DNA of 64,000 nt, taken from positions 1 through 64,000 of the forward strand of contig JAWLHY010000012.1 of NCBI GenBank assembly GCA_041690135.1, in the 5' to 3' direction. The translations under genes and the position numbers were made by a program. Source of the stretch: Armatimonadota bacterium (GTDB lineage: Bacteria > Armatimonadota > SYMT01). The notes beneath the pieces are model-generated. The model saw only the letters and a list, made by a program, of their open reading frames with translations. It had not been told where the DNA came from and made no database searches. Below, piece by piece: positions 1 to 64,000 of this stretch. Numbering within the stretch: the first letter of the stretch is position 1; the number at the start of each line of letters is the position of its first letter.

Positions 1-127
1 GGTAGAGCGCTCCCGTGGGGGAGCTCTACAAGCAAACTCCACTCGGTTTCCCTGGAGCGCGGAGGCGGTGCGTGTCGTCGGTATCTGGTTGTCAACCCCG
101 GTCGGGGCTCAAAGCATCAGGACCGTT

Positions 128-156
128 ATCTTATCCGATCCTTAATTCGCTGTCAA
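128..156 (-). promoter_or_regulatory. sigma70-type promoter (leftmost of three), firing leftward
   Basis: Minus strand TTGACA (151-156), 17-nt spacer, TAAGAT (128-133). Confidence 0.8.
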
Positions 157-230
157 GAAGCTTTTTCGGAAGTTCCCTTCCGGCCGGCCTCTTTCCGGCG
201 GCTTCCGGGGTTCTCCCCGTCGGCTCCCGT

Positions 231-259
231 ATCTTACTCGGAGCCTCTCCGGCTGTCAA
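231..259 (-). promoter_or_regulatory. sigma70-type promoter (middle), firing leftward
   Basis: Minus strand TTGACA (254-259), 17 nt, TAAGAT (231-236). Confidence 0.8.
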
Positions 260-391
260 GAGCGCTTTTTCGCGGGCTGGTTTGCACGCTACTCCGGCCC
301 CTTTCGGCCTGCCGGGGTTTCCGGGTCCTCGCTTCCGCGGGACCGGGCTCTCCCGGTGTCTACCCACCCCGAGGGGCCAGCGGACTTGCAT

Positions 392-420
392 ATATTACAG
401 GAGGGTGATCCGGTTGTCAA
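392..420 (-). promoter_or_regulatory. sigma70-type promoter (rightmost), firing leftward
   Basis: Minus strand TTGACA (415-420), 17 nt, TAATAT (392-397). Confidence 0.8.
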
Positions 421-651
421 CACTTATGTTTTATGTTTTCAACCGTACCGTCACGGCCGATGTGGCCGCTCCCCTGTGAGACCCGCAGCTTACTCCGGCG
501 CTTCTTCCGAGTCAATCCCCTTTTGCAGTTAATTCAGGCCGATATGATGTCCGTCCCGGAAGGAGTGAAGGGCACACTCGTCCAATTGAGGCCTGACATG
601 TCAGGTGATATGTCACGGGCGTCTGCACGCGCAGGAGGGGATGAAAAGGTG

Positions 652-1293
652 ATGGTGCCCGAGGGCTCGCTGGCACAGAAGGCATACGAGCACATCCTGC
701 ACCAGCTGATGACGCAGGGGCTGGGGGCGGGAGAGTGGGTCGACCGACGCACCGTCGCCGCGGAGCTGCGGATCAGCCTGGCCCCGGTAAGCGAGGCAAT
801 TCGCCAACTGGAGACTGAAGGGTTTCTGGAGTGCATTCCCCGCCGGGGGACGCAGGTACGGGTTCCCAGGCTGGAGGAGCTGCGGGGCCAACTGCTGCTA
901 CGGGAAGCACTGGAGGCCCAGGCTGCGCGGCTCTACTGCGGCACTCCTTTGCGGGCACACCGAGAGGCATTGGAGCCTCTCCTTAGCGAGTTAGATGAGA
1001 GTTCGCGCTCCCTTGCGGCGAAGAGGAACGACCTGACGCTGCATCGTGCGTTGGTAGAGCTTGCGGGGTGCCCGGTCCTCACGCTGCATTTCGAGCAGGT
1101 CATGAGAATGAGCTTGTTTCTCGCCGTGGACCGCTTTACAGCACTGCTTCCGGAGGTGGAGAGCGATAGCCACCGGAGCCTCATCGACGACCTTTGCATC
1201 GCCACGCCCGAGGAAGCGGACGCCCGGGTCCGCCGACACATCCGCCTGGGTAAGGAAGTCCTTTTCGAGAGGGATTGGAGATCACGGTTATGA
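652..1293 (+). CDS. GntR family transcriptional regulator (FCD type)
   Basis: wHTH motif LAQKAYEHI...ISLAPVSEAIRQLETEGFLECIPRRGTQV plus FCD-like C-terminus; start uncertain; ATGA overlap with the next gene. Confidence 0.85.
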   Translation: MVPEGSLAQKAYEHILHQLMTQGLGAGEWVDRRTVAAELRISLAPVSEAIRQLETEGFLECIPRRGTQVRVPRLEELRGQLLLREALEAQAARLYCGTPLRAHREALEPLLSELDESSRSLAAKRNDLTLHRALVELAGCPVLTLHFEQVMRMSLFLAVDRFTALLPEVESDSHRSLIDDLCIATPEEADARVRRHIRLGKEVLFERDWRSRL

Positions 1294-3662
1294 TGGCCCG
1301 ACTACTTGCTCTCGCTCTGACTTGCTGCGCGCTGGCGGGATATGCGGCGCAACCCTCCATGGAGAAGCCGGTCATGGAAAAGATCAATCTCTTCGACGCG
1401 GGCAAAGAGGGTTACGCCCTTTACCGGATCCCCGGAGTGGTGGTGACGGCGAAGGGGTCGGTGCTCGCCTACTGCGAGGCGCGGCGCACGGGCAAGACCG
1501 ACTGGGACACCATCGACGTCATGCTCCGGCGCTCCACCGACGGGGGCAAGACCTGGAGCCCGCGCCGCAAGATCGCCGACGTGCCGGGTCCCAAAAAGAA
1601 GAACCCGGTAGCCGTGGCCCAGAAGCTCGCGAACCCGGACGACGTGACCTACAACAACGCGGTTGCCATCGCGGACCGGGACGGCGCGGTCCACTTCCTC
1701 TTCTGCCTGGAGTATGCCCGCTGCTTCTACATGCGCAGCGACGACGACGGGCAGACGTTCTCCGCGCCGGTGGAGATCACCGCGACGTTTGAGCGGTTCC
1801 GGCCGGAGTACTCCTGGAAGGTGCTGGCCACGGGTCCCGGACACGGGATCCAGCTCCGAAACGGACGATTGCTGGTCCCCGTCTGGCTTTCCACCGGGAC
1901 CGGTGGTCACGCGCACCGGCCCTCGGTGACCTCCGTGATCTACAGCGACGACCACGGCAAGACCTGGGAGCGCGGGGAAATCGCCGTGCCGAACACCTCC
2001 GAGTGGATCTTCCCGAACGAGACCACCGCCGTGGAACTGGAAGATGGCCGGGTGATGCTGAACGTGCGCACGGAGGCGAAGGCGAACCGGCGACTGGTGA
2101 CGATCAGCCCCGACGGCGCGACGCGGTGGTCCACGCCCCGTTTCGACGACCAGCTCCTGGAGCCGATCTGCATGGGCAGCCTGGCACGGCTCACGACACG
2201 CCGCGAGGGGGGACGGGGCCGGCTGCTCTTCTCCAACCCCTACAATCTCAGCCGCGCCGACGGCAAGGAAGCACCGGGGGGAGGCCGCGATCGCAAGAAC
2301 GTCTCGATCCAGATGAGCTACGACGAGGGTCGCACCTGGACAGTGCGGAAGTCGCTCGAGCCGGGCTTCAGCGGCTACTCCGACCTGGCGGTCCTTCCCG
2401 ACGGAACAATCCTCTGCTTCTACGAACGCGGCAGCACCGACGAGAAGACCAGCTACAAGACCGCGCACCTCACCCTGGCCCGGTTCAATCTCGAATGGCT
2501 TACCGATGGACGGGATTCGCTGGCGCCAGTGGGCAGAAGGCAGAAGGCAGAAGGCAGTGTGCAGAAGGCGGTAGGCAGTGGGGTGGAACGCGGAAGTCGG
2601 AACTCGGAACTCGGAACTCCAGAGCAGGTTGATGTCTTCCGCCGGGGGGAGGACGGTTACCACACGTTCCGCATTCCGGCGGTGATCGGAACCCCGAAGG
2701 GGGACCTGCTGGCCTTCTGCGAGGCGCGCAAGGAGGGCGGGGGCGACAGCGGCAACATCGATACCGTGCTGAAGCGAAGCCGGGACGGGGGCAAAACCTG
2801 GGGGCCGCTGGAAGTGGTGTGGGATGATGGTCCGAACACGGTCGGCAACCCCTGTCCGGTGGTGGACCGTGACACCGGCACGATCTGGCTGCCGCTGACC
2901 CGCAACCTGGGGGAGGACAACGAGCGCGCCATCAAGGCCCGCACCGCCAAAGGCTCCCGCGAGGTGTGGGTCACCCACAGCAAGGACGATGGGAAGACCT
3001 GGGCGAAACCGGTGGAGATCACCGCTACTACCAAGGCGCCCGACTGGACCTGGTATGCCACGGGGCCTGGCGTGGGGATCCAGCTCCGCTCCGGCCGGCT
3101 GGTGATCCCGTGCGACCACGCCGAGGCCGGCACCGTGATGTACCGCTCCCACGTCATCTACAGCGACGACCACGGTAAGACCTGGAAGCGCAGCGGCCCC
3201 ATCGGTGACTACACCAACGAGTGCCAGGTGATCGAGCGCGCCGACGGATCTCTCCTGATGAACATGCGGAGCTACCACAAACAGAACCGTCGCGCCCTCT
3301 CCGTCAGCCGGGACGGCGGGGTGACCTGGTCCGAAGTCACGCTGGACCCGGCTCTCATCGAGCCGGTCTGCCAGGCGAGCCTGCTCAAGTACCCCGGCCC
3401 CAGGGGGCGGAAGTCGCGCGAGGTACTGTTCTCCAACCCCGCCAGCACCAGGCGGGAGAAGCTGACCGTGCGCTTCAGCCCAGACGACGGCGCCACCTGG
3501 ACGGCCGCCCGCGAGCTCCACGCCGGCCCCGCCGCTTACTCGTGCCTGGTCACTTTGGGGGACGGGGTGATCGGCTGCCTCTACGAGCGCGGCGATCAGA
3601 ACCCCTACGAGAAGGTAACCTTCGCTCGCTTCACCCGTGGATGGCTGATTGGGAGAGACTGA
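1290..3662 (+). CDS. Secreted tandem two-domain sialidase-like (GH33/BNR) protein
   Basis: Signal peptide; two propellers, each with YRIP/FRIP, several Asp boxes SxDxGxTW and a GYS/AYS tyrosine motif. Confidence 0.9.
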   Translation: MMARLLALALTCCALAGYAAQPSMEKPVMEKINLFDAGKEGYALYRIPGVVVTAKGSVLAYCEARRTGKTDWDTIDVMLRRSTDGGKTWSPRRKIADVPGPKKKNPVAVAQKLANPDDVTYNNAVAIADRDGAVHFLFCLEYARCFYMRSDDDGQTFSAPVEITATFERFRPEYSWKVLATGPGHGIQLRNGRLLVPVWLSTGTGGHAHRPSVTSVIYSDDHGKTWERGEIAVPNTSEWIFPNETTAVELEDGRVMLNVRTEAKANRRLVTISPDGATRWSTPRFDDQLLEPICMGSLARLTTRREGGRGRLLFSNPYNLSRADGKEAPGGGRDRKNVSIQMSYDEGRTWTVRKSLEPGFSGYSDLAVLPDGTILCFYERGSTDEKTSYKTAHLTLARFNLEWLTDGRDSLAPVGRRQKAEGSVQKAVGSGVERGSRNSELGTPEQVDVFRRGEDGYHTFRIPAVIGTPKGDLLAFCEARKEGGGDSGNIDTVLKRSRDGGKTWGPLEVVWDDGPNTVGNPCPVVDRDTGTIWLPLTRNLGEDNERAIKARTAKGSREVWVTHSKDDGKTWAKPVEITATTKAPDWTWYATGPGVGIQLRSGRLVIPCDHAEAGTVMYRSHVIYSDDHGKTWKRSGPIGDYTNECQVIERADGSLLMNMRSYHKQNRRALSVSRDGGVTWSEVTLDPALIEPVCQASLLKYPGPRGRKSREVLFSNPASTRREKLTVRFSPDDGATWTAARELHAGPAAYSCLVTLGDGVIGCLYERGDQNPYEKVTFARFTRGWLIGRD
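2532..2618 (+). repeat. Heptamer tandem repeats (GGCAGAA-like x7, CGGAACT-like x4) in the sialidase linker
   Basis: Visible 7-nt periodicity at 2532-2580 and 2591-2618. Confidence 0.85.
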
Positions 3663-3692
3663 TTTCACCGCAGAGACGCTGAGGACGCCGAG
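3663..3692 (+). repeat. Intergenic repeat of the TTCACC-RCRGAGAC family
   Basis: tttcaccgcagagacgctgaggacgccgag resembles 58428-58451 and 21809-21838. Confidence 0.5.
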
Positions 3693-3868
3693 GGAAGAAG
3701 GGGGAGCGGGCGGAGGAGAAGAAACATCCGAAACCAACGAACTCAGTCTTGACCTGCGGTCGATAGGCCCTCACCTTCGTTTTGCTGGGCTGCATTACGC
3801 CCGGCCGAACGTGGCAAGATTATTGCGAGGATCACCTGCCGTGGGGGATTCCGATTCGAGGTGGCGGA

Positions 3869-4654
3869 ATGGCAAGTCCCTTTCCGGGAATGGATCCCTA
3901 TCTTGAGACCGGGCATCTTTCGCACACGGTCCACACTCACCTGGTGGTACATATCTGCGAAGACCTCCAGCCGCAGGTTTTGCCGCGCTATGTCGCCAGT
4001 TCGGAAGAGCGGGTTCTGGTCGGACCGTTGGAAGAGGGGATCGAGCCCGAGGTGGGCGTACGCGAGCCGGCACGCTGGATCGGCGGCGGTGCGGCCACCG
4101 CGGTTCGTGCTTCCGATGAGGAGATTGCCGTTCCCAATCGGGTTTTCATCCCGGAGTTGAGTTCGCCGGAACGCTTCGTCACGATCCGGGATACCCGCAG
4201 CCATGAGATCATCACTGCAATCGAGATTCTAAGTCCCTGGAACAAGGGGGGTGGTTACGAAGACTACCGGGCGAAGCAGCGGGAGTATCTCCACAGTCGT
4301 GCCAATCTCGTCGAGATCGATCTGCTCCGGGCCGGCCGGCACACGGTAGCGGTCCCTTCCGAGCGATCCACACCCTCGGACTACCGGATCTGCATCCACC
4401 GGGCGGGCAGCCCGGAGTTCGAGGTGATCCCGCTCCGTATCCGGGACCCATTGCCGAACTTTTACATTCCCCTGCGCCGGAGCGACGCCGATGTGGTCCT
4501 GCATTTAGGTCGCGTCTTTCAGCGCGTTTTCGATGGCGGAGGGTATCTGTTCAAGGCGGAATATGAGGCTCCGCCCGAGCCGCCCCTTGCCCCCGAGGAC
4601 GCCCAGTGGGCGGACACGCTGCTCCGGGAGCATGGCTTGCAACCGGGAGGGTGA
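3869..4654 (+). CDS. DUF4058 family protein (PD-(D/E)XK-like)
   Basis: Diagnostic N-terminus MASPFPGMDPYLE; IEILSPWNK; LVEIDLLR. Confidence 0.85.
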   Translation: MASPFPGMDPYLETGHLSHTVHTHLVVHICEDLQPQVLPRYVASSEERVLVGPLEEGIEPEVGVREPARWIGGGAATAVRASDEEIAVPNRVFIPELSSPERFVTIRDTRSHEIITAIEILSPWNKGGGYEDYRAKQREYLHSRANLVEIDLLRAGRHTVAVPSERSTPSDYRICIHRAGSPEFEVIPLRIRDPLPNFYIPLRRSDADVVLHLGRVFQRVFDGGGYLFKAEYEAPPEPPLAPEDAQWADTLLREHGLQPGG

Positions 4655-4710
4655 GGGCTGTGTGGTGACGAACTGCAGCCTGTCAACCGGTTTGGGATGC
4701 GACAGGCGGC

Positions 4711-5244
4711 ATGTTTACCCTACGGCTCGCGACACCTGCGGACATTCCGGAGCTCAACTCGCTGATCGAGGCCTCGGTGAGGGGGTTGAGCGTAGGGTAC
4801 TACACCGGATCGCAGATCGAGAGCGCCCTGCGCTACGTCTTTGGGCCGGATACCCAGCTCATCGCCGACGGAACCTACTACGTCATCACCCATCCGGAGG
4901 GCCGTCTGGTAGCCTGCGGGGGCTGGAGTCGCCGGAAGACCCTCTACGGCGGCGACCAGATGAAAGAGGCGGAGGACCCGTTGTTGGACCCGCGGACGGA
5001 GGCGGCGCGTGTCCGAGCGTTTTTCGTGCATCCCGCGTGGGCGCGGCGGGGCCTGGGCCGGCGGCTTTTCGAGCGGTGCCTGTCTGATGCCGCCGTTGCC
5101 GGGTTTCGGATGCTGGAATTGATGGCGACCCTGCCGGGAGAGCCGCTCTACCAGTCCCTCGGATTTGTCGCCCAGGAACGCACTGAGGCCTCGCTTCCGG
5201 ATGGCGAAACGCTCCCCGTGGTGCGGATGACCCGATCCATGTGA
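4711..5244 (+). CDS. GNAT family N-acetyltransferase
   Basis: FFVHPAWARRGLGR acetyl-CoA motif; ATLPGEPLY. Confidence 0.9.
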   Translation: MFTLRLATPADIPELNSLIEASVRGLSVGYYTGSQIESALRYVFGPDTQLIADGTYYVITHPEGRLVACGGWSRRKTLYGGDQMKEAEDPLLDPRTEAARVRAFFVHPAWARRGLGRRLFERCLSDAAVAGFRMLELMATLPGEPLYQSLGFVAQERTEASLPDGETLPVVRMTRSM

Positions 5245-5296
5245 GATTCAGCGCAGCTCGCCGCCGAACTCCCGCCTGTATCGAGGATGAACTTCA

Positions 5297-6292
5297 ATGC
5301 CCGACTCGCAGCAGATCGACATGTCCGGCCTCTGCCTCGCTCCGGACCTGACCTTCGGGTGTATCCGGCTCCGAAATGCGGACTCCCTTCCCCTCTCGGG
5401 AATCTTTGTGACGGCCTCCGGCAGCGAGGCTTCGATCACGTTTACGGGCGATAACCCAAAACCGTGGGACAAACACACCCTCGTTTCGGTGCGGATGTTC
5501 AACCTGCCGGACGAGCAGGCCGAGTTCCAACGGTTGATCGAGTGGTTCGGCAGGAACCGTCAGGAACGAGCCCGCCTTCCGGAGAGAGTCGCCTTCAACA
5601 CCGCGACGCTGGCGGTCCGCGAGGCTTCGGACGTGTGGGAGCACGAGGCGTTCCCCCGCTCCGGCCGCGACTTCATCCACGTCTACCGGACGGCGCGGCA
5701 GGGGGTTCTGATCCGCTGGATGGGCAAATCGGGGACCATCCTGGATAACCCGGTGATCCGGGGTATTCACGAGAATCTCAGTCTGGTGGAAGGCCAGTGG
5801 GTCCAGGAGTTTCCGGTCGTGCAGAGGCGCGAACCCTCGGCCGCGAGGGCGACAGAATCCCCGCTACCACCGGAGCTGGAGGCGCAGGTCGAAGCAGCGG
5901 CCACCCGCGCCCGCGAGCGGCTGAACCTGGAACCGACCGCCAGCCCGCAGCAAACTGCGGAAGCCATCCACCGGGTTCTGGACGAGATCCGCAGCCGCCC
6001 ACGCCTGTCTGCGGACGAAAAGCAGCAGATTGCGATCGACCTCGGCGCGCTGTGGGGGAACGCCCTGTGCGCCGCGGCCGGGTGGGAGTGGTGCAGCGTG
6101 TCCCCGGAGCCGGACCGGGAGGTCCCCGCGGTCTGCAGTCCCACCCGGTCCCACGCGGTCGATCCACTCCAGGTTGCTTACGCCATCCTGGAGTCGAAGA
6201 GTGGGACCAACAACTCGCTGCTGCTCTTCAACATGATCGTGGCGGGCGACGTGCCGGTCGCGGCGGAAGGGGCCTATTCCTGGCTGAGTTGA
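5297..6292 (+). CDS. Hypothetical protein with DUF3806-like C-terminus; paralog of 30746-31717
   Basis: LGALWGNAL...WEW motif; collinear similarity to the second copy. Confidence 0.65.
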   Translation: MPDSQQIDMSGLCLAPDLTFGCIRLRNADSLPLSGIFVTASGSEASITFTGDNPKPWDKHTLVSVRMFNLPDEQAEFQRLIEWFGRNRQERARLPERVAFNTATLAVREASDVWEHEAFPRSGRDFIHVYRTARQGVLIRWMGKSGTILDNPVIRGIHENLSLVEGQWVQEFPVVQRREPSAARATESPLPPELEAQVEAAATRARERLNLEPTASPQQTAEAIHRVLDEIRSRPRLSADEKQQIAIDLGALWGNALCAAAGWEWCSVSPEPDREVPAVCSPTRSHAVDPLQVAYAILESKSGTNNSLLLFNMIVAGDVPVAAEGAYSWLS

Positions 6293-6463
6293 GTGGTTTG
6301 AGCACTCTCTTGCGGGGCATCCTCTGAGAGATACGGCTGTAATCGCCGCCTCGGTCGCTGGGCGCACCGGCTGCCGGCGAGAAGCCATGCCAGAGTGGAC
6401 CCTGGAGGGACAGGCCGTCCAGGGGTTGAGTTCCCAGAGCTCCCCGAAGACAGGAGGAGACGT

Positions 6464-7231
6464 ATGTTCACCTTCGAGCCAGCGCGCGTGACCGAGGTCG
6501 CTCCGGACCTGTTTCAGATCTGCCTCTACACCTCCGACATCGACCTTCAGTTCAACCACTTCCTCGTCCGGGATGAGCAGCCGCTGCTGTTCACCACGGG
6601 CCTCCGGTCCAGCTTTCCCCTTCTGCGGGACGCGGTCGCCCGGGTTCTCGACCCGGCGCGGATCCGGTGGGTCGGCTTCAGCCACTTCGAGTCGGACGAA
6701 TGCGGCGCGCTGAACTACTGGCTGGAGGCCGCGCCCCACGCGGAGCCGGTGTGTAGTTTCGTGGGGGCGATGGTGAACGTGAACGACTTCGCGATCCGCC
6801 CGGCCCGGGCGATGACGGACGGCGAGGTGCTCCCGACGGGCCAGTACCGGTTCCGCTTCTACTCGACCGCGCAGCTTCCCCACGGTTGGGATGCCGGCGT
6901 GCTGTTCGAGGAAACGGAGCGCACCTTGCTCTGCTCGGACCTGTTTCATCACGACGGCAACGTCGAGCCGCTCACCCACGCCGACATATGCGAGCGCGCC
7001 CGCGCCGCCATCGGCCGGATGCAGGCCGGCCCGCTGGCGAACTACCTCCCGTACACGCCCCAGACGGAAGGCATTCTCCACACCCTGGCCGAACTGCAGC
7101 CGAAGACCCTGGCCCTGATGCATGGCTCGAGCTTTGCGGGCGACGGGGAGCGAGCCTTCCGCGATCTGGCGGTGGTGATGCGCGAGATGCTCGGAGAACC
7201 ACCGCTCAAGACCGCCGGTGGCATGCCGTAA
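6464..7231 (+). CDS. MBL-fold protein (ODP/FprA-like di-iron domain)
   Basis: [24 protein letters not shown] motifs; AGGAGG RBS. Confidence 0.85.
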
Positions 7232-7326
7232 CCGACGGCCGTTAGCGGACTCCCCAGCCGTAAAGAAGAATGAGCATTCCCCCGGATGGGGAGACCAGTC
7301 GACTGTTCGTAAACGGCAGGATACTG

Positions 7327-8445
7327 CTAGCGGGCACCACCTCGTCGGAAGAGTGCTCGGACTGAGAGCTCGGAATGTGGGGCTAATCGCCACACCTCAA
7401 ACCCTGCGTGATGTGCTCCCACCAGCAGCGTTCCGTCCGGAGACAGTGCCACGTGCCGGTAGTCTTCCTTGGTGTCGCAGGTCGCCAGGAGACGTCCGGT
7501 TCCGAAATCGAAGACTTTGGCGCCACGCTCATTCGCAATGCCCAAGAGTTGCCCACTTCTGGCGATTGAAAGCCCGAAGGGGGCCCAACAACCGGTATCG
7601 ATGCGCTTTACCTGCTTACCACTTAGGGCGTCCCACACCGCTACCACTCCGTCCCCTCCTTCACCCGCCACATATCTGCCATCTGGCGTGAAGGCCATCT
7701 GATCGGCGGTCACCCGAAAGACGTGATGTCCTGAGGTTGGTCTCACGAACGATAGTCTCCTGGACCCTGATTTCCTTTCGGCGTGATATCCGAGGAGTGA
7801 TCCATCCGGCGAGAAACCCTTCACGGAGTATGCCGGCCGCAGCCGGGTAACGACCTTCCAAGTCGCGGTATTCCGAACCGTCAACTCGGATGTCTTCGGT
7901 GATACAGACGCGAGCCATGCCCCATCTGGGGAGAGGGCAGCGGCAGGCGACTCGCCGGCTTCCACCGCATCCAAGGCAATCTGCTGCGTAATCTTCCAGG
8001 TGCGTGTATCCCAGATCTTTGCGGTCGCACCGATGCCTAGGGTAAGGAGCCTCCGGCCGTCACGCGTAGATCCGCAGAGTCGTTGAACCCGCGGGATCGT
8101 GCGAATCGGCCGCTCCCAGTGACCGGTAGCCCAGACTTCCGCACGGACAGGATCATTGCTCGGGATAAAGCGATCTCGGGATACACGGATCAAGTAGCGG
8201 CCATCCCGGGTGAACTGCTGATCGTCCGAAACCCTATCTGCGTCCAGGACGGCCCAAGTCACCATGTCTCGCGACAGCCCGATCTGCAAGATCCGGACTG
8301 AAGCCAGTAGGGTACCCAGGAGTAAAGCGAGTACCAGAAATCGGAGGAAGGGGCGATACACTGGAGCGACATCCGTTGGCGGCTGTTGGCCACACTCAAT
8401 CAAGGCAGCTTTTCGCGTGGTCATCAAATAACAATGCGGAGGCAC
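7327..8445 (-). CDS. WD40/beta-propeller membrane-anchored protein
   Basis: Repeated SPDG/TPDG...WD units and an N-terminal TM segment; start uncertain. Confidence 0.75.
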   Translation of the reverse strand: MPPHCYLMTTRKAALIECGQQPPTDVAPVYRPFLRFLVLALLLGTLLASVRILQIGLSRDMVTWAVLDADRVSDDQQFTRDGRYLIRVSRDRFIPSNDPVRAEVWATGHWERPIRTIPRVQRLCGSTRDGRRLLTLGIGATAKIWDTRTWKITQQIALDAVEAGESPAAALSPDGAWLASVSPKTSELTVRNTATWKVVTRLRPAYSVKGFSPDGSLLGYHAERKSGSRRLSFVRPTSGHHVFRVTADQMAFTPDGRYVAGEGGDGVVAVWDALSGKQVKRIDTGCWAPFGLSIARSGQLLGIANERGAKVFDFGTGRLLATCDTKEDYRHVALSPDGTLLVGAHHAGFEVWRLAPHSELSVRALFRRGGAR

Positions 8446-8508
8446 CTAACGAAGACTATTTAAGCGGGGGCTCTCCGCACACCTCTTCCAGAAAAGGCTC
8501 CACCTGCA

Positions 8509-8850
8509 ATGCCGATCGTTCCGCCGCATGGGTCCAAGAGCGCCCCATTCAATTTGCCGGTATCAATCCTGGCTGCCGCCGGGATGCTCGCGGTTGGCCT
8601 GGTCGTAATGGCTTTCCTGATAGGATCGGGGGTAACCCTTCGCCCGGCCAACTTCCCCGGCATCGGCATGGGCACCAACGTGGGCAGTGGCTATTCACTC
8701 GGACTTGGCTGGGTTGTAGAGGCACGCTGGGACGGGAGTGTACGGGTAGCGTACGGCATCCTGGCCTTCTGGGCTTACGTCGCGGTGATGCTGTGCCTCT
8801 TACTCCTGTCGCCAGCAGAGTGGGCATTCCGGCGCGGAAGGAGACCGTGA
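8509..8850 (+). CDS. Small membrane hypothetical protein
   Basis: Two hydrophobic segments. Confidence 0.5.
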   Translation: MPIVPPHGSKSAPFNLPVSILAAAGMLAVGLVVMAFLIGSGVTLRPANFPGIGMGTNVGSGYSLGLGWVVEARWDGSVRVAYGILAFWAYVAVMLCLLLLSPAEWAFRRGRRP

Positions 8851-8921
8851 CACTGTGGCAACTTGCGAGACAGCCAGTGTAGGCCGAAGTCTCTCTTGCA
8901 AGCTAACCTGAACGGCAGGAG

Positions 8922-9158
8922 GTGGCGCCTGTGTCCCGACAAAGCAAGCATTCGTCATGGCTCGGTCGTGCCGAATGGGTCTTCCCGCTCCGGGGGAGGT
9001 GGAGGAGATATCTTCTCTTACTATTGGGCAGTGCCGGATTGCTCTGGCTGTGGATGACCCTCCCGAACCCGCGCAACGTCGACCCGTTCCCCCTCGATCC
9101 CGCTGCTCTTGGCTCCTGGCATGGTCCGGGCAAGCCCTACCAGTTCCAAAACCTGTAA
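8922..9158 (+). CDS. Small membrane hypothetical protein
   Basis: GGAG RBS before GTG; one TM segment. Confidence 0.4.
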   Translation: MAPVSRQSKHSSWLGRAEWVFPLRGRWRRYLLLLLGSAGLLWLWMTLPNPRNVDPFPLDPAALGSWHGPGKPYQFQNL

Positions 9159-9264
9159 TGATGGGAGATGTTTAGCAAAGCGGCGTGTTACCCCGAAAAA
9201 GGAGGCGTTTCCGCCAGGTGAGTCCGGCGGGATCTGACCTGCTGTTCCGTGAGGCCCAACGTCG

Positions 9265-9780
9265 ATGGCTATCCTGGTCCTTCAAGAAGTGGTTACGAAC
9301 TGGGGTAAGGACCAGCGCGGCGGGGAAGGGGCTGCGCTCCGGAACCGCACCCCGAATGTGGCGCCCCTACCGCTCAACCAGATCACCGAGAGGCGGTATA
9401 CGTCTCTCCACCACGCATACTGGTTCGGAGGCGAGGCTTCCCAGGTTGTTCACAACTGCCTCTCAACCGACCCCCCGGTTGGGGCGAAAAAGGACCGCTG
9501 CTTCACGCTGGATCTGCAGCCAAAGGAAGTACGGGTCCAGTTTGCCTGGAATTCCCGCTGCGGAGCACCCCGGCGCGAATGGGCACAGGCCGAGTTGATT
9601 GCTCCACTCGACCGCTGGGTCCAGATGGTCTACAACGGCCGGCATTCCGGAAACTATAACGGCAGGTGGTACTACACACGCCGAGCGATCAACGTAGGGC
9701 TGTTCAGCAGCCTCTCGGAAGACCTGTTCACCGGGACCGAGCCGGTAGATCGCTACAGCCTCATCAGTTCCCTCAGGTGA
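9265..9780 (+). CDS. Hypothetical protein
   Basis: Protein-like composition, co-oriented with neighbours. Confidence 0.65.
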   Translation: MAILVLQEVVTNWGKDQRGGEGAALRNRTPNVAPLPLNQITERRYTSLHHAYWFGGEASQVVHNCLSTDPPVGAKKDRCFTLDLQPKEVRVQFAWNSRCGAPRREWAQAELIAPLDRWVQMVYNGRHSGNYNGRWYYTRRAINVGLFSSLSEDLFTGTEPVDRYSLISSLR

Positions 9781-9974
9781 GATCCCGCACAAACCCACGG
9801 GGCGGCCAGCCGTTTAGTGAGCGGGGTCATAAGACTGGCGTGGAATCCGTACGACAGTTGTGGAGAGAACCGCGGAGAGCCAATCTACCCTCAGGCTCCA
9901 CTGCGCCGGGGCGCGAACACAAGAATGGTTCAACGAAGTAGTAGAACATCCCAACCTTCAGTTAAACTCAGGAC

Positions 9975-10196
9975 ATGGACTACCAGAAGATACTAACGAT
10001 TGAACCGGGCAAGCGGGGTGGCAAGCCCTGCATTCGCGGCATGCGCATCACGGTCTACGACGTGTTGTCCTACCTTGCAGCCGGAATGACCCAGGAAGAG
10101 ATTCTGGCGGACTTCCCCTACCTGACGAAGGAGGACATTCTTGCCTGCCTGAGTTACGCGGCCGACCGGGAACGGCAGGTAATGATTGCCGGATGA
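9975..10196 (+). CDS. DUF433 family antitoxin
   Basis: GKRGGKPCIRGMRITV...EEILADFPYLT.EDI.ACL.YAA. Confidence 0.9.
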   Translation: MDYQKILTIEPGKRGGKPCIRGMRITVYDVLSYLAAGMTQEEILADFPYLTKEDILACLSYAADRERQVMIAG

Positions 10197-10525
10197 AGCT
10201 ACTCTTCGATCACCAACTGTCTCCCCGGTTAGCCAGGCGGCTTGACGACCTGTTTCCCGGTAGTTCGCATGTCTGGCTGCACGCTCTGGACCGATCCGAC
10301 GACCGGGATATCTGGGACTTCGCACGGCAAAACGGCTACGCGCTGGTGACCAAGGATAGTGACTTCCGAGACCTAAGCGTCCTGCGCGGATTTCCGCCGA
10401 AAGTGATCTGGCTACGGCTGGGTAACTGCACCACCACCCAGATAGAGGAACTAATCCGCAGTCACCATCCAATTGTCGAGCAGTTTGAAGCCGATCCGCA
10501 GGCGGGCCTGTTGGAACTCGGTTAA
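10193..10525 (+). CDS. DUF5615 PIN-like toxin
   Basis: MKLLFDHQLS...LVTKDSDF...PPKVIWLRLGN; ATGA overlap with DUF433. Confidence 0.9.
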   Translation: MKLLFDHQLSPRLARRLDDLFPGSSHVWLHALDRSDDRDIWDFARQNGYALVTKDSDFRDLSVLRGFPPKVIWLRLGNCTTTQIEELIRSHHPIVEQFEADPQAGLLELG

Positions 10526-10545
10526 TCAAGGTCCCGCAGAGGTCA

Positions 10546-10872
10546 ATGATGAAACCCCGGATCATGTACGTGGAATACAAGGGAGGCGGGCTTGCCGGGC
10601 CGGGTTGGATCACTCGGGTCACCTTCTCCAAGAGCGGCAGTTCCGTCTACTTCCGCGGGAAGCGGCTGCGGACCCTGGGCGGAGCCGGCTTCAAGGTGAA
10701 CTACTTCGACGTGGAGACCGGCGAGCAGTACTGGGTCTCCGGCCCGAAGCGAAACGGCCAGGACCGCCTCTACGGCGGCCTCGTGGAGATTGACGAGGAA
10801 GTCCGGGAGGAGTACTGGGCAACGGTCCGCCGCCGGCCGGAGTGCCGTGACCTGACACGGTATCGCTCGTGA
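10546..10872 (+). CDS. Conserved hypothetical protein
   Basis: RVTFSKSG...NYFDVETGEQYWVSGPKRNGQDRLY, a recognisable small conserved family. Confidence 0.75.
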   Translation: MMKPRIMYVEYKGGGLAGPGWITRVTFSKSGSSVYFRGKRLRTLGGAGFKVNYFDVETGEQYWVSGPKRNGQDRLYGGLVEIDEEVREEYWATVRRRPECRDLTRYRS

Positions 10873-11252
10873 CCCGCGGAACCTCGCTACCCCTGGCGTG
10901 TAAGGTCCTGGATGGGGTCGCCATGCTCGTGGTGGCGTTTGGGATTGCTTACTACGCCTGCGCCGCGGGCATTTGGGTCTTGATCTTCTGGCGGGAAATT
11001 GTGCCCGGGGCCTACGCCTGGAACGTCGCGCCTGCGGTGGCTCTCCTTGGTCTCTGCGGCTACGCCCGCTGGAAGTGGGACTCTCGCCGCATCCGGAGCG
11101 TCTGTGCCGGCATCGCGCTGGGCACGATGGTACTCGGTTCCGTTTGTGATTACTCGCGAGCCAACTATCAACTCGACGCGCACTTTACGGATGGTGCCCC
11201 CCAGCACTACTACGTCAACTGGCCCTGGCTTTCCGCGCTCCCGCCACGATAA
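10869..11252 (+). CDS. Membrane hypothetical protein
   Basis: Three hydrophobic segments; GTGA overlap. Confidence 0.55.
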   Translation: MTRGTSLPLACKVLDGVAMLVVAFGIAYYACAAGIWVLIFWREIVPGAYAWNVAPAVALLGLCGYARWKWDSRRIRSVCAGIALGTMVLGSVCDYSRANYQLDAHFTDGAPQHYYVNWPWLSALPPR

Positions 11253-11292
11253 GCGACACAAGCTCGGTCATCCCGTTCACCCCGCGCAATTC

Positions 11293-11616
11293 ATGTCGCT
11301 GCAGTTCATCCTCTTCATCGACGATACCCGGGCAACGGTGGACTGGCGCGGGCATCTTGCCTCGCAGATCCGGCTGCGGAAGATCGAATGCGAGCACGGT
11401 AACGTCTGCGAGATCGAAGACAACCGGGACCATGACCTTTCGCGCGTAGATGACCCGGAGGAGGGATATCTCTTCTTCCGCTGGAGGCTGCACTGCTGGC
11501 CGGAACAGGCGCGCACGAAGGCGGAACAGATGGAGCTCGCCCGGTACCTCCGCGAAGTTGTCGAGCAAACGGGATGCCGGGTAGTAGTCGGTGCGAACTT
11601 CGAGGACGAGTTATGA
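11293..11616 (+). CDS. Hypothetical protein
   Basis: Acidic protein-like ORF; ATGA overlap with the next gene. Confidence 0.55.
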   Translation: MSLQFILFIDDTRATVDWRGHLASQIRLRKIECEHGNVCEIEDNRDHDLSRVDDPEEGYLFFRWRLHCWPEQARTKAEQMELARYLREVVEQTGCRVVVGANFEDEL

Positions 11617-12584
11617 ACCTGCTGATTCTCGGCGGCACCCAGTTCATCGGCCGGCACATAGTGGAGACCCTGCTGGCGACGGGGCACCACCTCACTGTTT
11701 TCAACCGGGGGAAGTCGCCAGATGAGCTCCCCGCCGGGGTGGTGCGCCTCCGTGGTGACCGCGATCAGGGGCCGCACGGGCTGCGGGCGCTGCACGGCCG
11801 TACCTGGGACGCGTGTGTGGACGTGTGCGGCTACACGGCGCGGCAGGTCCGGCCGAGCGCCGAGCTCCTGCGGGACCGCGTGGGCCGGTACGTGTACATC
11901 AGCGCCGTCAGCGCCTATGGGGATCCGGTCGAGCGGCCGGTCCGCGAAACTCACCCCCTACAGCCACCCGCCTCCGAGGACGTGACCGAGGTAAACGGGG
12001 AGACCTACGGCGCCCTCAAGGTCACCTGCGAGAACATCGTCCGGGAGGTCTATCCGGACCGATCCACCCTCTTGCGGCCCCAGATCGTGGCGGGGCCTTA
12101 CGACCCGAGCGGTCGCTACCCGTATTGGGTCCGGCGCGCCACGCTGGGCGGAGAGATGCTCGCGCCGGGAGATGGGTCGGACCATCTACAGGTGATCGAC
12201 GTGCGCGACCTGGCCCGGTTTACGCGGACGGTCCTCGATCAGGGCCTGAACGGCAGCTTCAACATGGCCGGCCCCAGGATCACCTGGGCGGAATTCATGC
12301 GGGTGCTGGGGGCGGAGAGCGTCGTGTGGGTCCCCGCGGAGATCCTGCAGAACGCCGACCTCACGTTCCACGAGCAACTCCCCCTCTACCGCCCTGAACT
12401 TGGCCCACGGAGTAGCCTGATGGACGTGAGTAGCGAGAAAGCAAGAGCGGCCGGCCTCACCCTCACCGATCCGGAGGTCACCGCCCGGAGTACCCGCGCC
12501 TGGCTGGCCGGGCGCGGGCTACCCCTGGCCCTCTCGTCCGAATCGGAAGCGGAATTAATTCGAAGGGCTCGCCCGGCCTGCTGA
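11613..12584 (+). CDS. NAD-dependent epimerase/dehydratase (SDR)
   Basis: LILGGTQFIG Rossmann motif; YGALK. Confidence 0.9.
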   Translation: MNLLILGGTQFIGRHIVETLLATGHHLTVFNRGKSPDELPAGVVRLRGDRDQGPHGLRALHGRTWDACVDVCGYTARQVRPSAELLRDRVGRYVYISAVSAYGDPVERPVRETHPLQPPASEDVTEVNGETYGALKVTCENIVREVYPDRSTLLRPQIVAGPYDPSGRYPYWVRRATLGGEMLAPGDGSDHLQVIDVRDLARFTRTVLDQGLNGSFNMAGPRITWAEFMRVLGAESVVWVPAEILQNADLTFHEQLPLYRPELGPRSSLMDVSSEKARAAGLTLTDPEVTARSTRAWLAGRGLPLALSSESEAELIRRARPAC

Positions 12585-13039
12585 AGGGCACCGCAATTCG
12601 GCTACGGGAGGGCGATCCGGAAACGGAGTTCTCTCGTCCGCAAGAAGGCGAGGTGACTTCCTCGACCTTGGACACAGACGGGCACAGGTTCCATCTCCGC
12701 CTCTGTCCGTAGGGGTCGTTCAAATCCCGTCTGGTCTGGAAAGGTCATGGACGGAGTGGCACGCACCGGGTACGGACGCGAACCGGTTCCTTTTCGGACT
12801 TTCGCCATTTCGCGTTTTCGTGTTGGCCCGCGCAGCGTCCGCATGGGTTACTCGTACCAGCATCCATTCCCAGAAGCTGTCACCTTACAGCGTTGGCGGG
12901 AAACAGGGGCACGGTCGCCAGCCCGCCGATGCAATCGGCGACTCCACACTAAGATCCCAAGCCGTCTTCCGTTCGTTCAGCAGACGAGTTTTGTGACAGG
13001 TTCCGCTATCGGTCAGACCACACCGATCCCGCCCCAGAC

Positions 13040-13220
13040 CTTCACGTTTTACGTTTCACGCATTGCGTCTTGCGAGACAGGATCCCTGCCCACGCACGCG
13101 CCTCGCACGTAACCCTCACGCATTACGCATCACGAGGCGGGTCCGAGGCAACCCCCATTGCCCTCGCACCCGTCTCACACGTGAACTTACGCATCACGCG
13201 TTACGCATCACGTCTCACGC
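13040..13220 (+). repeat. Degenerate heptamer array (ACGCATT/ACGCATC/ACGTTTC)
   Basis: Repeated acgcattacgcatcacg units downstream of kimA; similar unit near 56930. Confidence 0.7.
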
Positions 13221-15371
13221 TGTCCCCGGCTTCAGCCCTGCTTGCCGTTCCCGCTCCTCTGCCTCTTCCGCGAAGCTCCGCCGGCTTGTCAACGGGTGCT
13301 CCGCGAGCTGCTGGCCGCACCGCCCAAGGTAGTACCGGATGTTGGTGACCACCACGCCCTTCTTGAAGAGGAGCGCCCACTTCAACACCAGGCCGTTCTG
13401 GTTGTGCAGGAGCACGGTCCACCACTTCTCCGGCACGAACTCCGGCAGGACCAGGGTAATCACGTCGTCGTCCCGCTCCCGCTCCACCTCGTCGATGTAG
13501 TCCAGGATCGGCTGCGTGAGGCCGCGGTACGGCGACTCCAACACCACCAGCGGCACATCGGGAACCCACTTCGCCCACCGTTGGAGCGTCAGTTGGGTCT
13601 TCTCCGGGTCAATCTCCACGTAGACGCCGCGCACGTCGCCGCCGATGGAGCGAGCATACTCCACGGCCGGCATCACGCCCCGGTGGATACCGGGCACCAG
13701 TACCAGCACGGTGTGGCGGAAGGGCGGCACGCGGTCGTACTGCTCCATTGTCAGGTGCTCCGCCACCTCGCCGTAGTGCGCGCAGATGCGGAAGCACATC
13801 CAGACCAGGGCCGGAATCGCTACCATCACCAGCCAGGCGCCCAGGCGGACCTCCACTGTTGCCAGCAGCTCCGGGCGCCGCGTGGCCCAGAAGATCAGGA
13901 ACCCGAGGCTGGAAAGGACCAGCAGCCAACGGCCCATCCAGCGATGCCACATCGAAATGAGCACGAAGCTGATGACCGTAACAGCGGCCCAGATCCCGAG
14001 CGGCGTGGTGAGCGGGAAGAGCTGGACGGGATCGCCGGCCGTGAACTTGGTTACGGCGATGATGATCAGCACCACGAAGGTAACCAGCGCGCCGACCCCG
14101 CTGATGAGTGCGCCCCACTGCCAGCCCGCCGGGCGGAGCCGGAGCCAGCGGACCACCATCCCGGACTGGCTGAGGGTGAAGGAAAGGAACACCCCCAGGG
14201 CATAGAGCGGAATCAGGTGGTGCGTGCTCGCGTTGAAGGCGATCACCGTCAGGATGGAGAGGGCGGTGAGCCCAATGATCCCGTTCGAAAACACGAGCCG
14301 GTCACCCACGTTCGCCATCTGCCGCGGCAGGTAGCGGTCCTGCGCGAGGAACATGCTCAGGCGCGGGAAGTCGACGTAGGCCGTGTTCGCGGCCAGGATG
14401 AGGATCATGGCCGTGGCGCCCTGGATGATGTAGTAGAACCAGGTCGGCCCGAATACCGCGTAGGCGATCTGCGACACCACCGTGTGCCGGTGGATCTCGC
14501 CGTGGCCTTCCATCTCCGCGGGGAACGGCACCACGTGCAACTGGTACGCGAGGAAGGTGATCCCCAGGAACATCGTGATCAGGATGATGCCCAGGATCCC
14601 GAGCACCTTCGCGGCATTCTTCGCTTCCGGCGCCTTGAACGCGGGGACGCCGTCGGTGACGGCTTCCACCCCCGTGAGGGCGGTGCACCCCGAGGAGAAG
14701 GCACGCAGGATCACGAAGAGCCCCAGCGAACCGGAGGCGGCGGCCCAGGTGTCCGCGGGCGGCTGCGGGGGCGACATCGGGTGGCCCATCAGGATCCGGG
14801 CGAAACCGACCACCAGCAGCACGGCAATCGACGCGATGAACAGGTAGGTGGGGACGGCGAAGAGGGTCCCCGATTCCTTCGCACCGCGCAGGTTCGCCAG
14901 GCCGATGAAGATGATACAGACCACGGCGAGCGGCACGCTGTGCTGATGCAGCGCGGGGACCGCCGAGGTGATCGCCGCCACGCCGGCGGAGATACTCACC
15001 GCCACGGTGAGCACGTAGTCGATCAGCAGCGAGGCGCCGGCCGTGAGGCCCGCGAGCACGCCCAGGTTCTCCTTCGAGACCCGGTAGGCGCCGCCCCCCT
15101 GCGGGTAGGCGTGGATCGTCTGCCGGTAGGAGGTCGCCACGATGGCGAGCAGCGCGGCGATGGCGAGGCCGATGGGCCACGAGACCTTGAGGACCGCCAT
15201 GCTGGCCCCCAGGGTCACCAACACCAGCAGGATCTCTTCCGTGGCGTAACTGACCGACGACAGCGCGTCGGAGGCGAAAACGGGAAGCGCCAGTACGTTG
15301 GGCAGCTTCTGATGCTGGCTTTGATGCGTCTCCAGCGGACGACCGAAGATCAACCTTCTCCAGGCGAGCAT
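13215..15371 (-). CDS. kimA: KimA/YdaO-type APC-superfamily potassium transporter, copy 2
   Basis: FASDALSSVSYATEE, DYVLTVAVS, TGVEA, LIPLYALGVF, LLHNQ motifs; ATG at 15371 with GGAG RBS. Confidence 0.85.
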   Translation of the reverse strand: MLAWRRLIFGRPLETHQSQHQKLPNVLALPVFASDALSSVSYATEEILLVLVTLGASMAVLKVSWPIGLAIAALLAIVATSYRQTIHAYPQGGGAYRVSKENLGVLAGLTAGASLLIDYVLTVAVSISAGVAAITSAVPALHQHSVPLAVVCIIFIGLANLRGAKESGTLFAVPTYLFIASIAVLLVVGFARILMGHPMSPPQPPADTWAAASGSLGLFVILRAFSSGCTALTGVEAVTDGVPAFKAPEAKNAAKVLGILGIILITMFLGITFLAYQLHVVPFPAEMEGHGEIHRHTVVSQIAYAVFGPTWFYYIIQGATAMILILAANTAYVDFPRLSMFLAQDRYLPRQMANVGDRLVFSNGIIGLTALSILTVIAFNASTHHLIPLYALGVFLSFTLSQSGMVVRWLRLRPAGWQWGALISGVGALVTFVVLIIIAVTKFTAGDPVQLFPLTTPLGIWAAVTVISFVLISMWHRWMGRWLLVLSSLGFLIFWATRRPELLATVEVRLGAWLVMVAIPALVWMCFRICAHYGEVAEHLTMEQYDRVPPFRHTVLVLVPGIHRGVMPAVEYARSIGGDVRGVYVEIDPEKTQLTLQRWAKWVPDVPLVVLESPYRGLTQPILDYIDEVERERDDDVITLVLPEFVPEKWWTVLLHNQNGLVLKWALLFKKGVVVTNIRYYLGRCGQQLAEHPLTSRRSFAEEAEERERQAGLKPGTA

Positions 15372-15418
15372 AGCCTGATACTCCTGCAACCTGGCTGTCC
15401 GGCACCTGCCGGTACAGC

Positions 15419-15448
15419 AAAAAACCAGCCCGGATACTCCGGGCCGGC
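15419..15448 (-). terminator. Intrinsic terminator about 50 nt upstream of kimA copy 2
   Basis: RNA GCCGGCCCGGA-GUA-UCCGGGCUGGU followed by a U tract. Confidence 0.75.
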
Positions 15449-15670
15449 TTACGCTGCGGCACGGCCAACCTTTACGGTCCGCCCCGCCTCGTCCGCCAGA
15501 TTTTGCTTCGACGTTCGTCGAGCGCCCACCACCCCGCCCGACTACTCCCCGAGGGGATGGACTGGACGCTGCACGCTCGCATGGAATCGCCGGATGATGT
15601 TCTATCAACATCCGGCCGTCGATGTCTCAAGTCTAGATTAACGTTCTTCCGCAGCCCTTCGTTGCGCAGA

Positions 15671-17836
15671 TTACCCGGTTTGCGTGGAGGCGACTCCCTC
15701 CGACTGCCCCTCGTCCTCAATCCGGCTCGTCAGCACGTGCGGGCCCAGGTCCTCTGCGGAGGTCCGGGTGGTCTCCAGGTAGTAGCGGATGTTGGTCACC
15801 ACGATCCCCTTCTTGAAGAGGAGCGCCCACTTCAGCAGGAGACCGTTCTGGTTGTGCAGCAGCACGGTCCACCACTTCTCCGGAACGAACTCCGGAATGA
15901 TTACGGTGAGCACGTCGTCGTCGCGTTCCCGCTCCACCTCGTCGATGTAGTCCAGGATCGGCTGGGTCAAACCACGATAGGGGGACTCCAGCACCACCAG
16001 GGGGATATCGGGCACCCAGCGAGACCACCGCTCCAGCACCTCGCCGGTCCGCTCGGGTTCGATTTCGACATAGACGCCCCGCACATCGCCGCCCACCGAA
16101 CGCGCGTACTTGATGGCCGGCATCGTCCCCCGGTGGAGTCCGGGCACCAGGAGCAGTACCGTGTGCCGGAAGGTCGGCTCTTCTTCGTAGCGGGTCATTG
16201 TCAGGTGCTCGGCGACTTCCCGGTAATGCGAGTGGATGCGCATGAACATCCAGACCAGGATCGCCACGATCACCATCACGATCCAGCAGCCCAGCCGCAC
16301 CCCCACGATGGCGAGCGGGTCCGGACGGAAGAACATCCAGTAGCCGAGGAAGCCGAAGGGGGAGAGCACCAGCAGCCAGCGGCCCATCCAGCGGTGCCAC
16401 ATGGAGATCAGCACGAAGCCGATGAGGCTCACCGTCATCCACAGGCCGAGCGGGGTGGTGATCGGGTAGAGGTACACCGGCTCGCCCGCCGTAAACTTGG
16501 TAACGGCGATGATGATCAACACGATCAGCGTCGCCACCCCGCCGGTCCCGCTGATCAGCGCTCCCAGCTTCCAGCCCGGCGGGCGGAGTCGGAACCAGCG
16601 CACCAGCATGCCGGACTGCCCCAGGGTGAACGAAAGGAACACCCCCAGGGCATAGAGCGGAATCAGGTGGTGCGTGCTGGCGTGGAAGGCCACCACGGTG
16701 AGGGCTGCCAGGAACGTGAGGCCGATGATCCCATTGGTGAAAACGAGCCGGTCGCCCATGTTCTTCATCTGGCGCGGCAGGAACCGGTCCTGGGCGAGGT
16801 AGGACGCAAGCCGGGGGAAGTCGACGAACGCCGTGTTCGCGGCCAGGATGAGGATCAGCGCCGTGGCGCCCTGGATGACGTAATAGAACCAGGTCGGCCC
16901 GAACACCGCATAGGCGATCTGCGACACCACCGTGTGCCGGTGGTGGTGAACGATCTCCCCTTCCATCTCCGCGGGGAACGGCACCACCCCGAGCCGGTAG
17001 GCCAGGGAGGTGATCCCGAGGAACATGGTCACCAGGATCACCCCCAGGATCGCCAGCACCCGGGCCGCGTTCTTAGCCTCCGGCGCCTTGAACGCCGGCA
17101 CACCGTCGGTGACGGCTTCCACCCCGGTCAGGGCTGTACACCCCGAGGAGAACGCCCGCAGGATCATGAAGAGAGTGAGCGACTCGCCGGCGCTGCGCCA
17201 GGCGTCGGCCGGTGGCTGGGGCGGCTGGAGTTCGTGTCCGCTGGCCAGGCGCGCGAACCCCACGACCAGCAGCACCAGGATGCTGGCGATGAAGAGGTAA
17301 GTCGGGATGGCGAAGAAGGTGCCGGATTCCTTGGCGCCGCGCAGGTTGATGAGCCCCATCACCACGATGCAGGCTACCGCCAGCTCGATCCGGTGCCCGG
17401 CCAGCGCGGGGACTGCCGAGGTGATCGCCGCCACGCCGGCGGAGATACTCACCGCCACCGTGAGCACGTAGTCCGTGAGGAGAGAGCCGGCGACCGTGAG
17501 GCCGGGAATGAGGCCCAGGTTCTCCCGCGCCACGCGGTAGTCGCCGCCGCCCTGCGGATAAGCGCGGACCGTCTGCCGGTACGACATCACCACCACGGCG
17601 AGCACGGCAGCGATGGCCAGCCCAATCGGCCACGACACCTGCAGCACCGCCGCGGAGACGCTGACGGTGACGAGCACCAGGAGGATCTCCTCCGTGGCAT
17701 AGCTCACCGAGGAGAGCGCATCCGAGGCGAAGACCGGCAAAGCGAGGACATTGGGCAGCTTCGCGTGGTGAAGCCCCTGGGTGGGGAACGGGTCCCCAAA
17801 GATGAGTCGACGGAACTGGAACCCTCGCTTTGGCAT
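15671..17836 (-). CDS. kimA: KimA/YdaO-type APC-superfamily potassium transporter, copy 1
   Basis: Same motifs as copy 2; long near-identical stretches between the copies. Confidence 0.85.
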   Translation of the reverse strand: MPKRGFQFRRLIFGDPFPTQGLHHAKLPNVLALPVFASDALSSVSYATEEILLVLVTVSVSAAVLQVSWPIGLAIAAVLAVVVMSYRQTVRAYPQGGGDYRVARENLGLIPGLTVAGSLLTDYVLTVAVSISAGVAAITSAVPALAGHRIELAVACIVVMGLINLRGAKESGTFFAIPTYLFIASILVLLVVGFARLASGHELQPPQPPADAWRSAGESLTLFMILRAFSSGCTALTGVEAVTDGVPAFKAPEAKNAARVLAILGVILVTMFLGITSLAYRLGVVPFPAEMEGEIVHHHRHTVVSQIAYAVFGPTWFYYVIQGATALILILAANTAFVDFPRLASYLAQDRFLPRQMKNMGDRLVFTNGIIGLTFLAALTVVAFHASTHHLIPLYALGVFLSFTLGQSGMLVRWFRLRPPGWKLGALISGTGGVATLIVLIIIAVTKFTAGEPVYLYPITTPLGLWMTVSLIGFVLISMWHRWMGRWLLVLSPFGFLGYWMFFRPDPLAIVGVRLGCWIVMVIVAILVWMFMRIHSHYREVAEHLTMTRYEEEPTFRHTVLLLVPGLHRGTMPAIKYARSVGGDVRGVYVEIEPERTGEVLERWSRWVPDIPLVVLESPYRGLTQPILDYIDEVERERDDDVLTVIIPEFVPEKWWTVLLHNQNGLLLKWALLFKKGIVVTNIRYYLETTRTSAEDLGPHVLTSRIEDEGQSEGVASTQTG

Positions 17837-17986
17837 ACGCTTATCTATTCTAAAACCGCTACCCGGACCGCCGTCCGGCTATTTCAAACGGCAGGAATGG
17901 GAGAGGCCCGGACGTGGCACTCCCCCATTCCGCCTTTCTTCCGTTCTTTTCGTTCGGACCGCTTCCCGCACGCTGCCGTGGCAAGC

Positions 17987-19060
17987 TTACGAGGCTGGCT
18001 TGAGCCAGCGGTCCATCCACTCCGCCATGCTGGTCGCCTCGGGCAGGCTGAAGTCGGAATGGCGCAGTCCCGGCGCGATCCGGAAATCCAACCGGTCCTC
18101 CGCCTTTAGCTCTCGATAGCGGGCCTGGGCCGCGGCATGGACTCGCTTCGCGCCCTCGATCGGGAACAGCTCATCCTTTTCGTGGTTCAGGATCAGCAGC
18201 GGGCGCGGGGCGATCTCGGGCAGCAGGTTCGGCGCGTCGAAGCGGTCCACCAGGCCCGGCACCAACCTCATGAGGGCAGTCCGAAGTACCTTCGCGTTCG
18301 GCTCCTTCTCGCCGACCAGCGGAGCGAACTCCTTCAGGACCGGCGCAAACAGCCGCAGGCGGGCCGGAGTATCCGGTCCGTCCGCTTCTTCAAAGGCGTC
18401 CGCGAAGGAGGTGACGCCGATGATCGGCACGGCCGTGTGGATGCGCTCGTCGATGGCGGCGGTCATCCAGGTGACGATGCCCCCTTCCGAGAAGCCCGTC
18501 ATACCGATCCGGTCCTTCCGCACGTCGGGCCGGGTCTGAAGATAGTCCACCAGCCGGGTAACGTCAAACACCGTGTCGATCAGGAACGGGTGGCCCTTGC
18601 CCGACTTGAGCGCCTCGACCATGGCCGCTTCCAGTGACTTGCCGTTCTGCCGCTCCCCGCGGTAGCGGCCATCGATCGCCGCCACCACGTAGCCCTTCTG
18701 CGCCAGCTGGCCCATCAGCAGGATCAGGGCGAAGTGATCCTTATGTCCGCCGAGAAAATGCTGGACGATGACGGCGGGAAACTTTTCCCCAGCGGCTTCC
18801 GCCTTGGGGCGGTAGATCACCGCCACCGCGTGGTGCCCGTCCTCGATCCCGATGCGAACCCGCTCAACTTTAGCGGTCCCCACCTCCGTTTGCGATAGGA
18901 TCTTGGGGTCGCTCGGCGCGGGTTTGCGCTCCGTCATCACCAATTGCCGGAACTGGTCCTTCGGGCGCGGGGTCTCCGCGGGGGTCTGGGCGCGGCAGCC
19001 CAGCGAAAACGCGGAGAGCAGGCCCAGCACCAGTGCGGCAACGGGGGCAATTCGTCTCAT
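17987..19060 (-). CDS. Secreted alpha/beta hydrolase (dienelactone hydrolase/esterase family)
   Basis: GFSEGG nucleophile elbow, KDELFP, LRH; signal peptide. Confidence 0.85.
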   Translation of the reverse strand: MRRIAPVAALVLGLLSAFSLGCRAQTPAETPRPKDQFRQLVMTERKPAPSDPKILSQTEVGTAKVERVRIGIEDGHHAVAVIYRPKAEAAGEKFPAVIVQHFLGGHKDHFALILLMGQLAQKGYVVAAIDGRYRGERQNGKSLEAAMVEALKSGKGHPFLIDTVFDVTRLVDYLQTRPDVRKDRIGMTGFSEGGIVTWMTAAIDERIHTAVPIIGVTSFADAFEEADGPDTPARLRLFAPVLKEFAPLVGEKEPNAKVLRTALMRLVPGLVDRFDAPNLLPEIAPRPLLILNHEKDELFPIEGAKRVHAAAQARYRELKAEDRLDFRIAPGLRHSDFSLPEATSMAEWMDRWLKPAS

Positions 19061-19529
19061 CGGAAAACTCCTCCAGACATGAGGGTGAGGCGGTCCGGTA
19101 TACTACTTGCGCCGGCCAGGGGACCGGCTCCTTCCCGGGTAAGGGTATTTGGGCATTGGGCGGTCAGGTGAAATCCACAGAAGACGCAGCCTTACGGCCC
19201 GGAATGGGATTGAAAGGCTTGGAAAGAGGTGTTCGGGTGTCCGGACGGATAGTCGGGAATGGCAGGTGTTTGGGTGGCCAGAGGGTGGGATATTGCCCTG
19301 CCATACTCCCACTCATCCCTACCATTACACCCGCTGCAGATGCCCTTCCATGCTGTAACACCCCTACCTGGTACCCCTGATAGGGGCTGTTAAGGGACCC
19401 CTATCCCGGTGTTATGGCTCCCGTCTTCAGCCTACTGCCTATCTTGATCTGCACTCGTTTCGATATTACACTCCCATACTCCCCTGGCACTACTTCCGGT
19501 TTCCGCATGCGAGCTTTCGGACGGAATCG

Positions 19530-20459
19530 ATGATACTTACGGTCACCCTGAACCCGGCGCTGGATAAGACGCTCTTTATCGACCACAACCGGCCGCAGGA
19601 CACGATCCGGTCCCAGCGGACCGTGGACCTGGCGGGCGGCAAGGGCGTGAACGTGGCGCGAGCCCTGCTGGCGCTGGGGGAGCGGGCTCGCGCATTGATG
19701 CCCCTGGGGGGTCACCCGGGCGCACACGTGGCGGACCTGGCCCGGGCGGAGCAGATCGACGTGGCGATGGTGCCCGTCGTGGGCCAGACCCGCACCGCCT
19801 TTACCATCTGCGCGGAAGATACGGGGGAGTACTGGCACTACCTGGAGCCGGGACCCCACCTGGATGAGAAAGAGCAGAGCCGTTTCCGCGAGGGGTATCT
19901 CTGGGCATTGGAAGGGTGTCATACGGTGGTGGTTTCGGGGAGCCTGCCCTCCCCCTCCGCCGCGCCGCTGGTCCCATGGATGGTGACCGCGGCCCGGGAC
20001 CGGGGGCTGCGGGTGGCGCTGGACTCGTTCGGGCCGCTGGTCCGCACGGCGCTGGAGGCGGGCCCCTGGCTGGCTAAGCCGAATGTAGAAGAATGGTCCG
20101 GAGCCTGGGGGGAGCCGCTCGATACGGAAGAACAGCGGTGGGCCGCACTGGAACGGATGCAGCGCTGGGGTACGCGGCTGGCGGTGCTCTCCCAGGGGGC
20201 GGAAGGCGCCCTGGCGATGGCGGACGGGGAGCGGTACCGGGTGCATCCTCCCGCCATCCGGGAGGTCAGCGATTTGGGCAGCGGAGATTCCATGGTGGCG
20301 GGCATCTGCTGGGCGGCGGCGCGTGGGTATCCTCTCAGGGAATGTCTTCGCTGGGGGGCGGCGTGCGGCGCGGCCAATGCCGCGGTGTGGGACCCCGGTG
20401 GGATCACGCGGGAAGAAGTGGAGCGGCTGCTGCCGCAAGTTGAGATACGGAACGCTTAA
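19530..20459 (+). CDS. 1-phosphofructokinase family hexose kinase (PfkB)
   Basis: MILTVTLNPALD, GGKGVNVA, KPN, GSGDSMVAG. Confidence 0.92.
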   Translation: MILTVTLNPALDKTLFIDHNRPQDTIRSQRTVDLAGGKGVNVARALLALGERARALMPLGGHPGAHVADLARAEQIDVAMVPVVGQTRTAFTICAEDTGEYWHYLEPGPHLDEKEQSRFREGYLWALEGCHTVVVSGSLPSPSAAPLVPWMVTAARDRGLRVALDSFGPLVRTALEAGPWLAKPNVEEWSGAWGEPLDTEEQRWAALERMQRWGTRLAVLSQGAEGALAMADGERYRVHPPAIREVSDLGSGDSMVAGICWAAARGYPLRECLRWGAACGAANAAVWDPGGITREEVERLLPQVEIRNA

Positions 20460-20471
20460 GAGAGGTTTGCC

Positions 20472-21797
20472 ATGTCAAAACCCGTCGTCGCGATCGTCGG
20501 GCGCCCCAACGTGGGCAAGTCGACCCTGTTCAACCGGCTGGTCGGACAGCGGGTCGCCATCGTGGAAGACACCCCCGGCATTACCCGGGACCGCGTCTAT
20601 GGGGACGCGGAATGGAACGGACGCCAGTTCACCGTGATCGACACCGGCGGGCTGGGGATGGAAGATACCGATCCGTTCGGCCGCCACATCCAGATGCAGG
20701 CGGAGATCGCCATTGAGGAGGCCGACGTCATCCTGCTGCTGGTCGACGCGGTGGACGGCCTGACCCCGGCCGATGAGGACGTGGCCGAGTTCTTCCGCCG
20801 GTCGGGCCGCCCGATTCTCCTCGTCGCCAACAAGGCGGATAACGAACGCCGCGAGGGCGAGGCCTACGAGTTCCAGCGGTTGGGTCTGGGAGACGTCTAT
20901 CCCGTTTCCGCCCACAGCGGCCGGGGCGTCGCCGACCTGCTGGACGATTTGGTCGACCGCCTGCCACCCGCCCCGGAAGAGGAAGAAGAGGACGACCGCA
21001 TCAAGGTGGCCATCGTGGGCCGTCCCAACGTCGGCAAGTCTTCCCTGATGAACGCCCTGTTGGGCCAGGAGCGGGTGATCGTGAGCCCGATGGCCGGCAC
21101 CACGCGCGACGCGGTGGACGTGCCCTTCGAATGGGGCGAGCACGAATTCACCCTGATCGATACCGCCGGCATCCGCCGCGCCGGCAAGATCCAGGGGTCC
21201 GTCGAGTTTTACACCGTGCTCCGGGCGGAAAGGGCCATCGAGCGGGCCGATGTGGCGGTGGTGGTCATCGACGCCAGCATGGGAGTGGTGGACGGCGACA
21301 AGCGCGTGGCCGGGCTGGCCGAGGAGAAGGGCAAGGCCACCCTTTTCTTCGTAAACAAATGGGACCTGATGAAAGGCATCACCCCCAAGGAGTTCGGCGC
21401 CACGGTCCGCAATGAGATGCCGTTCCTCTCCTTCGCGCCGATCGTGTTCGGCTCCGCCGAACAGGGCCGGGGCATGGACGACCTGCTGGAGGCGTGCGTT
21501 CAGGTGGAGGACAACCACAGCATGCGCATCGCCACCCCGGACTTGAACCGGGTAATCCACGAGGCCACCGACCGCCGCCCGTACACCCGCCGCGGCAAGG
21601 AGTTCAAGATTTACTACGCGACCCAGGTCGCCGTGAAGCCCCCGACCTTCGTACTGTTCGTCAACGATCCCAAGACGGTCCACGAGACCTATATGCGCTA
21701 CCTGGAGAACCAGCTCCGCGCCGCCTTCGGCTTCTCCGGCACTCCCGTCCGGCTCCTGCTCCGCAAGCGCGCCAAGGAGCCCGCCGCCGTCGCCTGA
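20472..21797 (+). CDS. der: Ribosome biogenesis GTPase Der (EngA)
   Basis: Two GRPNVGKS G-domains and a KH-like C-terminus. Confidence 0.98.
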   Translation: MSKPVVAIVGRPNVGKSTLFNRLVGQRVAIVEDTPGITRDRVYGDAEWNGRQFTVIDTGGLGMEDTDPFGRHIQMQAEIAIEEADVILLLVDAVDGLTPADEDVAEFFRRSGRPILLVANKADNERREGEAYEFQRLGLGDVYPVSAHSGRGVADLLDDLVDRLPPAPEEEEEDDRIKVAIVGRPNVGKSSLMNALLGQERVIVSPMAGTTRDAVDVPFEWGEHEFTLIDTAGIRRAGKIQGSVEFYTVLRAERAIERADVAVVVIDASMGVVDGDKRVAGLAEEKGKATLFFVNKWDLMKGITPKEFGATVRNEMPFLSFAPIVFGSAEQGRGMDDLLEACVQVEDNHSMRIATPDLNRVIHEATDRRPYTRRGKEFKIYYATQVAVKPPTFVLFVNDPKTVHETYMRYLENQLRAAFGFSGTPVRLLLRKRAKEPAAVA

Positions 21798-22084
21798 TTC
21801 CGGGCCTGTTAACCACAAAGGCACAGAGGACACGAAGAGGGGAAGAAGAGGGGAAGAAGAGGACCGCACTCGGCACCGCGCCCGGTGTACGAACCTTCCC
21901 CTCTGTTACGCGGCAATGTAGGCTTGCGCCCCGGGTACCCACGTGTGGGTGTGGTGGCAGGCTTTCCGATGCCTGCCCCGTCCCGGATTCGCACCGGTCG
22001 TGTTGGGTGAGGCATGGTTCCGCTGCCCAAGCGGTCGTGCCTCTCCTTCCGGCCCAAATTCTCGGTTTGTTGTCGGATGGCTGG

Positions 22085-22387
22085 TTACTCCAGTCCGTCG
22101 ATGGGCGGCAACTCCAGGCACGCGAGCCACGTCTCCAGGTCTTCCCACGTGTAGGTGTAACCCAGATCCCCGGTCCGGACCTCCTTGCCCTCCGCCTTCC
22201 GGATCAGGAACCGGATTGCCTCCCGGAGGTCCGGGACGGACGCTTCCCTGGGCGAAAGCGCGTCCGCGGAGTGTGTGACGACCCGCCCAGCCGTGTCGAA
22301 GTAGACATCGTGCACCGCGTACTCGTCCCCAACCGCCAGCCGGTGGCGCACCACTCGCGGCTCACAACGAACCAACCGGTCCTCCAT
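22085..22387 (-). CDS. Hypothetical protein
   Basis: Plausible ORF (YAVHDVYFD...); start uncertain. Confidence 0.5.
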   Translation of the reverse strand: MEDRLVRCEPRVVRHRLAVGDEYAVHDVYFDTAGRVVTHSADALSPREASVPDLREAIRFLIRKAEGKEVRTGDLGYTYTWEDLETWLACLELPPIDGLE

Positions 22388-22743
22388 CCTCTGCCGCACC
22401 ACCTTCTCCGCATCCGACCACCCGCATCGGAGGTCCCACTTCGATGCTCTACCGTTAACCCGACCGAAGCATTCCGCGAGACACTTCTCCCAAAGGGTCC
22501 AACTCGCCTCCGATGCAGAGCCAGACACCTGCGATCCGTGCCGCACCAACCGGTCCCGACCACCCAGGTAGGACGTTGCATGCAAGGCGAGTCTGGACGC
22601 CAGTCCGGCCGTTCGCGAACACCACCCCTGGACCCCGTACCGCCAATCCCGCTATCCGCCAACATGGTCCCGGAAGGGATTGTTCCGCATCTTCCGGAAT
22701 GAACCCACAGGAGCAAAGGGGCGTCAAGTCGGAGACCTGGAGC

Positions 22744-23712
22744 ATGTGCCGAAAAACTTACCGTCGCCTTGTGGCGGCTACACTCTTCATCCTCGCCTCC
22801 CTATCCTTCCCACAGGCTCCTTCGGCGAAGGTCGAGGGGCGGATTGCCTTTGCGGACGGGGGAAGCATCTGGACCATCCGCGCCGACGGCTCCGATCGCC
22901 GGCGCCTCACCCCACCGGGCAACGCCACTTCCCCTGTATGGTCCAGAGACGGACGGAAGCTGGCATTTGTGAGAGCCAGCAGTGCGGGCCAAAAGATCGG
23001 CTCCATTCACATGATGAATGCCGACGGGACCGGGCATCGCAAGCTCGCTGCGGGGAAATGCTGGTCGCCGCTCTGGTCGCCGGCGGCCGATGAGCTCGTC
23101 TACGTGCGGGGTTACCTGGAAGATGAGGCGCCCGGTACCTACCTCGCATTCGTTGACTCGCGGGGACGGCCCACCCGGAAGCCGCTGCTTCACCTGGCTA
23201 CCACCCATCTCCACAGTACGACCACCCATCAGGTGTGCTCCTGGGATGGCACGGGATCGCGATTGAGCGTTACACTGCACGGATTTCTCTTCAGTGATGT
23301 CGAAGAAGTCACGATTGGCGAAGCCGGTCTCCAACGCTGGCCGCTCTACGAACATAACCGGGTCCGGGGAAGTGAAGACTGGTTCGTGTACCACGGCTGG
23401 GCGCCGGACGGCTCCGGCCGCGACCTGCTAGTCAGGCATCGCCTCATCCGGGGGCAAGCGGAAGACATCAGTCAGTGGACAACCCGCACGGAGACCGAAC
23501 TGACGGTCGGAAAAGCCGGGGAAGGAGAACGTAGGACGGTGGCGCGACTGGTGCTGCGAAAGGGTCAGACGCTGCCGCTCCACGCTTCCTGGTCGCCGGA
23601 CGGAAGCCAGATCGTCTACGAGAGCGACGGAAAGATCTATGTTACCAGCGTGCACCACCCCAACCCGCGACTGCTGACTACCGGGGCTTGTCCGAGGTGG
23701 TCGCCCCAGTAG
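22744..23712 (+). CDS. TolB-like PD40 beta-propeller secreted protein
   Basis: Signal peptide; repeated WSxDG motifs; ends PRWSP. Confidence 0.8.
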   Translation: MCRKTYRRLVAATLFILASLSFPQAPSAKVEGRIAFADGGSIWTIRADGSDRRRLTPPGNATSPVWSRDGRKLAFVRASSAGQKIGSIHMMNADGTGHRKLAAGKCWSPLWSPAADELVYVRGYLEDEAPGTYLAFVDSRGRPTRKPLLHLATTHLHSTTTHQVCSWDGTGSRLSVTLHGFLFSDVEEVTIGEAGLQRWPLYEHNRVRGSEDWFVYHGWAPDGSGRDLLVRHRLIRGQAEDISQWTTRTETELTVGKAGEGERRTVARLVLRKGQTLPLHASWSPDGSQIVYESDGKIYVTSVHHPNPRLLTTGACPRWSPQ

Positions 23713-23723
23713 TTCAACTACCG

Positions 23724-24104
23724 ATGACACTTAGAAGCAAGTTTTGGCTTTATCTTGTCGCCCTGGGAGTTCTCTGCGCTGCCGTGTCAGGGGTGGTCAT
23801 TGCCTGGCGAGCCGAGCAGGCACGACTTCACCGCCACGTTCGTTGGTACTTCGATCTTCCGGCGGAGGCAATCATCCTCCACGCCGAGGAACGGAGGGAC
23901 TGGTGGATGTGTGGCGGGTATCTGGCCCGATTCCGCCTCCCCCACACCTGCACGCCGGAAGCCTGGCTCCACCAGATGGCGAAGGCTCGCGGGATCGACA
24001 AGTACCAGAAGCATCACTTCCTTTACAATACCGGCGGTGACATCAATCGCGTCGAGTACTTCCCGCACCGGAACGTTTACGAGGCGCAGTACCACTGGGA
24101 TTAG
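23724..24104 (+). CDS. Hypothetical protein with N-terminal TM segment
   Basis: Co-oriented ORF. Confidence 0.55.
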   Translation: MTLRSKFWLYLVALGVLCAAVSGVVIAWRAEQARLHRHVRWYFDLPAEAIILHAEERRDWWMCGGYLARFRLPHTCTPEAWLHQMAKARGIDKYQKHHFLYNTGGDINRVEYFPHRNVYEAQYHWD

Positions 24105-24143
24105 ACGGGGCAGGCGAGTTGCTGGAGGGGAAAGTAGCAACCG

Positions 24144-24587
24144 ATGGGAATGGAGACGGTCCTAACGGGATATATCGCGGAACCCTGGGTTGACGATCCC
24201 GCCAGCAACAGGCTCATGCGGCAGTGGAACCGAAGGGTTGTCCGAGAATTGCCCGCAGAAGACTCCTGGCCCCCATTGTGCCGCGGGATGTTTACATGTT
24301 CTCCCGGCGGCCGGCTGGGCAAGTATCGCGGCGCCATTATCCACTTCGGCGGCCGCTACAAGTCGATAGAGCAAGATTGGGAGGAGTGGCTCGCAAAGTA
24401 CGAGAATCTCCTGCGACACCTCTACTGGCAGAGTGCCGTGGTGTATCTGGAAACAGAGGTGGCAGGTCACTACCGATTTCAGTGGTGGCTGTCGAGCGCA
24501 GAGTTCAAGGGGTTCCTGGAAAGACCACCACGCTTACCTCGCACCTGGGAGTTTGAGGGTCCGTTCCGCCGCTGGTGGGATGCGTAA
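24144..24587 (+). CDS. Hypothetical protein
   Basis: IIHFGGRYKSIE..W.EWL.KYENLL; protein-like. Confidence 0.65.
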   Translation: MGMETVLTGYIAEPWVDDPASNRLMRQWNRRVVRELPAEDSWPPLCRGMFTCSPGGRLGKYRGAIIHFGGRYKSIEQDWEEWLAKYENLLRHLYWQSAVVYLETEVAGHYRFQWWLSSAEFKGFLERPPRLPRTWEFEGPFRRWWDA

Positions 24588-24635
24588 TCTCCACAAAGCT
24601 CTTTCCAGTACCTGGTGAACGACAGAGGAGCGAAA

Positions 24636-25079
24636 ATGAGCGAAGAAGCCAACCTGCCTTGGGGGACCGTCGATACCCGATTCGAAGACATTCACTCGTT
24701 CGCGCGGCGTCGAGACGTGGATGCCGTTCGAGGGGAATTGGCACGCGGGGTTGCGGTGGATGTTCTCAACGGAAAACATCCCAACGGGGATGGCGGGAAT
24801 ACCGCCCTCTGGTTTGCCGCGCAAGGCCCCGCGCCGGACGGACTTCCCGTCGTCGAACTGCTCGTTGCCGCCGGTGCGGACATCAACCGGGCCTGCGAAC
24901 ACGGGTACACAGCGCTCCACATGGCCGCTCAGTGGGGCCACCTGGATGTCGTCCGCTTCCTGGTGGACAGCGGCGCTCACCCGCGGCCGGTCTCCGACCG
25001 AGACGGCACCCCTGCCGACATGGCGCGGAGACGAGGACACCAGCGCATCGTCGAATTTCTGGATTCTCGAGTTGAATGA
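24636..25079 (+). CDS. Ankyrin repeat protein
   Basis: GNTALWFAA, GYTALHMAAQWGH..VV.FLV..GA. Confidence 0.9.
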   Translation: MSEEANLPWGTVDTRFEDIHSFARRRDVDAVRGELARGVAVDVLNGKHPNGDGGNTALWFAAQGPAPDGLPVVELLVAAGADINRACEHGYTALHMAAQWGHLDVVRFLVDSGAHPRPVSDRDGTPADMARRRGHQRIVEFLDSRVE

Positions 25080-25137
25080 CACGGTTGGACCGTCCAGTTG
25101 GGTGACAGCACCGCGGGAAGATGGGAATCCTGGTGCC

Positions 25138-25491
25138 ATGGTACAGCACACACGCTATCAGGACGCTGGAGTGCCCGGTCGAGGTGCTCATTGGAGACGC
25201 ACGAGCCTGCTTGTATGCCTCACCCTCCTCTCGATCTCCTCCCTGTGGATCACGGGGGTATCGCTGCTGGACTACCGGAGCACCTACGCCCTGGATTGCG
25301 GCACGGGAAGATTGGGCGCCCTCGGTACGCTTTACCTCGCCCCGATCCTTCTCAGTTTGCCGCTGGCCCTCTGGTGGGGACTGCCGAAGAACCACCCGAC
25401 CCGCACGTTCGCGCAGCGAGTGGCCTTCTGGCCGGCGCTGATCTGGCTGCTCACCGCCATCTCGACCCTACTCATGGAGTCGCTGCGGTAG
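25138..25491 (+). CDS. Membrane hypothetical protein
   Basis: Three hydrophobic segments. Confidence 0.5.
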   Translation: MVQHTRYQDAGVPGRGAHWRRTSLLVCLTLLSISSLWITGVSLLDYRSTYALDCGTGRLGALGTLYLAPILLSLPLALWWGLPKNHPTRTFAQRVAFWPALIWLLTAISTLLMESLR

Positions 25492-25552
25492 TTGTGGAGC
25501 CTACGAAGACTTGTTGGCTATACGCCACGTCGGATGTTGAAACTCTGGAAAA

Positions 25553-26032
25553 GTGATGGCGGAACACCACTTCCAACTCTTTGCCGACTACTTCCAGTTC
25601 TACTTGCAGGATGGAGAGGCGGACGGGGATCTCTCCGCTAGCTGGACGGACGAGGCCGTGCAGTGCCTGCTGGCTCTCGCACCAGGGACCATCGGCGTAG
25701 GAACCGTCCGGGACACGGACGTGCCCGTGACGGTGGAAGTCCGCGACGAGGCCCCAGTGGAGAGCGATTACTCGCCCTGGGACCAGATCAACGAAGGCAG
25801 CATCGAAGTCCCTTCGGGTCGTCTGGTAGTCGCGGGCTGCACAGACTACTTCCCGGATGCCGCCCGGGTCCTCATTACCCCGGGCACGTACCGTGCGCGG
25901 ATCTACTATGGACAACTCGACAGCCTCCGCGAAGACGGCCTGGAGGGTGACGATCACTATCGTGTGGTACTCTGGCCCGCTCCAACTTCCCCACGGCGCC
26001 TTTTGAAGTCCCGCTGTAGCCCCACCAGCTAA
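25553..26032 (+). CDS. Hypothetical protein (possibly immunity-type)
   Basis: FADYFQFYLQD...D.YRVVLWP; acidic and beta-rich. Confidence 0.7.
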   Translation: MMAEHHFQLFADYFQFYLQDGEADGDLSASWTDEAVQCLLALAPGTIGVGTVRDTDVPVTVEVRDEAPVESDYSPWDQINEGSIEVPSGRLVVAGCTDYFPDAARVLITPGTYRARIYYGQLDSLREDGLEGDDHYRVVLWPAPTSPRRLLKSRCSPTS

Positions 26033-26039
26033 AGGCTTT

Positions 26040-26251
26040 TCCAACCTGGAGCATCAGGAAGGTCCCGCCCAGAGCATCCCCATCCTGGTGCTGAGTGCGG
26101 ATCTTGCGTAACCCGCCGGCCATCGTGGATGGGAACTTGGAGTGGATGGCTACCAGTCCACATCTCTGGAAGCGCTTCCCCGATTGGAGCAGGAGATCCT
26201 GGTGAAGACGGAACGGATCCTCAAGTACCGGGAGAGTAATGGCAGACTGTA
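26040..26251 (+). pseudogene. Response-regulator receiver fragment
   Basis: Frame reads SIPILVLSADLA*PAGHRGWELGVDGY with an internal TAA. Confidence 0.35.
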
Positions 26252-26308
26252 GCCGCACGAAGACAACGGCGTGAGGCGCCAACAGGCAGCGGCCTCTGGA
26301 GCAAGGGA

Positions 26309-26551
26309 ATGAGTGCCAAAGTCAACCCCCGAACCGGCAACCTCTGGGTCATCTGGTGTGACCGCTGCCACCGGGCGGTCAACACCCACGACGAGCCCGA
26401 ACACCACCACCCGGAGCAGTGCGGAGGCTGCCGCAAGTTCCGGAGGCAGGATGCGGACTGGGGTTACTGCACCCACCAGTTCTCCGTCTACTGTGGACGC
26501 CTGATGTTCGAGCACGACACCTGCTCACAATGGTTGGAAGGGGAATGGTAG
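26309..26551 (+). CDS. Small Cys-rich protein (DUF3027-like)
   Basis: QCGGC...DWGYC...S...GRLMFEHDTC. Confidence 0.65.
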   Translation: MSAKVNPRTGNLWVIWCDRCHRAVNTHDEPEHHHPEQCGGCRKFRRQDADWGYCTHQFSVYCGRLMFEHDTCSQWLEGEW

Positions 26552-26555
26552 TCTT

Positions 26556-26999
26556 ATGTCAGGGTATTCTCGCAACCCCCGTTACTGGTTGGAACGCCGG
26601 GCCAAACGCCGGACGGGCTATCCTCTCGCCACGCTCGCCTTCTACGGCCCGGACGACCGGCGTGCGTCGAAAGCCGTCGTCGGCATCGTTCCTTCCGAGC
26701 GGGCGCCGGAAGAGGTCGCGGAGATGAGAAAGTGGTTCTCCGAGACGACCGACCTCCGGACCGACCCGGAAGCCGCAGGGCAGATCCTGACCTTCCTGGA
26801 TGAGCATCAGGTGGAGCGGATCGTGATGGTGGACCGGATCATCGGCTGTCCGCACGAGGAAGGGGTTGACTATCCCGAAGGAGAGGCATGCCCCCAATGC
26901 CCCTACTGGAAGGACCGCGACCGCTGGACGGGAGAACGAGGATGTCAGAAGATCGGAAAGAGCAACGGCGACATTATCCCGTTAGAAAGTCCACCCTGA
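26556..26999 (+). CDS. Conserved hypothetical protein with C-terminal Cys cluster
   Basis: FYGPDDRRASK...IIGCPHEEGVDYPEGEACPQCPYW. Confidence 0.8.
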   Translation: MSGYSRNPRYWLERRAKRRTGYPLATLAFYGPDDRRASKAVVGIVPSERAPEEVAEMRKWFSETTDLRTDPEAAGQILTFLDEHQVERIVMVDRIIGCPHEEGVDYPEGEACPQCPYWKDRDRWTGERGCQKIGKSNGDIIPLESPP

Positions 27000-27160
27000 A
27001 AGGGCAGGATGAAGATCTGGACCTGGAGAATACGACGCCGGCCGAACGCATCAGTATGATGTGGCAGTTGGCTCCGGACGCCTGGGCCTTTACAGGACAA
27101 CCTCTTGCTGAATCCCGACTTCCGCGACATCTTGTCCGAGTTTATCACCGCCGGGGTTGA
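26942..27160 (+). CDS. Small protein upstream of nucleotidyltransferase (TA-like partner)
   Basis: TPAERI.MMWQL motif; overlaps the next gene. Confidence 0.55.
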   Translation: MSEDRKEQRRHYPVRKSTLKGQDEDLDLENTTPAERISMMWQLAPDAWAFTGQPLAESRLPRHLVRVYHRRG

Positions 27161-27338
27161 GTTCCTGGTGGTGCGTGCCTACGCACTGGCTGCCCACGGA
27201 TTGCCCCGTGCGACCGGGGACATCGATCTCTGGGTACGCAGCAGCGAGGAGAACGCGGCGCGGGTGATGGAGGCCCTCTCCCGATTCGGGGCTCCAATTG
27301 CCGACATTAGTACAAAAGAATGGCTGCGGCTAACCTGA
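27105..27338 (+). pseudogene. Truncated minimal nucleotidyltransferase
   Basis: VV(G>R)AYALAAHGLPRATGDID; only 77 aa, shorter than the roughly 150 aa expected for the family. Confidence 0.6.
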
Positions 27339-27351
27339 CCCTGGACCCGAG

Positions 27352-27774
27352 TTGATGGAGAAACGCTATAGCTATCAGCTAACGGAACATTCCCAGGATG
27401 GGGATGCTGCGTTCGGCTTTGCACCTTACCAGGCTCCTCCCGAGAGGACGTTGCATTATCTCTCGCAGCTTCTCGGCGACCACTCCGAGGAACTGATTCG
27501 CGAGATCCTGGAGTGCCTTTCCGGCGCGGACCACTTCATTCCGGCTGAACACCTCGCCAAAGTAGATCTTCGCTCGACCCCGCTGGAGGAAATCCTTCGC
27601 CCCTATGACGTTCCCTGGTTCTACTTCGAGGCGGTAGCCGAATGCGACAACGGGACAATCGAAGTTGACGTGAGCCACGGGATCGCTCTCGGTGCCGTGG
27701 GAGAGACGTTTGCATTCCAGAGGCAGAACGGTCGTTTGGTGCTGGTCAAACGATACGAGCGATGGATTTCGTAG
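27352..27774 (+). CDS. Hypothetical protein
   Basis: Protein-like ORF. Confidence 0.6.
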   Translation: MMEKRYSYQLTEHSQDGDAAFGFAPYQAPPERTLHYLSQLLGDHSEELIREILECLSGADHFIPAEHLAKVDLRSTPLEEILRPYDVPWFYFEAVAECDNGTIEVDVSHGIALGAVGETFAFQRQNGRLVLVKRYERWIS

Positions 27775-27817
27775 GGGAGACAGAGGAGGCCTCACCTTCT
27801 TGGACCAACCATCCGGT

Positions 27818-29089
27818 ATGAAGCCCCTCAAGCTGGTTCCCCTGGCCCTCTTCCTGGTGCTGGCTGCCGGTTCGCTAACCGCCCGGGAGGCGGGGGAAAG
27901 AACTCCGGAGAAGTTCGCCGCGATGACCGCCGCGGAGGTGCGCGGTTTCGAGCTGGAGGTCATGCGGAAAGTCGCCGACCTGGCCCTGATTCCGCCGCAA
28001 CTGAACACGTCGCCGCTGCCGAAGTACGATTACGACCGGCTCGACTACGGCATGACCATCGGCATCGAGCGCACGCCGAAGGGGCGGCTCTGGGCCTGCT
28101 GGGTCGCGGGCGGGGATAGCCCCAAGGCGTTCTTCGTGCTCGCCACGAGCGATGACGACGGTGAAACCTGGTCGAAGCCGCGTCTCGTCGTGGACGCCCA
28201 CTCTCCCAACCTGCCGATGGACCGCAGCGTCCTCGTGGGCAATCTCTGGACCGATCCGCTGGGACGCCTCTGGCTGTTCTTCGACCAGTCCATGCACATG
28301 TTCGATGGACGCGCGGGCGTGTGGGCGGCGGTCTGCGAAAACCCAGATACCGACCGCCCGGCCTGGTCCGCGCCGCGCCGCATCTGGCACGGCGTCATGC
28401 TGAACAAGCCGACCGTGCTGGCCGACGGCGCGTGGGGGCTGCCGATCTCCCTCGACCAGCGGGAGGGGTTCGGGCCCTTCAAGGGCCTCTTCAAGGAGCT
28501 GGATCCGCTGCGGGGCGCCAATCTCATTGTCTCCACCGACCGGGGCGCCACGTGGCAGCGCCGGGGCGCGGCTCGGTTCCCCAATCCGGACTGGCACGAG
28601 CACATGATCGTCGAGCGGAAGGACGGCACGCTCTGGATGCTGGCGCGCACCGCCAGGGGAATCATGCAGAGCACCTCCGCGGACGGCGGCCGTACGTGGA
28701 GTGAGCCCACCGAACCACCAGGCATTCGTCAGCCGAATGCGCGTTTCCACCTCCGGCGGCTGGCCTCGGGAAAACTGCTGCTGGTGAAGCACGGGGACGC
28801 CGTCGACCGCCACGAAGGGAGGGTGCAACTCAGCGCCTGGCTCTCGGCGGACGAGGGCAAGAGCTGGAAGGGGGGACTGGTGCTCGACGAGCGCCGGGGC
28901 ATTTCCTATCCTGATGGTTTCCAGGCGCCGGACGGAACGATCTACATCTCCTACGATCGCAACCGCTCCACCGACGGCGAAATCCTGCTGGCGCGGTTTA
29001 CCGAGGCGGATATACGGGAGAAGAGGCTGGTCGGTCCCCGGTCGAAGTTGAAGATGCTTATCAGTCGCCCGCTGGCCAAGAAGCGGTAG
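27818..29089 (+). CDS. Secreted BNR/Asp-box sialidase-family protein
   Basis: Signal peptide; SDDDGETW, STDRGATW, SADGGRTW, SADEGKSW; SYPD. Confidence 0.88.
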   Translation: MKPLKLVPLALFLVLAAGSLTAREAGERTPEKFAAMTAAEVRGFELEVMRKVADLALIPPQLNTSPLPKYDYDRLDYGMTIGIERTPKGRLWACWVAGGDSPKAFFVLATSDDDGETWSKPRLVVDAHSPNLPMDRSVLVGNLWTDPLGRLWLFFDQSMHMFDGRAGVWAAVCENPDTDRPAWSAPRRIWHGVMLNKPTVLADGAWGLPISLDQREGFGPFKGLFKELDPLRGANLIVSTDRGATWQRRGAARFPNPDWHEHMIVERKDGTLWMLARTARGIMQSTSADGGRTWSEPTEPPGIRQPNARFHLRRLASGKLLLVKHGDAVDRHEGRVQLSAWLSADEGKSWKGGLVLDERRGISYPDGFQAPDGTIYISYDRNRSTDGEILLARFTEADIREKRLVGPRSKLKMLISRPLAKKR

Positions 29090-29257
29090 CACGACGTCAA
29101 GAGATGGTGCGGAACACCCGGAACATCTTGTGCGAAGCGAACGCCTGGTCTGATGGCAATGCTTGCTGTGCAGCCGCGACATACCAGGTATCTCGGCTTC
29201 ACCCGCAGAACATAAGGCATGGTAGAATGGGCATCTACACCTCACTCAGGATGCGAC

Positions 29258-29476
29258 ATGACACAACTGCTTGAGAAAGTTATGGATCGGGTGCACCGGC
29301 TTCCGGATGCGGAGCAGGATGCCATTGCGGCGGTGATTCTCGAGGAGCTTGAGGATGAGGCCCGGTGGCAGCAAGCGTTTGCGCAGTCCCAGGATCAACT
29401 GGCAGTTCTCGCCCAGGAGGCACTGGCCGATCTGCGCGCGGGTAAGACGCGCGACCTTGACCCCGGTTGTCTATGA
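29258..29476 (+). CDS. Putative antitoxin
   Basis: MTQLLEK...LP..EQDAIA..IL.ELEDE.RW...F..SQ family; overlaps the toxin start. Confidence 0.75.
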   Translation: MTQLLEKVMDRVHRLPDAEQDAIAAVILEELEDEARWQQAFAQSQDQLAVLAQEALADLRAGKTRDLDPGCL

Positions 29477-29742
29477 TCTCTCGGACCACCGATCGTTTCT
29501 GGCGAGAGTATGAGCGCCTCCCGGCTGAAGTCAAAGCCTAGGCACAGGCTGCCTACCGCTTATTCGAACAGAATCCTCACCACCCGGGATTGCGATTTCG
29601 GTGTGTTCATCAAACCCTCCCCATCTACTCGGCGCGGATCGGACTCCACTACCGTGCGGTGGGTGTCCTGGAAGGCGACATGATCGTCTGGTTCTGGATC
29701 GGCCCACACGCCGAGTATGACCATTTGATCCGCAACCTTTAG
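29473..29742 (+). pseudogene. RelE/ParE-like toxin with premature TAG
   Basis: MISRTTDRFW...KA*AQAAYRLF..NPHHPGLRF...YSARIGLHYRAVG...WFWIGPHAEYD; TAG at 29539-29541. Confidence 0.85.
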
Positions 29743-29766
29743 ATATGCGCCAGTTGGAGAGGTTGC

Positions 29767-29943
29767 ATGATGGACCGGGGTGTGACGGACGAGAACGGCG
29801 AAAGCCCCATCTACTGGGGCGGCACGCACAACTTTCTCCGTCTCTGCACGGACGAACTACCGGACGTCGACCTGGATGTCTTTCCCGACTATCCCGCCTG
29901 GGTAGAGTTCCGGCTGAAGGAAGCGCTGGAAGAGATCCCCTAA
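29767..29943 (+). CDS. Small acidic hypothetical protein or gene fragment
   Basis: GGAGAGG RBS; 58-aa ORF not in the track. Confidence 0.35.
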   Translation: MMDRGVTDENGESPIYWGGTHNFLRLCTDELPDVDLDVFPDYPAWVEFRLKEALEEIP

Positions 29944-29986
29944 CCCGGCAACAGGCAGGCGTGAGGTAAGGCCCAGCGAGACACGG

Positions 29987-30646
29987 ATGAGCGCTGCAGA
30001 CCAATACCGCGAGTGGCTGGGCAGATTTCCGGCAGAGCCGGCCGACCGCATGGCCACCGCGTTGGCGGCGATCGAAGCGTTTGAAGCCTGCGAGCGTAAA
30101 CCGGATCTGGCCGAGGCGGACTTACAGCCGCTAGTGGCCGCCGCCACCTCCACCCACAAGCGGGTCGTCGAGACGGGGTGCAAACTACTGGTGCAGTTGG
30201 CGCTGCGCCACCCCGCAGCGCGAGAGTGCCTCCTGCAAATGGCACGGAGCAAAGATGCCGCCGCCCGGTTCCACGCCGTGGCCTACCTGCATGGGGAGCT
30301 ACCCGAGACGCTGCGGCTGGAGATTGTGGGGCTCGCCCTGCGCGACCGCAGCGCGAAGGTCCGGAAGAAAGGGATCGAGCGCGCCGAGCAGTTCCGGTTC
30401 CGGGGCTTCCTGCCCCTGCTGCAGGAGATGGAACGGATGGAGAGCCACGCAGGCGTCCGCGCGTCGCTGGATCTCCACCTGCCGCTCCTTCGGGACGGCT
30501 ACCGGTTGCAGCCGGCGGGTAGTGGTCAGGGTTACTACCTCACCGTGCGGGGACCCAACTCCCTGGGCGGGCCATTCATCCCGAATGAGAAGTATTCCGA
30601 TGAGTTCGTCCGCCAGGAAGTCGCCCGGCTGCAGTCGGCGTTGTGA
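29987..30646 (+). CDS. HEAT-repeat-like hypothetical protein
   Basis: Helical repeats SKDAAARFHAV, LRDRSAKVR. Confidence 0.65.
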   Translation: MSAADQYREWLGRFPAEPADRMATALAAIEAFEACERKPDLAEADLQPLVAAATSTHKRVVETGCKLLVQLALRHPAARECLLQMARSKDAAARFHAVAYLHGELPETLRLEIVGLALRDRSAKVRKKGIERAEQFRFRGFLPLLQEMERMESHAGVRASLDLHLPLLRDGYRLQPAGSGQGYYLTVRGPNSLGGPFIPNEKYSDEFVRQEVARLQSAL

Positions 30647-30745
30647 TGGGTGAAACCGGAGGGATAGAGGCACTGAGCTACATTGCGCCGGGGCTGCGAG
30701 GTCCCACGCCAGAGGTTTACCGTGATTCGCTCGAAAGACTACTTT

Positions 30746-31717
30746 ATGTCGGATGTATGCCTTCCCGACGAGGTACGGATCGGTTGTGTTTCGTTCCGAG
30801 GATTACGCGAGCTCCCGCTTTCCACTGTTTACGTTTGCATCGAAGATAACGAAATATCGATAACCTTCTGGAGTGCCCTGCCCGAGCCCTGGAAGGGCAA
30901 CTCCCTCGTTCACCTCGGTATATTCCGATTGCCGATGGCGGCGGCGAAATTCCAGAGTGAGGTCGAAAGGTACCGCGAAGCACGGGCAAAGCGAAAGGTG
31001 CGCTTACCGGACGGCCCCCCTTTTGAGCCGAATACCCTGGCGATTCCGGATCTCCCCGCTGCCTGGGAACATGAGGGTTTCGCGTCTACATCACGCGATC
31101 TAGTTCACATTTACTGGGCTCCCGGATGCGCCGTCCTGGTACGTTCGTTTTCCCCCTCGGGAACCATGCTGAATCATCCGTTGCTCAAACCCCTCAACGA
31201 CCATCTTCGTCTCCACGCGGAGCAGTGGATCGAGGAGTTCCCGGAAGCTCAACCCCTCTCCAGACCGGTTGCGATTCTAGAGTCTGAACTCGCACCAGAA
31301 GTTGCCGGGGAAATCAACGAGGCGATAACTCGCGCCTGCCAATCGCTGGGGCTGGCGGGGCAGCATGAAGCTATGGTGATTATCGAAAGGGTATCGACGG
31401 CGATTGATGAGATCCGCGCGCGCAAGCGCGTAGCCGCGGCGGAGAAGAAGCAGCTTGCCATCCAACTGGGATGCTTGTGGGGGGATACCCTGCGGAGAGA
31501 GAACCAGTGGGAGTGGTGCGTCGTTCACCCGGATCCGGGTAGGACCGTGTACGCGGTGTGCCATCCCTCGCGCTCACACGCCGTGGACCCCATCGCTTTT
31601 GTGCACCGGATTCTCTCGTCAAAGCGAAACGCCAACACCAGCGCTCTACTATTCAATATGATCGTGGCTGGCGATCTTCCAGAAGCACCACCCCGGACGT
31701 ATAGCTGGCAGTGGTAA
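30746..31717 (+). CDS. Hypothetical protein, paralog of 5297-6292
   Basis: LGCLWG...WEW...RSHAVDP...LLFNMIVAGD shared with the first copy. Confidence 0.7.
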   Translation: MSDVCLPDEVRIGCVSFRGLRELPLSTVYVCIEDNEISITFWSALPEPWKGNSLVHLGIFRLPMAAAKFQSEVERYREARAKRKVRLPDGPPFEPNTLAIPDLPAAWEHEGFASTSRDLVHIYWAPGCAVLVRSFSPSGTMLNHPLLKPLNDHLRLHAEQWIEEFPEAQPLSRPVAILESELAPEVAGEINEAITRACQSLGLAGQHEAMVIIERVSTAIDEIRARKRVAAAEKKQLAIQLGCLWGDTLRRENQWEWCVVHPDPGRTVYAVCHPSRSHAVDPIAFVHRILSSKRNANTSALLFNMIVAGDLPEAPPRTYSWQW

Positions 31718-31843
31718 GCGAACTGCAACGACCACCCAAGGCCACGCTCTAGCTTGACGAGCGTCCCGCCCACCGCATCGTTCCGCAGCGCCGACAGGAA
31801 CCCGCGCGTATACCGGAGCAGTCCCCACTCTCTGCCTGCAGGG

Positions 31844-31891
31844 GCCGGGGGCTCTCTACGCCCGCTCATCCAGGCGTAGAGAGCCCCCGGC
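31844..31891. repeat. Perfect 19-bp inverted repeat with 10-nt loop
   Basis: gccgggggctctctacgcc / ggcgtagagagcccccggc. Confidence 0.85.
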
Positions 31892-32144
31892 GCATGCAGA
31901 TGACGGAGCACTGATGCTCATCTTCAGTTGCTGGGACAGAGAAACAAAGCTCTGGAGAATCCGTAAGAGGCAGGCAGATCGGGTGCCCCTCAAGTGCGTG
32001 AAGGCTGGATCGATCTAACCCCTCCTTCGCGGGCTCGCGAAGGGATCGATTATTTCAAGGGAGAAGCGTGCCTCGAATGCCCGTTCTGGAAAGTTCGCCG
32101 ATCGCTAGAAGGAAGATCTGAGTTCGGCGTCAGCATGCGATGCT

Positions 32145-32420
32145 ATGCCCCTACGTTGTGAAGCGGATCAAACCTCGCACACGCCCTACCCTCGTTCTGC
32201 TCTCCGGCTCCTGGTGGCGCTAGCATTGCCTGCCCTGTTGCTGGTGGGGGCCACGCTGCTCGCCGTCGAGGCATCCTTTGGCCCGGTGAGCATCGGCAAC
32301 TGCAGCATCAGCGGCCCGCGAACGTGGACGGCCTTTCCCGGAAAGGCTCGCGTCTTACTCGACTGTGGCGGCTACAAGCTCTGGTGGCGCCAGGATTCGC
32401 CGGTGTCCGACGGAACGTAG
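32145..32420 (+). CDS. Small membrane hypothetical protein
   Basis: One TM segment; weak support. Confidence 0.35.
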   Translation: MPLRCEADQTSHTPYPRSALRLLVALALPALLLVGATLLAVEASFGPVSIGNCSISGPRTWTAFPGKARVLLDCGGYKLWWRQDSPVSDGT

Positions 32421-32518
32421 CCTCTGTCAGAGCTATCACAGCAATGGATACTGGCAGTGGTGAACTTGATTTTCCCTACGCCGCTGGTCACGCATGGGTA
32501 CGCGAGGGAGTCTGAACG

Positions 32519-32935
32519 GTGAAACGGCGGAAGACGGGTTATGTGATCTGTCGCAAGCACCTTCGCAACGTCATGCGCCTTGCCATCAAGAAAGCCAAGG
32601 GGCGAGGTCGGGAGATCTGCGGCGTCATCGTATCCAACGGCCACTTCTTACACCTGGTGCGCACGCGCAACCGGGCGAAGGGGCCCGGCAGCTTCCAATT
32701 ACCGGCGGGAGAGGTACGAAAGATCCAGCGCACCGCGCGGAAGCTCAATCTCCGGGTTTTGGGCACCTTTCATTCGCATCCCGTTAGCGAGGCGGAGCCC
32801 GGGGTAAGCGACATCGCTGGAGCAGATGACGGTGCTTTGATGTTGATCCTCAGCTGCTGGGACAAAGAAGCGAAACTCTGGAAGATACGCAAGAGGAAGG
32901 CGGCTGAGGTGCCACTCGAATGCGTTGAGAGATAG
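32519..32935 (+). CDS. JAB/Mov34 (M67) metalloprotease domain protein
   Basis: EICG...GTFHSHP.S.AEPG.SD JAMM motif. Confidence 0.88.
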   Translation: MKRRKTGYVICRKHLRNVMRLAIKKAKGRGREICGVIVSNGHFLHLVRTRNRAKGPGSFQLPAGEVRKIQRTARKLNLRVLGTFHSHPVSEAEPGVSDIAGADDGALMLILSCWDKEAKLWKIRKRKAAEVPLECVER

Positions 32936-33086
32936 GCGACACACCTCCGCCCCAGGGTTGGCCGCAGGGCGAGATCGGGCGAACTGAACCGGCACTGCGT
33001 TCAGCCGGAGCAAACCGGATATGCGGGCCGGCGTCAGAATCCGTATACATGAGGTATTCGTGCTGTTTCCGCCACCAGGAGTTGCC

Positions 33087-36086
33087 ATGCCCGCCTTCCG
33101 TCCTACCTCCACCCCTACGGTTAATGAGGAGCGGCGTCGTCCGCAGGGCTCTTGTGTCCGGGCCAAGGCATCTCCCGCGTGGGACGCCTTCACCAGCGAG
33201 GTGACTTCCAGTCCCTCGCGGGCCGCCCTCGCATCAGAGACTGTCCACACCCCACGAGGAAACTGCCCTTCGCTCGCGCGGCGGCTGCGCCGGAGCGGGA
33301 CGCTCGTGATTGCGACGGCCATGCTCTGCCTCGTGGGGGGCGCGGCTCGGGCCGAGGTCAAGGCGGGGCAGGCGGCGCTCCAGAAGGGTCAGTGGGAAGA
33401 GGCGGAAAAGGAGTTCAAGGCGAGCCTGGAGTTGGAGAAAGGCCCGGCTTACCTCGGGCTGGCGGAGGTGTACCAGGTAACGGGCCGTTATCCGGAGGCG
33501 GTCCAGGCCACGACGGAGGCCTCGCTGGTGCCGGCGACCAAGGCCCGGGCGCTCTGCCTGGCGGGCGAGGTGTTCCGCGAAACCGGCAAGACCGACGAGG
33601 CGCTCAAGATGTTCCGCGCCGCGATGGGGGCGGAGGCAGGCTCCACGCCGACCTCGCTGCGGGCGCGCCTCTACCTGGGGATCACCCTCCACGAAACGGG
33701 GCAAGCCGCCGAGGCGCAGAAGACGTTCACCCAGTTCATCCAGGACTTCAACAACCGGAAGATCGATGCCAACCGGGCGGACCACCTCACCTACACCGCC
33801 GTGGCCGCGAAGTACCTCCAGGCGTGGCAGGACGCGAACGACACCTTCCAGGACGCCCTGGATAAAGACCCCGAGTTTCAGCTCGCCAACCTGGAGTGGG
33901 GCGAGCTGTTCCTGGCCAAGTACAACGCCCAGGAGGCGGCGAAGTGCTTCCAGGAGGTGTTGAAGCAGAACCGGAAGCTGCCCCGTGCCCTGGTCAATAT
34001 GGCACGACTGCAAGTGGAGACCAGCTACAACACAGTCGCCGCCACCCGGCTCGCGGACGAGGCCCTCAAGGTCAACCCGAAGTACGTTCCCGCGCTCAAC
34101 GTGAAAGCCCGACTGGCGCTGGACGATGAGGAGTTCGCCACGGCGGAAACTCTGCTCAAGCAAGCGCTTGAGGTGAACCCGGTCGATCTGGAAGCCCTGG
34201 CGCTCCAGGGGGCGAGCCGGTACCTCCAGGACGACGCGGCCGGTTACGAAGCCGCGCGCAAGAAAGCCCTGGCGCAGAACCCGCGCTACGGCGACTTCTA
34301 CTTCCTCGTGGGCGAGCTGGCCATCCGGCATCATCGCTACACCGAGGGGGTCCAGCTCAACCGGCAGGCGGTGGCCCTCGACCCGAAGAACACGAATGCC
34401 CTGGCGGCCCTGGGCGCCAACCTCCTGCGCCTGGGCCTGGCCCACGAGCCGGAGGGGCTCAAATATGTGAACCAGGCGTTCAAGCTGGACGGGTTCAACG
34501 TGCGGACTTTCAACACGCTGAACCTGTATGAGAACGTCATCACGAAGGAGTACGAGACGGTTCCCGGACCGGTCTTCATCCTCCGACTGAACAAGAAGGA
34601 GCGCCCCCTCCTCGCCCGTTACGTGCCGCGCCTCATGGGCGAGGCGTGGGACAACTTCGTCAAGAAGTATGGCTTCACGCCCAAGCACCCGATCACGGTG
34701 GAGTTGTTCACGGAGCGGCAGCATTACGGAGCGCGGACCATCGGCCTGCCGGAGTTCGGCGCCCAGGGAACCTGCTTCGGCGAGTTGATCACCGCCATGT
34801 CGCCGGCCTCGGCCGAAGCGGACTGGGAGCAGGTGCTCTGGCACGAGCTGGCCCACGTCTTCCATCTGCAGCTCTCCCGAAACCGGGTTCCGCGGTGGTT
34901 CACGGAAGGGCTGGCGGAGTACGAGACGAACATCACCCGCCCCTACTGGAAACGGGAGCACGGCCGCGAGATCTATCTTTCACTCCGGCGGGGCGACCTC
35001 TGGAAGATCAGCGAGCTTTCCTCCGCGTTCACCCGCCCCAACCGTCCGAACGGGGTGGTCATCGCCTATCAGCAGTCCTCCCTCGTGGTTCACTACCTGG
35101 CCGAGACCTACGGCTTCCCCAAGCTGGTGGAGGCGCTGAAGCTCTACGGGAAAGGCCAGCACGATGCCGAGGTATTGCCGGCGATCACCGGCAAGCCAGT
35201 GGAGAAGCTGGACGAGGAGTTCCGTGGCTACCTCCGCAAGCGGTTCGACTATTACGAGGAGGGCTTCTTCTTCGACGCAGAAGCCTACGCGGACGGCGCC
35301 AAACTGAAGGCCGAGGCAGAAGCGAAGCCGAAGGATGCGGGCGCCCAGGCCGCCTATGCCGCGGCGCTCCTGGCCCGGCAACCGATGGAAGCCGCCGCGG
35401 CGGCACGGAAAGCACTGGAAATCGAACCCACCGAACCGCTGGCCCGGTACATACTGGCCGAGGCCCTCCTCCGCAATAAGGAGATGGAGGCGGCAGCCCT
35501 GGAGTTCGAGAAGCTGCTCACCGAGGGGGTGGACGGCTATCCGATCCGCTTCGCCCTCGGCCGGCTGGCGGCGATGGCGGGCAGCGTCGAGGCTGCTACC
35601 ATGCACCTGAATGCCGCTAAGAAGTGGGATCCGGACCGCGGCGAGCCGTACGCCATCCTGATGGGGCTCTACGAGGCCAAGGAACTCCGGGACGAGCTCC
35701 TCAAGGAGGCCGAAGCTTACCTCCAGGTTCAGGAGCACGACCACGACTCTGCGCGCCTGCTGATCGACCGCTTCTCCATCGACGGACGCTGGGAAGACAT
35801 CGTCCGGGTAGCGCCGCGAGTGCTGGGAATCACTCCCATGGAGCCTTATGTCCACCACCAGTACGGCCTGGCCCTGGCCAAACTGAAGCGGCCGAAGGAC
35901 GCAGTCTTCGAACTGGAGTCGGCGCTGATCGGAGGCGTGCGTAAACCCTCGGCCCTCCGCGGGGTACTGGCGAAACAATACCTGGCTCTTGGAGACAAGA
36001 CCAAAGCCAAAGCCGTGGCGCAGCAAACCCTGAAAGAGGATCCCAAGAACGTGGATGCCGCACAGGTACTCAAGCAGATCCCCTGA
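33087..36086 (+). CDS. TPR-repeat protein with central peptidase MA-like zincin domain
   Basis: Many TPRs; HELAH...VPRWFTEGLAEYE; start uncertain. Confidence 0.88.
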   Translation: MPAFRPTSTPTVNEERRRPQGSCVRAKASPAWDAFTSEVTSSPSRAALASETVHTPRGNCPSLARRLRRSGTLVIATAMLCLVGGAARAEVKAGQAALQKGQWEEAEKEFKASLELEKGPAYLGLAEVYQVTGRYPEAVQATTEASLVPATKARALCLAGEVFRETGKTDEALKMFRAAMGAEAGSTPTSLRARLYLGITLHETGQAAEAQKTFTQFIQDFNNRKIDANRADHLTYTAVAAKYLQAWQDANDTFQDALDKDPEFQLANLEWGELFLAKYNAQEAAKCFQEVLKQNRKLPRALVNMARLQVETSYNTVAATRLADEALKVNPKYVPALNVKARLALDDEEFATAETLLKQALEVNPVDLEALALQGASRYLQDDAAGYEAARKKALAQNPRYGDFYFLVGELAIRHHRYTEGVQLNRQAVALDPKNTNALAALGANLLRLGLAHEPEGLKYVNQAFKLDGFNVRTFNTLNLYENVITKEYETVPGPVFILRLNKKERPLLARYVPRLMGEAWDNFVKKYGFTPKHPITVELFTERQHYGARTIGLPEFGAQGTCFGELITAMSPASAEADWEQVLWHELAHVFHLQLSRNRVPRWFTEGLAEYETNITRPYWKREHGREIYLSLRRGDLWKISELSSAFTRPNRPNGVVIAYQQSSLVVHYLAETYGFPKLVEALKLYGKGQHDAEVLPAITGKPVEKLDEEFRGYLRKRFDYYEEGFFFDAEAYADGAKLKAEAEAKPKDAGAQAAYAAALLARQPMEAAAAARKALEIEPTEPLARYILAEALLRNKEMEAAALEFEKLLTEGVDGYPIRFALGRLAAMAGSVEAATMHLNAAKKWDPDRGEPYAILMGLYEAKELRDELLKEAEAYLQVQEHDHDSARLLIDRFSIDGRWEDIVRVAPRVLGITPMEPYVHHQYGLALAKLKRPKDAVFELESALIGGVRKPSALRGVLAKQYLALGDKTKAKAVAQQTLKEDPKNVDAAQVLKQIP

Positions 36087-36601
36087 TGGATGTGGAAAAA
36101 GATGAAGAGGGATAACCTCTTACTGCTGGAGTGTTGTAAGGCTCCAGTAGCCCTCCAATTGAGAGCGTCTGATTTGCACTTGAAAACCCGTCTACACCCA
36201 GTTCGAGGGCATCAAAGGCTGACCGGTCGCGAGGCTCTTACATCGTTTTCGCCTCGCCTTCCGTCTCCACTTCAAAACCGTACCCGCGCAATCACCGAAG
36301 GTTCCGTGGGAGACACCCCTCACATCTGCCCAGAACCGACAGATGGATCTCTTAAGCGACACCTGAGTCTTGGACACTCATGTGTTACACCACCCCTAAC
36401 AACCAGGTCCCTACAAGGCATACCAGGTCTGACACCCGCCAGGAAGTACGAGGTCAGACAACGGCGAGTACCCCACCAGCATCCCTTCATTACCTCTTAC
36501 ATAATCCCCACCTGGGGATTATGTAAGATCGTAATCCGCGAAACTCTAAGCGGCAAAGGCGCGTCTCAATGCTGAAGTGAGTACTTCCGGAGGATAAACC
36601 G

Positions 36602-37456
36602 ATGCGCAGCGCCTCGCTGGTTCTCGCGCTGATGTTGTGGGCCGTGCCTGTTTTGCTGCTCCCTTCTGGATCGCGTGCGGCGGATATTTCGCCACGCGTC
36701 AGTTTGGAACTCAAAGCGGTACCCCTGCGCGAAGCTCTCAAGCGACTGTTCGAGCACTCAGGCTGGCAATTCGCCGTGGATTCGCCAATACCCGATGTTC
36801 CGGCGACACTCTCCGTTGCGGATCTCCGGCTCGAACCGGCCCTGCGTTTGCTTCTGCGCGGCGCTGCAGTGCACGCACCAGGTCTTACCTATGAGCGTAC
36901 CGGCAACCATTTCCAGATTGTCCAGCGCACCGCAATCCGCAAGCCAATCGTTTCCCGTAACGAGGAGCCTGGCGCTAATGAGCGTGTCTCGCTTGACCTG
37001 GACGGAGTGAATTTACGAGAAGCGCTCCGCCGGTTGGTAGTCGGGTCTCTGGTGCGGGTCCACGTACACGAAACGGTTCCGGACGTACCCGTGAAGCTCC
37101 GTTTCAAGGAAGCCCGGCTGCCGGAAGCAGGACGTGCAATCATCCGAAATGCGGAGAAACTGGTGCCGGGTCTCGCCATCCGACCTATAGCCGACGGTTA
37201 CCAGGTGTGGATCGATGACGACAAGCCGGGTCTTGCGGGGCTGCCCGGAATGGTGAGATTTCCGGGGACCGACGAAGTGGTGGCCAAGATTCGCGTCCGC
37301 AACCTGGAGGTGACCCGTGAGAGCTGGCTGGTGCTTCTCTTGCAAGCCGCACTGCGGGAACGGATGCTTCTACGAAGCGACCGGATGAGTGCCCAGAGTC
37401 CCTACGAGTTCACGCCCGGCCCCGCCCCGCTCCCAGCTTCACCAGGCGATCGATAG
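36602..37456 (+). CDS. Secreted protein with two STN/secretin-N-like repeats
   Basis: VSLELKAVPLREALKRLF...VPDVPV repeated twice; signal peptide. Confidence 0.7.
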   Translation: MRSASLVLALMLWAVPVLLLPSGSRAADISPRVSLELKAVPLREALKRLFEHSGWQFAVDSPIPDVPATLSVADLRLEPALRLLLRGAAVHAPGLTYERTGNHFQIVQRTAIRKPIVSRNEEPGANERVSLDLDGVNLREALRRLVVGSLVRVHVHETVPDVPVKLRFKEARLPEAGRAIIRNAEKLVPGLAIRPIADGYQVWIDDDKPGLAGLPGMVRFPGTDEVVAKIRVRNLEVTRESWLVLLLQAALRERMLLRSDRMSAQSPYEFTPGPAPLPASPGDR

Positions 37457-37708
37457 GGGGATTTCACTCGTTAATGTGATCGTCCCGCGAAAAACTGGAG
37501 GATGTAAGGGCTCCGCCGCGTATCTAATAGTAGGGGCAAGGTTGGCCCCTCATTCTTCCGCGGGGTTGTGGGCAGGAGTTCCCGCCCACGGGGTGGGCCC
37601 GTACGGCCCCAACTGACCGGTCGAACGCTCCCTTTCGGCGTCCTCAATCCTCTGCACTTCTGGGCGTTCGCGTCGGTAGCTCTCGCGTTGCTGTACTCGA
37701 GGAAACTC

Positions 37709-38977
37709 ATGAGCAAAGTTTGGTTCGCATCGTCTGCCCTTCTGGGCACCGTCCTGATGTCCATGGCGTCGAGCCCCGTCCATGCACAGGCCGGTAATGT
37801 CGCGTTCGGTAATCAACGACCGACGCGCGGCCAGATCCAGGGCCTTCACGTCCCGGGCGCCATGGGTATTCCCCAGCCGGAACCCGCCATCACGCTCTCG
37901 GTGAAAAACCGCAGTCTCGGCCGGGTGCTGGCGGATATGTTCAAGCAAACCCGCTACCAGTACCGTATCCTGGGTCAGATCGGCAACCAGTTGTACTCTC
38001 TGGAATGCACCCGCATGCCGCTTTCCCGGGCATTGACAACCGTGCTGGCGCAGGACAAGAGTCCGGAGCCACTGGTGTGGTCGTTTAACCGCACGCTCAC
38101 AGGCGGCGGTGAGTTCGTGGTCGATCGAGAGTTTATCGACATCAACCGAATGGAAGGGGAGAACCGGGTCAGCGTGGCCAACGGCCGGATCACCAAGGTA
38201 CTTCCGAAGATCTTCGATCAGATGAAGGTTCCTTACCGGATCGAACCCGATGTGCCGCCCGTTCTTGTCAGCGTGCAGCTTCGCCCCAGCGATTGGTCGC
38301 AGGCACTCCCCCAGGTCGTGCTCGAAGCCAACAAGGAGGAGCCGAACCTTACTTACAGCCTGGACGGCGACACCTACGTGGTACACATCCACAAGACTCC
38401 CGCTCTTCCGCCAGGGCTGAACCAGGTACAGGCCGCCGCGCTGAAGAAGGTCAAAGTCAGCGCCGGCAACGTCCCTTTCAAGGAGGTCCTGGGTCAGATC
38501 TTCAAGGACTCCCGCTGGAAGTACCAGGTCTCGGACGCCGTGAAAGATTTCAACATCAGCTACACCACCGCTGGTGAAACGGAGATCGGAGCGCTCCAGG
38601 CCGTGCTGAAAGAGTCCGCTGAGCGGGGCTACCAGATCACCTACCGCGAGGGCAAGGGCGTGTTGTTTATCGAGCCCGGACCGCTGCCGGGAGAAGCCAA
38701 GGTAACCGCGAAGGGTGGCATCAGCGCGGAACCCACCACCTCGCTGGTACTTACGGACCGCCTCTCCAAGCTGGTCCCGATTCTCGCCGGAGCCCTGATG
38801 GCGGACGTCAAGATCGCCAAGGGCGTTCCGGATCTGCCGGTGATGTTGAAGATCCAGGACGCCTCTATTGAACAGGCGCTCGAGACCCTGATCGCGTCGG
38901 CGCGCGAAAGCATCCCGACTATAACGGTGCGCCGCCAGGGCGAGACCTATCACATCGAACTGGCGGGCATGAACTGA
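37709..38977 (+). CDS. Secreted protein with four STN/secretin-N-like repeats
   Basis: Repeated V....L..VL..IF....Y.I...V units; signal peptide. Confidence 0.7.
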   Translation: MSKVWFASSALLGTVLMSMASSPVHAQAGNVAFGNQRPTRGQIQGLHVPGAMGIPQPEPAITLSVKNRSLGRVLADMFKQTRYQYRILGQIGNQLYSLECTRMPLSRALTTVLAQDKSPEPLVWSFNRTLTGGGEFVVDREFIDINRMEGENRVSVANGRITKVLPKIFDQMKVPYRIEPDVPPVLVSVQLRPSDWSQALPQVVLEANKEEPNLTYSLDGDTYVVHIHKTPALPPGLNQVQAAALKKVKVSAGNVPFKEVLGQIFKDSRWKYQVSDAVKDFNISYTTAGETEIGALQAVLKESAERGYQITYREGKGVLFIEPGPLPGEAKVTAKGGISAEPTTSLVLTDRLSKLVPILAGALMADVKIAKGVPDLPVMLKIQDASIEQALETLIASARESIPTITVRRQGETYHIELAGMN

Positions 38978-39074
38978 CCGCCCGTGTTGTCTGCAAGCTC
39001 TTGATACTGGGGAGGGGATCCGTCCGGACCCACTCCCCTGACTGTTTTGTGAGGGGTTGTGAGGGGTCGCTCCC

Positions 39075-39872
39075 TTACAACTCCACCCCCATCAACTCCA
39101 ACAGGCGATGCAAGTCGTCATCGCTGTAAAACTCCAACGCGAGCGTGCCGCGCCCCTTCTTGTAGACGACGTTGACCTTCGTCCCGTAGTGGGCGCGCAG
39201 CCGCTCTTCCAGGGCGGCAACATGGATGTCGGTGGGAGGCCGCTCCTTCTCGTTTACGGGCTGACGGGGAGTGGGCTGGGACAACGCGCGAACCTTGCTC
39301 TCCACCTCCCGCACGGTCACCGCATTCCGGACCACCCACTCCGCCACTTCCGTCTGGAGGGAGGGGTATGGAAGGGCTAACAACGCCCGGGCATGGCCCT
39401 CCGTCAGGTCGCCCGCGTCCAGCAGGTCCAGTACGGGATCCGGTAACTGTAGAAGGCGGACCGTGTTGGCTACCGCCGTACGGCTCTTACCGGTCCGCTG
39501 TGCGATTTCTCCCTGGCTGTACTGGAACTCTACTGTGAGACGTTGGTAGGCCTTGGCCGCCTCCACCACGCTGATATCCTCACGCTGGAGGTTCTCCACG
39601 AGGGCAGCTTCCAGCGCCTGCTCATCCGAGATTCTCCGGACAATCGCGGGCAACTCCTCCAGTCCGAGCAACCGGGCGGCCCGCAGGCGGCGCTCGCCGG
39701 CGATGACCTGGTACCGTTCCCCGGCAGGGCGCACCACGATGGGCTGGATGACCCCCATCTCTCGAATGGACTGCGCCAGCTCCTGGAGGCGATCCGCATC
39801 AAAACGGACGCGGGGCTGGTAGGGGCTGGGATCGATCAGACGTAGAGGTAGAGGGCAGACTTCTTCAGGCAT
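39075..39872 (-). CDS. parB: ParB/Spo0J chromosome partitioning protein
   Basis: YQPR, GVIQPIVVR, IAGERRLRA, LVENLQREDI, GKSR.AVAN.VRLL, GHARALL. Confidence 0.93.
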   Translation of the reverse strand: MPEEVCPLPLRLIDPSPYQPRVRFDADRLQELAQSIREMGVIQPIVVRPAGERYQVIAGERRLRAARLLGLEELPAIVRRISDEQALEAALVENLQREDISVVEAAKAYQRLTVEFQYSQGEIAQRTGKSRTAVANTVRLLQLPDPVLDLLDAGDLTEGHARALLALPYPSLQTEVAEWVVRNAVTVREVESKVRALSQPTPRQPVNEKERPPTDIHVAALEERLRAHYGTKVNVVYKKGRGTLALEFYSDDDLHRLLELMGVEL

Positions 39873-39924
39873 GGCGGGCTCTCCGTGGGTGCTGGGCCAC
39901 TATACCACGGAGTCGGGTCTACCG

Positions 39925-40878
39925 TTAACCGTTCTGAAAGCGACCCCTGACAGGCTTACCAACCTCTGACATAGGGGCTGTTTCACGTGAAACAGGGCCA
40001 CCGTGAGAGCTTGAACCGCCTCCGCCCAGGGCGCTCCGCACACCACTATCGGCGCCCTGGCCCCGCCAGAGCGAGATCCGCTCGCCCAGGCGCTCGTGGA
40101 GCCGATCGAGAGGCTCGCTGTAGATCTCTTCCAGGAGCTCCCGGTAGTGCTCCGGAAGCGGATTGCCCGGACCTTTTCCCCGGACCTCGTACAGTTCGTA
40201 GGTGGTCCAATCTACCTCTGTGGACACGCCCAGATGCCGAAACACCTTCTCCATCAGCACCTGAGGATGGGATGCCATCTCTTCCTGGAAGCCGAGCATG
40301 ATCTGATCCTCGCGGAAGTACCGGGTCCAGCGGTCGAGGATGGCGGCGTAATCGCCCCGTGTTACGGAAAGAGGCGAGCGGAAATGCTCCAGGAACTCGG
40401 CTTCCGAGACGTTCTCGAAAGGCCGCCGTGGCCGGTGCACCAGTTCCATCAGTGCCTGCGACCAGGCCCGGCTGACCGGGTGGCGGAGTAAGAGGACGAT
40501 GCGAAGATCCGGCATAACCCGCGAGATGAAGCGAACCTTTTCCTCTTCCAAAATGCTGTAAGCCGGGGTGAACTCTCCTTTGAGCCGACCCCGTCCCGCA
40601 GCGAACTGTGCGGCATAGGCTCGCAGACTCCAGTGAAAATTCTGGTCGAAGTAATGGAGCTCTTTCCGGCCCAGGTAGAGCTCGGGATGCGGCCGGCAGT
40701 TGCGGAAGAGCCAGGAAGTGCCGGCCTTCTGCGCTCCAATACAGAGGAAGTCCGGGAGCGTTAGTCGCCGGACGTCCAGAATGCCGCAAGAATAGAGATA
40801 CTTCTCCGGCGCGGTGAGCGACCGCAAGAGGCCGCGGGTCATTCGCCGGTAGGTGGCCCCCGCTGTTTTCAGTTCCAC
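39925..40878 (-). CDS. Sulfotransferase family protein
   Basis: PDFLCIGAQKAGTSWL (5'-PSB), KELHYF, LRHPVSRAWS (3'-PB); GTG start after GAAAGGAG. Confidence 0.9.
   Translation of the reverse strand: MELKTAGATYRRMTRGLLRSLTAPEKYLYSCGILDVRRLTLPDFLCIGAQKAGTSWLFRNCRPHPELYLGRKELHYFDQNFHWSLRAYAAQFAAGRGRLKGEFTPAYSILEEEKVRFISRVMPDLRIVLLLRHPVSRAWSQALMELVHRPRRPFENVSEAEFLEHFRSPLSVTRGDYAAILDRWTRYFREDQIMLGFQEEMASHPQVLMEKVFRHLGVSTEVDWTTYELYEVRGKGPGNPLPEHYRELLEEIYSEPLDRLHERLGERISLWRGQGADSGVRSALGGGGSSSHGGPVSRETAPMSEVGKPVRGRFQNG
39979..39994. promoter_or_regulatory. parS centromere site
   Basis: Perfect TGTTTCACGTGAAACA palindrome about 110 bp upstream of parB. Confidence 0.92.
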
Positions 40879-41122
40879 CGCGTAGCTCCTTTCTGCCGCC
40901 AGGCTCTCGACGGATAGGGTGCCGGGAGAGCTACAGGAAGCGGGCAACGGCCTGGGGGCCAGGATGGCGGTTTCTAGGGGGTTATCTCGCCGATCGCCGC
41001 CTGCCTGGGCAATGAAGTGACCGAGATCACATCGCGGAGGATTGCGCCATCTTTAGACCGTAGTCGAATGTGAGGGTCGGTGATTCGGACCGGGCCCGGC
41101 CCGAGGAGGTGCGGGAGGCATC

Positions 41123-42415
41123 GTGGAGCAGAGAAGACACGGCTGGTACCTCATCGCTGCACTCGTCCTCATCGCGAGTGCAATCCTTTCCGGGTGCTCC
41201 GCGGGACCTGCCGACCACCGGACAGAAATCCGCTTCTGCTTTTTCGGAGGCTACGAAGAGTGGAAGCTTTGGCAACGCATGGCCCGGGAGTTCGAGAATG
41301 AAAACCCCGACCTGCGGATGAAGCTTCTCTACTGGCCGGGGCTTAACTATGAAGACAAAGTTAAGCTCGTGATGGCGGCCGGTACCGCACCGGACATCAT
41401 CTCCGCCCAGGACGAACCGTTCCCTAACTACTGTCGCCTCAACCAGTTCGAAGATCTTACGCCGTATCTCGCCCGGCACCCCGACGAGTACCACCCCGAT
41501 CTCTACTTTCCAACGTCACTCGAGACCTTCCGCTACCAGGGCCAGCAGATGGCCGTCCCCTGGAACGGCGGGCAGATGATGGTTTATTACAACCGGAAAC
41601 TCTTCCGCGAGGCGGGCCTGCCGGATCCGCCGCCGATGGATTGGACCATCGCTGACTTTACGGAGTACGCCAAACGTCTGACCCACGACCGCGATGGAGA
41701 CGGACGGACGGATCAGTTCGGCTTTGAGATCAGCGCCGTCTGGATGAGCAGTCTCATCCCGTGGGTCTGGACTTTCGGCGCCGATATCCTCGACCCGGAA
41801 ATGAGGCACTGCACCATCAATACGCCGGAAGCGCGCGCGGCTATGCAATGGCTGCGAGACCTCCGCTACCAACATCACGTGGCTCCACAGGCCTCGGAAT
41901 TCACCGGAGCAGCCGGAGCCATTTTCATGACGGGCAACCTCGGCATGGAGATCAACGGTCCCTGGCGTTTACCCTTTATGCGGGAAACGGAAGAGGACTG
42001 GGACGTGTGGCACATGCCGATCGGCCCCGGCGGTGAGCGCTGGACGAGAGGGACATGGGATGGCCTCGCAATGTATCGCCGATCACGACGGAAGGAGGAG
42101 GCCTGGCGCTTCATCCGCTTCGCCACGGGTCGCAGGGGGCAGCGCCTCGTTGCCGAGGCGGGCAGAGCCGTGCCGCCCCGCATCAGCGAAGCTCATTCGG
42201 ACGCTTTTATCCGCCCGGATACCCCCCAGCATGAAGAGCGGTTCCTGGAGGGGATGAAGTACTTCCGCACGCAGCGCATCCACCTCCGGTGGGCGGAGAT
42301 GAACACCATCCTCACGCGCGAATACGAGGCCCTGCTCCTGCCGGACGGGGACCCGGCGCGCGCGGCAACAAACATCGAAACAGAGATCAATGCGCTCCTG
42401 AGCCCGCCGAGGTAA
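41123..42415 (+). CDS. Sugar ABC transporter substrate-binding lipoprotein
   Basis: Lipobox LSGC; YYNRKLF.EAGL; GPW. Confidence 0.9.
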   Translation: MEQRRHGWYLIAALVLIASAILSGCSAGPADHRTEIRFCFFGGYEEWKLWQRMAREFENENPDLRMKLLYWPGLNYEDKVKLVMAAGTAPDIISAQDEPFPNYCRLNQFEDLTPYLARHPDEYHPDLYFPTSLETFRYQGQQMAVPWNGGQMMVYYNRKLFREAGLPDPPPMDWTIADFTEYAKRLTHDRDGDGRTDQFGFEISAVWMSSLIPWVWTFGADILDPEMRHCTINTPEARAAMQWLRDLRYQHHVAPQASEFTGAAGAIFMTGNLGMEINGPWRLPFMRETEEDWDVWHMPIGPGGERWTRGTWDGLAMYRRSRRKEEAWRFIRFATGRRGQRLVAEAGRAVPPRISEAHSDAFIRPDTPQHEERFLEGMKYFRTQRIHLRWAEMNTILTREYEALLLPDGDPARAATNIETEINALLSPPR

Positions 42416-42419
42416 TCGC

Positions 42420-43367
42420 GTGATCCCCCGAAACGATCCGGCTCTCTGGAAGAAGAAACGCCGCACCGCCCGGTGGTGGCGGGAGACGCGGGAGGGCTAT
42501 CTGTTCGCCCTGCCGTGGCTGGCCGGATTCTTCCTCTTCACACTCGGCCCGATGCTGGTCTCCATCGCAATGAGTTTCAGCCGGTGGGACGGCATAACTC
42601 CCGTCTCGCAGATGCAGTGGGTCGGCACCGAGAACTACCAGCGCCTTTTCACGGATGACCCGCGCTTTCTCAAGGCACTTTCCAACACTGCATGGTATGT
42701 GATGTGGGCGGTGCCCTTTGGTACCCTGAATGCCCTGGCCATGGCCCTGCTATTGAACCAGGAAGTAAGGGGTCAGGCCGTATTCCGGACGCTCTTCTAT
42801 CTCCCCTCCGTCGTCTCGGGTGTCTCCACGTCGATGATGTGGCTCTGGCTGTTCAACCCTTCTTTCGGGCCCATCAACTATGCCCTGGCCAAATTGGGAG
42901 TCCCCCCGGCCTATCTTCCCGGCTGGCTGACGGACGAACACTGGGCAATGAGTGCCTTCATTTTCATGTCATTGTGGGGGGTCGGCAACTCCATGTTGAT
43001 CTATCTGGCGGGGTTACAGGGGGTACCAGTACACCTGTATGAGGCCGCCGATCTGGACGGGGCCACACCCTGGGTCCGCCTCCGGCACGTCACCCTGCCG
43101 ATGTTGACCCCGACTCTCCTGTTCAACCTGATCATGGGGGTGATCGGTAGCTTTCAGACCTTCACGCAGGCGTTTGTCATGACCAATGGAGGTCCCAACG
43201 ATGCCACGCTGTTCTACGTGCTGTACCTCTACCAGAAAGCGTTCCAGCAATTCCAGATGGGGTATGCCAGTGCAATGGCCTGGGTCCTCTTCTTTATCGT
43301 GATGGCTCTGACCCTGGCACTGATGGGAAGCAGCAAGCGCTGGGTTTACTATGAGGGGGAGCGATGA
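42420..43367 (+). CDS. Sugar ABC transporter permease
   Basis: LYEAADLDGA EAA loop; TNGGPN. Confidence 0.93.
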   Translation: MIPRNDPALWKKKRRTARWWRETREGYLFALPWLAGFFLFTLGPMLVSIAMSFSRWDGITPVSQMQWVGTENYQRLFTDDPRFLKALSNTAWYVMWAVPFGTLNALAMALLLNQEVRGQAVFRTLFYLPSVVSGVSTSMMWLWLFNPSFGPINYALAKLGVPPAYLPGWLTDEHWAMSAFIFMSLWGVGNSMLIYLAGLQGVPVHLYEAADLDGATPWVRLRHVTLPMLTPTLLFNLIMGVIGSFQTFTQAFVMTNGGPNDATLFYVLYLYQKAFQQFQMGYASAMAWVLFFIVMALTLALMGSSKRWVYYEGER

Positions 43368-44260
43368 CTCTCCCAACCCCTCACAATTCCCCACCGGCAA
43401 GGGTTCACCCTGGCTCCCGGGTCCGCCCGGTGAAGGTACTCACCTACCTCGCGCTCGGCACGCTGGGCGCGCTCTTCCTGATGCCGTTCCTGTGGGCGCT
43501 CAGCGCCAGTTTCAAAACGAATGCGGAGATCTACGACTTTCCACCCCGCCTTCTTCCCAACCCCTTCCATCCGGAGAACTACCGGATCGCTGTGAGCGTT
43601 CTCCCGTTCGCCCAGTTCGCGGTCAACAGCCTGGTCATCACGGTGGCGTGCGTGATCGGGCAACTCCTCTCCGGCAGCCTGGTGGCCTATAGCTTCGCAC
43701 GCCTGCGCTGGCCGGGGCGGGAGTTCTGGTTCGTCGTGCTCCTCGGGACCATGATGCTGCCGCCGCAGGTGACCATGGTTTCGACCTTCGTCGGTTGGAC
43801 CCAGCTCCGCGCCGTCACGGGAGTTGAGTGGGTCGATACGTTCAAGCCCCTCATCCTGCCATCCTTCCTGGGGGGCAGTGCCATGTTGATCTTCCTGATG
43901 CGCCAGTTCTTCAAGACCCTGCCGCCGGAGCTGGAGGATGCGGCCCGGATCGATGGTTGCGGCACCTGGCTCACCTTCTGGAAAGTGATGCTGCCGCTCT
44001 CGCGGCCCGTCCTGGCTACGGTTGCAGTTCTTTCCTTCATCGCCCACTGGCACGACTTCCTGGGCCCCCTGATCTATCTCAGCAGCGTGGACAAGTACAC
44101 CCTCCAGATCGGGCTGCGCATGTTCCAGGACATTAACGGCACCCGGATGAACCTGCTGATGGCCGCCAGCATGATCGTCCTGGCGCCGGTACTCGTGCTG
44201 TTCTTCTCGGCGCAGCGCTATCTTGTCCGGGGCATCGTCCTCTCGGGCATCAAGGGCTGA
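43364..44260 (+). CDS. Sugar ABC transporter permease
   Basis: ELEDAARIDG; ends GIKG. Confidence 0.93.
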   Translation: MTLPTPHNSPPARVHPGSRVRPVKVLTYLALGTLGALFLMPFLWALSASFKTNAEIYDFPPRLLPNPFHPENYRIAVSVLPFAQFAVNSLVITVACVIGQLLSGSLVAYSFARLRWPGREFWFVVLLGTMMLPPQVTMVSTFVGWTQLRAVTGVEWVDTFKPLILPSFLGGSAMLIFLMRQFFKTLPPELEDAARIDGCGTWLTFWKVMLPLSRPVLATVAVLSFIAHWHDFLGPLIYLSSVDKYTLQIGLRMFQDINGTRMNLLMAASMIVLAPVLVLFFSAQRYLVRGIVLSGIKG

Positions 44261-44272
44261 ACCGTTCCACCG

Positions 44273-45493
44273 GTGAATCCCGTTAGAGTGGAGGAGACAT
44301 CTCTTCCAGCGCGGTTCCGGAGACCCACCATGCCCCCTCTCGCCCTGTCGCCTGCACTTGAAACGGCCCGCGCTCGTCTGGAGCAGGACCCCACCGATCC
44401 CGTTGCGTGCGGGGACTTACGAGCCTTGCTGGTAGGCCTCCAACCCCCTTCCGTCAGTCATACCCTGGCGGAGGTGGTCGATCTGCTGGAAGCCAGCGAC
44501 CTGAGGGCCCCTGTAGTAGGGGAACGCCGTTTGCCGCGCCTGGGGAAAGGTCTTCAGGAGTCGCTGGTCCTTCACCCCCGCGAACGCGCCCAACGCCACC
44601 ACCAGCTGGCCTCCGTCCTGGGGCGGCTGCTACACCTGCTCCAGGGGGATGAGTCGGCCCAGGCTATTGCCCGTGTGACGGAGAAAGCTACCCCGGAGAG
44701 CCATCCTCGCCTCGGCCGCCTGACAGCGGCCTGCAGCCGCGCCCTCGAGATCACGCCACCGGAGATCCGCATCGCCCGGGGAGAGGAACGACTCTTCCTG
44801 CCCCTGGTCGATCGTGAGCCGTTCCTCTGCGTCCATCACATCTGGACGGCGCCCCCAGTCGCTCCGGGCGCTGGGGAGGCGCGGGACCAGGGCCTCTCCA
44901 CCGCCGAGTTGCTCTTCGCCCTTGGGCATTCGCTCCAGCACGTCCACTCCAACCACACTGCGCTCTTACAACTTGGCTCGGAGTGTCTGGAAGCGCTGTT
45001 GCTCGACCAGGTGCCGTTCCTGGTCCGCACACCGCTCAAGTTCGCCTCCAAAGCGGTCGGGGCGACCCGGATCAATGTGGCCGTCAAGAGGGTGGGAGAT
45101 CGCCTACCGGACCGCTCCCGGTCCCGGCGGGTCGTGAATGCGCTGGGAAACCTCTTGCCGGACCACCAGCAGCAGACCGTCCTGCCGGAAACCGTGCATG
45201 AGTGGGTCCGCGCCTGGATCCAGGGAGTCGAGTACAGCGCGGATCGGGCCGGGCTTCTTCTCTGCGGTAGTCTCCCGGCGGCCATCAACGTCATGTTCCG
45301 CCTCAGCCCAGCTCTTGCCCCCGCTTTGCCCGACCTCGCTGCGTCCGGTCTACGCGCGGCACTCACCCTTCACCGCGACCTGGACCGGGCATGCGCCGAC
45401 CGCATTCGCGAGTTGCTCCGCTTCAGTCTCTCCCGCCCCTACCTGGAGTTCGTCATCGCCAGCACTCCCATGGAGCGCGAACTCCCTGTCTAG
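44273..45493 (+). CDS. M48 peptidase-like protein with degenerate HExxH
   Basis: ELLFALGHSLQHV...EYSADRAGLL. Confidence 0.65.
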   Translation: MNPVRVEETSLPARFRRPTMPPLALSPALETARARLEQDPTDPVACGDLRALLVGLQPPSVSHTLAEVVDLLEASDLRAPVVGERRLPRLGKGLQESLVLHPRERAQRHHQLASVLGRLLHLLQGDESAQAIARVTEKATPESHPRLGRLTAACSRALEITPPEIRIARGEERLFLPLVDREPFLCVHHIWTAPPVAPGAGEARDQGLSTAELLFALGHSLQHVHSNHTALLQLGSECLEALLLDQVPFLVRTPLKFASKAVGATRINVAVKRVGDRLPDRSRSRRVVNALGNLLPDHQQQTVLPETVHEWVRAWIQGVEYSADRAGLLLCGSLPAAINVMFRLSPALAPALPDLAASGLRAALTLHRDLDRACADRIRELLRFSLSRPYLEFVIASTPMERELPV

Positions 45494-46236
45494 GACTGCC
45501 GCCCTTCAGAACTTAGCCCACGCCGGCCCATCACTCTCGTTTTCCTGAGAACCTTGGCGGTTTCTCTGGGTGCCGTCTCTTTGCGTTTGGGGCCTCCCGC
45601 GCGGTTGCACTCCGCCTCCTGGTTGCACTCCGCCTCCCGGTCCTCTCTTGCCGCGATCACACCCGATCGACCTAGCGCCGCTCTTGCTACACTCCCGGGT
45701 CCTCCCGGTCCGCTACGGCCATGCGCTTCCCGGATAACCCGCACGACGGCTCTTCAGCAGGATCAAGTTCGGGCTGCCGCCGCCTTACTACTAGTATTAG
45801 AAAGCGAGCACCGTCATTTCGACCGCGCTCCGACCGTTACCTGGGATTACCAAGAACCCTGACAACGCCTCACATCGCCTGACATTACAGGTACTGGATA
45901 GCCCTCACATACAGGCTCATTTTGCTCTTACATCCCCTAACAACAATCGACCAGGAGCTCTCCATTGGCAGGCATAAGAATCTGACTGGCGGGATCGGCA
46001 ATCCCTAACATCCCTTTACATTGGTCTAACGTTATAGATCTCCGCCACGGGCTGGCGATGGACAGCCCCTCAACATCTCCCGAAACCCGGAAAAATGATG
46101 CGAGTGCTGACATCACACGCAGAATGCTCTCCAGCCGTTGAACGGATTCCCGTAACCCCGAAAGCCCCAAGGTCGTCTCACTACCCGGTAGGCTAACGGC
46201 TTTCCTGCATCCAGGCACTCGCACAGTGAGAACCCT

Positions 46237-46971
46237 ATGTCCCAGCCGTCCCCCTGGCAACCTGCGGCCGAACGAGTAGTGGCGTTATTGCGCTCCGATG
46301 ACCCCGGCGAAGCTTTCGCTTTCCTGGATTCCCTCGCCTCGGCCGATGACTCCCAACGCAACTGGATCGCAGCGTTCCGGGGCACCGGGAATGTACTCTA
46401 CTGGCAGCATAAGGCCTTGAAGGAGTACGTGATCCTCAGCCGTGAGATCATCCGAAGGCTGCATGAGGCGCTGATCACGCAGTCTGATGGGGGCGACCGC
46501 GAGGCCCTGGTGCGGCCACTCGGAGGGGAGTGCTACAACCTGGCTTCTTTCGCCTGGCCCGGTTGGGACGAGCCGGGGATCACCGTCGGTCCGGAGGAAC
46601 TGTCCGCCGGCCGCGAGGCCGCCGCGCTCTGCCTGGAGATTCGGACGGATCCGGCCAACCAGGGGGTAGCGTTCGGTTACACCTCCGCAATGGCCTATTG
46701 GGTCGTAGCCGCCTACGCCCTGAGCGACCGGAGCTATTCCCGGGCCGTCGATCTCTTCAGTCAGGCCGCCGACCTGGAGCGGAATGCCGGAGAGCATGGA
46801 CTGCTCAACGCGGGATATGCCGCCCTGGCCCGGTGGCTGGCGTCCCCTTCGACGGAAACAGAAGCGGCCTTTACCTCCGTGCTCGAACAACTCGCCGCCC
46901 GCGTTGGTGACGAGGATGCCGCGTTCTACCGGGAACAACTCCTCACCGCCCGGCGCGTCTTTGGTGCTTGA
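46237..46971 (+). CDS. Hypothetical helical protein
   Basis: YNLASF.WPGWDEPG motif; codon usage like its neighbours. Confidence 0.7.
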   Translation: MSQPSPWQPAAERVVALLRSDDPGEAFAFLDSLASADDSQRNWIAAFRGTGNVLYWQHKALKEYVILSREIIRRLHEALITQSDGGDREALVRPLGGECYNLASFAWPGWDEPGITVGPEELSAGREAAALCLEIRTDPANQGVAFGYTSAMAYWVVAAYALSDRSYSRAVDLFSQAADLERNAGEHGLLNAGYAALARWLASPSTETEAAFTSVLEQLAARVGDEDAAFYREQLLTARRVFGA

Positions 46972-47025
46972 ACCAGTTCATGACGACTCCCACTGGCTGG
47001 CGAAGCACAAGAAAGCACCCGCTCT

Positions 47026-47054
47026 TTGACACTGCGAGGGTATGCTGATATAAG
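47026..47054 (+). promoter_or_regulatory. sigma70 promoter for the yabE-like-rsmA-dgoD operon
   Basis: TTGACA-17-TATAAG with extended TG. Confidence 0.6.
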
Positions 47055-47212
47055 ACAGCGGTCTTCGGACTTTCGTGGGCCCTGGTCCGCAAGCTGGCGC
47101 GGGAGAAGGTGCATCGCACGTACTCCAGGCGCGACGCTGCGGAAAGGGACCCAGGGAGCGGGTTGAAGCCAGGCGTACCGGCCCGCTTTCGCGCCAACGA
47201 AAGGTGAATCGC

Positions 47213-48079
47213 TTGATTGCCCTCCGCCCCCCAGCTGCCCGGCCCCAGCCCGCCCGGCACCTCCGTTCCCCCGGTTTCATCCCCCGGACCAGTCTCCTTT
47301 TCATCCTCACCCTCCTCGCTTTCGGCAGCGTTTCTCCCGCCCGCTCCGAGCTGCGCCCGGTGCGCATCCAGGTCGATGGCCGCACCCTCACAGTGAACAC
47401 CCCGGCCGATACAGTCCGCGACGCGCTCGCGCGGGCCGGCGTAGAGCTCGGTAACGACGACGAGGTCCAGCCCGCGCTCGACCACGAAGTGCCGGAAGAC
47501 AGCGCCATCCGCGTTCGCCGCGTTACCTACAGCGAGGGGAAGATGGAGGCCAAGATCCCCTACCGCACCGTGGTTCGGCCCGCCACCAAGGCGCGGAAGC
47601 CGTACCATCCCACCGTAACCCGCGAGGGGCGGCCCGGCCTCAAGCAGATCGTCTACCGCGCGAAGCTGGTCGACGGTCAGGAGGTGAGCCGCGCGACCCT
47701 CTTGGAGACGGTGGTCCGCGAGCCGGTGCATCAGATCGTCACCTCGCGCTCCCCCTCTACTCTCGGATCCCGCGGCGTCTACGCCGGCCGGCGCACCCTT
47801 ACGGTCCTCACCACCGCCTACGACCCCGGCGCGGGGAGCTGCGGCAAGTTCGCTGATGGCAAAACCTGCAACGGCAAGCGCGCGGGCTACGGCATCATCG
47901 CGGTCGATCCGAAGGTCTTCCCCCTGGGCATCAAGCTGTTCGTGCCGGGCTACGGCTACGGGATCACGGCCGACGTGGGCGGGGCCATCAAGGGCAACCG
48001 GCTCGATCTCGGCTTCAACTCCCGTTCCGGTGCGCTGAAGTGGGGGAAGAAGTGGGTGAAGGTCACTATCCTCGACTGA
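47213..48079 (+). CDS. YabE-like cell-wall protein (DUF348, G5 and 3D domains)
   Basis: TV.DAL..AGVELG.DDEV.P; G5 GRPG.K; 3D IAVDPKVFPLG...DVGGAIKGNRLDL; upstream of rsmA as in Firmicutes. Confidence 0.88.
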   Translation: MIALRPPAARPQPARHLRSPGFIPRTSLLFILTLLAFGSVSPARSELRPVRIQVDGRTLTVNTPADTVRDALARAGVELGNDDEVQPALDHEVPEDSAIRVRRVTYSEGKMEAKIPYRTVVRPATKARKPYHPTVTREGRPGLKQIVYRAKLVDGQEVSRATLLETVVREPVHQIVTSRSPSTLGSRGVYAGRRTLTVLTTAYDPGAGSCGKFADGKTCNGKRAGYGIIAVDPKVFPLGIKLFVPGYGYGITADVGGAIKGNRLDLGFNSRSGALKWGKKWVKVTILD

Positions 48080-48089
48080 GCTCACCCGC

Positions 48090-49013
48090 ATGCAAGAAGC
48101 ACCGAATCTGACCGCGCCGTCGGTGGTGAAGGAGATCCTGCGTCGCCGCGGGATCCGGCCCACCCGCCGGTGGGGTCAAAACTTCCTCATCGATGGCAAC
48201 CTGCTCGCCAAAGTGGTAGATGCGGGTGAGCTATCGCCGGACGATGGCGTGCTGGAGATCGGCCCGGGGCTGGGGGCGCTCACCCGGGCGCTCGCGGAGC
48301 GGGCGGAGCGGGTCCTGGCCGTGGAGATCGACCCCACCCTCTACGCCGCACTGACGGAAGAGACCACCTGCGACCTCACGAACGTCGAAGTTCTCCACGC
48401 CGACTTCCTGCAGGTCGACCTTGATCGCACCCTTCCCGAAAAGCTGGGCCCCGGCCGCCACCCGGTAGTCGCCAATATCCCCTATAGCATTACCAGTCCG
48501 GTGGTCGTCCGGCTGCTGGAGCACCGGCACCTGTTCGACCGGATCGTGTTGATGGTCCAGCGCGAGGTCGCCGATCGCATCACCGCGGCACCGGATAGCT
48601 CGGACTACGGTTCCCTCACCCTGTTCGTACACCTCTTCAGCGATGCGCGGCGGGTGGCCGTGGTGCCGCACCGGGCCTTTCTGCCGGCGCCGGACGTGGA
48701 CAGCGCCATCATACGACTCGACGTACGCGAGGAGCCGCGGTTCCCGGATCTCACGCCGGAGTGTTACCTGGAGGTGGTCCATTCCGCGTTCCGGCAGCGC
48801 CGCAAGAACCTCGCCAACGCGCTCACCGGTCCCCCCCTCAACTGGACTCGCGAGCAGGCCCGCGCCGCATTGGCGGCCGCCGGTATCGATCCCATGCGAC
48901 GGGGCGAAACCCTCACCCCGGAAGAGTTCGCAGCGTTGGCGCGTACCCAGGTCGTCTTGGCGGTTGAACACACCCCACCGGAGACTCCCTATCTTGAAGA
49001 TCACGAAACTTGA
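48090..49013 (+). CDS. rsmA: 16S rRNA dimethyladenosine transferase RsmA/KsgA
   Basis: GQNFL, VLEIGPGLGALT, VANIPYSIT, MVQREVA, F.QRRK. Confidence 0.96.
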   Translation: MQEAPNLTAPSVVKEILRRRGIRPTRRWGQNFLIDGNLLAKVVDAGELSPDDGVLEIGPGLGALTRALAERAERVLAVEIDPTLYAALTEETTCDLTNVEVLHADFLQVDLDRTLPEKLGPGRHPVVANIPYSITSPVVVRLLEHRHLFDRIVLMVQREVADRITAAPDSSDYGSLTLFVHLFSDARRVAVVPHRAFLPAPDVDSAIIRLDVREEPRFPDLTPECYLEVVHSAFRQRRKNLANALTGPPLNWTREQARAALAAAGIDPMRRGETLTPEEFAALARTQVVLAVEHTPPETPYLEDHET

Positions 49014-50109
49014 AACCCTCCTCGTCCAGCCGCGCTGGCTGTTCCTGAAGATGCACACCGACACGGGCCTGGTCGGCTACGGCGAGCCGGTGGTGGAAGG
49101 CCGCGCTCACACGGTCCAGCAGGCCGTGCAGGAACTGGAGGAGTACCTGATCGGGCAGGACCCGCGCCGGATCGAGCACCACTGGCAAGCCATCTACCGG
49201 CACTCCTTTTACCGCGGCGGTCCCGTGCTCACCAGCGCGCTCAGCGGGATCGAACAGGCGATGTGGGATATCCTCGGCAAGTCGCTGGGAGTCCCGGTCT
49301 ATCAGCTCCTGGGGGGCGCGTGCCGGGACCGGATCCGGATGTACGCGCATTGCGGCGGTGTCACGCCGGAGGAGGCCGCCACCGCAGCGAAGGCAAAGGT
49401 GGCGGAAGGGTTCACGGCGTTGAAGACCGGCGTCGGTCGCGTCCCGGCCCGGATGATCGAGAGCCCGGCCTTTGTGGAGCAATGTGCCGAGCGGTTCGCG
49501 GCAATGCGGGATGCGGTGGGCCCGGAGGTCGACATCGCCATCGACTTCCACGGGCAGATCAGCCCCGCCCTGGCGATCCGGCTGGCGCAAGCCCTCGAGC
49601 CGTACCACCCCATGTTCATCGAAGAGCCGTGTCTCCCGCAGAACGTCGACACGATGGTCACCGTGGCCCGCTCGACCTCCATCCCCATCGCCACCGGCGA
49701 GCGGCTCTTCACCAAGTGGGGCTTCCGCGAGGTGCTGGAAAAGCAGGCCGCCGTGGTGGTTCAGCCCGACCTCTGCCACGCCGGCGGCATCCTGGAATCG
49801 AAGAAGATCGCCGCCATGGCCGAGTGCTATTACGCCGGGGTCGCCCCGCACAACCCGCTGGGACCGATCTCCCTGGCCTCCTGCTTGCAGCTCGACGCCT
49901 GTATCCCCAACTTCCTCGTCCAGGAGCAAGTGAGCCTCGGCGAAGGGTACCTGAAGACCCCCTTCCAGGTGGTGAACGGCTACATCGACCTGCCCACTGC
50001 CCCCGGTCTCGGCATTGAGTTGGATGAAGAGGCCGTCGCGGCAAAGCTTGGCCACCACTGGCGGAACCCGCAGCTCTACCACGAAGACGGCTCCGTCGCG
50101 GACTGGTAG
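48994..50109 (+). CDS. dgoD: Galactonate dehydratase (enolase superfamily)
   Basis: PRWLFLK, GEPVVEG, FYRGGP, DFHG, IATGERL, PHNPLGP, DGSVADW. Confidence 0.9.
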   Translation: MKITKLETLLVQPRWLFLKMHTDTGLVGYGEPVVEGRAHTVQQAVQELEEYLIGQDPRRIEHHWQAIYRHSFYRGGPVLTSALSGIEQAMWDILGKSLGVPVYQLLGGACRDRIRMYAHCGGVTPEEAATAAKAKVAEGFTALKTGVGRVPARMIESPAFVEQCAERFAAMRDAVGPEVDIAIDFHGQISPALAIRLAQALEPYHPMFIEEPCLPQNVDTMVTVARSTSIPIATGERLFTKWGFREVLEKQAAVVVQPDLCHAGGILESKKIAAMAECYYAGVAPHNPLGPISLASCLQLDACIPNFLVQEQVSLGEGYLKTPFQVVNGYIDLPTAPGLGIELDEEAVAAKLGHHWRNPQLYHEDGSVADW

Positions 50110-50124
50110 CAGCGGCACCCGGGC

Positions 50125-50158
50125 AAAAAAGAGCCAGGATCACGGAGTGATCCTGGCT
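50125..50158 (-). terminator. Intrinsic terminator between convergent dgoD and VOC genes
   Basis: 12-bp stem agccaggatcac/gtgatcctggct with an A6 tract on the + strand. Confidence 0.75.
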
Positions 50159-50265
50159 TCACACTGAGCTGCTTGTCGTATCCAACCGTTGGACGACGGA
50201 TGCTAACCGGGTGTTCCACCGAAAAGCGACCAACCGCCACAATGTTTATCGCTCCTCCACCCTCC

Positions 50266-50335
50266 CTCTCCGCTCGCTCCACTCTCCGCTCGCTCCACTC
50301 TCCGCTCGCTCCACTCTCCGCTCGCTCCACTCTCC
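50266..50335. repeat. 16-bp tandem repeat x4 (ctctccgctcgctcca)
   Basis: Four perfect contiguous units plus a partial unit. Confidence 0.9.
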
Positions 50336-50342
50336 ACCGCTC

Positions 50343-50702
50343 CTACCGTTGCCACCACTCGTCAACGACACTCAGGTCCACCACCTGGATGCGATTCCCC
50401 CACGGGTCCCGGAAATCGCAAGCGAAGGGTGGGATCAGTTCCAACCCCCACGCCTGGACCTTTTCCCGCACCAGGGCGATCTCGTCGTCGTCCTTCACGA
50501 TGATGCCGAAGTGGCGCACGGCGTCCGGCGAGCGCTCCTCCACCTGGAATAGCGCGAGGAACTGGTGGGCACCTACTTTGAAGAAGGCCTCGCCCTCACC
50601 ATCACTCGTACGCTCCAGACCGAACACTTCGGTGTAAAACTGCACGGCCCGATCGATATCGGTCACCTCCAGCGCAACGTGATTCATTCCGTAAACGGTC
50701 AT
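50343..50702 (-). CDS. VOC/glyoxalase family protein
   Basis: NHVALEV.DI.RAV.FY..VFG; HFG; FRDPWGNRIQ. Confidence 0.9.
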   Translation of the reverse strand: MTVYGMNHVALEVTDIDRAVQFYTEVFGLERTSDGEGEAFFKVGAHQFLALFQVEERSPDAVRHFGIIVKDDDEIALVREKVQAWGLELIPPFACDFRDPWGNRIQVVDLSVVDEWWQR

Positions 50703-50945
50703 TTTCCTCTCCCACGGCGTCGTGCCATTGCCGCCTACCGCTACCATAACCGGTTCCGCCACCCGTGTGTCGTGTTCTAGCGTAGGCCCGGCCGAACCAC
50801 CGCCGTCCGGGTCACCGATCTGTCGCCAACGCAAACGGGGAGGCCTTCCGTCCGCCTGTGACGAACGAATAGCAGAGCCAATCACCCCACGATTCATCCG
50901 AGGTCCGGAGTTCCTCTCTATGGGAGGCTGCCGGTCGGATACGGA

Positions 50946-52568
50946 ATGAGTGTCATGCCCCGTTTGCTATCTCGCCTCTTCCTGCTGCCCCTGCTGCTCC
51001 TGCTACCGATTGCGCTGGTCCGAACCGCCGCCGCCCAGCAAGAGGACCCCGTTCAGATCTCGCTCAAAGGCGCCTACTACATCAACCGCGTCGGCAACGG
51101 GCGGGTCGGGATGACCATGTCCTTCTCGCCGCCGCGACACTACGACCGATTGAAGCGCCTCTACCCCAACATGTATGTCCTGTTCCGGGACTTCGGTGCG
51201 AACCGGGCGGGTTTCGAGATCACCCGCAGCAGCCTGGAGGTCACGGCTGATGACGCGGCCCGCACTCTCACGTTCAAAGGCGACATTCTCGGCGCCACCG
51301 CTTCCAAGAACGACCAGTGGCTGCTGGGCATCTCCAACAAGGAGAAGATCGTCACGCGGGTGGGCAACCGGATCTTCACCTCGTTTGCCAATAACCCCGG
51401 CGGAGGCGTGACCCTCAGTGGAACCTTCGAGTACGTGCTCCCCGGCAACGCCACCATCGTCCAGTACAACAAGGAGCGCGGGCTGCTCACCTACACGATC
51501 CCCTACGATAAGCCGAAGGGCGCTCCCCGCGTCGACTTCCAGCTCCGCGCCAAGAAACGGCTAATGGCGGCGGTCCACAAGGTCTACTCCGATCCAGAGG
51601 TGGGCGGCGGCGCCTACTGGGTGGCCAAGACGGTGGTAAAGAACACCGGGACCGTCCCGATCTACGACGTGCGGATCAGCTACCGGCTGGGCGAGTACAC
51701 GGAGGAGAGCGTCCCCGAAAAGTACTCGGTGGTTCTGCCGCAGGGCTCGCTGGTGGACGTGTACTACCCCGTCATCTCCCCCCGCGTGACGCAGCTCCGC
51801 ACCCGGACCCCCGTGGAATTGCGGATCAAGTACGACTACCGGGATGGCGCCGGCCGGAAGTACTCAGACGAACGGTCCGAGCGGCTGGAGATCCTCGGCA
51901 TCAACCAGTTCGAGTACTCAAACCTGAGCGAAGAGGACCGGACCGATAGCTGGTTCGACGCCTTCAACAACGCGCCGCTGCTGGCCTCCTTCGTCACGCG
52001 CAACGACGACGCGGTCCGGCAGTTCGCGGGGATGGTGAGCGAGGCGGCGGAGGGTGCGGCGGCCGCGGCGCGTGACCAGGACGCGCGGAAGTGGCTCAAG
52101 GCCGCTTACGAGATGCAGTTGGCGAACAACGTCGTGTACCAGACGCCTTCCGGATTCCTGACCCCCGAGCGCTCCGCGGCCCAGGACCTGAAATACGCCC
52201 GCGACGTATTCCGCGACAAGTCCGGCACCTGCATCGACCTGGCGATCACCTATGCCGCCCTGGCCGAGTCGGTGGGCCTGCGCTCGTACCTGATGCTGAT
52301 CCCCGGCCACTGCTTCGCGGTGGTCCGCCTGCCCAGCGGCAACCTGCTGCACGTGGAGAACACCGGCCTGGGCGGCGGCAACCAGCGCCTGAGCTTCGAA
52401 AAGGCCGTGGAGGTCGGCGCGCAAAACTTCCAGAAAGCCCTGCAGTCCGAGGTGTACTACCTGGTCGATGTCCAGCGGGAGCTCACGGAAGGCCGCATCC
52501 CCAACCCCGAGCTCCCGCCCCTCCCCGCCGACTTCCTCAACCAGTGCGGCATCAAGCGCAGGCGCTAA
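50946..52568 (+). CDS. Secreted protein with C-terminal transglutaminase-like domain
   Basis: Signal peptide; GTCIDLA..YAAL..SVGL......PGHCF...VENT. Confidence 0.75.
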   Translation: MSVMPRLLSRLFLLPLLLLLPIALVRTAAAQQEDPVQISLKGAYYINRVGNGRVGMTMSFSPPRHYDRLKRLYPNMYVLFRDFGANRAGFEITRSSLEVTADDAARTLTFKGDILGATASKNDQWLLGISNKEKIVTRVGNRIFTSFANNPGGGVTLSGTFEYVLPGNATIVQYNKERGLLTYTIPYDKPKGAPRVDFQLRAKKRLMAAVHKVYSDPEVGGGAYWVAKTVVKNTGTVPIYDVRISYRLGEYTEESVPEKYSVVLPQGSLVDVYYPVISPRVTQLRTRTPVELRIKYDYRDGAGRKYSDERSERLEILGINQFEYSNLSEEDRTDSWFDAFNNAPLLASFVTRNDDAVRQFAGMVSEAAEGAAAAARDQDARKWLKAAYEMQLANNVVYQTPSGFLTPERSAAQDLKYARDVFRDKSGTCIDLAITYAALAESVGLRSYLMLIPGHCFAVVRLPSGNLLHVENTGLGGGNQRLSFEKAVEVGAQNFQKALQSEVYYLVDVQRELTEGRIPNPELPPLPADFLNQCGIKRRR

Positions 52569-54343
52569 CGAACCGCCTTCTGGTAGTAAGCGGCCATCTC
52601 CGTCTTGAACTCCGGGTTCACCACCAGGTGATACCCGCGGCTGCCACCGGCGGAGGTAGGACGCCAGGAGATCCGCAGGGTGTCGTAGAGGCGACCCATC
52701 GCGTACTCCAGCACCTTGCGGTCCCAGTCTCGGGAGGGGCGCTTGATCTGGAACACCAGACCCGTCGAATGGAACTCGGGATCCCGCGGCACGCCTTCCG
52801 GCAGCGGCGGATCGGGATACCGCTGCTTCCAGAGGGAGCGGTAGGCGTTGGACTGGACCATCGATACCACGCTGAGGGTCTCCTTGCCTCCGAAGCTGCG
52901 ATAGAGGTGCGCCACACGGAGCAGCGCGCCCATCGCTTCCGGGCGCAGGCCCTTGTGCAGGCTGGTGCTGCCGGGGTCGAGCGCGGCCAGGTTGTCGGTC
53001 CGCAGCCCCAGCGCAGGAGCGTTACGGGGGAACGCCACCAGGGTGCCGTTGAGGTAGGCTTCCCGGAGCGCAGCATTATTCGCGAACTGGAGCGGCTCCG
53101 GATCCGGGTAGTAGGCGGCGTCGGCGTTCATGCCCGGCTGCAATTCCTGCCACTGCCGCTCGAACTCCTTCGGGTCCTTGCGGTAGAGGTTGAGGGCGCG
53201 CTCCGCCATCAACACCTTCCACCAGTAATACCGGTGGTCGTCGCTCCGGCCGAACAGGTAGGAGAAGGCGCCCGGCGTGGCGGTGGGCGTCACCCCACGG
53301 TACAGCTCCGCATAGGAGAGGCGGCTCTGCCCGGGGATGGAGGTCCCGCGGCTGGCGAGCAGCGTGCGCCGGCCCGCGGCTTCCGAGTAGAGACGGATCG
53401 TCCGGTTCGCGCCACCCTCGCCGCCGTGGTACGCCTGCAGCGCCCAGTCCACCCCGCCGTAGCGGCGCGTCAGCTTCACCAGGTAGCGGGTTTGTGCGGT
53501 GATCGCCTTGGCTGGGTCGTATCGCTCGTCCACGGCACGGCGGCGCAGCACCAGCTTCTGACGCTGGCTCTTGCGGTAGGCAAGCCATTGGTCGCGGGTC
53601 CATTCACCGGCCGGGGCCGTCACATTCTCCGCGGAGGGGGCGGGCAGGAGGGAAGCATCCGCCGAGGCGGCGACCACTTCGGCTTCGGGGACCGTGGGGA
53701 CCACGCCCTTCAGCCCGGACGGGACCGCACGGGTCCACACGACGGGCTGCGCTTCCAGCCACTCGATCTTCCGCTCGAGCTGGGCGATCTCCCGCGAGAG
53801 GGCCTCCGAGGCGCCCACGTTGATCTTCAAACCGCACTGGCGGCCCGTGCCGGCCAGGTACTGGGCCACCCCGATGGCATCCGCGATCGACCGCGCGTTC
53901 GGGTCCCCGCCGGACTCCAGGAGCAGATCGGCCTCCTGCTTGCCCTTGAAGTACTCCTTGTACTTCTCCACGGACATCCCCGAGGAGGCGGCCAGCTTGC
54001 GGAGATCCCCCTGGATGGAAGGCTGCTCGATGGCGCGGTCCACGTGCGGGCGGACGCTGGTCACCACCCGGCGCACCATCTCCAGGCTACGGAGCCGGCC
54101 CATGATCCGCTTCCGCTGCGCCTCGATCACGCTCTCGGAAGCGCCCGTCACGGCATCCGACGCGGTGGGGGTCCCTTCCGCTGCCACGGCCGGATCGGCG
54201 GGCAGCGACGCCAGGCTGGGAACGGGGGCGGCGTTCGACTGAAAGGTGCCGAGCTGGCGGCCGGAGCCGTAGCCGACGATGGCGAGACCCGCCGCCGCCG
54301 TGGTGTATTTCCAGGAGCGAGGCCAGAGATGCGGGGCCTTCAT
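52565..54343 (-). CDS. Lytic transglycosylase (SLT) plus DUF5715-like domain
   Basis: LLESGG.P.ARS...A.G.AQ; ALQAYHGG; C-terminal GLRPEA...FHSTG. Confidence 0.8.
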   Translation of the reverse strand: MKAPHLWPRSWKYTTAAAGLAIVGYGSGRQLGTFQSNAAPVPSLASLPADPAVAAEGTPTASDAVTGASESVIEAQRKRIMGRLRSLEMVRRVVTSVRPHVDRAIEQPSIQGDLRKLAASSGMSVEKYKEYFKGKQEADLLLESGGDPNARSIADAIGVAQYLAGTGRQCGLKINVGASEALSREIAQLERKIEWLEAQPVVWTRAVPSGLKGVVPTVPEAEVVAASADASLLPAPSAENVTAPAGEWTRDQWLAYRKSQRQKLVLRRRAVDERYDPAKAITAQTRYLVKLTRRYGGVDWALQAYHGGEGGANRTIRLYSEAAGRRTLLASRGTSIPGQSRLSYAELYRGVTPTATPGAFSYLFGRSDDHRYYWWKVLMAERALNLYRKDPKEFERQWQELQPGMNADAAYYPDPEPLQFANNAALREAYLNGTLVAFPRNAPALGLRTDNLAALDPGSTSLHKGLRPEAMGALLRVAHLYRSFGGKETLSVVSMVQSNAYRSLWKQRYPDPPLPEGVPRDPEFHSTGLVFQIKRPSRDWDRKVLEYAMGRLYDTLRISWRPTSAGGSRGYHLVVNPEFKTEMAAYYQKAVR

Positions 54344-54490
54344 GGTACTGCTTCCCCTGCATGCGCGCGGCCGGGGCCGCGAGAAAAGAGTTCAGGCAGA
54401 TAGCTGCGGTAGACCTGAGTATCCTTGGAGATCCCGGTCCCTGTCAACCAACGTACACGGGCTCAAGGAGAAAGGGCATGGTAGCCCGCT

Positions 54491-55429
54491 CTAGGAACGG
54501 CCAGGGACCGGGAGGTTCTTGAGCACCTGGGGCTCACGCGGCGGGTGAGCGGGACGACGGTGGAAACGGACCAGGGCGCCGGTGGGACGGCCCTTGGGCG
54601 GCACCTGGAAATAGAGCTGCCCCGAAACCGCTATGGGTACCTTCCCCGCGCCGGCGGTGCGGGCGGGAATACGACGGAGGGAGGCGGAGAGCAGGGGAGT
54701 GGCCCCGCCGCCCTCCAGCAGCAGGTGCCCGGAAACGTCCAGGGTGGGGTCGAAGAGCTCGGCGGAACCATTGCTGAAGGCCAGGATCACGGCTTCCGTG
54801 GGCGGGTTTCCCGGCGGGGTCGTTTTGCGGAACACCCGCGCGTCGAAGGAGAGCTTCTTCGCCAGGAACTGTCCCTTGGGCGGGAGCGCCGGAGGTTGAT
54901 AGGGCGCCGTCCCGAAGCGCTGGACCGTCAGCGCCCAGCCCTCGCCCCGGCGTGGCTGGGGCGTCCCATCCTGCAGGCCTTCCAGCCGGAACTCCAGAAA
55001 GTCGTCCCCCCGCAGGCGCGGGAGGTTGACGCGCAGGTCCACGCTCTTGACCTTCCGGTCCGGCATGCTGAAGCCGAGCGTGAAGCGGAGGCGCTGCGGA
55101 TCTTCCGGCAGCGAGCCGCCCCGCAGCCAGCGGCACGGTAGGACGGTCTTGCCGGCCAGCACCTGGAAGTCCTCCCGCAGCGGCTGCACCCGGCGAAGCT
55201 GCAGGGGATCCGGCCCCGAGATCTCCAGCATAACGGCGAGGAACTCTTCCTTCTTCCCCAGGTCGTAGGTGCGCGCCACCTCGACCACTTCCGGACGGAT
55301 ATTACCACCCGGCCGTTGGGCGGCACTCGGCGAAGCAACCAGGAGGAGCGCAAGCATCAGGCCCCGGACAAGGGGTCCGGAGGCCGGTGTCCGCAAGAAG
55401 CGGTTACTGCCGTTTCGATACAGCTTCAT
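54491..55429 (-). CDS. Secreted hypothetical protein in the ECF operon
   Basis: Signal peptide; overlaps the anti-sigma 3' end. Confidence 0.65.
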   Translation of the reverse strand: MKLYRNGSNRFLRTPASGPLVRGLMLALLLVASPSAAQRPGGNIRPEVVEVARTYDLGKKEEFLAVMLEISGPDPLQLRRVQPLREDFQVLAGKTVLPCRWLRGGSLPEDPQRLRFTLGFSMPDRKVKSVDLRVNLPRLRGDDFLEFRLEGLQDGTPQPRRGEGWALTVQRFGTAPYQPPALPPKGQFLAKKLSFDARVFRKTTPPGNPPTEAVILAFSNGSAELFDPTLDVSGHLLLEGGGATPLLSASLRRIPARTAGAGKVPIAVSGQLYFQVPPKGRPTGALVRFHRRPAHPPREPQVLKNLPVPGRS

Positions 55430-55904
55430 CTTGAGCGGCAGAGGGGGCAAAAGGCGAGGGAGCGAGCATGACCTGGCGCCCGGTCTCTTCATCGTCCACC
55501 ACCACTAGGGCCGGGAGCGGCGTCGCCGGAGTCGTTACCGGCGAGCGGGCAGCGGAAGAGCGAAACCCTTTGGGCGACACCCCAACCACCGCCACGGTCG
55601 CGGCGACCAGCGCCAGCCCCGCGACACCGGGAGCGACCCGGCCCCCCGGCAGCCGTTGCCACCACCGGCGGCTACGCTCCCTGTCCTGGCGCAGGATCCA
55701 GGCGGCCGCCTCGCTCCCGGAAGGCAGCGAAACCTCCGGCGCCGGGTCCCCTCCCAGCAGCGACGGGAGCTTGCGATAGCTCTCCGCTTCCGCACGGCAA
55801 GCAGGGCAGCCCTCGAGGTGCTCCTCCAGTTGCCGGAGCTGTTGGAGCTCCATCTCCCCGTCCGCCCAGCCCGGCAGTAATCCCCGAACCTGACTACACT
55901 TCAT
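55404..55904 (-). CDS. Zinc-finger (ZAS, zf-HC2) anti-sigma factor
   Basis: MKC...DGE...EEHLEGCPAC plus a TM segment. Confidence 0.88.
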   Translation of the reverse strand: MKCSQVRGLLPGWADGEMELQQLRQLEEHLEGCPACRAEAESYRKLPSLLGGDPAPEVSLPSGSEAAAWILRQDRERSRRWWQRLPGGRVAPGVAGLALVAATVAVVGVSPKGFRSSAARSPVTTPATPLPALVVVDDEETGRQVMLAPSPFAPSAAQDEAVSKRQ

Positions 55905-55970
55905 AACAGCCGGTAAATCCTCTTCCGCCCACCCGCGCCCTAACCGCCAGAGGTTTAGTGTCTCGCTCTG

Positions 55971-56180
55971 TCGCCCCTCCAGGGCTCTTCTATGCGAACC
56001 TCGGGTCCGGGGGTTCACACCCCCGGCTATGCTCCTCTCGCCCCTCCGGGGCTTTCTATCAGCTCATACCGAGAACCATAGTACCTTGCCAAATCCGCGC
56101 CCCGTTTCGCTACCCCATCTCTCCTTATCCTTATCTTCACCCCTCTTTATCCTTATCCCGGCTCCTCTTTATCCTTATCC
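55971..56180. repeat. REP-like unit and CCTTAT hexamer tract between sigma and anti-sigma
   Basis: Direct repeats TCGCCCCTCCRGGGCT (55971, 56038) around hairpin 56007-56026; ccttat repeats at 56123-56180. Confidence 0.65.
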
Positions 56181-56181
56181 G

Positions 56182-56766
56182 TCAGCTTTCCCACCACGCC
56201 TTCAACGCCTCTCGCAGGGCGATGCGGGCCCGGTAGGTCCGCGCGCGGGCCGCCTCCTCGCTGCAGCCCAGCACCTGCGCGATCTCCCGGTAGCCCAACT
56301 CGTGGTACTCCTTCAACACCAGGGCGCTCCGCTGATCTTCCGGGAGCTTCCGCAGCGCCTTCCGCACTTCTTCCTGGACCTCATGCCGCTCCAGGTCGTC
56401 CGCGGGCTCGTCCACGGCCGGGTAGCGGCACAGACGCTCATGGGCCCGCTGCGCGGCGCCCCGGCGGCGCAACTCCCCGATCGCCAGGTTCCTGCCGATC
56501 CGGAACAGCCAGGGGAGAAACCCGGACCCGGCGCGGTAGCGGTGGCGCGCCTGGTAGACGCGCAGGAAGGTCTCCCCCAGCAGGTCCTCCGCCAGGGCGC
56601 GGTCCCCCACCACGTGGTAGAGGAACGCGAAGAGACGCGACTTGTGGCGGTCGAACAGCAAGGCCAGGGCCTCGCCGTCCTCCGCCGCGACCCGGCCCAT
56701 GACCTCATCGTCCGTGAGGGCCGCCACCGGGATCGCCTGCATCGGAAGGGCTGTGTCCACGCTCAT
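56182..56766 (-). CDS. ECF RNA polymerase sigma factor
   Basis: AEDL..ETFLRVY, WLFRI.RN, LP..QR.ALVL.....L.Y.EIA..LG. Confidence 0.93.
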   Translation of the reverse strand: MSVDTALPMQAIPVAALTDDEVMGRVAAEDGEALALLFDRHKSRLFAFLYHVVGDRALAEDLLGETFLRVYQARHRYRAGSGFLPWLFRIGRNLAIGELRRRGAAQRAHERLCRYPAVDEPADDLERHEVQEEVRKALRKLPEDQRSALVLKEYHELGYREIAQVLGCSEEAARARTYRARIALREALKAWWES

Positions 56767-57081
56767 CTCAGAGGCAGTACGCACCCCGAAGTTGCAGCGT
56801 GACGGCACGGGTTACTTTTATCGACCGATGCCAGGCCTTACCCGTGCTCGGGTGCTCAGTTTCACCGTACTGCCACGCACTCCGGCCGAGGAGGCTCTTG
56901 TGTCTCCCACGCCCCCAGTGCACGAATCTTTACGCATCACGCGTCACTTGCCTGCCCGAGGCACCCGTCGCGTCATACCGCTCACTCCCTGCACGAGCAA
57001 GACACATCCCGTATAACGCTGCCGCAACCTCACCGCACTACCGGTGTCTCAATCCGCACGCTGAGGGAGGCCGCGAATCCG

Positions 57082-58401
57082 ATGATCGAACTGGGACAGG
57101 GAAAGATCCGGACCTGTGAAGGGGTCAGCCGCCGACGCCTGCTCACCGTCGGTGGCCTGGGCATGATGGGCCTTACCCTGGCCGACGCTTTGCGTGCTCG
57201 GTCCGCGCACGCCTCCCCGTCCACCGAAGGCGATCGCACCCGCTCCTGCATCTTCGTGTGGCTGGACGGCGGTCCCAGCCAGTACGAGACCTTCGACCCC
57301 AAGCCCGAGGCGGCCGTGGAGGTGCGCGGTCCCTACGGCGCCATCGAGACGAACGTCCCCGGGATCCGGATCAGCGAGCTGCTGCCGACCCTGGCGCGGC
57401 AGATGGACAAGTACACCATCATCCGGACCTTCACCCACGGGCTGGACCGCCATTCCCCCGTTCACGTAATGACCGGCTCCCCGAACGACTCGACGGCTTT
57501 TGGCGCCGTGGTGACCGCCATGAAGGAGCGGCGGAGCGTGCTGCCGCCCTACGTCCGCCTGGGTTCGCAGATTAGCGGGGTCGGCGGGGGAAAGCTGGGC
57601 GCCGCCTTCGATCCGGTCCAGGTGGAGAACCCGGGCGCCGGGAAGCTTGTCATCCCGGACTATGAGCGCCCCTCCGCCGTGGACGAGCTCCGGTTCAGTC
57701 GTCGCCGCGGTCTCCTCCAGGCGGTGGATCAGTTCCGGCGGGAAACGGATGCCGATCCGGCGTTGCGGACGAAAGACGCATCCTACCAGCAGGCGATGGG
57801 GCTCCTGACCTCCACCGAGGTGCGCGAAGCATTCGACCTCTCCCGCGAGCCGGCGAAGCTGCGCGCCCGGTACGGCGCCAACAAGTTCGGGCAGAGCTGC
57901 CTCCTCGCGCGCCGCCTGGTGGAGGCCGGGACCCGGTTCGTGGAGATCAAGTGGTTCGGCGACGTCGATTCCTCCGCCTACGACTCGTGGGACGTCCACG
58001 GGGCGGACCTCCCTGGTCTTTCCCGGCTGGAGCACCAGCTCTGCCCGCGCCTCGACCTGGCTTTCGCCGCCCTCCTCCAGGACCTACACGACCGCGGCCT
58101 GCTGGAGTCGACCCTGGTGGTGGCGCTCGGCGAATTCGGGCGCACCCCCAAGATCAACCCGCTGGGGGGCCGCGACCACTGGCCCGCCGCTCAATCCGTC
58201 TTCGTGGCCGGCGCCGGCACCCCCGCCGGGACCGTCATCGGCAGCACCGACGCGGACGGCGCCTACCCCGCCAGCCGCCCCGTGCCCCTGAACGACTTCA
58301 TCGTCACCTTCTACCGCCTCCTCGACCTCAACGCCAACCTGGACGACCGCCTGCGCCCCTTCATCCCCTCCGGCAACCTCGTCGACGAACTCCTGGGATA
58401 A
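57082..58401 (+). CDS. DUF1501 domain protein
   Basis: SRR, WLDGGPSQYETFDPKP, LLARRLVEAG, GEFGRTPKIN..GGRDHW. Confidence 0.93.
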   Translation: MIELGQGKIRTCEGVSRRRLLTVGGLGMMGLTLADALRARSAHASPSTEGDRTRSCIFVWLDGGPSQYETFDPKPEAAVEVRGPYGAIETNVPGIRISELLPTLARQMDKYTIIRTFTHGLDRHSPVHVMTGSPNDSTAFGAVVTAMKERRSVLPPYVRLGSQISGVGGGKLGAAFDPVQVENPGAGKLVIPDYERPSAVDELRFSRRRGLLQAVDQFRRETDADPALRTKDASYQQAMGLLTSTEVREAFDLSREPAKLRARYGANKFGQSCLLARRLVEAGTRFVEIKWFGDVDSSAYDSWDVHGADLPGLSRLEHQLCPRLDLAFAALLQDLHDRGLLESTLVVALGEFGRTPKINPLGGRDHWPAAQSVFVAGAGTPAGTVIGSTDADGAYPASRPVPLNDFIVTFYRLLDLNANLDDRLRPFIPSGNLVDELLG

Positions 58402-58428
58402 TCGGAACCTCACCAGGGAGTCCGAACT

Positions 58429-58762
58429 TCACCACGGAGACACGGAGACACCAAGGGCACACGGAGAGGTTAGAAATAGACTACCGAGTGGTCGGAACTT
58501 CGCGCGAGTAACGAATACTCTGCCACGATAACTCGGCACGCGTTGATTGAACCGGGCGTGCTTGACGCTCTGCCGTCGGACAGCTAACCTGAGCCGGACC
58601 TCCGTGTTCCGGGACGCCTGAGTCATCCGCTGAAGTACCTGGGCTTGGTAACGGTCTGCATTGCATGCGTTGGACGTCCTCACGAAGCACCCGACATTCC
58701 CAGCAACAATCTCCATTCGGTCTCTCCGTGACCTACTCCGTGTCTCCGTGTCTCCGTGGTGA
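58429..58762. mobile_element. MITE-like element with 23-bp perfect terminal inverted repeats
   Basis: tcaccacggagacacggagacac (58429-58451) and its exact reverse complement (58740-58762). Confidence 0.55.
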
Positions 58763-58792
58763 GAATCGCCCCGAGAATTCCGTGCCGGCCTG

Positions 58793-59863
58793 ATGAATAT
58801 CTGCCAGATCATTACCCCCTCCAAGATCGCGGGGGCGGAACGTTCCACGCTCGGGCTCTGCGAGCACCTGCAGAAGGCCGGGCACCGCGTAGTTATCGGG
58901 TGCAAGGCGGGGAGCCCGCTGATCGAGGTGATGCGCGCGGCGGACCTGGACGCCCGGCCCCTGGAGATCTCCGGCAAGCTCAACCCCCAGGCGCCGTTCC
59001 GGGTCGCCCGCTTCGCCCGGGAGATGGAGGCGGCGGTCCTTCACAGCCAGTTGAGCACCGCCGCCTGGCACGCCAGCCTCGCCGCTCGCTTGCTCCGCCT
59101 GCCGTGCGTGGCGCACGTCCGGGCACTCAACAGCCCCCACTGGTACCGCCTCGCCACTCGGGTCATCGCCGTCTCGCACGCCGTAAAGGACCACCTCGTC
59201 GCACAGGGGATGCCGGCCGAGCGCATCGACGTCGTGTACAACGGCGTGGACCCCGCCCGCTACTACCTGCCCTGCACCCGGGAAGAGGCGCGTGCCCGGC
59301 TGCAGCTCCCCGCAGATGCACCCGTGGTCGGTGTGGTGGCCCACCTCACGGCCAAGAAGGGGCATGCCGTTTTCCTGGAGGCCTTCGCCGCCGCGCAGCA
59401 CCCCACCGCCGTGGCGCTGTTCCTGGGCGAGGGCGACGAGCGAGAGGCGCTGCAGGCGCAGGTCGAACGCCTGGGTCTGCAGGGGCGGGTCCTCTTCGCC
59501 GGCTTCCATAAGGACGTGCTCCCCTATTACGCGGCCATGGACGTGGTGGTGCTGCCCTCCGTCGAGGGGGAAGGCCTCCCGCGGGCGCTGCTGGAGGGAG
59601 GGCTGCTGGAGCGCGCCACGATCGGCACCCGGCTCAGCGGCGTTCCGGAGATCGTCCGGGATGGAGAGACCGGCTTCGTGGTTCCCGTGGGTGACGCTCC
59701 CGCCATGGCCGAGAAGCTACGGATTTTGCTGGACGACCCCTCCCTCCGCCAGGGGATGGGCCGGTCCGCGCGCGAGTGGGTCGGCAGCACCTTTACGGTC
59801 GAGGCCATGGTCTCCGGCACCCTGGCTACCTACGCCCGGGCCGGCGCCAGGATCGTTTCCTAA
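58793..59863 (+). CDS. Glycosyltransferase family 4
   Basis: GAER, AVS..V, VYNGVD, KGH, EGLP..LLE. Confidence 0.92.
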   Translation: MNICQIITPSKIAGAERSTLGLCEHLQKAGHRVVIGCKAGSPLIEVMRAADLDARPLEISGKLNPQAPFRVARFAREMEAAVLHSQLSTAAWHASLAARLLRLPCVAHVRALNSPHWYRLATRVIAVSHAVKDHLVAQGMPAERIDVVYNGVDPARYYLPCTREEARARLQLPADAPVVGVVAHLTAKKGHAVFLEAFAAAQHPTAVALFLGEGDEREALQAQVERLGLQGRVLFAGFHKDVLPYYAAMDVVVLPSVEGEGLPRALLEGGLLERATIGTRLSGVPEIVRDGETGFVVPVGDAPAMAEKLRILLDDPSLRQGMGRSAREWVGSTFTVEAMVSGTLATYARAGARIVS

Positions 59864-59948
59864 ATCTTCACGCCGGCGGGAGATCGTTGGGACCGAAGGC
59901 GGAGATCCGGACATACTGAAACACGTAGGTATCTCCGGGGAATTTCAC

Positions 59949-61070
59949 ATGTCGAGACGGAAAGGGCCGGGGATCTTCCCCGTGCTTCTGATACTGGCGA
60001 CCGGGTTCCTTTCGGCCCGGACTGCCGGGGCCGCCGCGCCGGATCCGCTGGCGCGCGGGAAGGCGATCTTCCAGAGCCAGTGCGCGCGTTGTCACGGGGA
60101 CGACGGCGCCGACGTCACCAGCTATCCGAACATCAAGAGCCTGGTGGACATCACCCAGCGGATGTCTGCCCAGGACGTGATCGAAAAATCGAAGGGCTTC
60201 GCCTCGTTGCCGATCGAGGGACAGGACGCGGCTGCCCTTTATGCCTTCCTGGGCACCCTGCGTACCGGGGGCTACGCGAACCCGAACCTGCTGGTCGAGA
60301 CGAGCTGGGTTGCCGCTCATCTTCAGGACCCGGCGGTCCGCGTGGTGGACATGCGCTCCGACACGGCCTATGCGGCGGGCCACATTCCAGGCGCCATTCT
60401 CCTGGCGGAAGGGCCACTCCGCAGCGAGGATGACCGCGAGAGCTACCTTCCCAACCTGGAAGCCTTCGCGTCCCTGATGCGCACCGCCGGCATTGGCAAC
60501 GGCACGCACGTCGTCATCTACGACGACCAGGGAGGCCGCTCGGCTGCCCGCCTCTGGTACGTGCTGAACGCTTACGGCCACGAGCGAGTCAGCCTGGTCA
60601 ACGGCGGCTGGAGCAAGTGGACCGCGGAAAAGCGGCCGGTTTCAATGGAAGCGGTGGCGCCCACGCCCGTGAAGTTCCAACCGCGCCTCACACCGACCTT
60701 GAGCTGCCCATCGGCTCGCGTGCTGGCCCGGAAGCCGGGGGTGGTGTTTCTCGATACCCGCTCCGCCGCCGAATACACAGGAGAACGCCCCTCGGGTGGC
60801 GGCCAGGGACACATCCCCGGCGCCGTGAACGTGGAGTGGAAAGAGAACGTAACCGGGCCGCACCAGGTGTTCAAGACGGGACCGGAGCTGAAGAAGCTGT
60901 ACGCCAGCAGGGGGCTGACGCCGGATAAGGAGATCGTCCCCTACTGAGCGACCGGCGGGCGTGCGGCGCACGCCCTCTTTACGCTGAAGCTCCTCGGGTA
61001 CCCGAAGGTCCGCGTCTACTACGGCTCCTTTTCCGACTACACCCGCCGCAAGGCCCCGGTGGAAAAATAG
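59949..61070 (+). CDS. Exported cytochrome c plus two-domain rhodanese/sulfurtransferase; probable selenoprotein (UGA at 60945-60947)
   Basis: Signal peptide, CARCH, two GHIPGA motifs; reads through UGA as EIVPY-U-ATGGRAAHALFTLKLLGYPKVRVYYGSFSDY to TAG at 61070. Confidence 0.85.
60957..60975 (+). promoter_or_regulatory. Candidate bacterial SECIS hairpin
   Basis: GGGCGTGC-GGC-GCACGCCC; G-starting loop 17 nt after the UGA. Confidence 0.7.
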
Positions 61071-61260
61071 GAGCGCGGTCGTCCTGCCCGCCAGTCGATG
61101 GGGTTATCCGCGAATTGCGCGAATGAAGCGAAGGGGAAGAACAGTTGATAGGCAGCCCCCAGGTAGTCGGTAGGGTTCGGCTGTGCACCTCGTAGGATCA
61201 TCGGGCCTTCTCGGCCGGGATCATGTTTCAGTTCCAGGAGTGCATCCCGGCAGGTATGCC

Positions 61261-61432
61261 GTGGGGCGGGCGTCCCGCCCGTCAGAGTTCGATCACGATC
61301 ACCCAGGGATTCTGCGAGCCGCGGAGAGTGGGGCGGGCATCTTGCCCGCCTCGGCTATCGGTTAGCAAAGAGTGGCGCGGGCGTCTCGCCCGCCCGAGGT
61401 CGATCACGATTCAGATCACGATCACGATCACG
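61261..61432. repeat. Cluster of REP-like palindromes and GATCAC hexamers
   Basis: GTGG-GCGGGC..CCCGCC at 61261, 61328 and 61372; gatcac runs at 61291 and 61402-61432. Confidence 0.7.
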
Positions 61433-61532
61433 AAAAGGATTCTACGTACACAAAACGGGCATCCGTCCCACCCATCCTTATCCTAATCGTAATCCTCGCC
61501 CCAATCGGCCGTAGGCCCCTTCATCCTTCGCC

Positions 61533-62718
<1,186 letters not shown>

Positions 62719-62735
<17 letters not shown>

Positions 62736-62838
62736 CAAGACTGGGCAGTGGGAAGAGTGGTATCGGGTAAATGTCCCCAGGGCGGACGACCTCTACGAGG
62801 ATTACCTCGAGGAGTTGAAGCGCGAAGGCTTGCTCTGA
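62719..62838 (+). pseudogene. C-terminal remnant of a RelE/HigB (Gp49-like) toxin
   Basis: GGDKTGQWEEWYRVNVPRADDLYEDYL overlapping the chrA 3' end. Confidence 0.65.
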
Positions 62839-62896
62839 ACAAAGTGGCATTCCGCTTACCAAACCCACCACCAGTGGACCCAAACGAAAGGACCTT

Positions 62897-63292
62897 ATGC
62901 GAACCCACAAGTGGAGTGACATCCAAGCGAAGTACGGCAAACCCGAGCGCGAGGCTTATCGGGCGGAAGTAGCAGCCGAGTTCGAAGCGGAACGCGCCAC
63001 CCTACGCCAACTCCGGAAGGCCAAGACCCTGACGCAGCAAGAATTGGCACGGCGGCTGGAGACTAGCCAGGCGGAGATCTCTCGGATGGAACGCCGAGCA
63101 GATATGTACGTTTCGACCCTGGCCCACTACGTGGAAGCGTTAGGGGGACGGTTGGAGATTTCCGCTGTTTTTGATGAACACAGGGTGGCGATCTCTCTTG
63201 ACGATCTGGCTAGCCAGTCCCCAGACGGACCCGCTGTAGAGAAGGCTGAATGCAACCTTGCAGAGCGGGCCGAACCTCTAGTGACGAAATAA
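62897..63292 (+). CDS. XRE-family HTH antitoxin (HigA-like)
   Basis: LRQLRK..LTQQELA.RL...Q.EISRMERR.DMYVSTL..YVEALGG.LEI. Confidence 0.88.
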   Translation: MRTHKWSDIQAKYGKPEREAYRAEVAAEFEAERATLRQLRKAKTLTQQELARRLETSQAEISRMERRADMYVSTLAHYVEALGGRLEISAVFDEHRVAISLDDLASQSPDGPAVEKAECNLAERAEPLVTK

Positions 63293-63314
63293 ACGTGGAC
63301 CATTCAACCGTGTG

Positions 63315-64000
63315 CTACTCCGTCACGAAAGTGCGCGCGGCCAGAAGATAGGCTACTACACCCCACGCGAACAGCCCCAGCAGCAAGGGGCTTACCTGGA
63401 GCAGGCTCGCCCCGTCCGAGGCGACCTGCCGCATCGCGCTGTTGAGGTACGAGAGCGGCAGGTTGTTGCCGATCGCCTGCACCCAGCCCGGCATCCCGTC
63501 GATGGGGAAGAAGACTCCCGCCAGCAGCACCTGGGGCAGGTTGAAGAGGTTGAGCACCACCGGCAGCGTCTGGTCGTCGCGGAAGAGGTTCGAGAGCAGG
63601 ATCCCGAACCCGAGGAACGCCATGATCCCCAGGAAGGCCAGGAACACCAACTGGACCGCGCTGACCCATCCCTGGGCCAGGTGGAACTGGAACAGGCCCA
63701 CCCCCACGGCGAGCAGGACGATGCTCTGGAACACCGCCTGTACCGAGCGGCTGAGACAGATGGATAGGACGAAGGTGAGCGGGGAAACCATCGTCGCCAT
63801 CATCCGCTTGATCACCAGGGTCCGGCGCAGGGTCGCCAGGCTGTAACCCACGCCGAAGGTGGCCAGGGACAGCATCGAGAACCCGATCTGACCGGGCAGG
63901 ATGAAGTCGATGTGCCGGAACGGTCGTCCAGGCACCTCGCGCCGCTGGAGAGGATGGGCCGGGGCGGCGACGCCCGCGTCCCGCAGGCTCAATTCCGCCG
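63315..64000 (-). CDS. ABC-2 type transporter permease (partial; runs off the window)
   Basis: IDFILPG, GVFFPID.MP.W, PLSY. Confidence 0.88.
   Translation of the reverse strand, partial: AELSLRDAGVAAPAHPLQRREVPGRPFRHIDFILPGQIGFSMLSLATFGVGYSLATLRRTLVIKRMMATMVSPLTFVLSICLSRSVQAVFQSIVLLAVGVGLFQFHLAQGWVSAVQLVFLAFLGIMAFLGFGILLSNLFRDDQTLPVVLNLFNLPQVLLAGVFFPIDGMPGWVQAIGNNLPLSYLNSAMRQVASDGASLLQVSPLLLGLFAWGVVAYLLAARTFVTE

Follow-up and report, generated by a model that had tools for sequence, protein, structure and literature searches.

In the DNA analysed here, a stretch of 64,000 nucleotides from an Armatimonadota bacterium (the window), a predicted gene for a heme-binding rhodanese ends at an in-frame TGA that falls exactly where related enzymes carry their catalytic cysteine. 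Whether this codon is a stop, a sequencing error or a signal for selenocysteine (Sec), and what a heme c domain would do on a rhodanese, are the questions raised by the locus. The explanation judged best overall, with a probability of roughly 75%, is a Sec rhodanese fused to an exported heme c domain, for which a redox coupling of the two is tentatively proposed.

The complete gene occupies positions 59949..61070 of the forward strand as an ORF of 373 codons with one UGA read through (Sec333). It starts with ATG at 59949-59951, and its sole in-frame TGA lies at 60945-60947. The first-pass annotation had claimed that the reading frame stays open for 40 codons beyond this TGA, and this was verified in the sequence: the 40 further codons (ATGGRAAHALFTLKLLGYPKVRVYYGSFSDYTRRKAPVEK) run to a TAG at 61068-61070 and reach the C-terminus of the rhodanese family, the read-through product ending in APVEK, which is the conserved family ending (…PVEK, then TAG). 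Pfam recognised Cytochrom_C and two Rhodanese stretches in the product. A putative Sec-type signal peptide was assigned to 59949..60032 of the forward strand (residues 1-28), with a positively charged n-region RRK, a hydrophobic core and a cleavage motif cut between AGA and A. As had been proposed, the N-terminus, MSRRKGPG-IFPVLLILATGFL-SARTAGA before the cut and AAP after it, looks by eye like such a peptide, and hydrophobic N-termini are common to all homologues in the alignment. The whole-chain AF2 model has a pLDDT of 92.4 and a pTM of 0.86; the pLDDT drops under 50 at residues 1-3 and at 10-19. An alternative genetic code was rejected, since TGA is an ordinary stop that ends 27 of the 55 frames with 300 or more codons in the window.

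The UGA read as Sec (60945..60947, forward strand, residue 333) stands in the catalytic Cys column of the C-terminal rhodanese. Its earlier placement at the catalytic Cys of TST/SseA enzymes agrees with the alignment to 1uar, which puts it on the catalytic Cys of tandem rhodaneses of known structure, and with the Cys found there in homologues. Among 95 motif-bearing rows drawn from 176 loci scanned on the forward strand, the catalytic column is coded by TGC in 67, TGT in 6 and TGA in 22, so that homologues compared at this column carry a Cys codon in 73 rows against UGA in 22. The downstream sequence xxGxR[AS]…LLGY…Y.GS is kept in all 22 TGA rows, which comprise three fused and 19 unfused loci. 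The unfused Sec loci belong to Dehalococcoidia, SAR202 and Thermodesulfobacteriota and share both the Sec column and the hairpin described below. In the three fused loci, the gene itself, L038 and L118, the DNA continues for 40-41 codons beyond the TGA to …PVEK and TAG, and the differences between them fall preferentially on third codon positions (5/3/14 between L038 and L118, for example).

The cyt c-Rhd-Rhd family occurs in Armatimonadota as well as in other bacteria of soil and freshwater. Its cytochrome-c-fused homologues number 35, of which 17 have Cys at the column, 17 end exactly before it and one is partial. About half of the fused members thus appear from their sequences to be Sec forms and half Cys forms, three Sec forms having been checked in DNA and the other 15 being assigned because their predicted proteins stop there. 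In a quick IQ-TREE search, from which the partial row P0095 was left out, Cys and Sec forms are freely interchanged across the tree. Rows labelled as having no cytochrome within the Sec clade of this tree may be N-terminally cut fragments.

The hairpin downstream of the UGA was described in the first-pass annotation as having 8 bp, a loop starting with G and a distance of 17 nt, and its position, stem and loop are all as claimed. The bacterial SECIS core hairpin lies at 60957..60975 of the forward strand within an extended helix (60947-60985) and reads GGGCGUGC-GGC-GCACGCCC, with an 8-bp stem beginning 9 nt past the UGA and an apical loop GGC, G first, 17 nt from the UGA. Folding of 60945-60985 gives a minimum free energy of -21.9 kcal/mol (z = -2.26; 3 in 200 shuffles did as well); for a longer stretch of 71 nt around the hairpin z is only -1.06. 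According to PMC13188914, the bSECIS limits are a loop of 3-9 nt with a G within its first two positions, an upper stem of 4-16 bp, a UGA-to-loop distance of 16-37 nt and a minimum free energy of at most -7.5 kcal/mol, and the hairpin lies within all of these published constraints (3-nt loop GGC, 8-bp stem, 17 nt, -21.9 kcal/mol). The 22 Sec-form loci have 74.4% of cells paired compared with 65.2% after shuffling, and a covariation score of 0.208 compared with 0.079, levels that none of 500 shuffles reached in either measure. For the 22 Cys-form loci the pairing of 52.8% (51.7% shuffled) is attained by 169 of 500 shuffles. Conservation and covariation of the hairpin are a feature of the Sec forms that the Cys forms lack, which supports the Sec reading of the codon.

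These observations bear directly on the two readings that do away with Sec. The first takes the TGA as a true stop, leaving a rhodanese that is truncated or in decay, or a cytochrome c joined to a rhodanese fragment without the catalytic loop, and it has on its side that gene callers end the protein there: the gene's own prediction, P0002, has 332 aa and ends at the catalytic column, and together with 17 other fused predictions this makes 18 of 36 fused rows cut at that point. It is nevertheless very improbable, because the 40 downstream codons are conserved with mainly third-position variation and retain the family C-terminus, the hairpin covariation is limited to TGA forms, the genome has a full Sec machinery and this pattern is repeated in several phyla. 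The second holds that the codon is really TGC or TGT, one base away from TGA, and was altered in sequencing or assembly. Searches for sequencing runs matching the window returned only three metagenome runs holding 4-5% of its words each, with no RNA holder listed, and no run with the window's own sequence was found, which leaves some room for an error. In contigs of relatives (~90% alike) no difference at 60945-47 is among the differences listed over 60801-61071, the own strain not being represented there. However, TGA at the column is found in the independent assemblies of L038, L118 and the 19 unfused loci, and in TGA forms alone the choice among synonymous codons past the column favours the SECIS hairpin, so that the chance of an error is very small.

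The genome also holds what Sec insertion calls for. All four genes that the first-pass annotation had proposed to look for were found above curated cut-offs, namely selA (481 bits), selB (384), selC as the tRNA-Sec (67) and selD (370). SelD is itself Sec-containing, with an in-frame UGA in KCGGUASK, and selA is present in 7/7 genomes of the cyt c-rhodanese family searched. Ccm-type heme lyase genes are present as well, with three Cytochrom_C_asm matches on contig C20. It is well supported by the sequence evidence that Sec occupies the catalytic position of a predicted exported heme c and rhodanese protein, and the identity of the product as a real Sec-containing, exported heme-rhodanese fusion is put forward as very probable.

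The rhodanese part is a tandem. Pfam PF00581 matched it in two stretches with E 6.2e-41 (tandem rhodanese, COG2897). The N-terminal, non-catalytic domain (60300..60629, forward strand, residues 118-227 by Pfam) has Asp192 at the catalytic-equivalent position. The C-terminal catalytic domain (60711..61049, forward strand) is the second Pfam Rhodanese stretch and spans residues approximately 255-367, with limits from the 1uar alignment and the AF2 secondary structure. Its active-site loop is U333-A-T-G-G-R-A, and U-A-T-G-G-R agrees with the six-residue pattern C-x-x-G-x-[RT]. The arrangement of an inactive N-terminal and a catalytic C-terminal domain is shared with the solved tandem thiosulfate sulfurtransferases 1UAR (Thermus thermophilus), 1E0C (Azotobacter RhdA) and 3HWI/3AAX/3HZU (Mycobacterium CysA/SseA), to which Foldseek gave TM scores (target-normalised) of 0.80-0.90; to 1uar, residues 108-365 align with E 6e-44 and 38% identity. 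The loop C/U-x-x-G-x-R is likewise shared, although theirs has Cys and they have no heme domain. No export signal is named in the titles of these structures, and we take the enzymes to be cytoplasmic. The NCBIfam equivalog 3-MST scored 134 bits, short of its cut-off of 250, and the protein is therefore not an SseA equivalog.

That Sec-containing rhodaneses exist, as had been stated before, is borne out by PMC1088965 and PMC13188914, where a Sec-containing 'rhodanese-related sulfurtransferase' is listed as a selenoprotein family; tandem rhodaneses with Sec have been known since 2005, and the Sec-rhodanese part of the present protein is thus not new. With this family (COG2897; 'Rhodanese-like domain-containing protein' forms 2 and 4) it shares the UGA at the catalytic Cys, and U-A-T-G fits UxxG and the SECIS element directly follows the UGA in both. 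The listed forms are described there as rhodanese-domain proteins only, with no signal peptide or cytochrome c mentioned in the text available. No function was found assigned to Sec-containing rhodaneses in the parts of the literature covered. The first-pass annotation knew of no protein with this architecture; in line with it, no paper describing a cytochrome c-rhodanese fusion was found in the literature searched. From its sequence, the gene is a well-supported candidate for a genuine selenoprotein, in which the cytochrome c fusion would be a new architecture of the known Sec-rhodanese family.

The domain that makes this architecture unusual is a monoheme class-I-like cytochrome c at 60039..60272 of the forward strand (residues about 31-108; Pfam PF00034, E 6.6e-7), with the heme c attachment motif C45-A-R-C-H49 at 60081..60095, that is the CARCH at residues 45-49 noted earlier. 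CxRCH is kept in 48/48 sequences, and G37, C45, R47, C48, H49, G50, G53 and Y59 are invariant in all 48 cytochrome c domains compared. Among these domains there is no conserved Met or His column after CxxCH, which extends to the family level the earlier observation that the usual distal Met is missing before the last helix, and there is no conserved Cys outside CxxCH. Met72 varies among homologues (M/L/Y/F/R…). KGFASLP aligns weakly, in a non-significant stretch, with MSFVGLP of cytochrome cy, whose Met is presumably a heme ligand, and the residue aligned with this Met is variable. The AF2 model of the domain has a pLDDT of 90.8; searched alone by Foldseek it gave no match at E <=0.001, and all of its top PDB matches belong to the class I cytochromes c but are weak (E at least 0.029, query-normalised TM 0.5-0.64).

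The N-terminal half of the domain resembles CcoP (E 1.4e-5), the alignment covering the N-terminal helix, CxxCH and [YF]-P-[NS]-[LI]; the match is to this half only, and the C-terminal half here is without the conserved Met. Sharing of [YF]-P with CcoP explains the invariant Y59-P60 as structural, and Y59 was rejected as a Tyr heme ligand because the motif is common in CcoP. C253 was likewise considered as a heme ligand; it is nearly invariant, but it is equally conserved in unfused rhodaneses and hence not specific to the fusion. A search of the representative library with residues 31-110 gave mostly multiheme proteins matching the helix and CxxCH only. The same search revealed further fusions and a distant cyt c-rhodanese-like family without the catalytic Cys, from which it follows that the heme domain may act independently of the rhodanese active site. 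Stand-alone copies of the cytochrome c domain also occur (P0260, P0268).

Little about a pathway is given by the surroundings of the gene. By Pfam, no conserved partner was found next to it in the window, L038, L039, L040, L118 or L026, the flanks being unrelated (GT4/ChrA, TPR/MutS, hemerythrin/beta-lactamase and MiaA/FAD oxidoreductase among those observed), and any redox role is accordingly left without pathway context. A scan for sigma-70-type promoters found none at the gene, and two terminator-like matches were discarded, lying inside the gene and within chance expectation. No SoxB scored over its cut-off in the genome, and the four sulfite-oxidase-family Mo domains encoded there are not discriminating.

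TsdA and SoxAX have periplasmic class-I-type cytochrome c domains and act on thiosulfate via a cysteine persulfide or thiosulfonate; they have two hemes, and the reactive Cys is a heme ligand. They have no rhodanese domain, and their reactive Cys is not a residue of a rhodanese loop. The cytochrome domain matches the TsdA fold weakly (rank 13, Foldseek E 0.16), and searches for TsdA/SoxA homology gave only generic, non-significant matches (phmmer E 0.08; Foldseek E 0.16). The analogy with TsdA/SoxA is thus limited to a weak likeness of class-I cytochrome folds.

Another parallel is offered by MccSep (ExtKL, GSU2937-2936) of Geobacter sulfurreducens, a c-type heme protein that reduces polysulfide and selenite and needs a Sec located beside its active heme (PMC13510729). 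It is a tetramer with five hemes and with the Sec on an Ig-like domain, and the active heme has an unusual ligand set, being His/Cys ligated (PMC13510729). The rhodanese-like ExtH is encoded in the same cluster as MccSep (PMC5877670). Heme c, Sec and rhodanese are the same three ingredients, here in one chain. The one heme and the position of Sec in the rhodanese loop set the present protein apart from MccSep as described in that source, and no Cys ligand was identified for its heme, whereas that of the active MccSep heme is His/Cys.

In the redox-coupled mechanism proposed by analogy, Sec333 in the periplasm would attack thiosulfate, polysulfide or possibly selenite as its sulfane-sulfur or chalcogen donor and form an Se-S or Se-Se adduct, as Cys does in rhodaneses. 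The adjacent heme c, being without the canonical Met ligand, would then give or take the electrons that resolve this adduct, and the protein would work as a small thiosulfate, polysulfide or selenite reductase or oxidase rather than as a simple transferase. This is a tentative proposal, held at appreciably less than even odds. In its favour are the family-wide want of a conserved Met or His past CxxCH and the precedent of MccSep and ExtH (PMC13510729 and PMC5877670). Against it are the free interchange of Cys and Sec, as in many ordinary thiol enzymes, the lack of conserved neighbours and of a SoxB over cut-off, and the distant family without the catalytic Cys. A more specific form, in which the sixth heme position is used for the chemistry and Sec333 or its Se-S persulfide comes onto or beside the iron, seems unlikely on present evidence. 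If it did hold, the protein could be a minimal periplasmic oxidoreductase of one heme and one Sec for thiosulfate, polysulfide or selenite, which is doubtful to the same degree, and, with equally low expectation, an independent and smaller reinvention of the heme/Sec site of MccSep on a rhodanese scaffold, widespread in soil Armatimonadota.

The same features can be accommodated by a real selenoprotein fusion in which the heme stays outside the chemistry of Sec333. The protein would then be an ordinary periplasmic sulfurtransferase in sulfane-sulfur trafficking or in the detoxification of cyanide or sulfite, a plausible alternative held at appreciably less than even confidence, and the cytochrome c might within it, with like reserve, serve only as a docking, electron-relay or sensing module. 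The typical tandem thiosulfate sulfurtransferase character of the rhodanese part fits this well, as do the many unfused relatives that carry this Sec and its SECIS (19 of the 22 TGA rows), the want of a redox partner in the neighbourhood, the stand-alone cytochrome copies and the distant proteins without any catalytic Cys. But the fusion is kept in many lineages and recurs in a second, distant family, which argues for functional coupling, the AF2 model forms one compact body, and a pure electron carrier would not usually have lost its Met ligand.

A selenium-specific role, either as a reductase of selenite/tellurite in the periplasm or in the delivery of selenium, is decidedly unlikely. It is suggested by a match to NCBIfam ExtH (selenite/tellurite reduction operon), but this is weak, with 44 bits far under the cut-off of 200; an oxyanion transporter, ChrA, lies downstream in the window, but it is not a neighbour at the other loci examined. 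MccSep reduces selenite too (PMC13510729), and a paper cited in PMC5877670 concerns selenium-substituted rhodanese obtained from selenite and glutathione. However, half of the fused family has Cys, and nothing in the sequence separates Se from S substrates.

Rhodaneses are usually regarded as redox-neutral sulfur carriers. An exported rhodanese wired to a heme c without a canonical sixth ligand leads to the testable idea that its persulfide or selenopersulfide may be resolved by electron transfer. Should the heme be passive, the gene would still represent a well-supported new selenoprotein architecture. Should the redox-coupled reading be true, the protein would be a small and tractable model for heme-selenium-sulfur catalysis beside the multiheme MccSep, and it would suggest that soil bacteria without a Sox system have an overlooked way of turning over thiosulfate, polysulfide or selenite.

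The gene at 59949-61070 (+) begins with ATG 59949 and carries an in-frame TGA at 60945-60947; the continuation of the frame past this codon, claimed in the first-pass annotation, was recovered as 40 codons, ATGGRAAHALFTLKLLGYPKVRVYYGSFSDYTRRKAPVEK, ending in TAG 61068-61070 (+). Pfam places Cytochrom_C at residues 35-82 (E 6.6e-7) and finds two Rhodanese stretches (E 6.2e-41), and the closest solved relative is the tandem rhodanese 1UAR of Thermus thermophilus (E 6.4e-44, residues 108-365). As annotated, the TGA aligns with the catalytic Cys of 1UAR; the loop is C-R-I-A-E-R in 1UAR but U-A-T-G-G-R here, the catalytic residue being Cys in the former and UGA in the latter at the same loop position. 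The proposed signal peptide was located by eye as RRK, a 13-residue hydrophobic core and AGA|A, and looks like a Sec-type signal peptide. The whole-chain AF2 model (pLDDT 92.4, pTM 0.86) suggests one compact body, and its PDB matches concern the rhodanese part only.

The host genome (9.1 Mb, 25 contigs, the window being contig C12) holds the Sec machinery that the first-pass annotation had proposed to look for, all four sel genes scoring above curated cut-offs. selA (C1:1149693-1150778, 481 bits), selD directly downstream (C1:1150877-1151803, 370 bits) and tRNA-Sec (C1:1152265-1152359, 67 bits) form one cluster at C1:1149693-1152359 (loci L001, L004 and L020), and selB lies apart at C8:51343-53220 (+) with 384 bits. 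The host SelD is itself a selenoprotein, the single in-frame TGA of its gene falling within the motif KCGGUASK. Elsewhere in the window TGA is an ordinary stop, since it ends 27 of the 55 frames of >=300 codons. A sulfite-oxidase-family molybdopterin domain gene at C8:50559-50981 (-) adjoins selB in divergent orientation, and a second gene of this family lies at C1:1142382-1142903, ~7 kb upstream of the selA cluster.

Across 301 genomes of the phylum, 16 places in 13 genomes matched the protein at E <= 1e-60, with one TGA inside the match in two of them (this gene and genome G021) and none in 14. selA was present in all 7 family-bearing genomes searched, and therefore both the Cys and the Sec forms occur among relatives that use Sec. 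Homologous DNA comprised 80 loci from genome contigs and 80 from metagenome contigs. In a motif scan of the + strand of L022-L197 (176 loci, search-derived minus-strand loci being left out), the active-site motif occurred in 95 rows, which include the same genome twice in cases such as L027 and L042; as catalytic codon 67 of them have TGC, 6 TGT and 22 TGA. Conservation past the UGA, also raised at first pass, was found, xxGxR[AS]…LLGY…Y.GS being kept in 22/22 TGA rows. Three of these rows are cytochrome-fused, namely this gene, L038 (an Armatimonadota MAG) and L118 (a metagenome contig), and all three read through 40-41 codons to …PVEK and TAG, the same end as in Cys homologues. L038 and L118 differ at 5/3/14 first, second and third codon positions, mostly the third, with 6/37 residues changed. 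The other 19 matched in the rhodanese part only and are labelled Dehalococcoidia/Chloroflexota, SAR202 or Thermodesulfobacteriota, or are unlabelled metagenome contigs; these unfused tandem rhodaneses are L066, L076, L090, L093, L095, L098, L101, L102, L107, L108, L109, L113, L114, L116, L117, L131, L137, L140 and L142.

The protein alignment (this protein and 119 homologues, 120 rows, CxxCH in 36) contained 35 fused homologues. Cys fills the catalytic column in 17 of these, another 17 stop exactly one residue short of it, and 1 is partial; the 84 rows lacking CxxCH comprise 77 with Cys and 7 ending at that column. DNA was seen for two of the 17 column-ending fused proteins, P0018 (L038) and P0021 (L118), and has TGA in both. 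In a quick ML tree, with the partial row left out, the protein pairs with P0003 (SH-aLRT 99) beside the Cys form P0004, outside the main Sec clade, which has support 99 and is made up of 17 Sec rows and 2 Cys rows. Cys/Sec exchange is read from this tree as having happened repeatedly, because the Sec label needs 8 changes, at least 3 of them forced by starred branches.

The 8-bp hairpin with a G-starting loop 17 nt downstream was found as described, as GGGCGUGC-GGC-GCACGCCC at 60957-60975 (+), the loop beginning 17 nt past the UGA. Its 3-nt loop (GGC), 8-bp stem and 17-nt spacing agree with the bSECIS constraints given in PMC13188914 (loop 3-9 nt, stem 4-16 bp, G in the first two loop positions, spacing 16-37 nt, MFE <= -7.5 kcal/mol). 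Folding of 60945-60985 gave -21.9 kcal/mol (z = -2.26, 3/200 shuffles equally good), and a longer 71-nt stretch only z = -1.06. When 60 nt from the UGA were folded in 18 of the 22 Sec-form loci, the hairpin recurred at fixed register with the consensus CCGUGC-GGC-GCACGG and compensatory changes in several loci, e.g. CCGUUC/GAACGG and CGAGC/GCUCG; 16 Cys-form loci gave different folds over the corresponding stretch. For the 8-pair helix (500 shuffles, 22 Sec versus 22 Cys forms), paired cells reached 74.4% against 65.2% shuffled in Sec forms (0/500 shuffles) but 52.8% against 51.7% in Cys forms (169/500), and the covariation score was 0.208 against 0.079 (0/500) and 0.113 against 0.102 (147/500), respectively. 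Kinship of the sequences inflates these shuffle tests, and the difference between Sec and Cys forms over identical codon positions is the telling control. The CCGUGC-GGC-GCACGG hairpin is present in most of the 19 unfused TGA loci, and the predicted SECIS is conserved across phyla among these rhodaneses. The assignment of the gene as a selenoprotein, made from sequence comparison, is solid.

The annotated CARCH heme c site was placed at residues 45-49. Among 48 cytochrome domains, drawn from the fused proteins, from a distant family of fusions and from two small cytochromes that stand alone, G37, C45, R47, C48, H49, G50, G53 and Y59 are invariant and L65, R71, S81, F84, L97 and L101 nearly so. 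Downstream of CxxCH these 48 sequences share no conserved Met or His column, in line with the claim that the usual distal Met is lacking, and Met72 is replaced by L/Y/F/R in homologues; with this, every point of the first-pass sequence observation is confirmed. Y59 was considered as heme ligand and rejected: in a phmmer search of PDB sequences (E 1.4e-5) the N-terminal half including Y59-P60 aligns with CcoP domains, whose common motif is [YF]-P-[SN]-L, so that Y59 is structural. A non-significant stretch pairs KGFASLP with MSFVGLP of cytochrome cy, whose Met, the heme ligand, would fall on the variable residue 82. The model of the domain is confident (AF2 pLDDT 90.8) and matches class I cytochromes c only, and weakly (best E 0.029), including c552, c6, ActE, SoxD and TsdA. 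Most likely the heme is without a canonical sixth ligand; it may be five-coordinate, may bind water or a substrate, or may take a ligand from the rhodanese portion. Three Cytochrom_C_asm (Ccm-type) genes are present on contig C20.

The Sec-containing rhodanese part is known, as the annotation had stated: a Sec-containing 'rhodanese-related sulfurtransferase' (COG2897, motif UxxG) has been among the listed selenoprotein families from the Sargasso Sea study (PMC1088965) onward and corresponds to forms 2 and 4 of a 2026 review (PMC13188914). No description of a cytochrome c-rhodanese fusion was found in full-text searches covering the main text of the papers searched. No NCBIfam model reached cut-off for this protein, and databases name homologues generically ('rhodanese-like domain-containing protein', 'thiosulfate/3-mercaptopyruvate sulfurtransferase'), their entries often ending at the Sec position.

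The gene stands alone. A GT4 glycosyltransferase precedes it at a distance of 85 nt, a ChrA-type chromate transporter (61533-62735 (+), E 4.5e-87) follows after ~460 nt, and a DUF1501 protein (57082-58401 (+), E 2.1e-89) lies upstream. Flanks differed in every other locus examined and no neighbour was conserved, ChrA and DUF1501 genes adjoining in none of them. The intergenic stretch 61071-61532 holds hexamer arrays (CGATCA x5.5 and ATCCTA x3.8, at 61401-61433 and 61474-61496), and contigs from unrelated metagenome runs stack to a depth of up to 22 (X2) over 61256-61300, suggestive of a short element present in many copies. The sole Rfam match in the window is an Acido-Lenti-1 sRNA (56007-56053 (+), 38.4 bits against a gathering score of 37).

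As the gene stands alone with differing neighbours, and SoxB had no match above cut-off in the host genome (four sulfite-oxidase-family domains were found), function was inferred from the component domains. By rhodanese chemistry, U333 is expected to form a Se-S adduct, and the fusion to an export-dependent heme c that has no Met ligand suggests formation or resolution of this adduct by electron transfer; such redox-coupled catalysis is given a probability of about 0.35. An ordinary sulfurtransferase whose heme module is passive is a tentative reading of about the same standing. A distant family (P0184, P0200, P0202, P0204, P0256, P0263, P0179 and P0213) joins the same cytochrome c domain to rhodanese-like domains, neither of which has Cys or Sec at its catalytic position, so the cytochrome may have a role independent of rhodanese catalysis; the domain also occurs alone (P0260, 124 aa; P0268, 82 aa) and with Big_14 (P0143). 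A selenium-specific role is unlikely. The closest functional precedent is MccSep, a five-heme c selenoenzyme with an essential Sec beside a His/Cys heme, which reduces polysulfide and selenite (PMC13510729); its gene, ExtKL (GSU2937-2936), clusters with that of the rhodanese-like ExtH (PMC5877670). Coupling of heme and Sec in the present protein is an attractive and testable, if unproven, idea.
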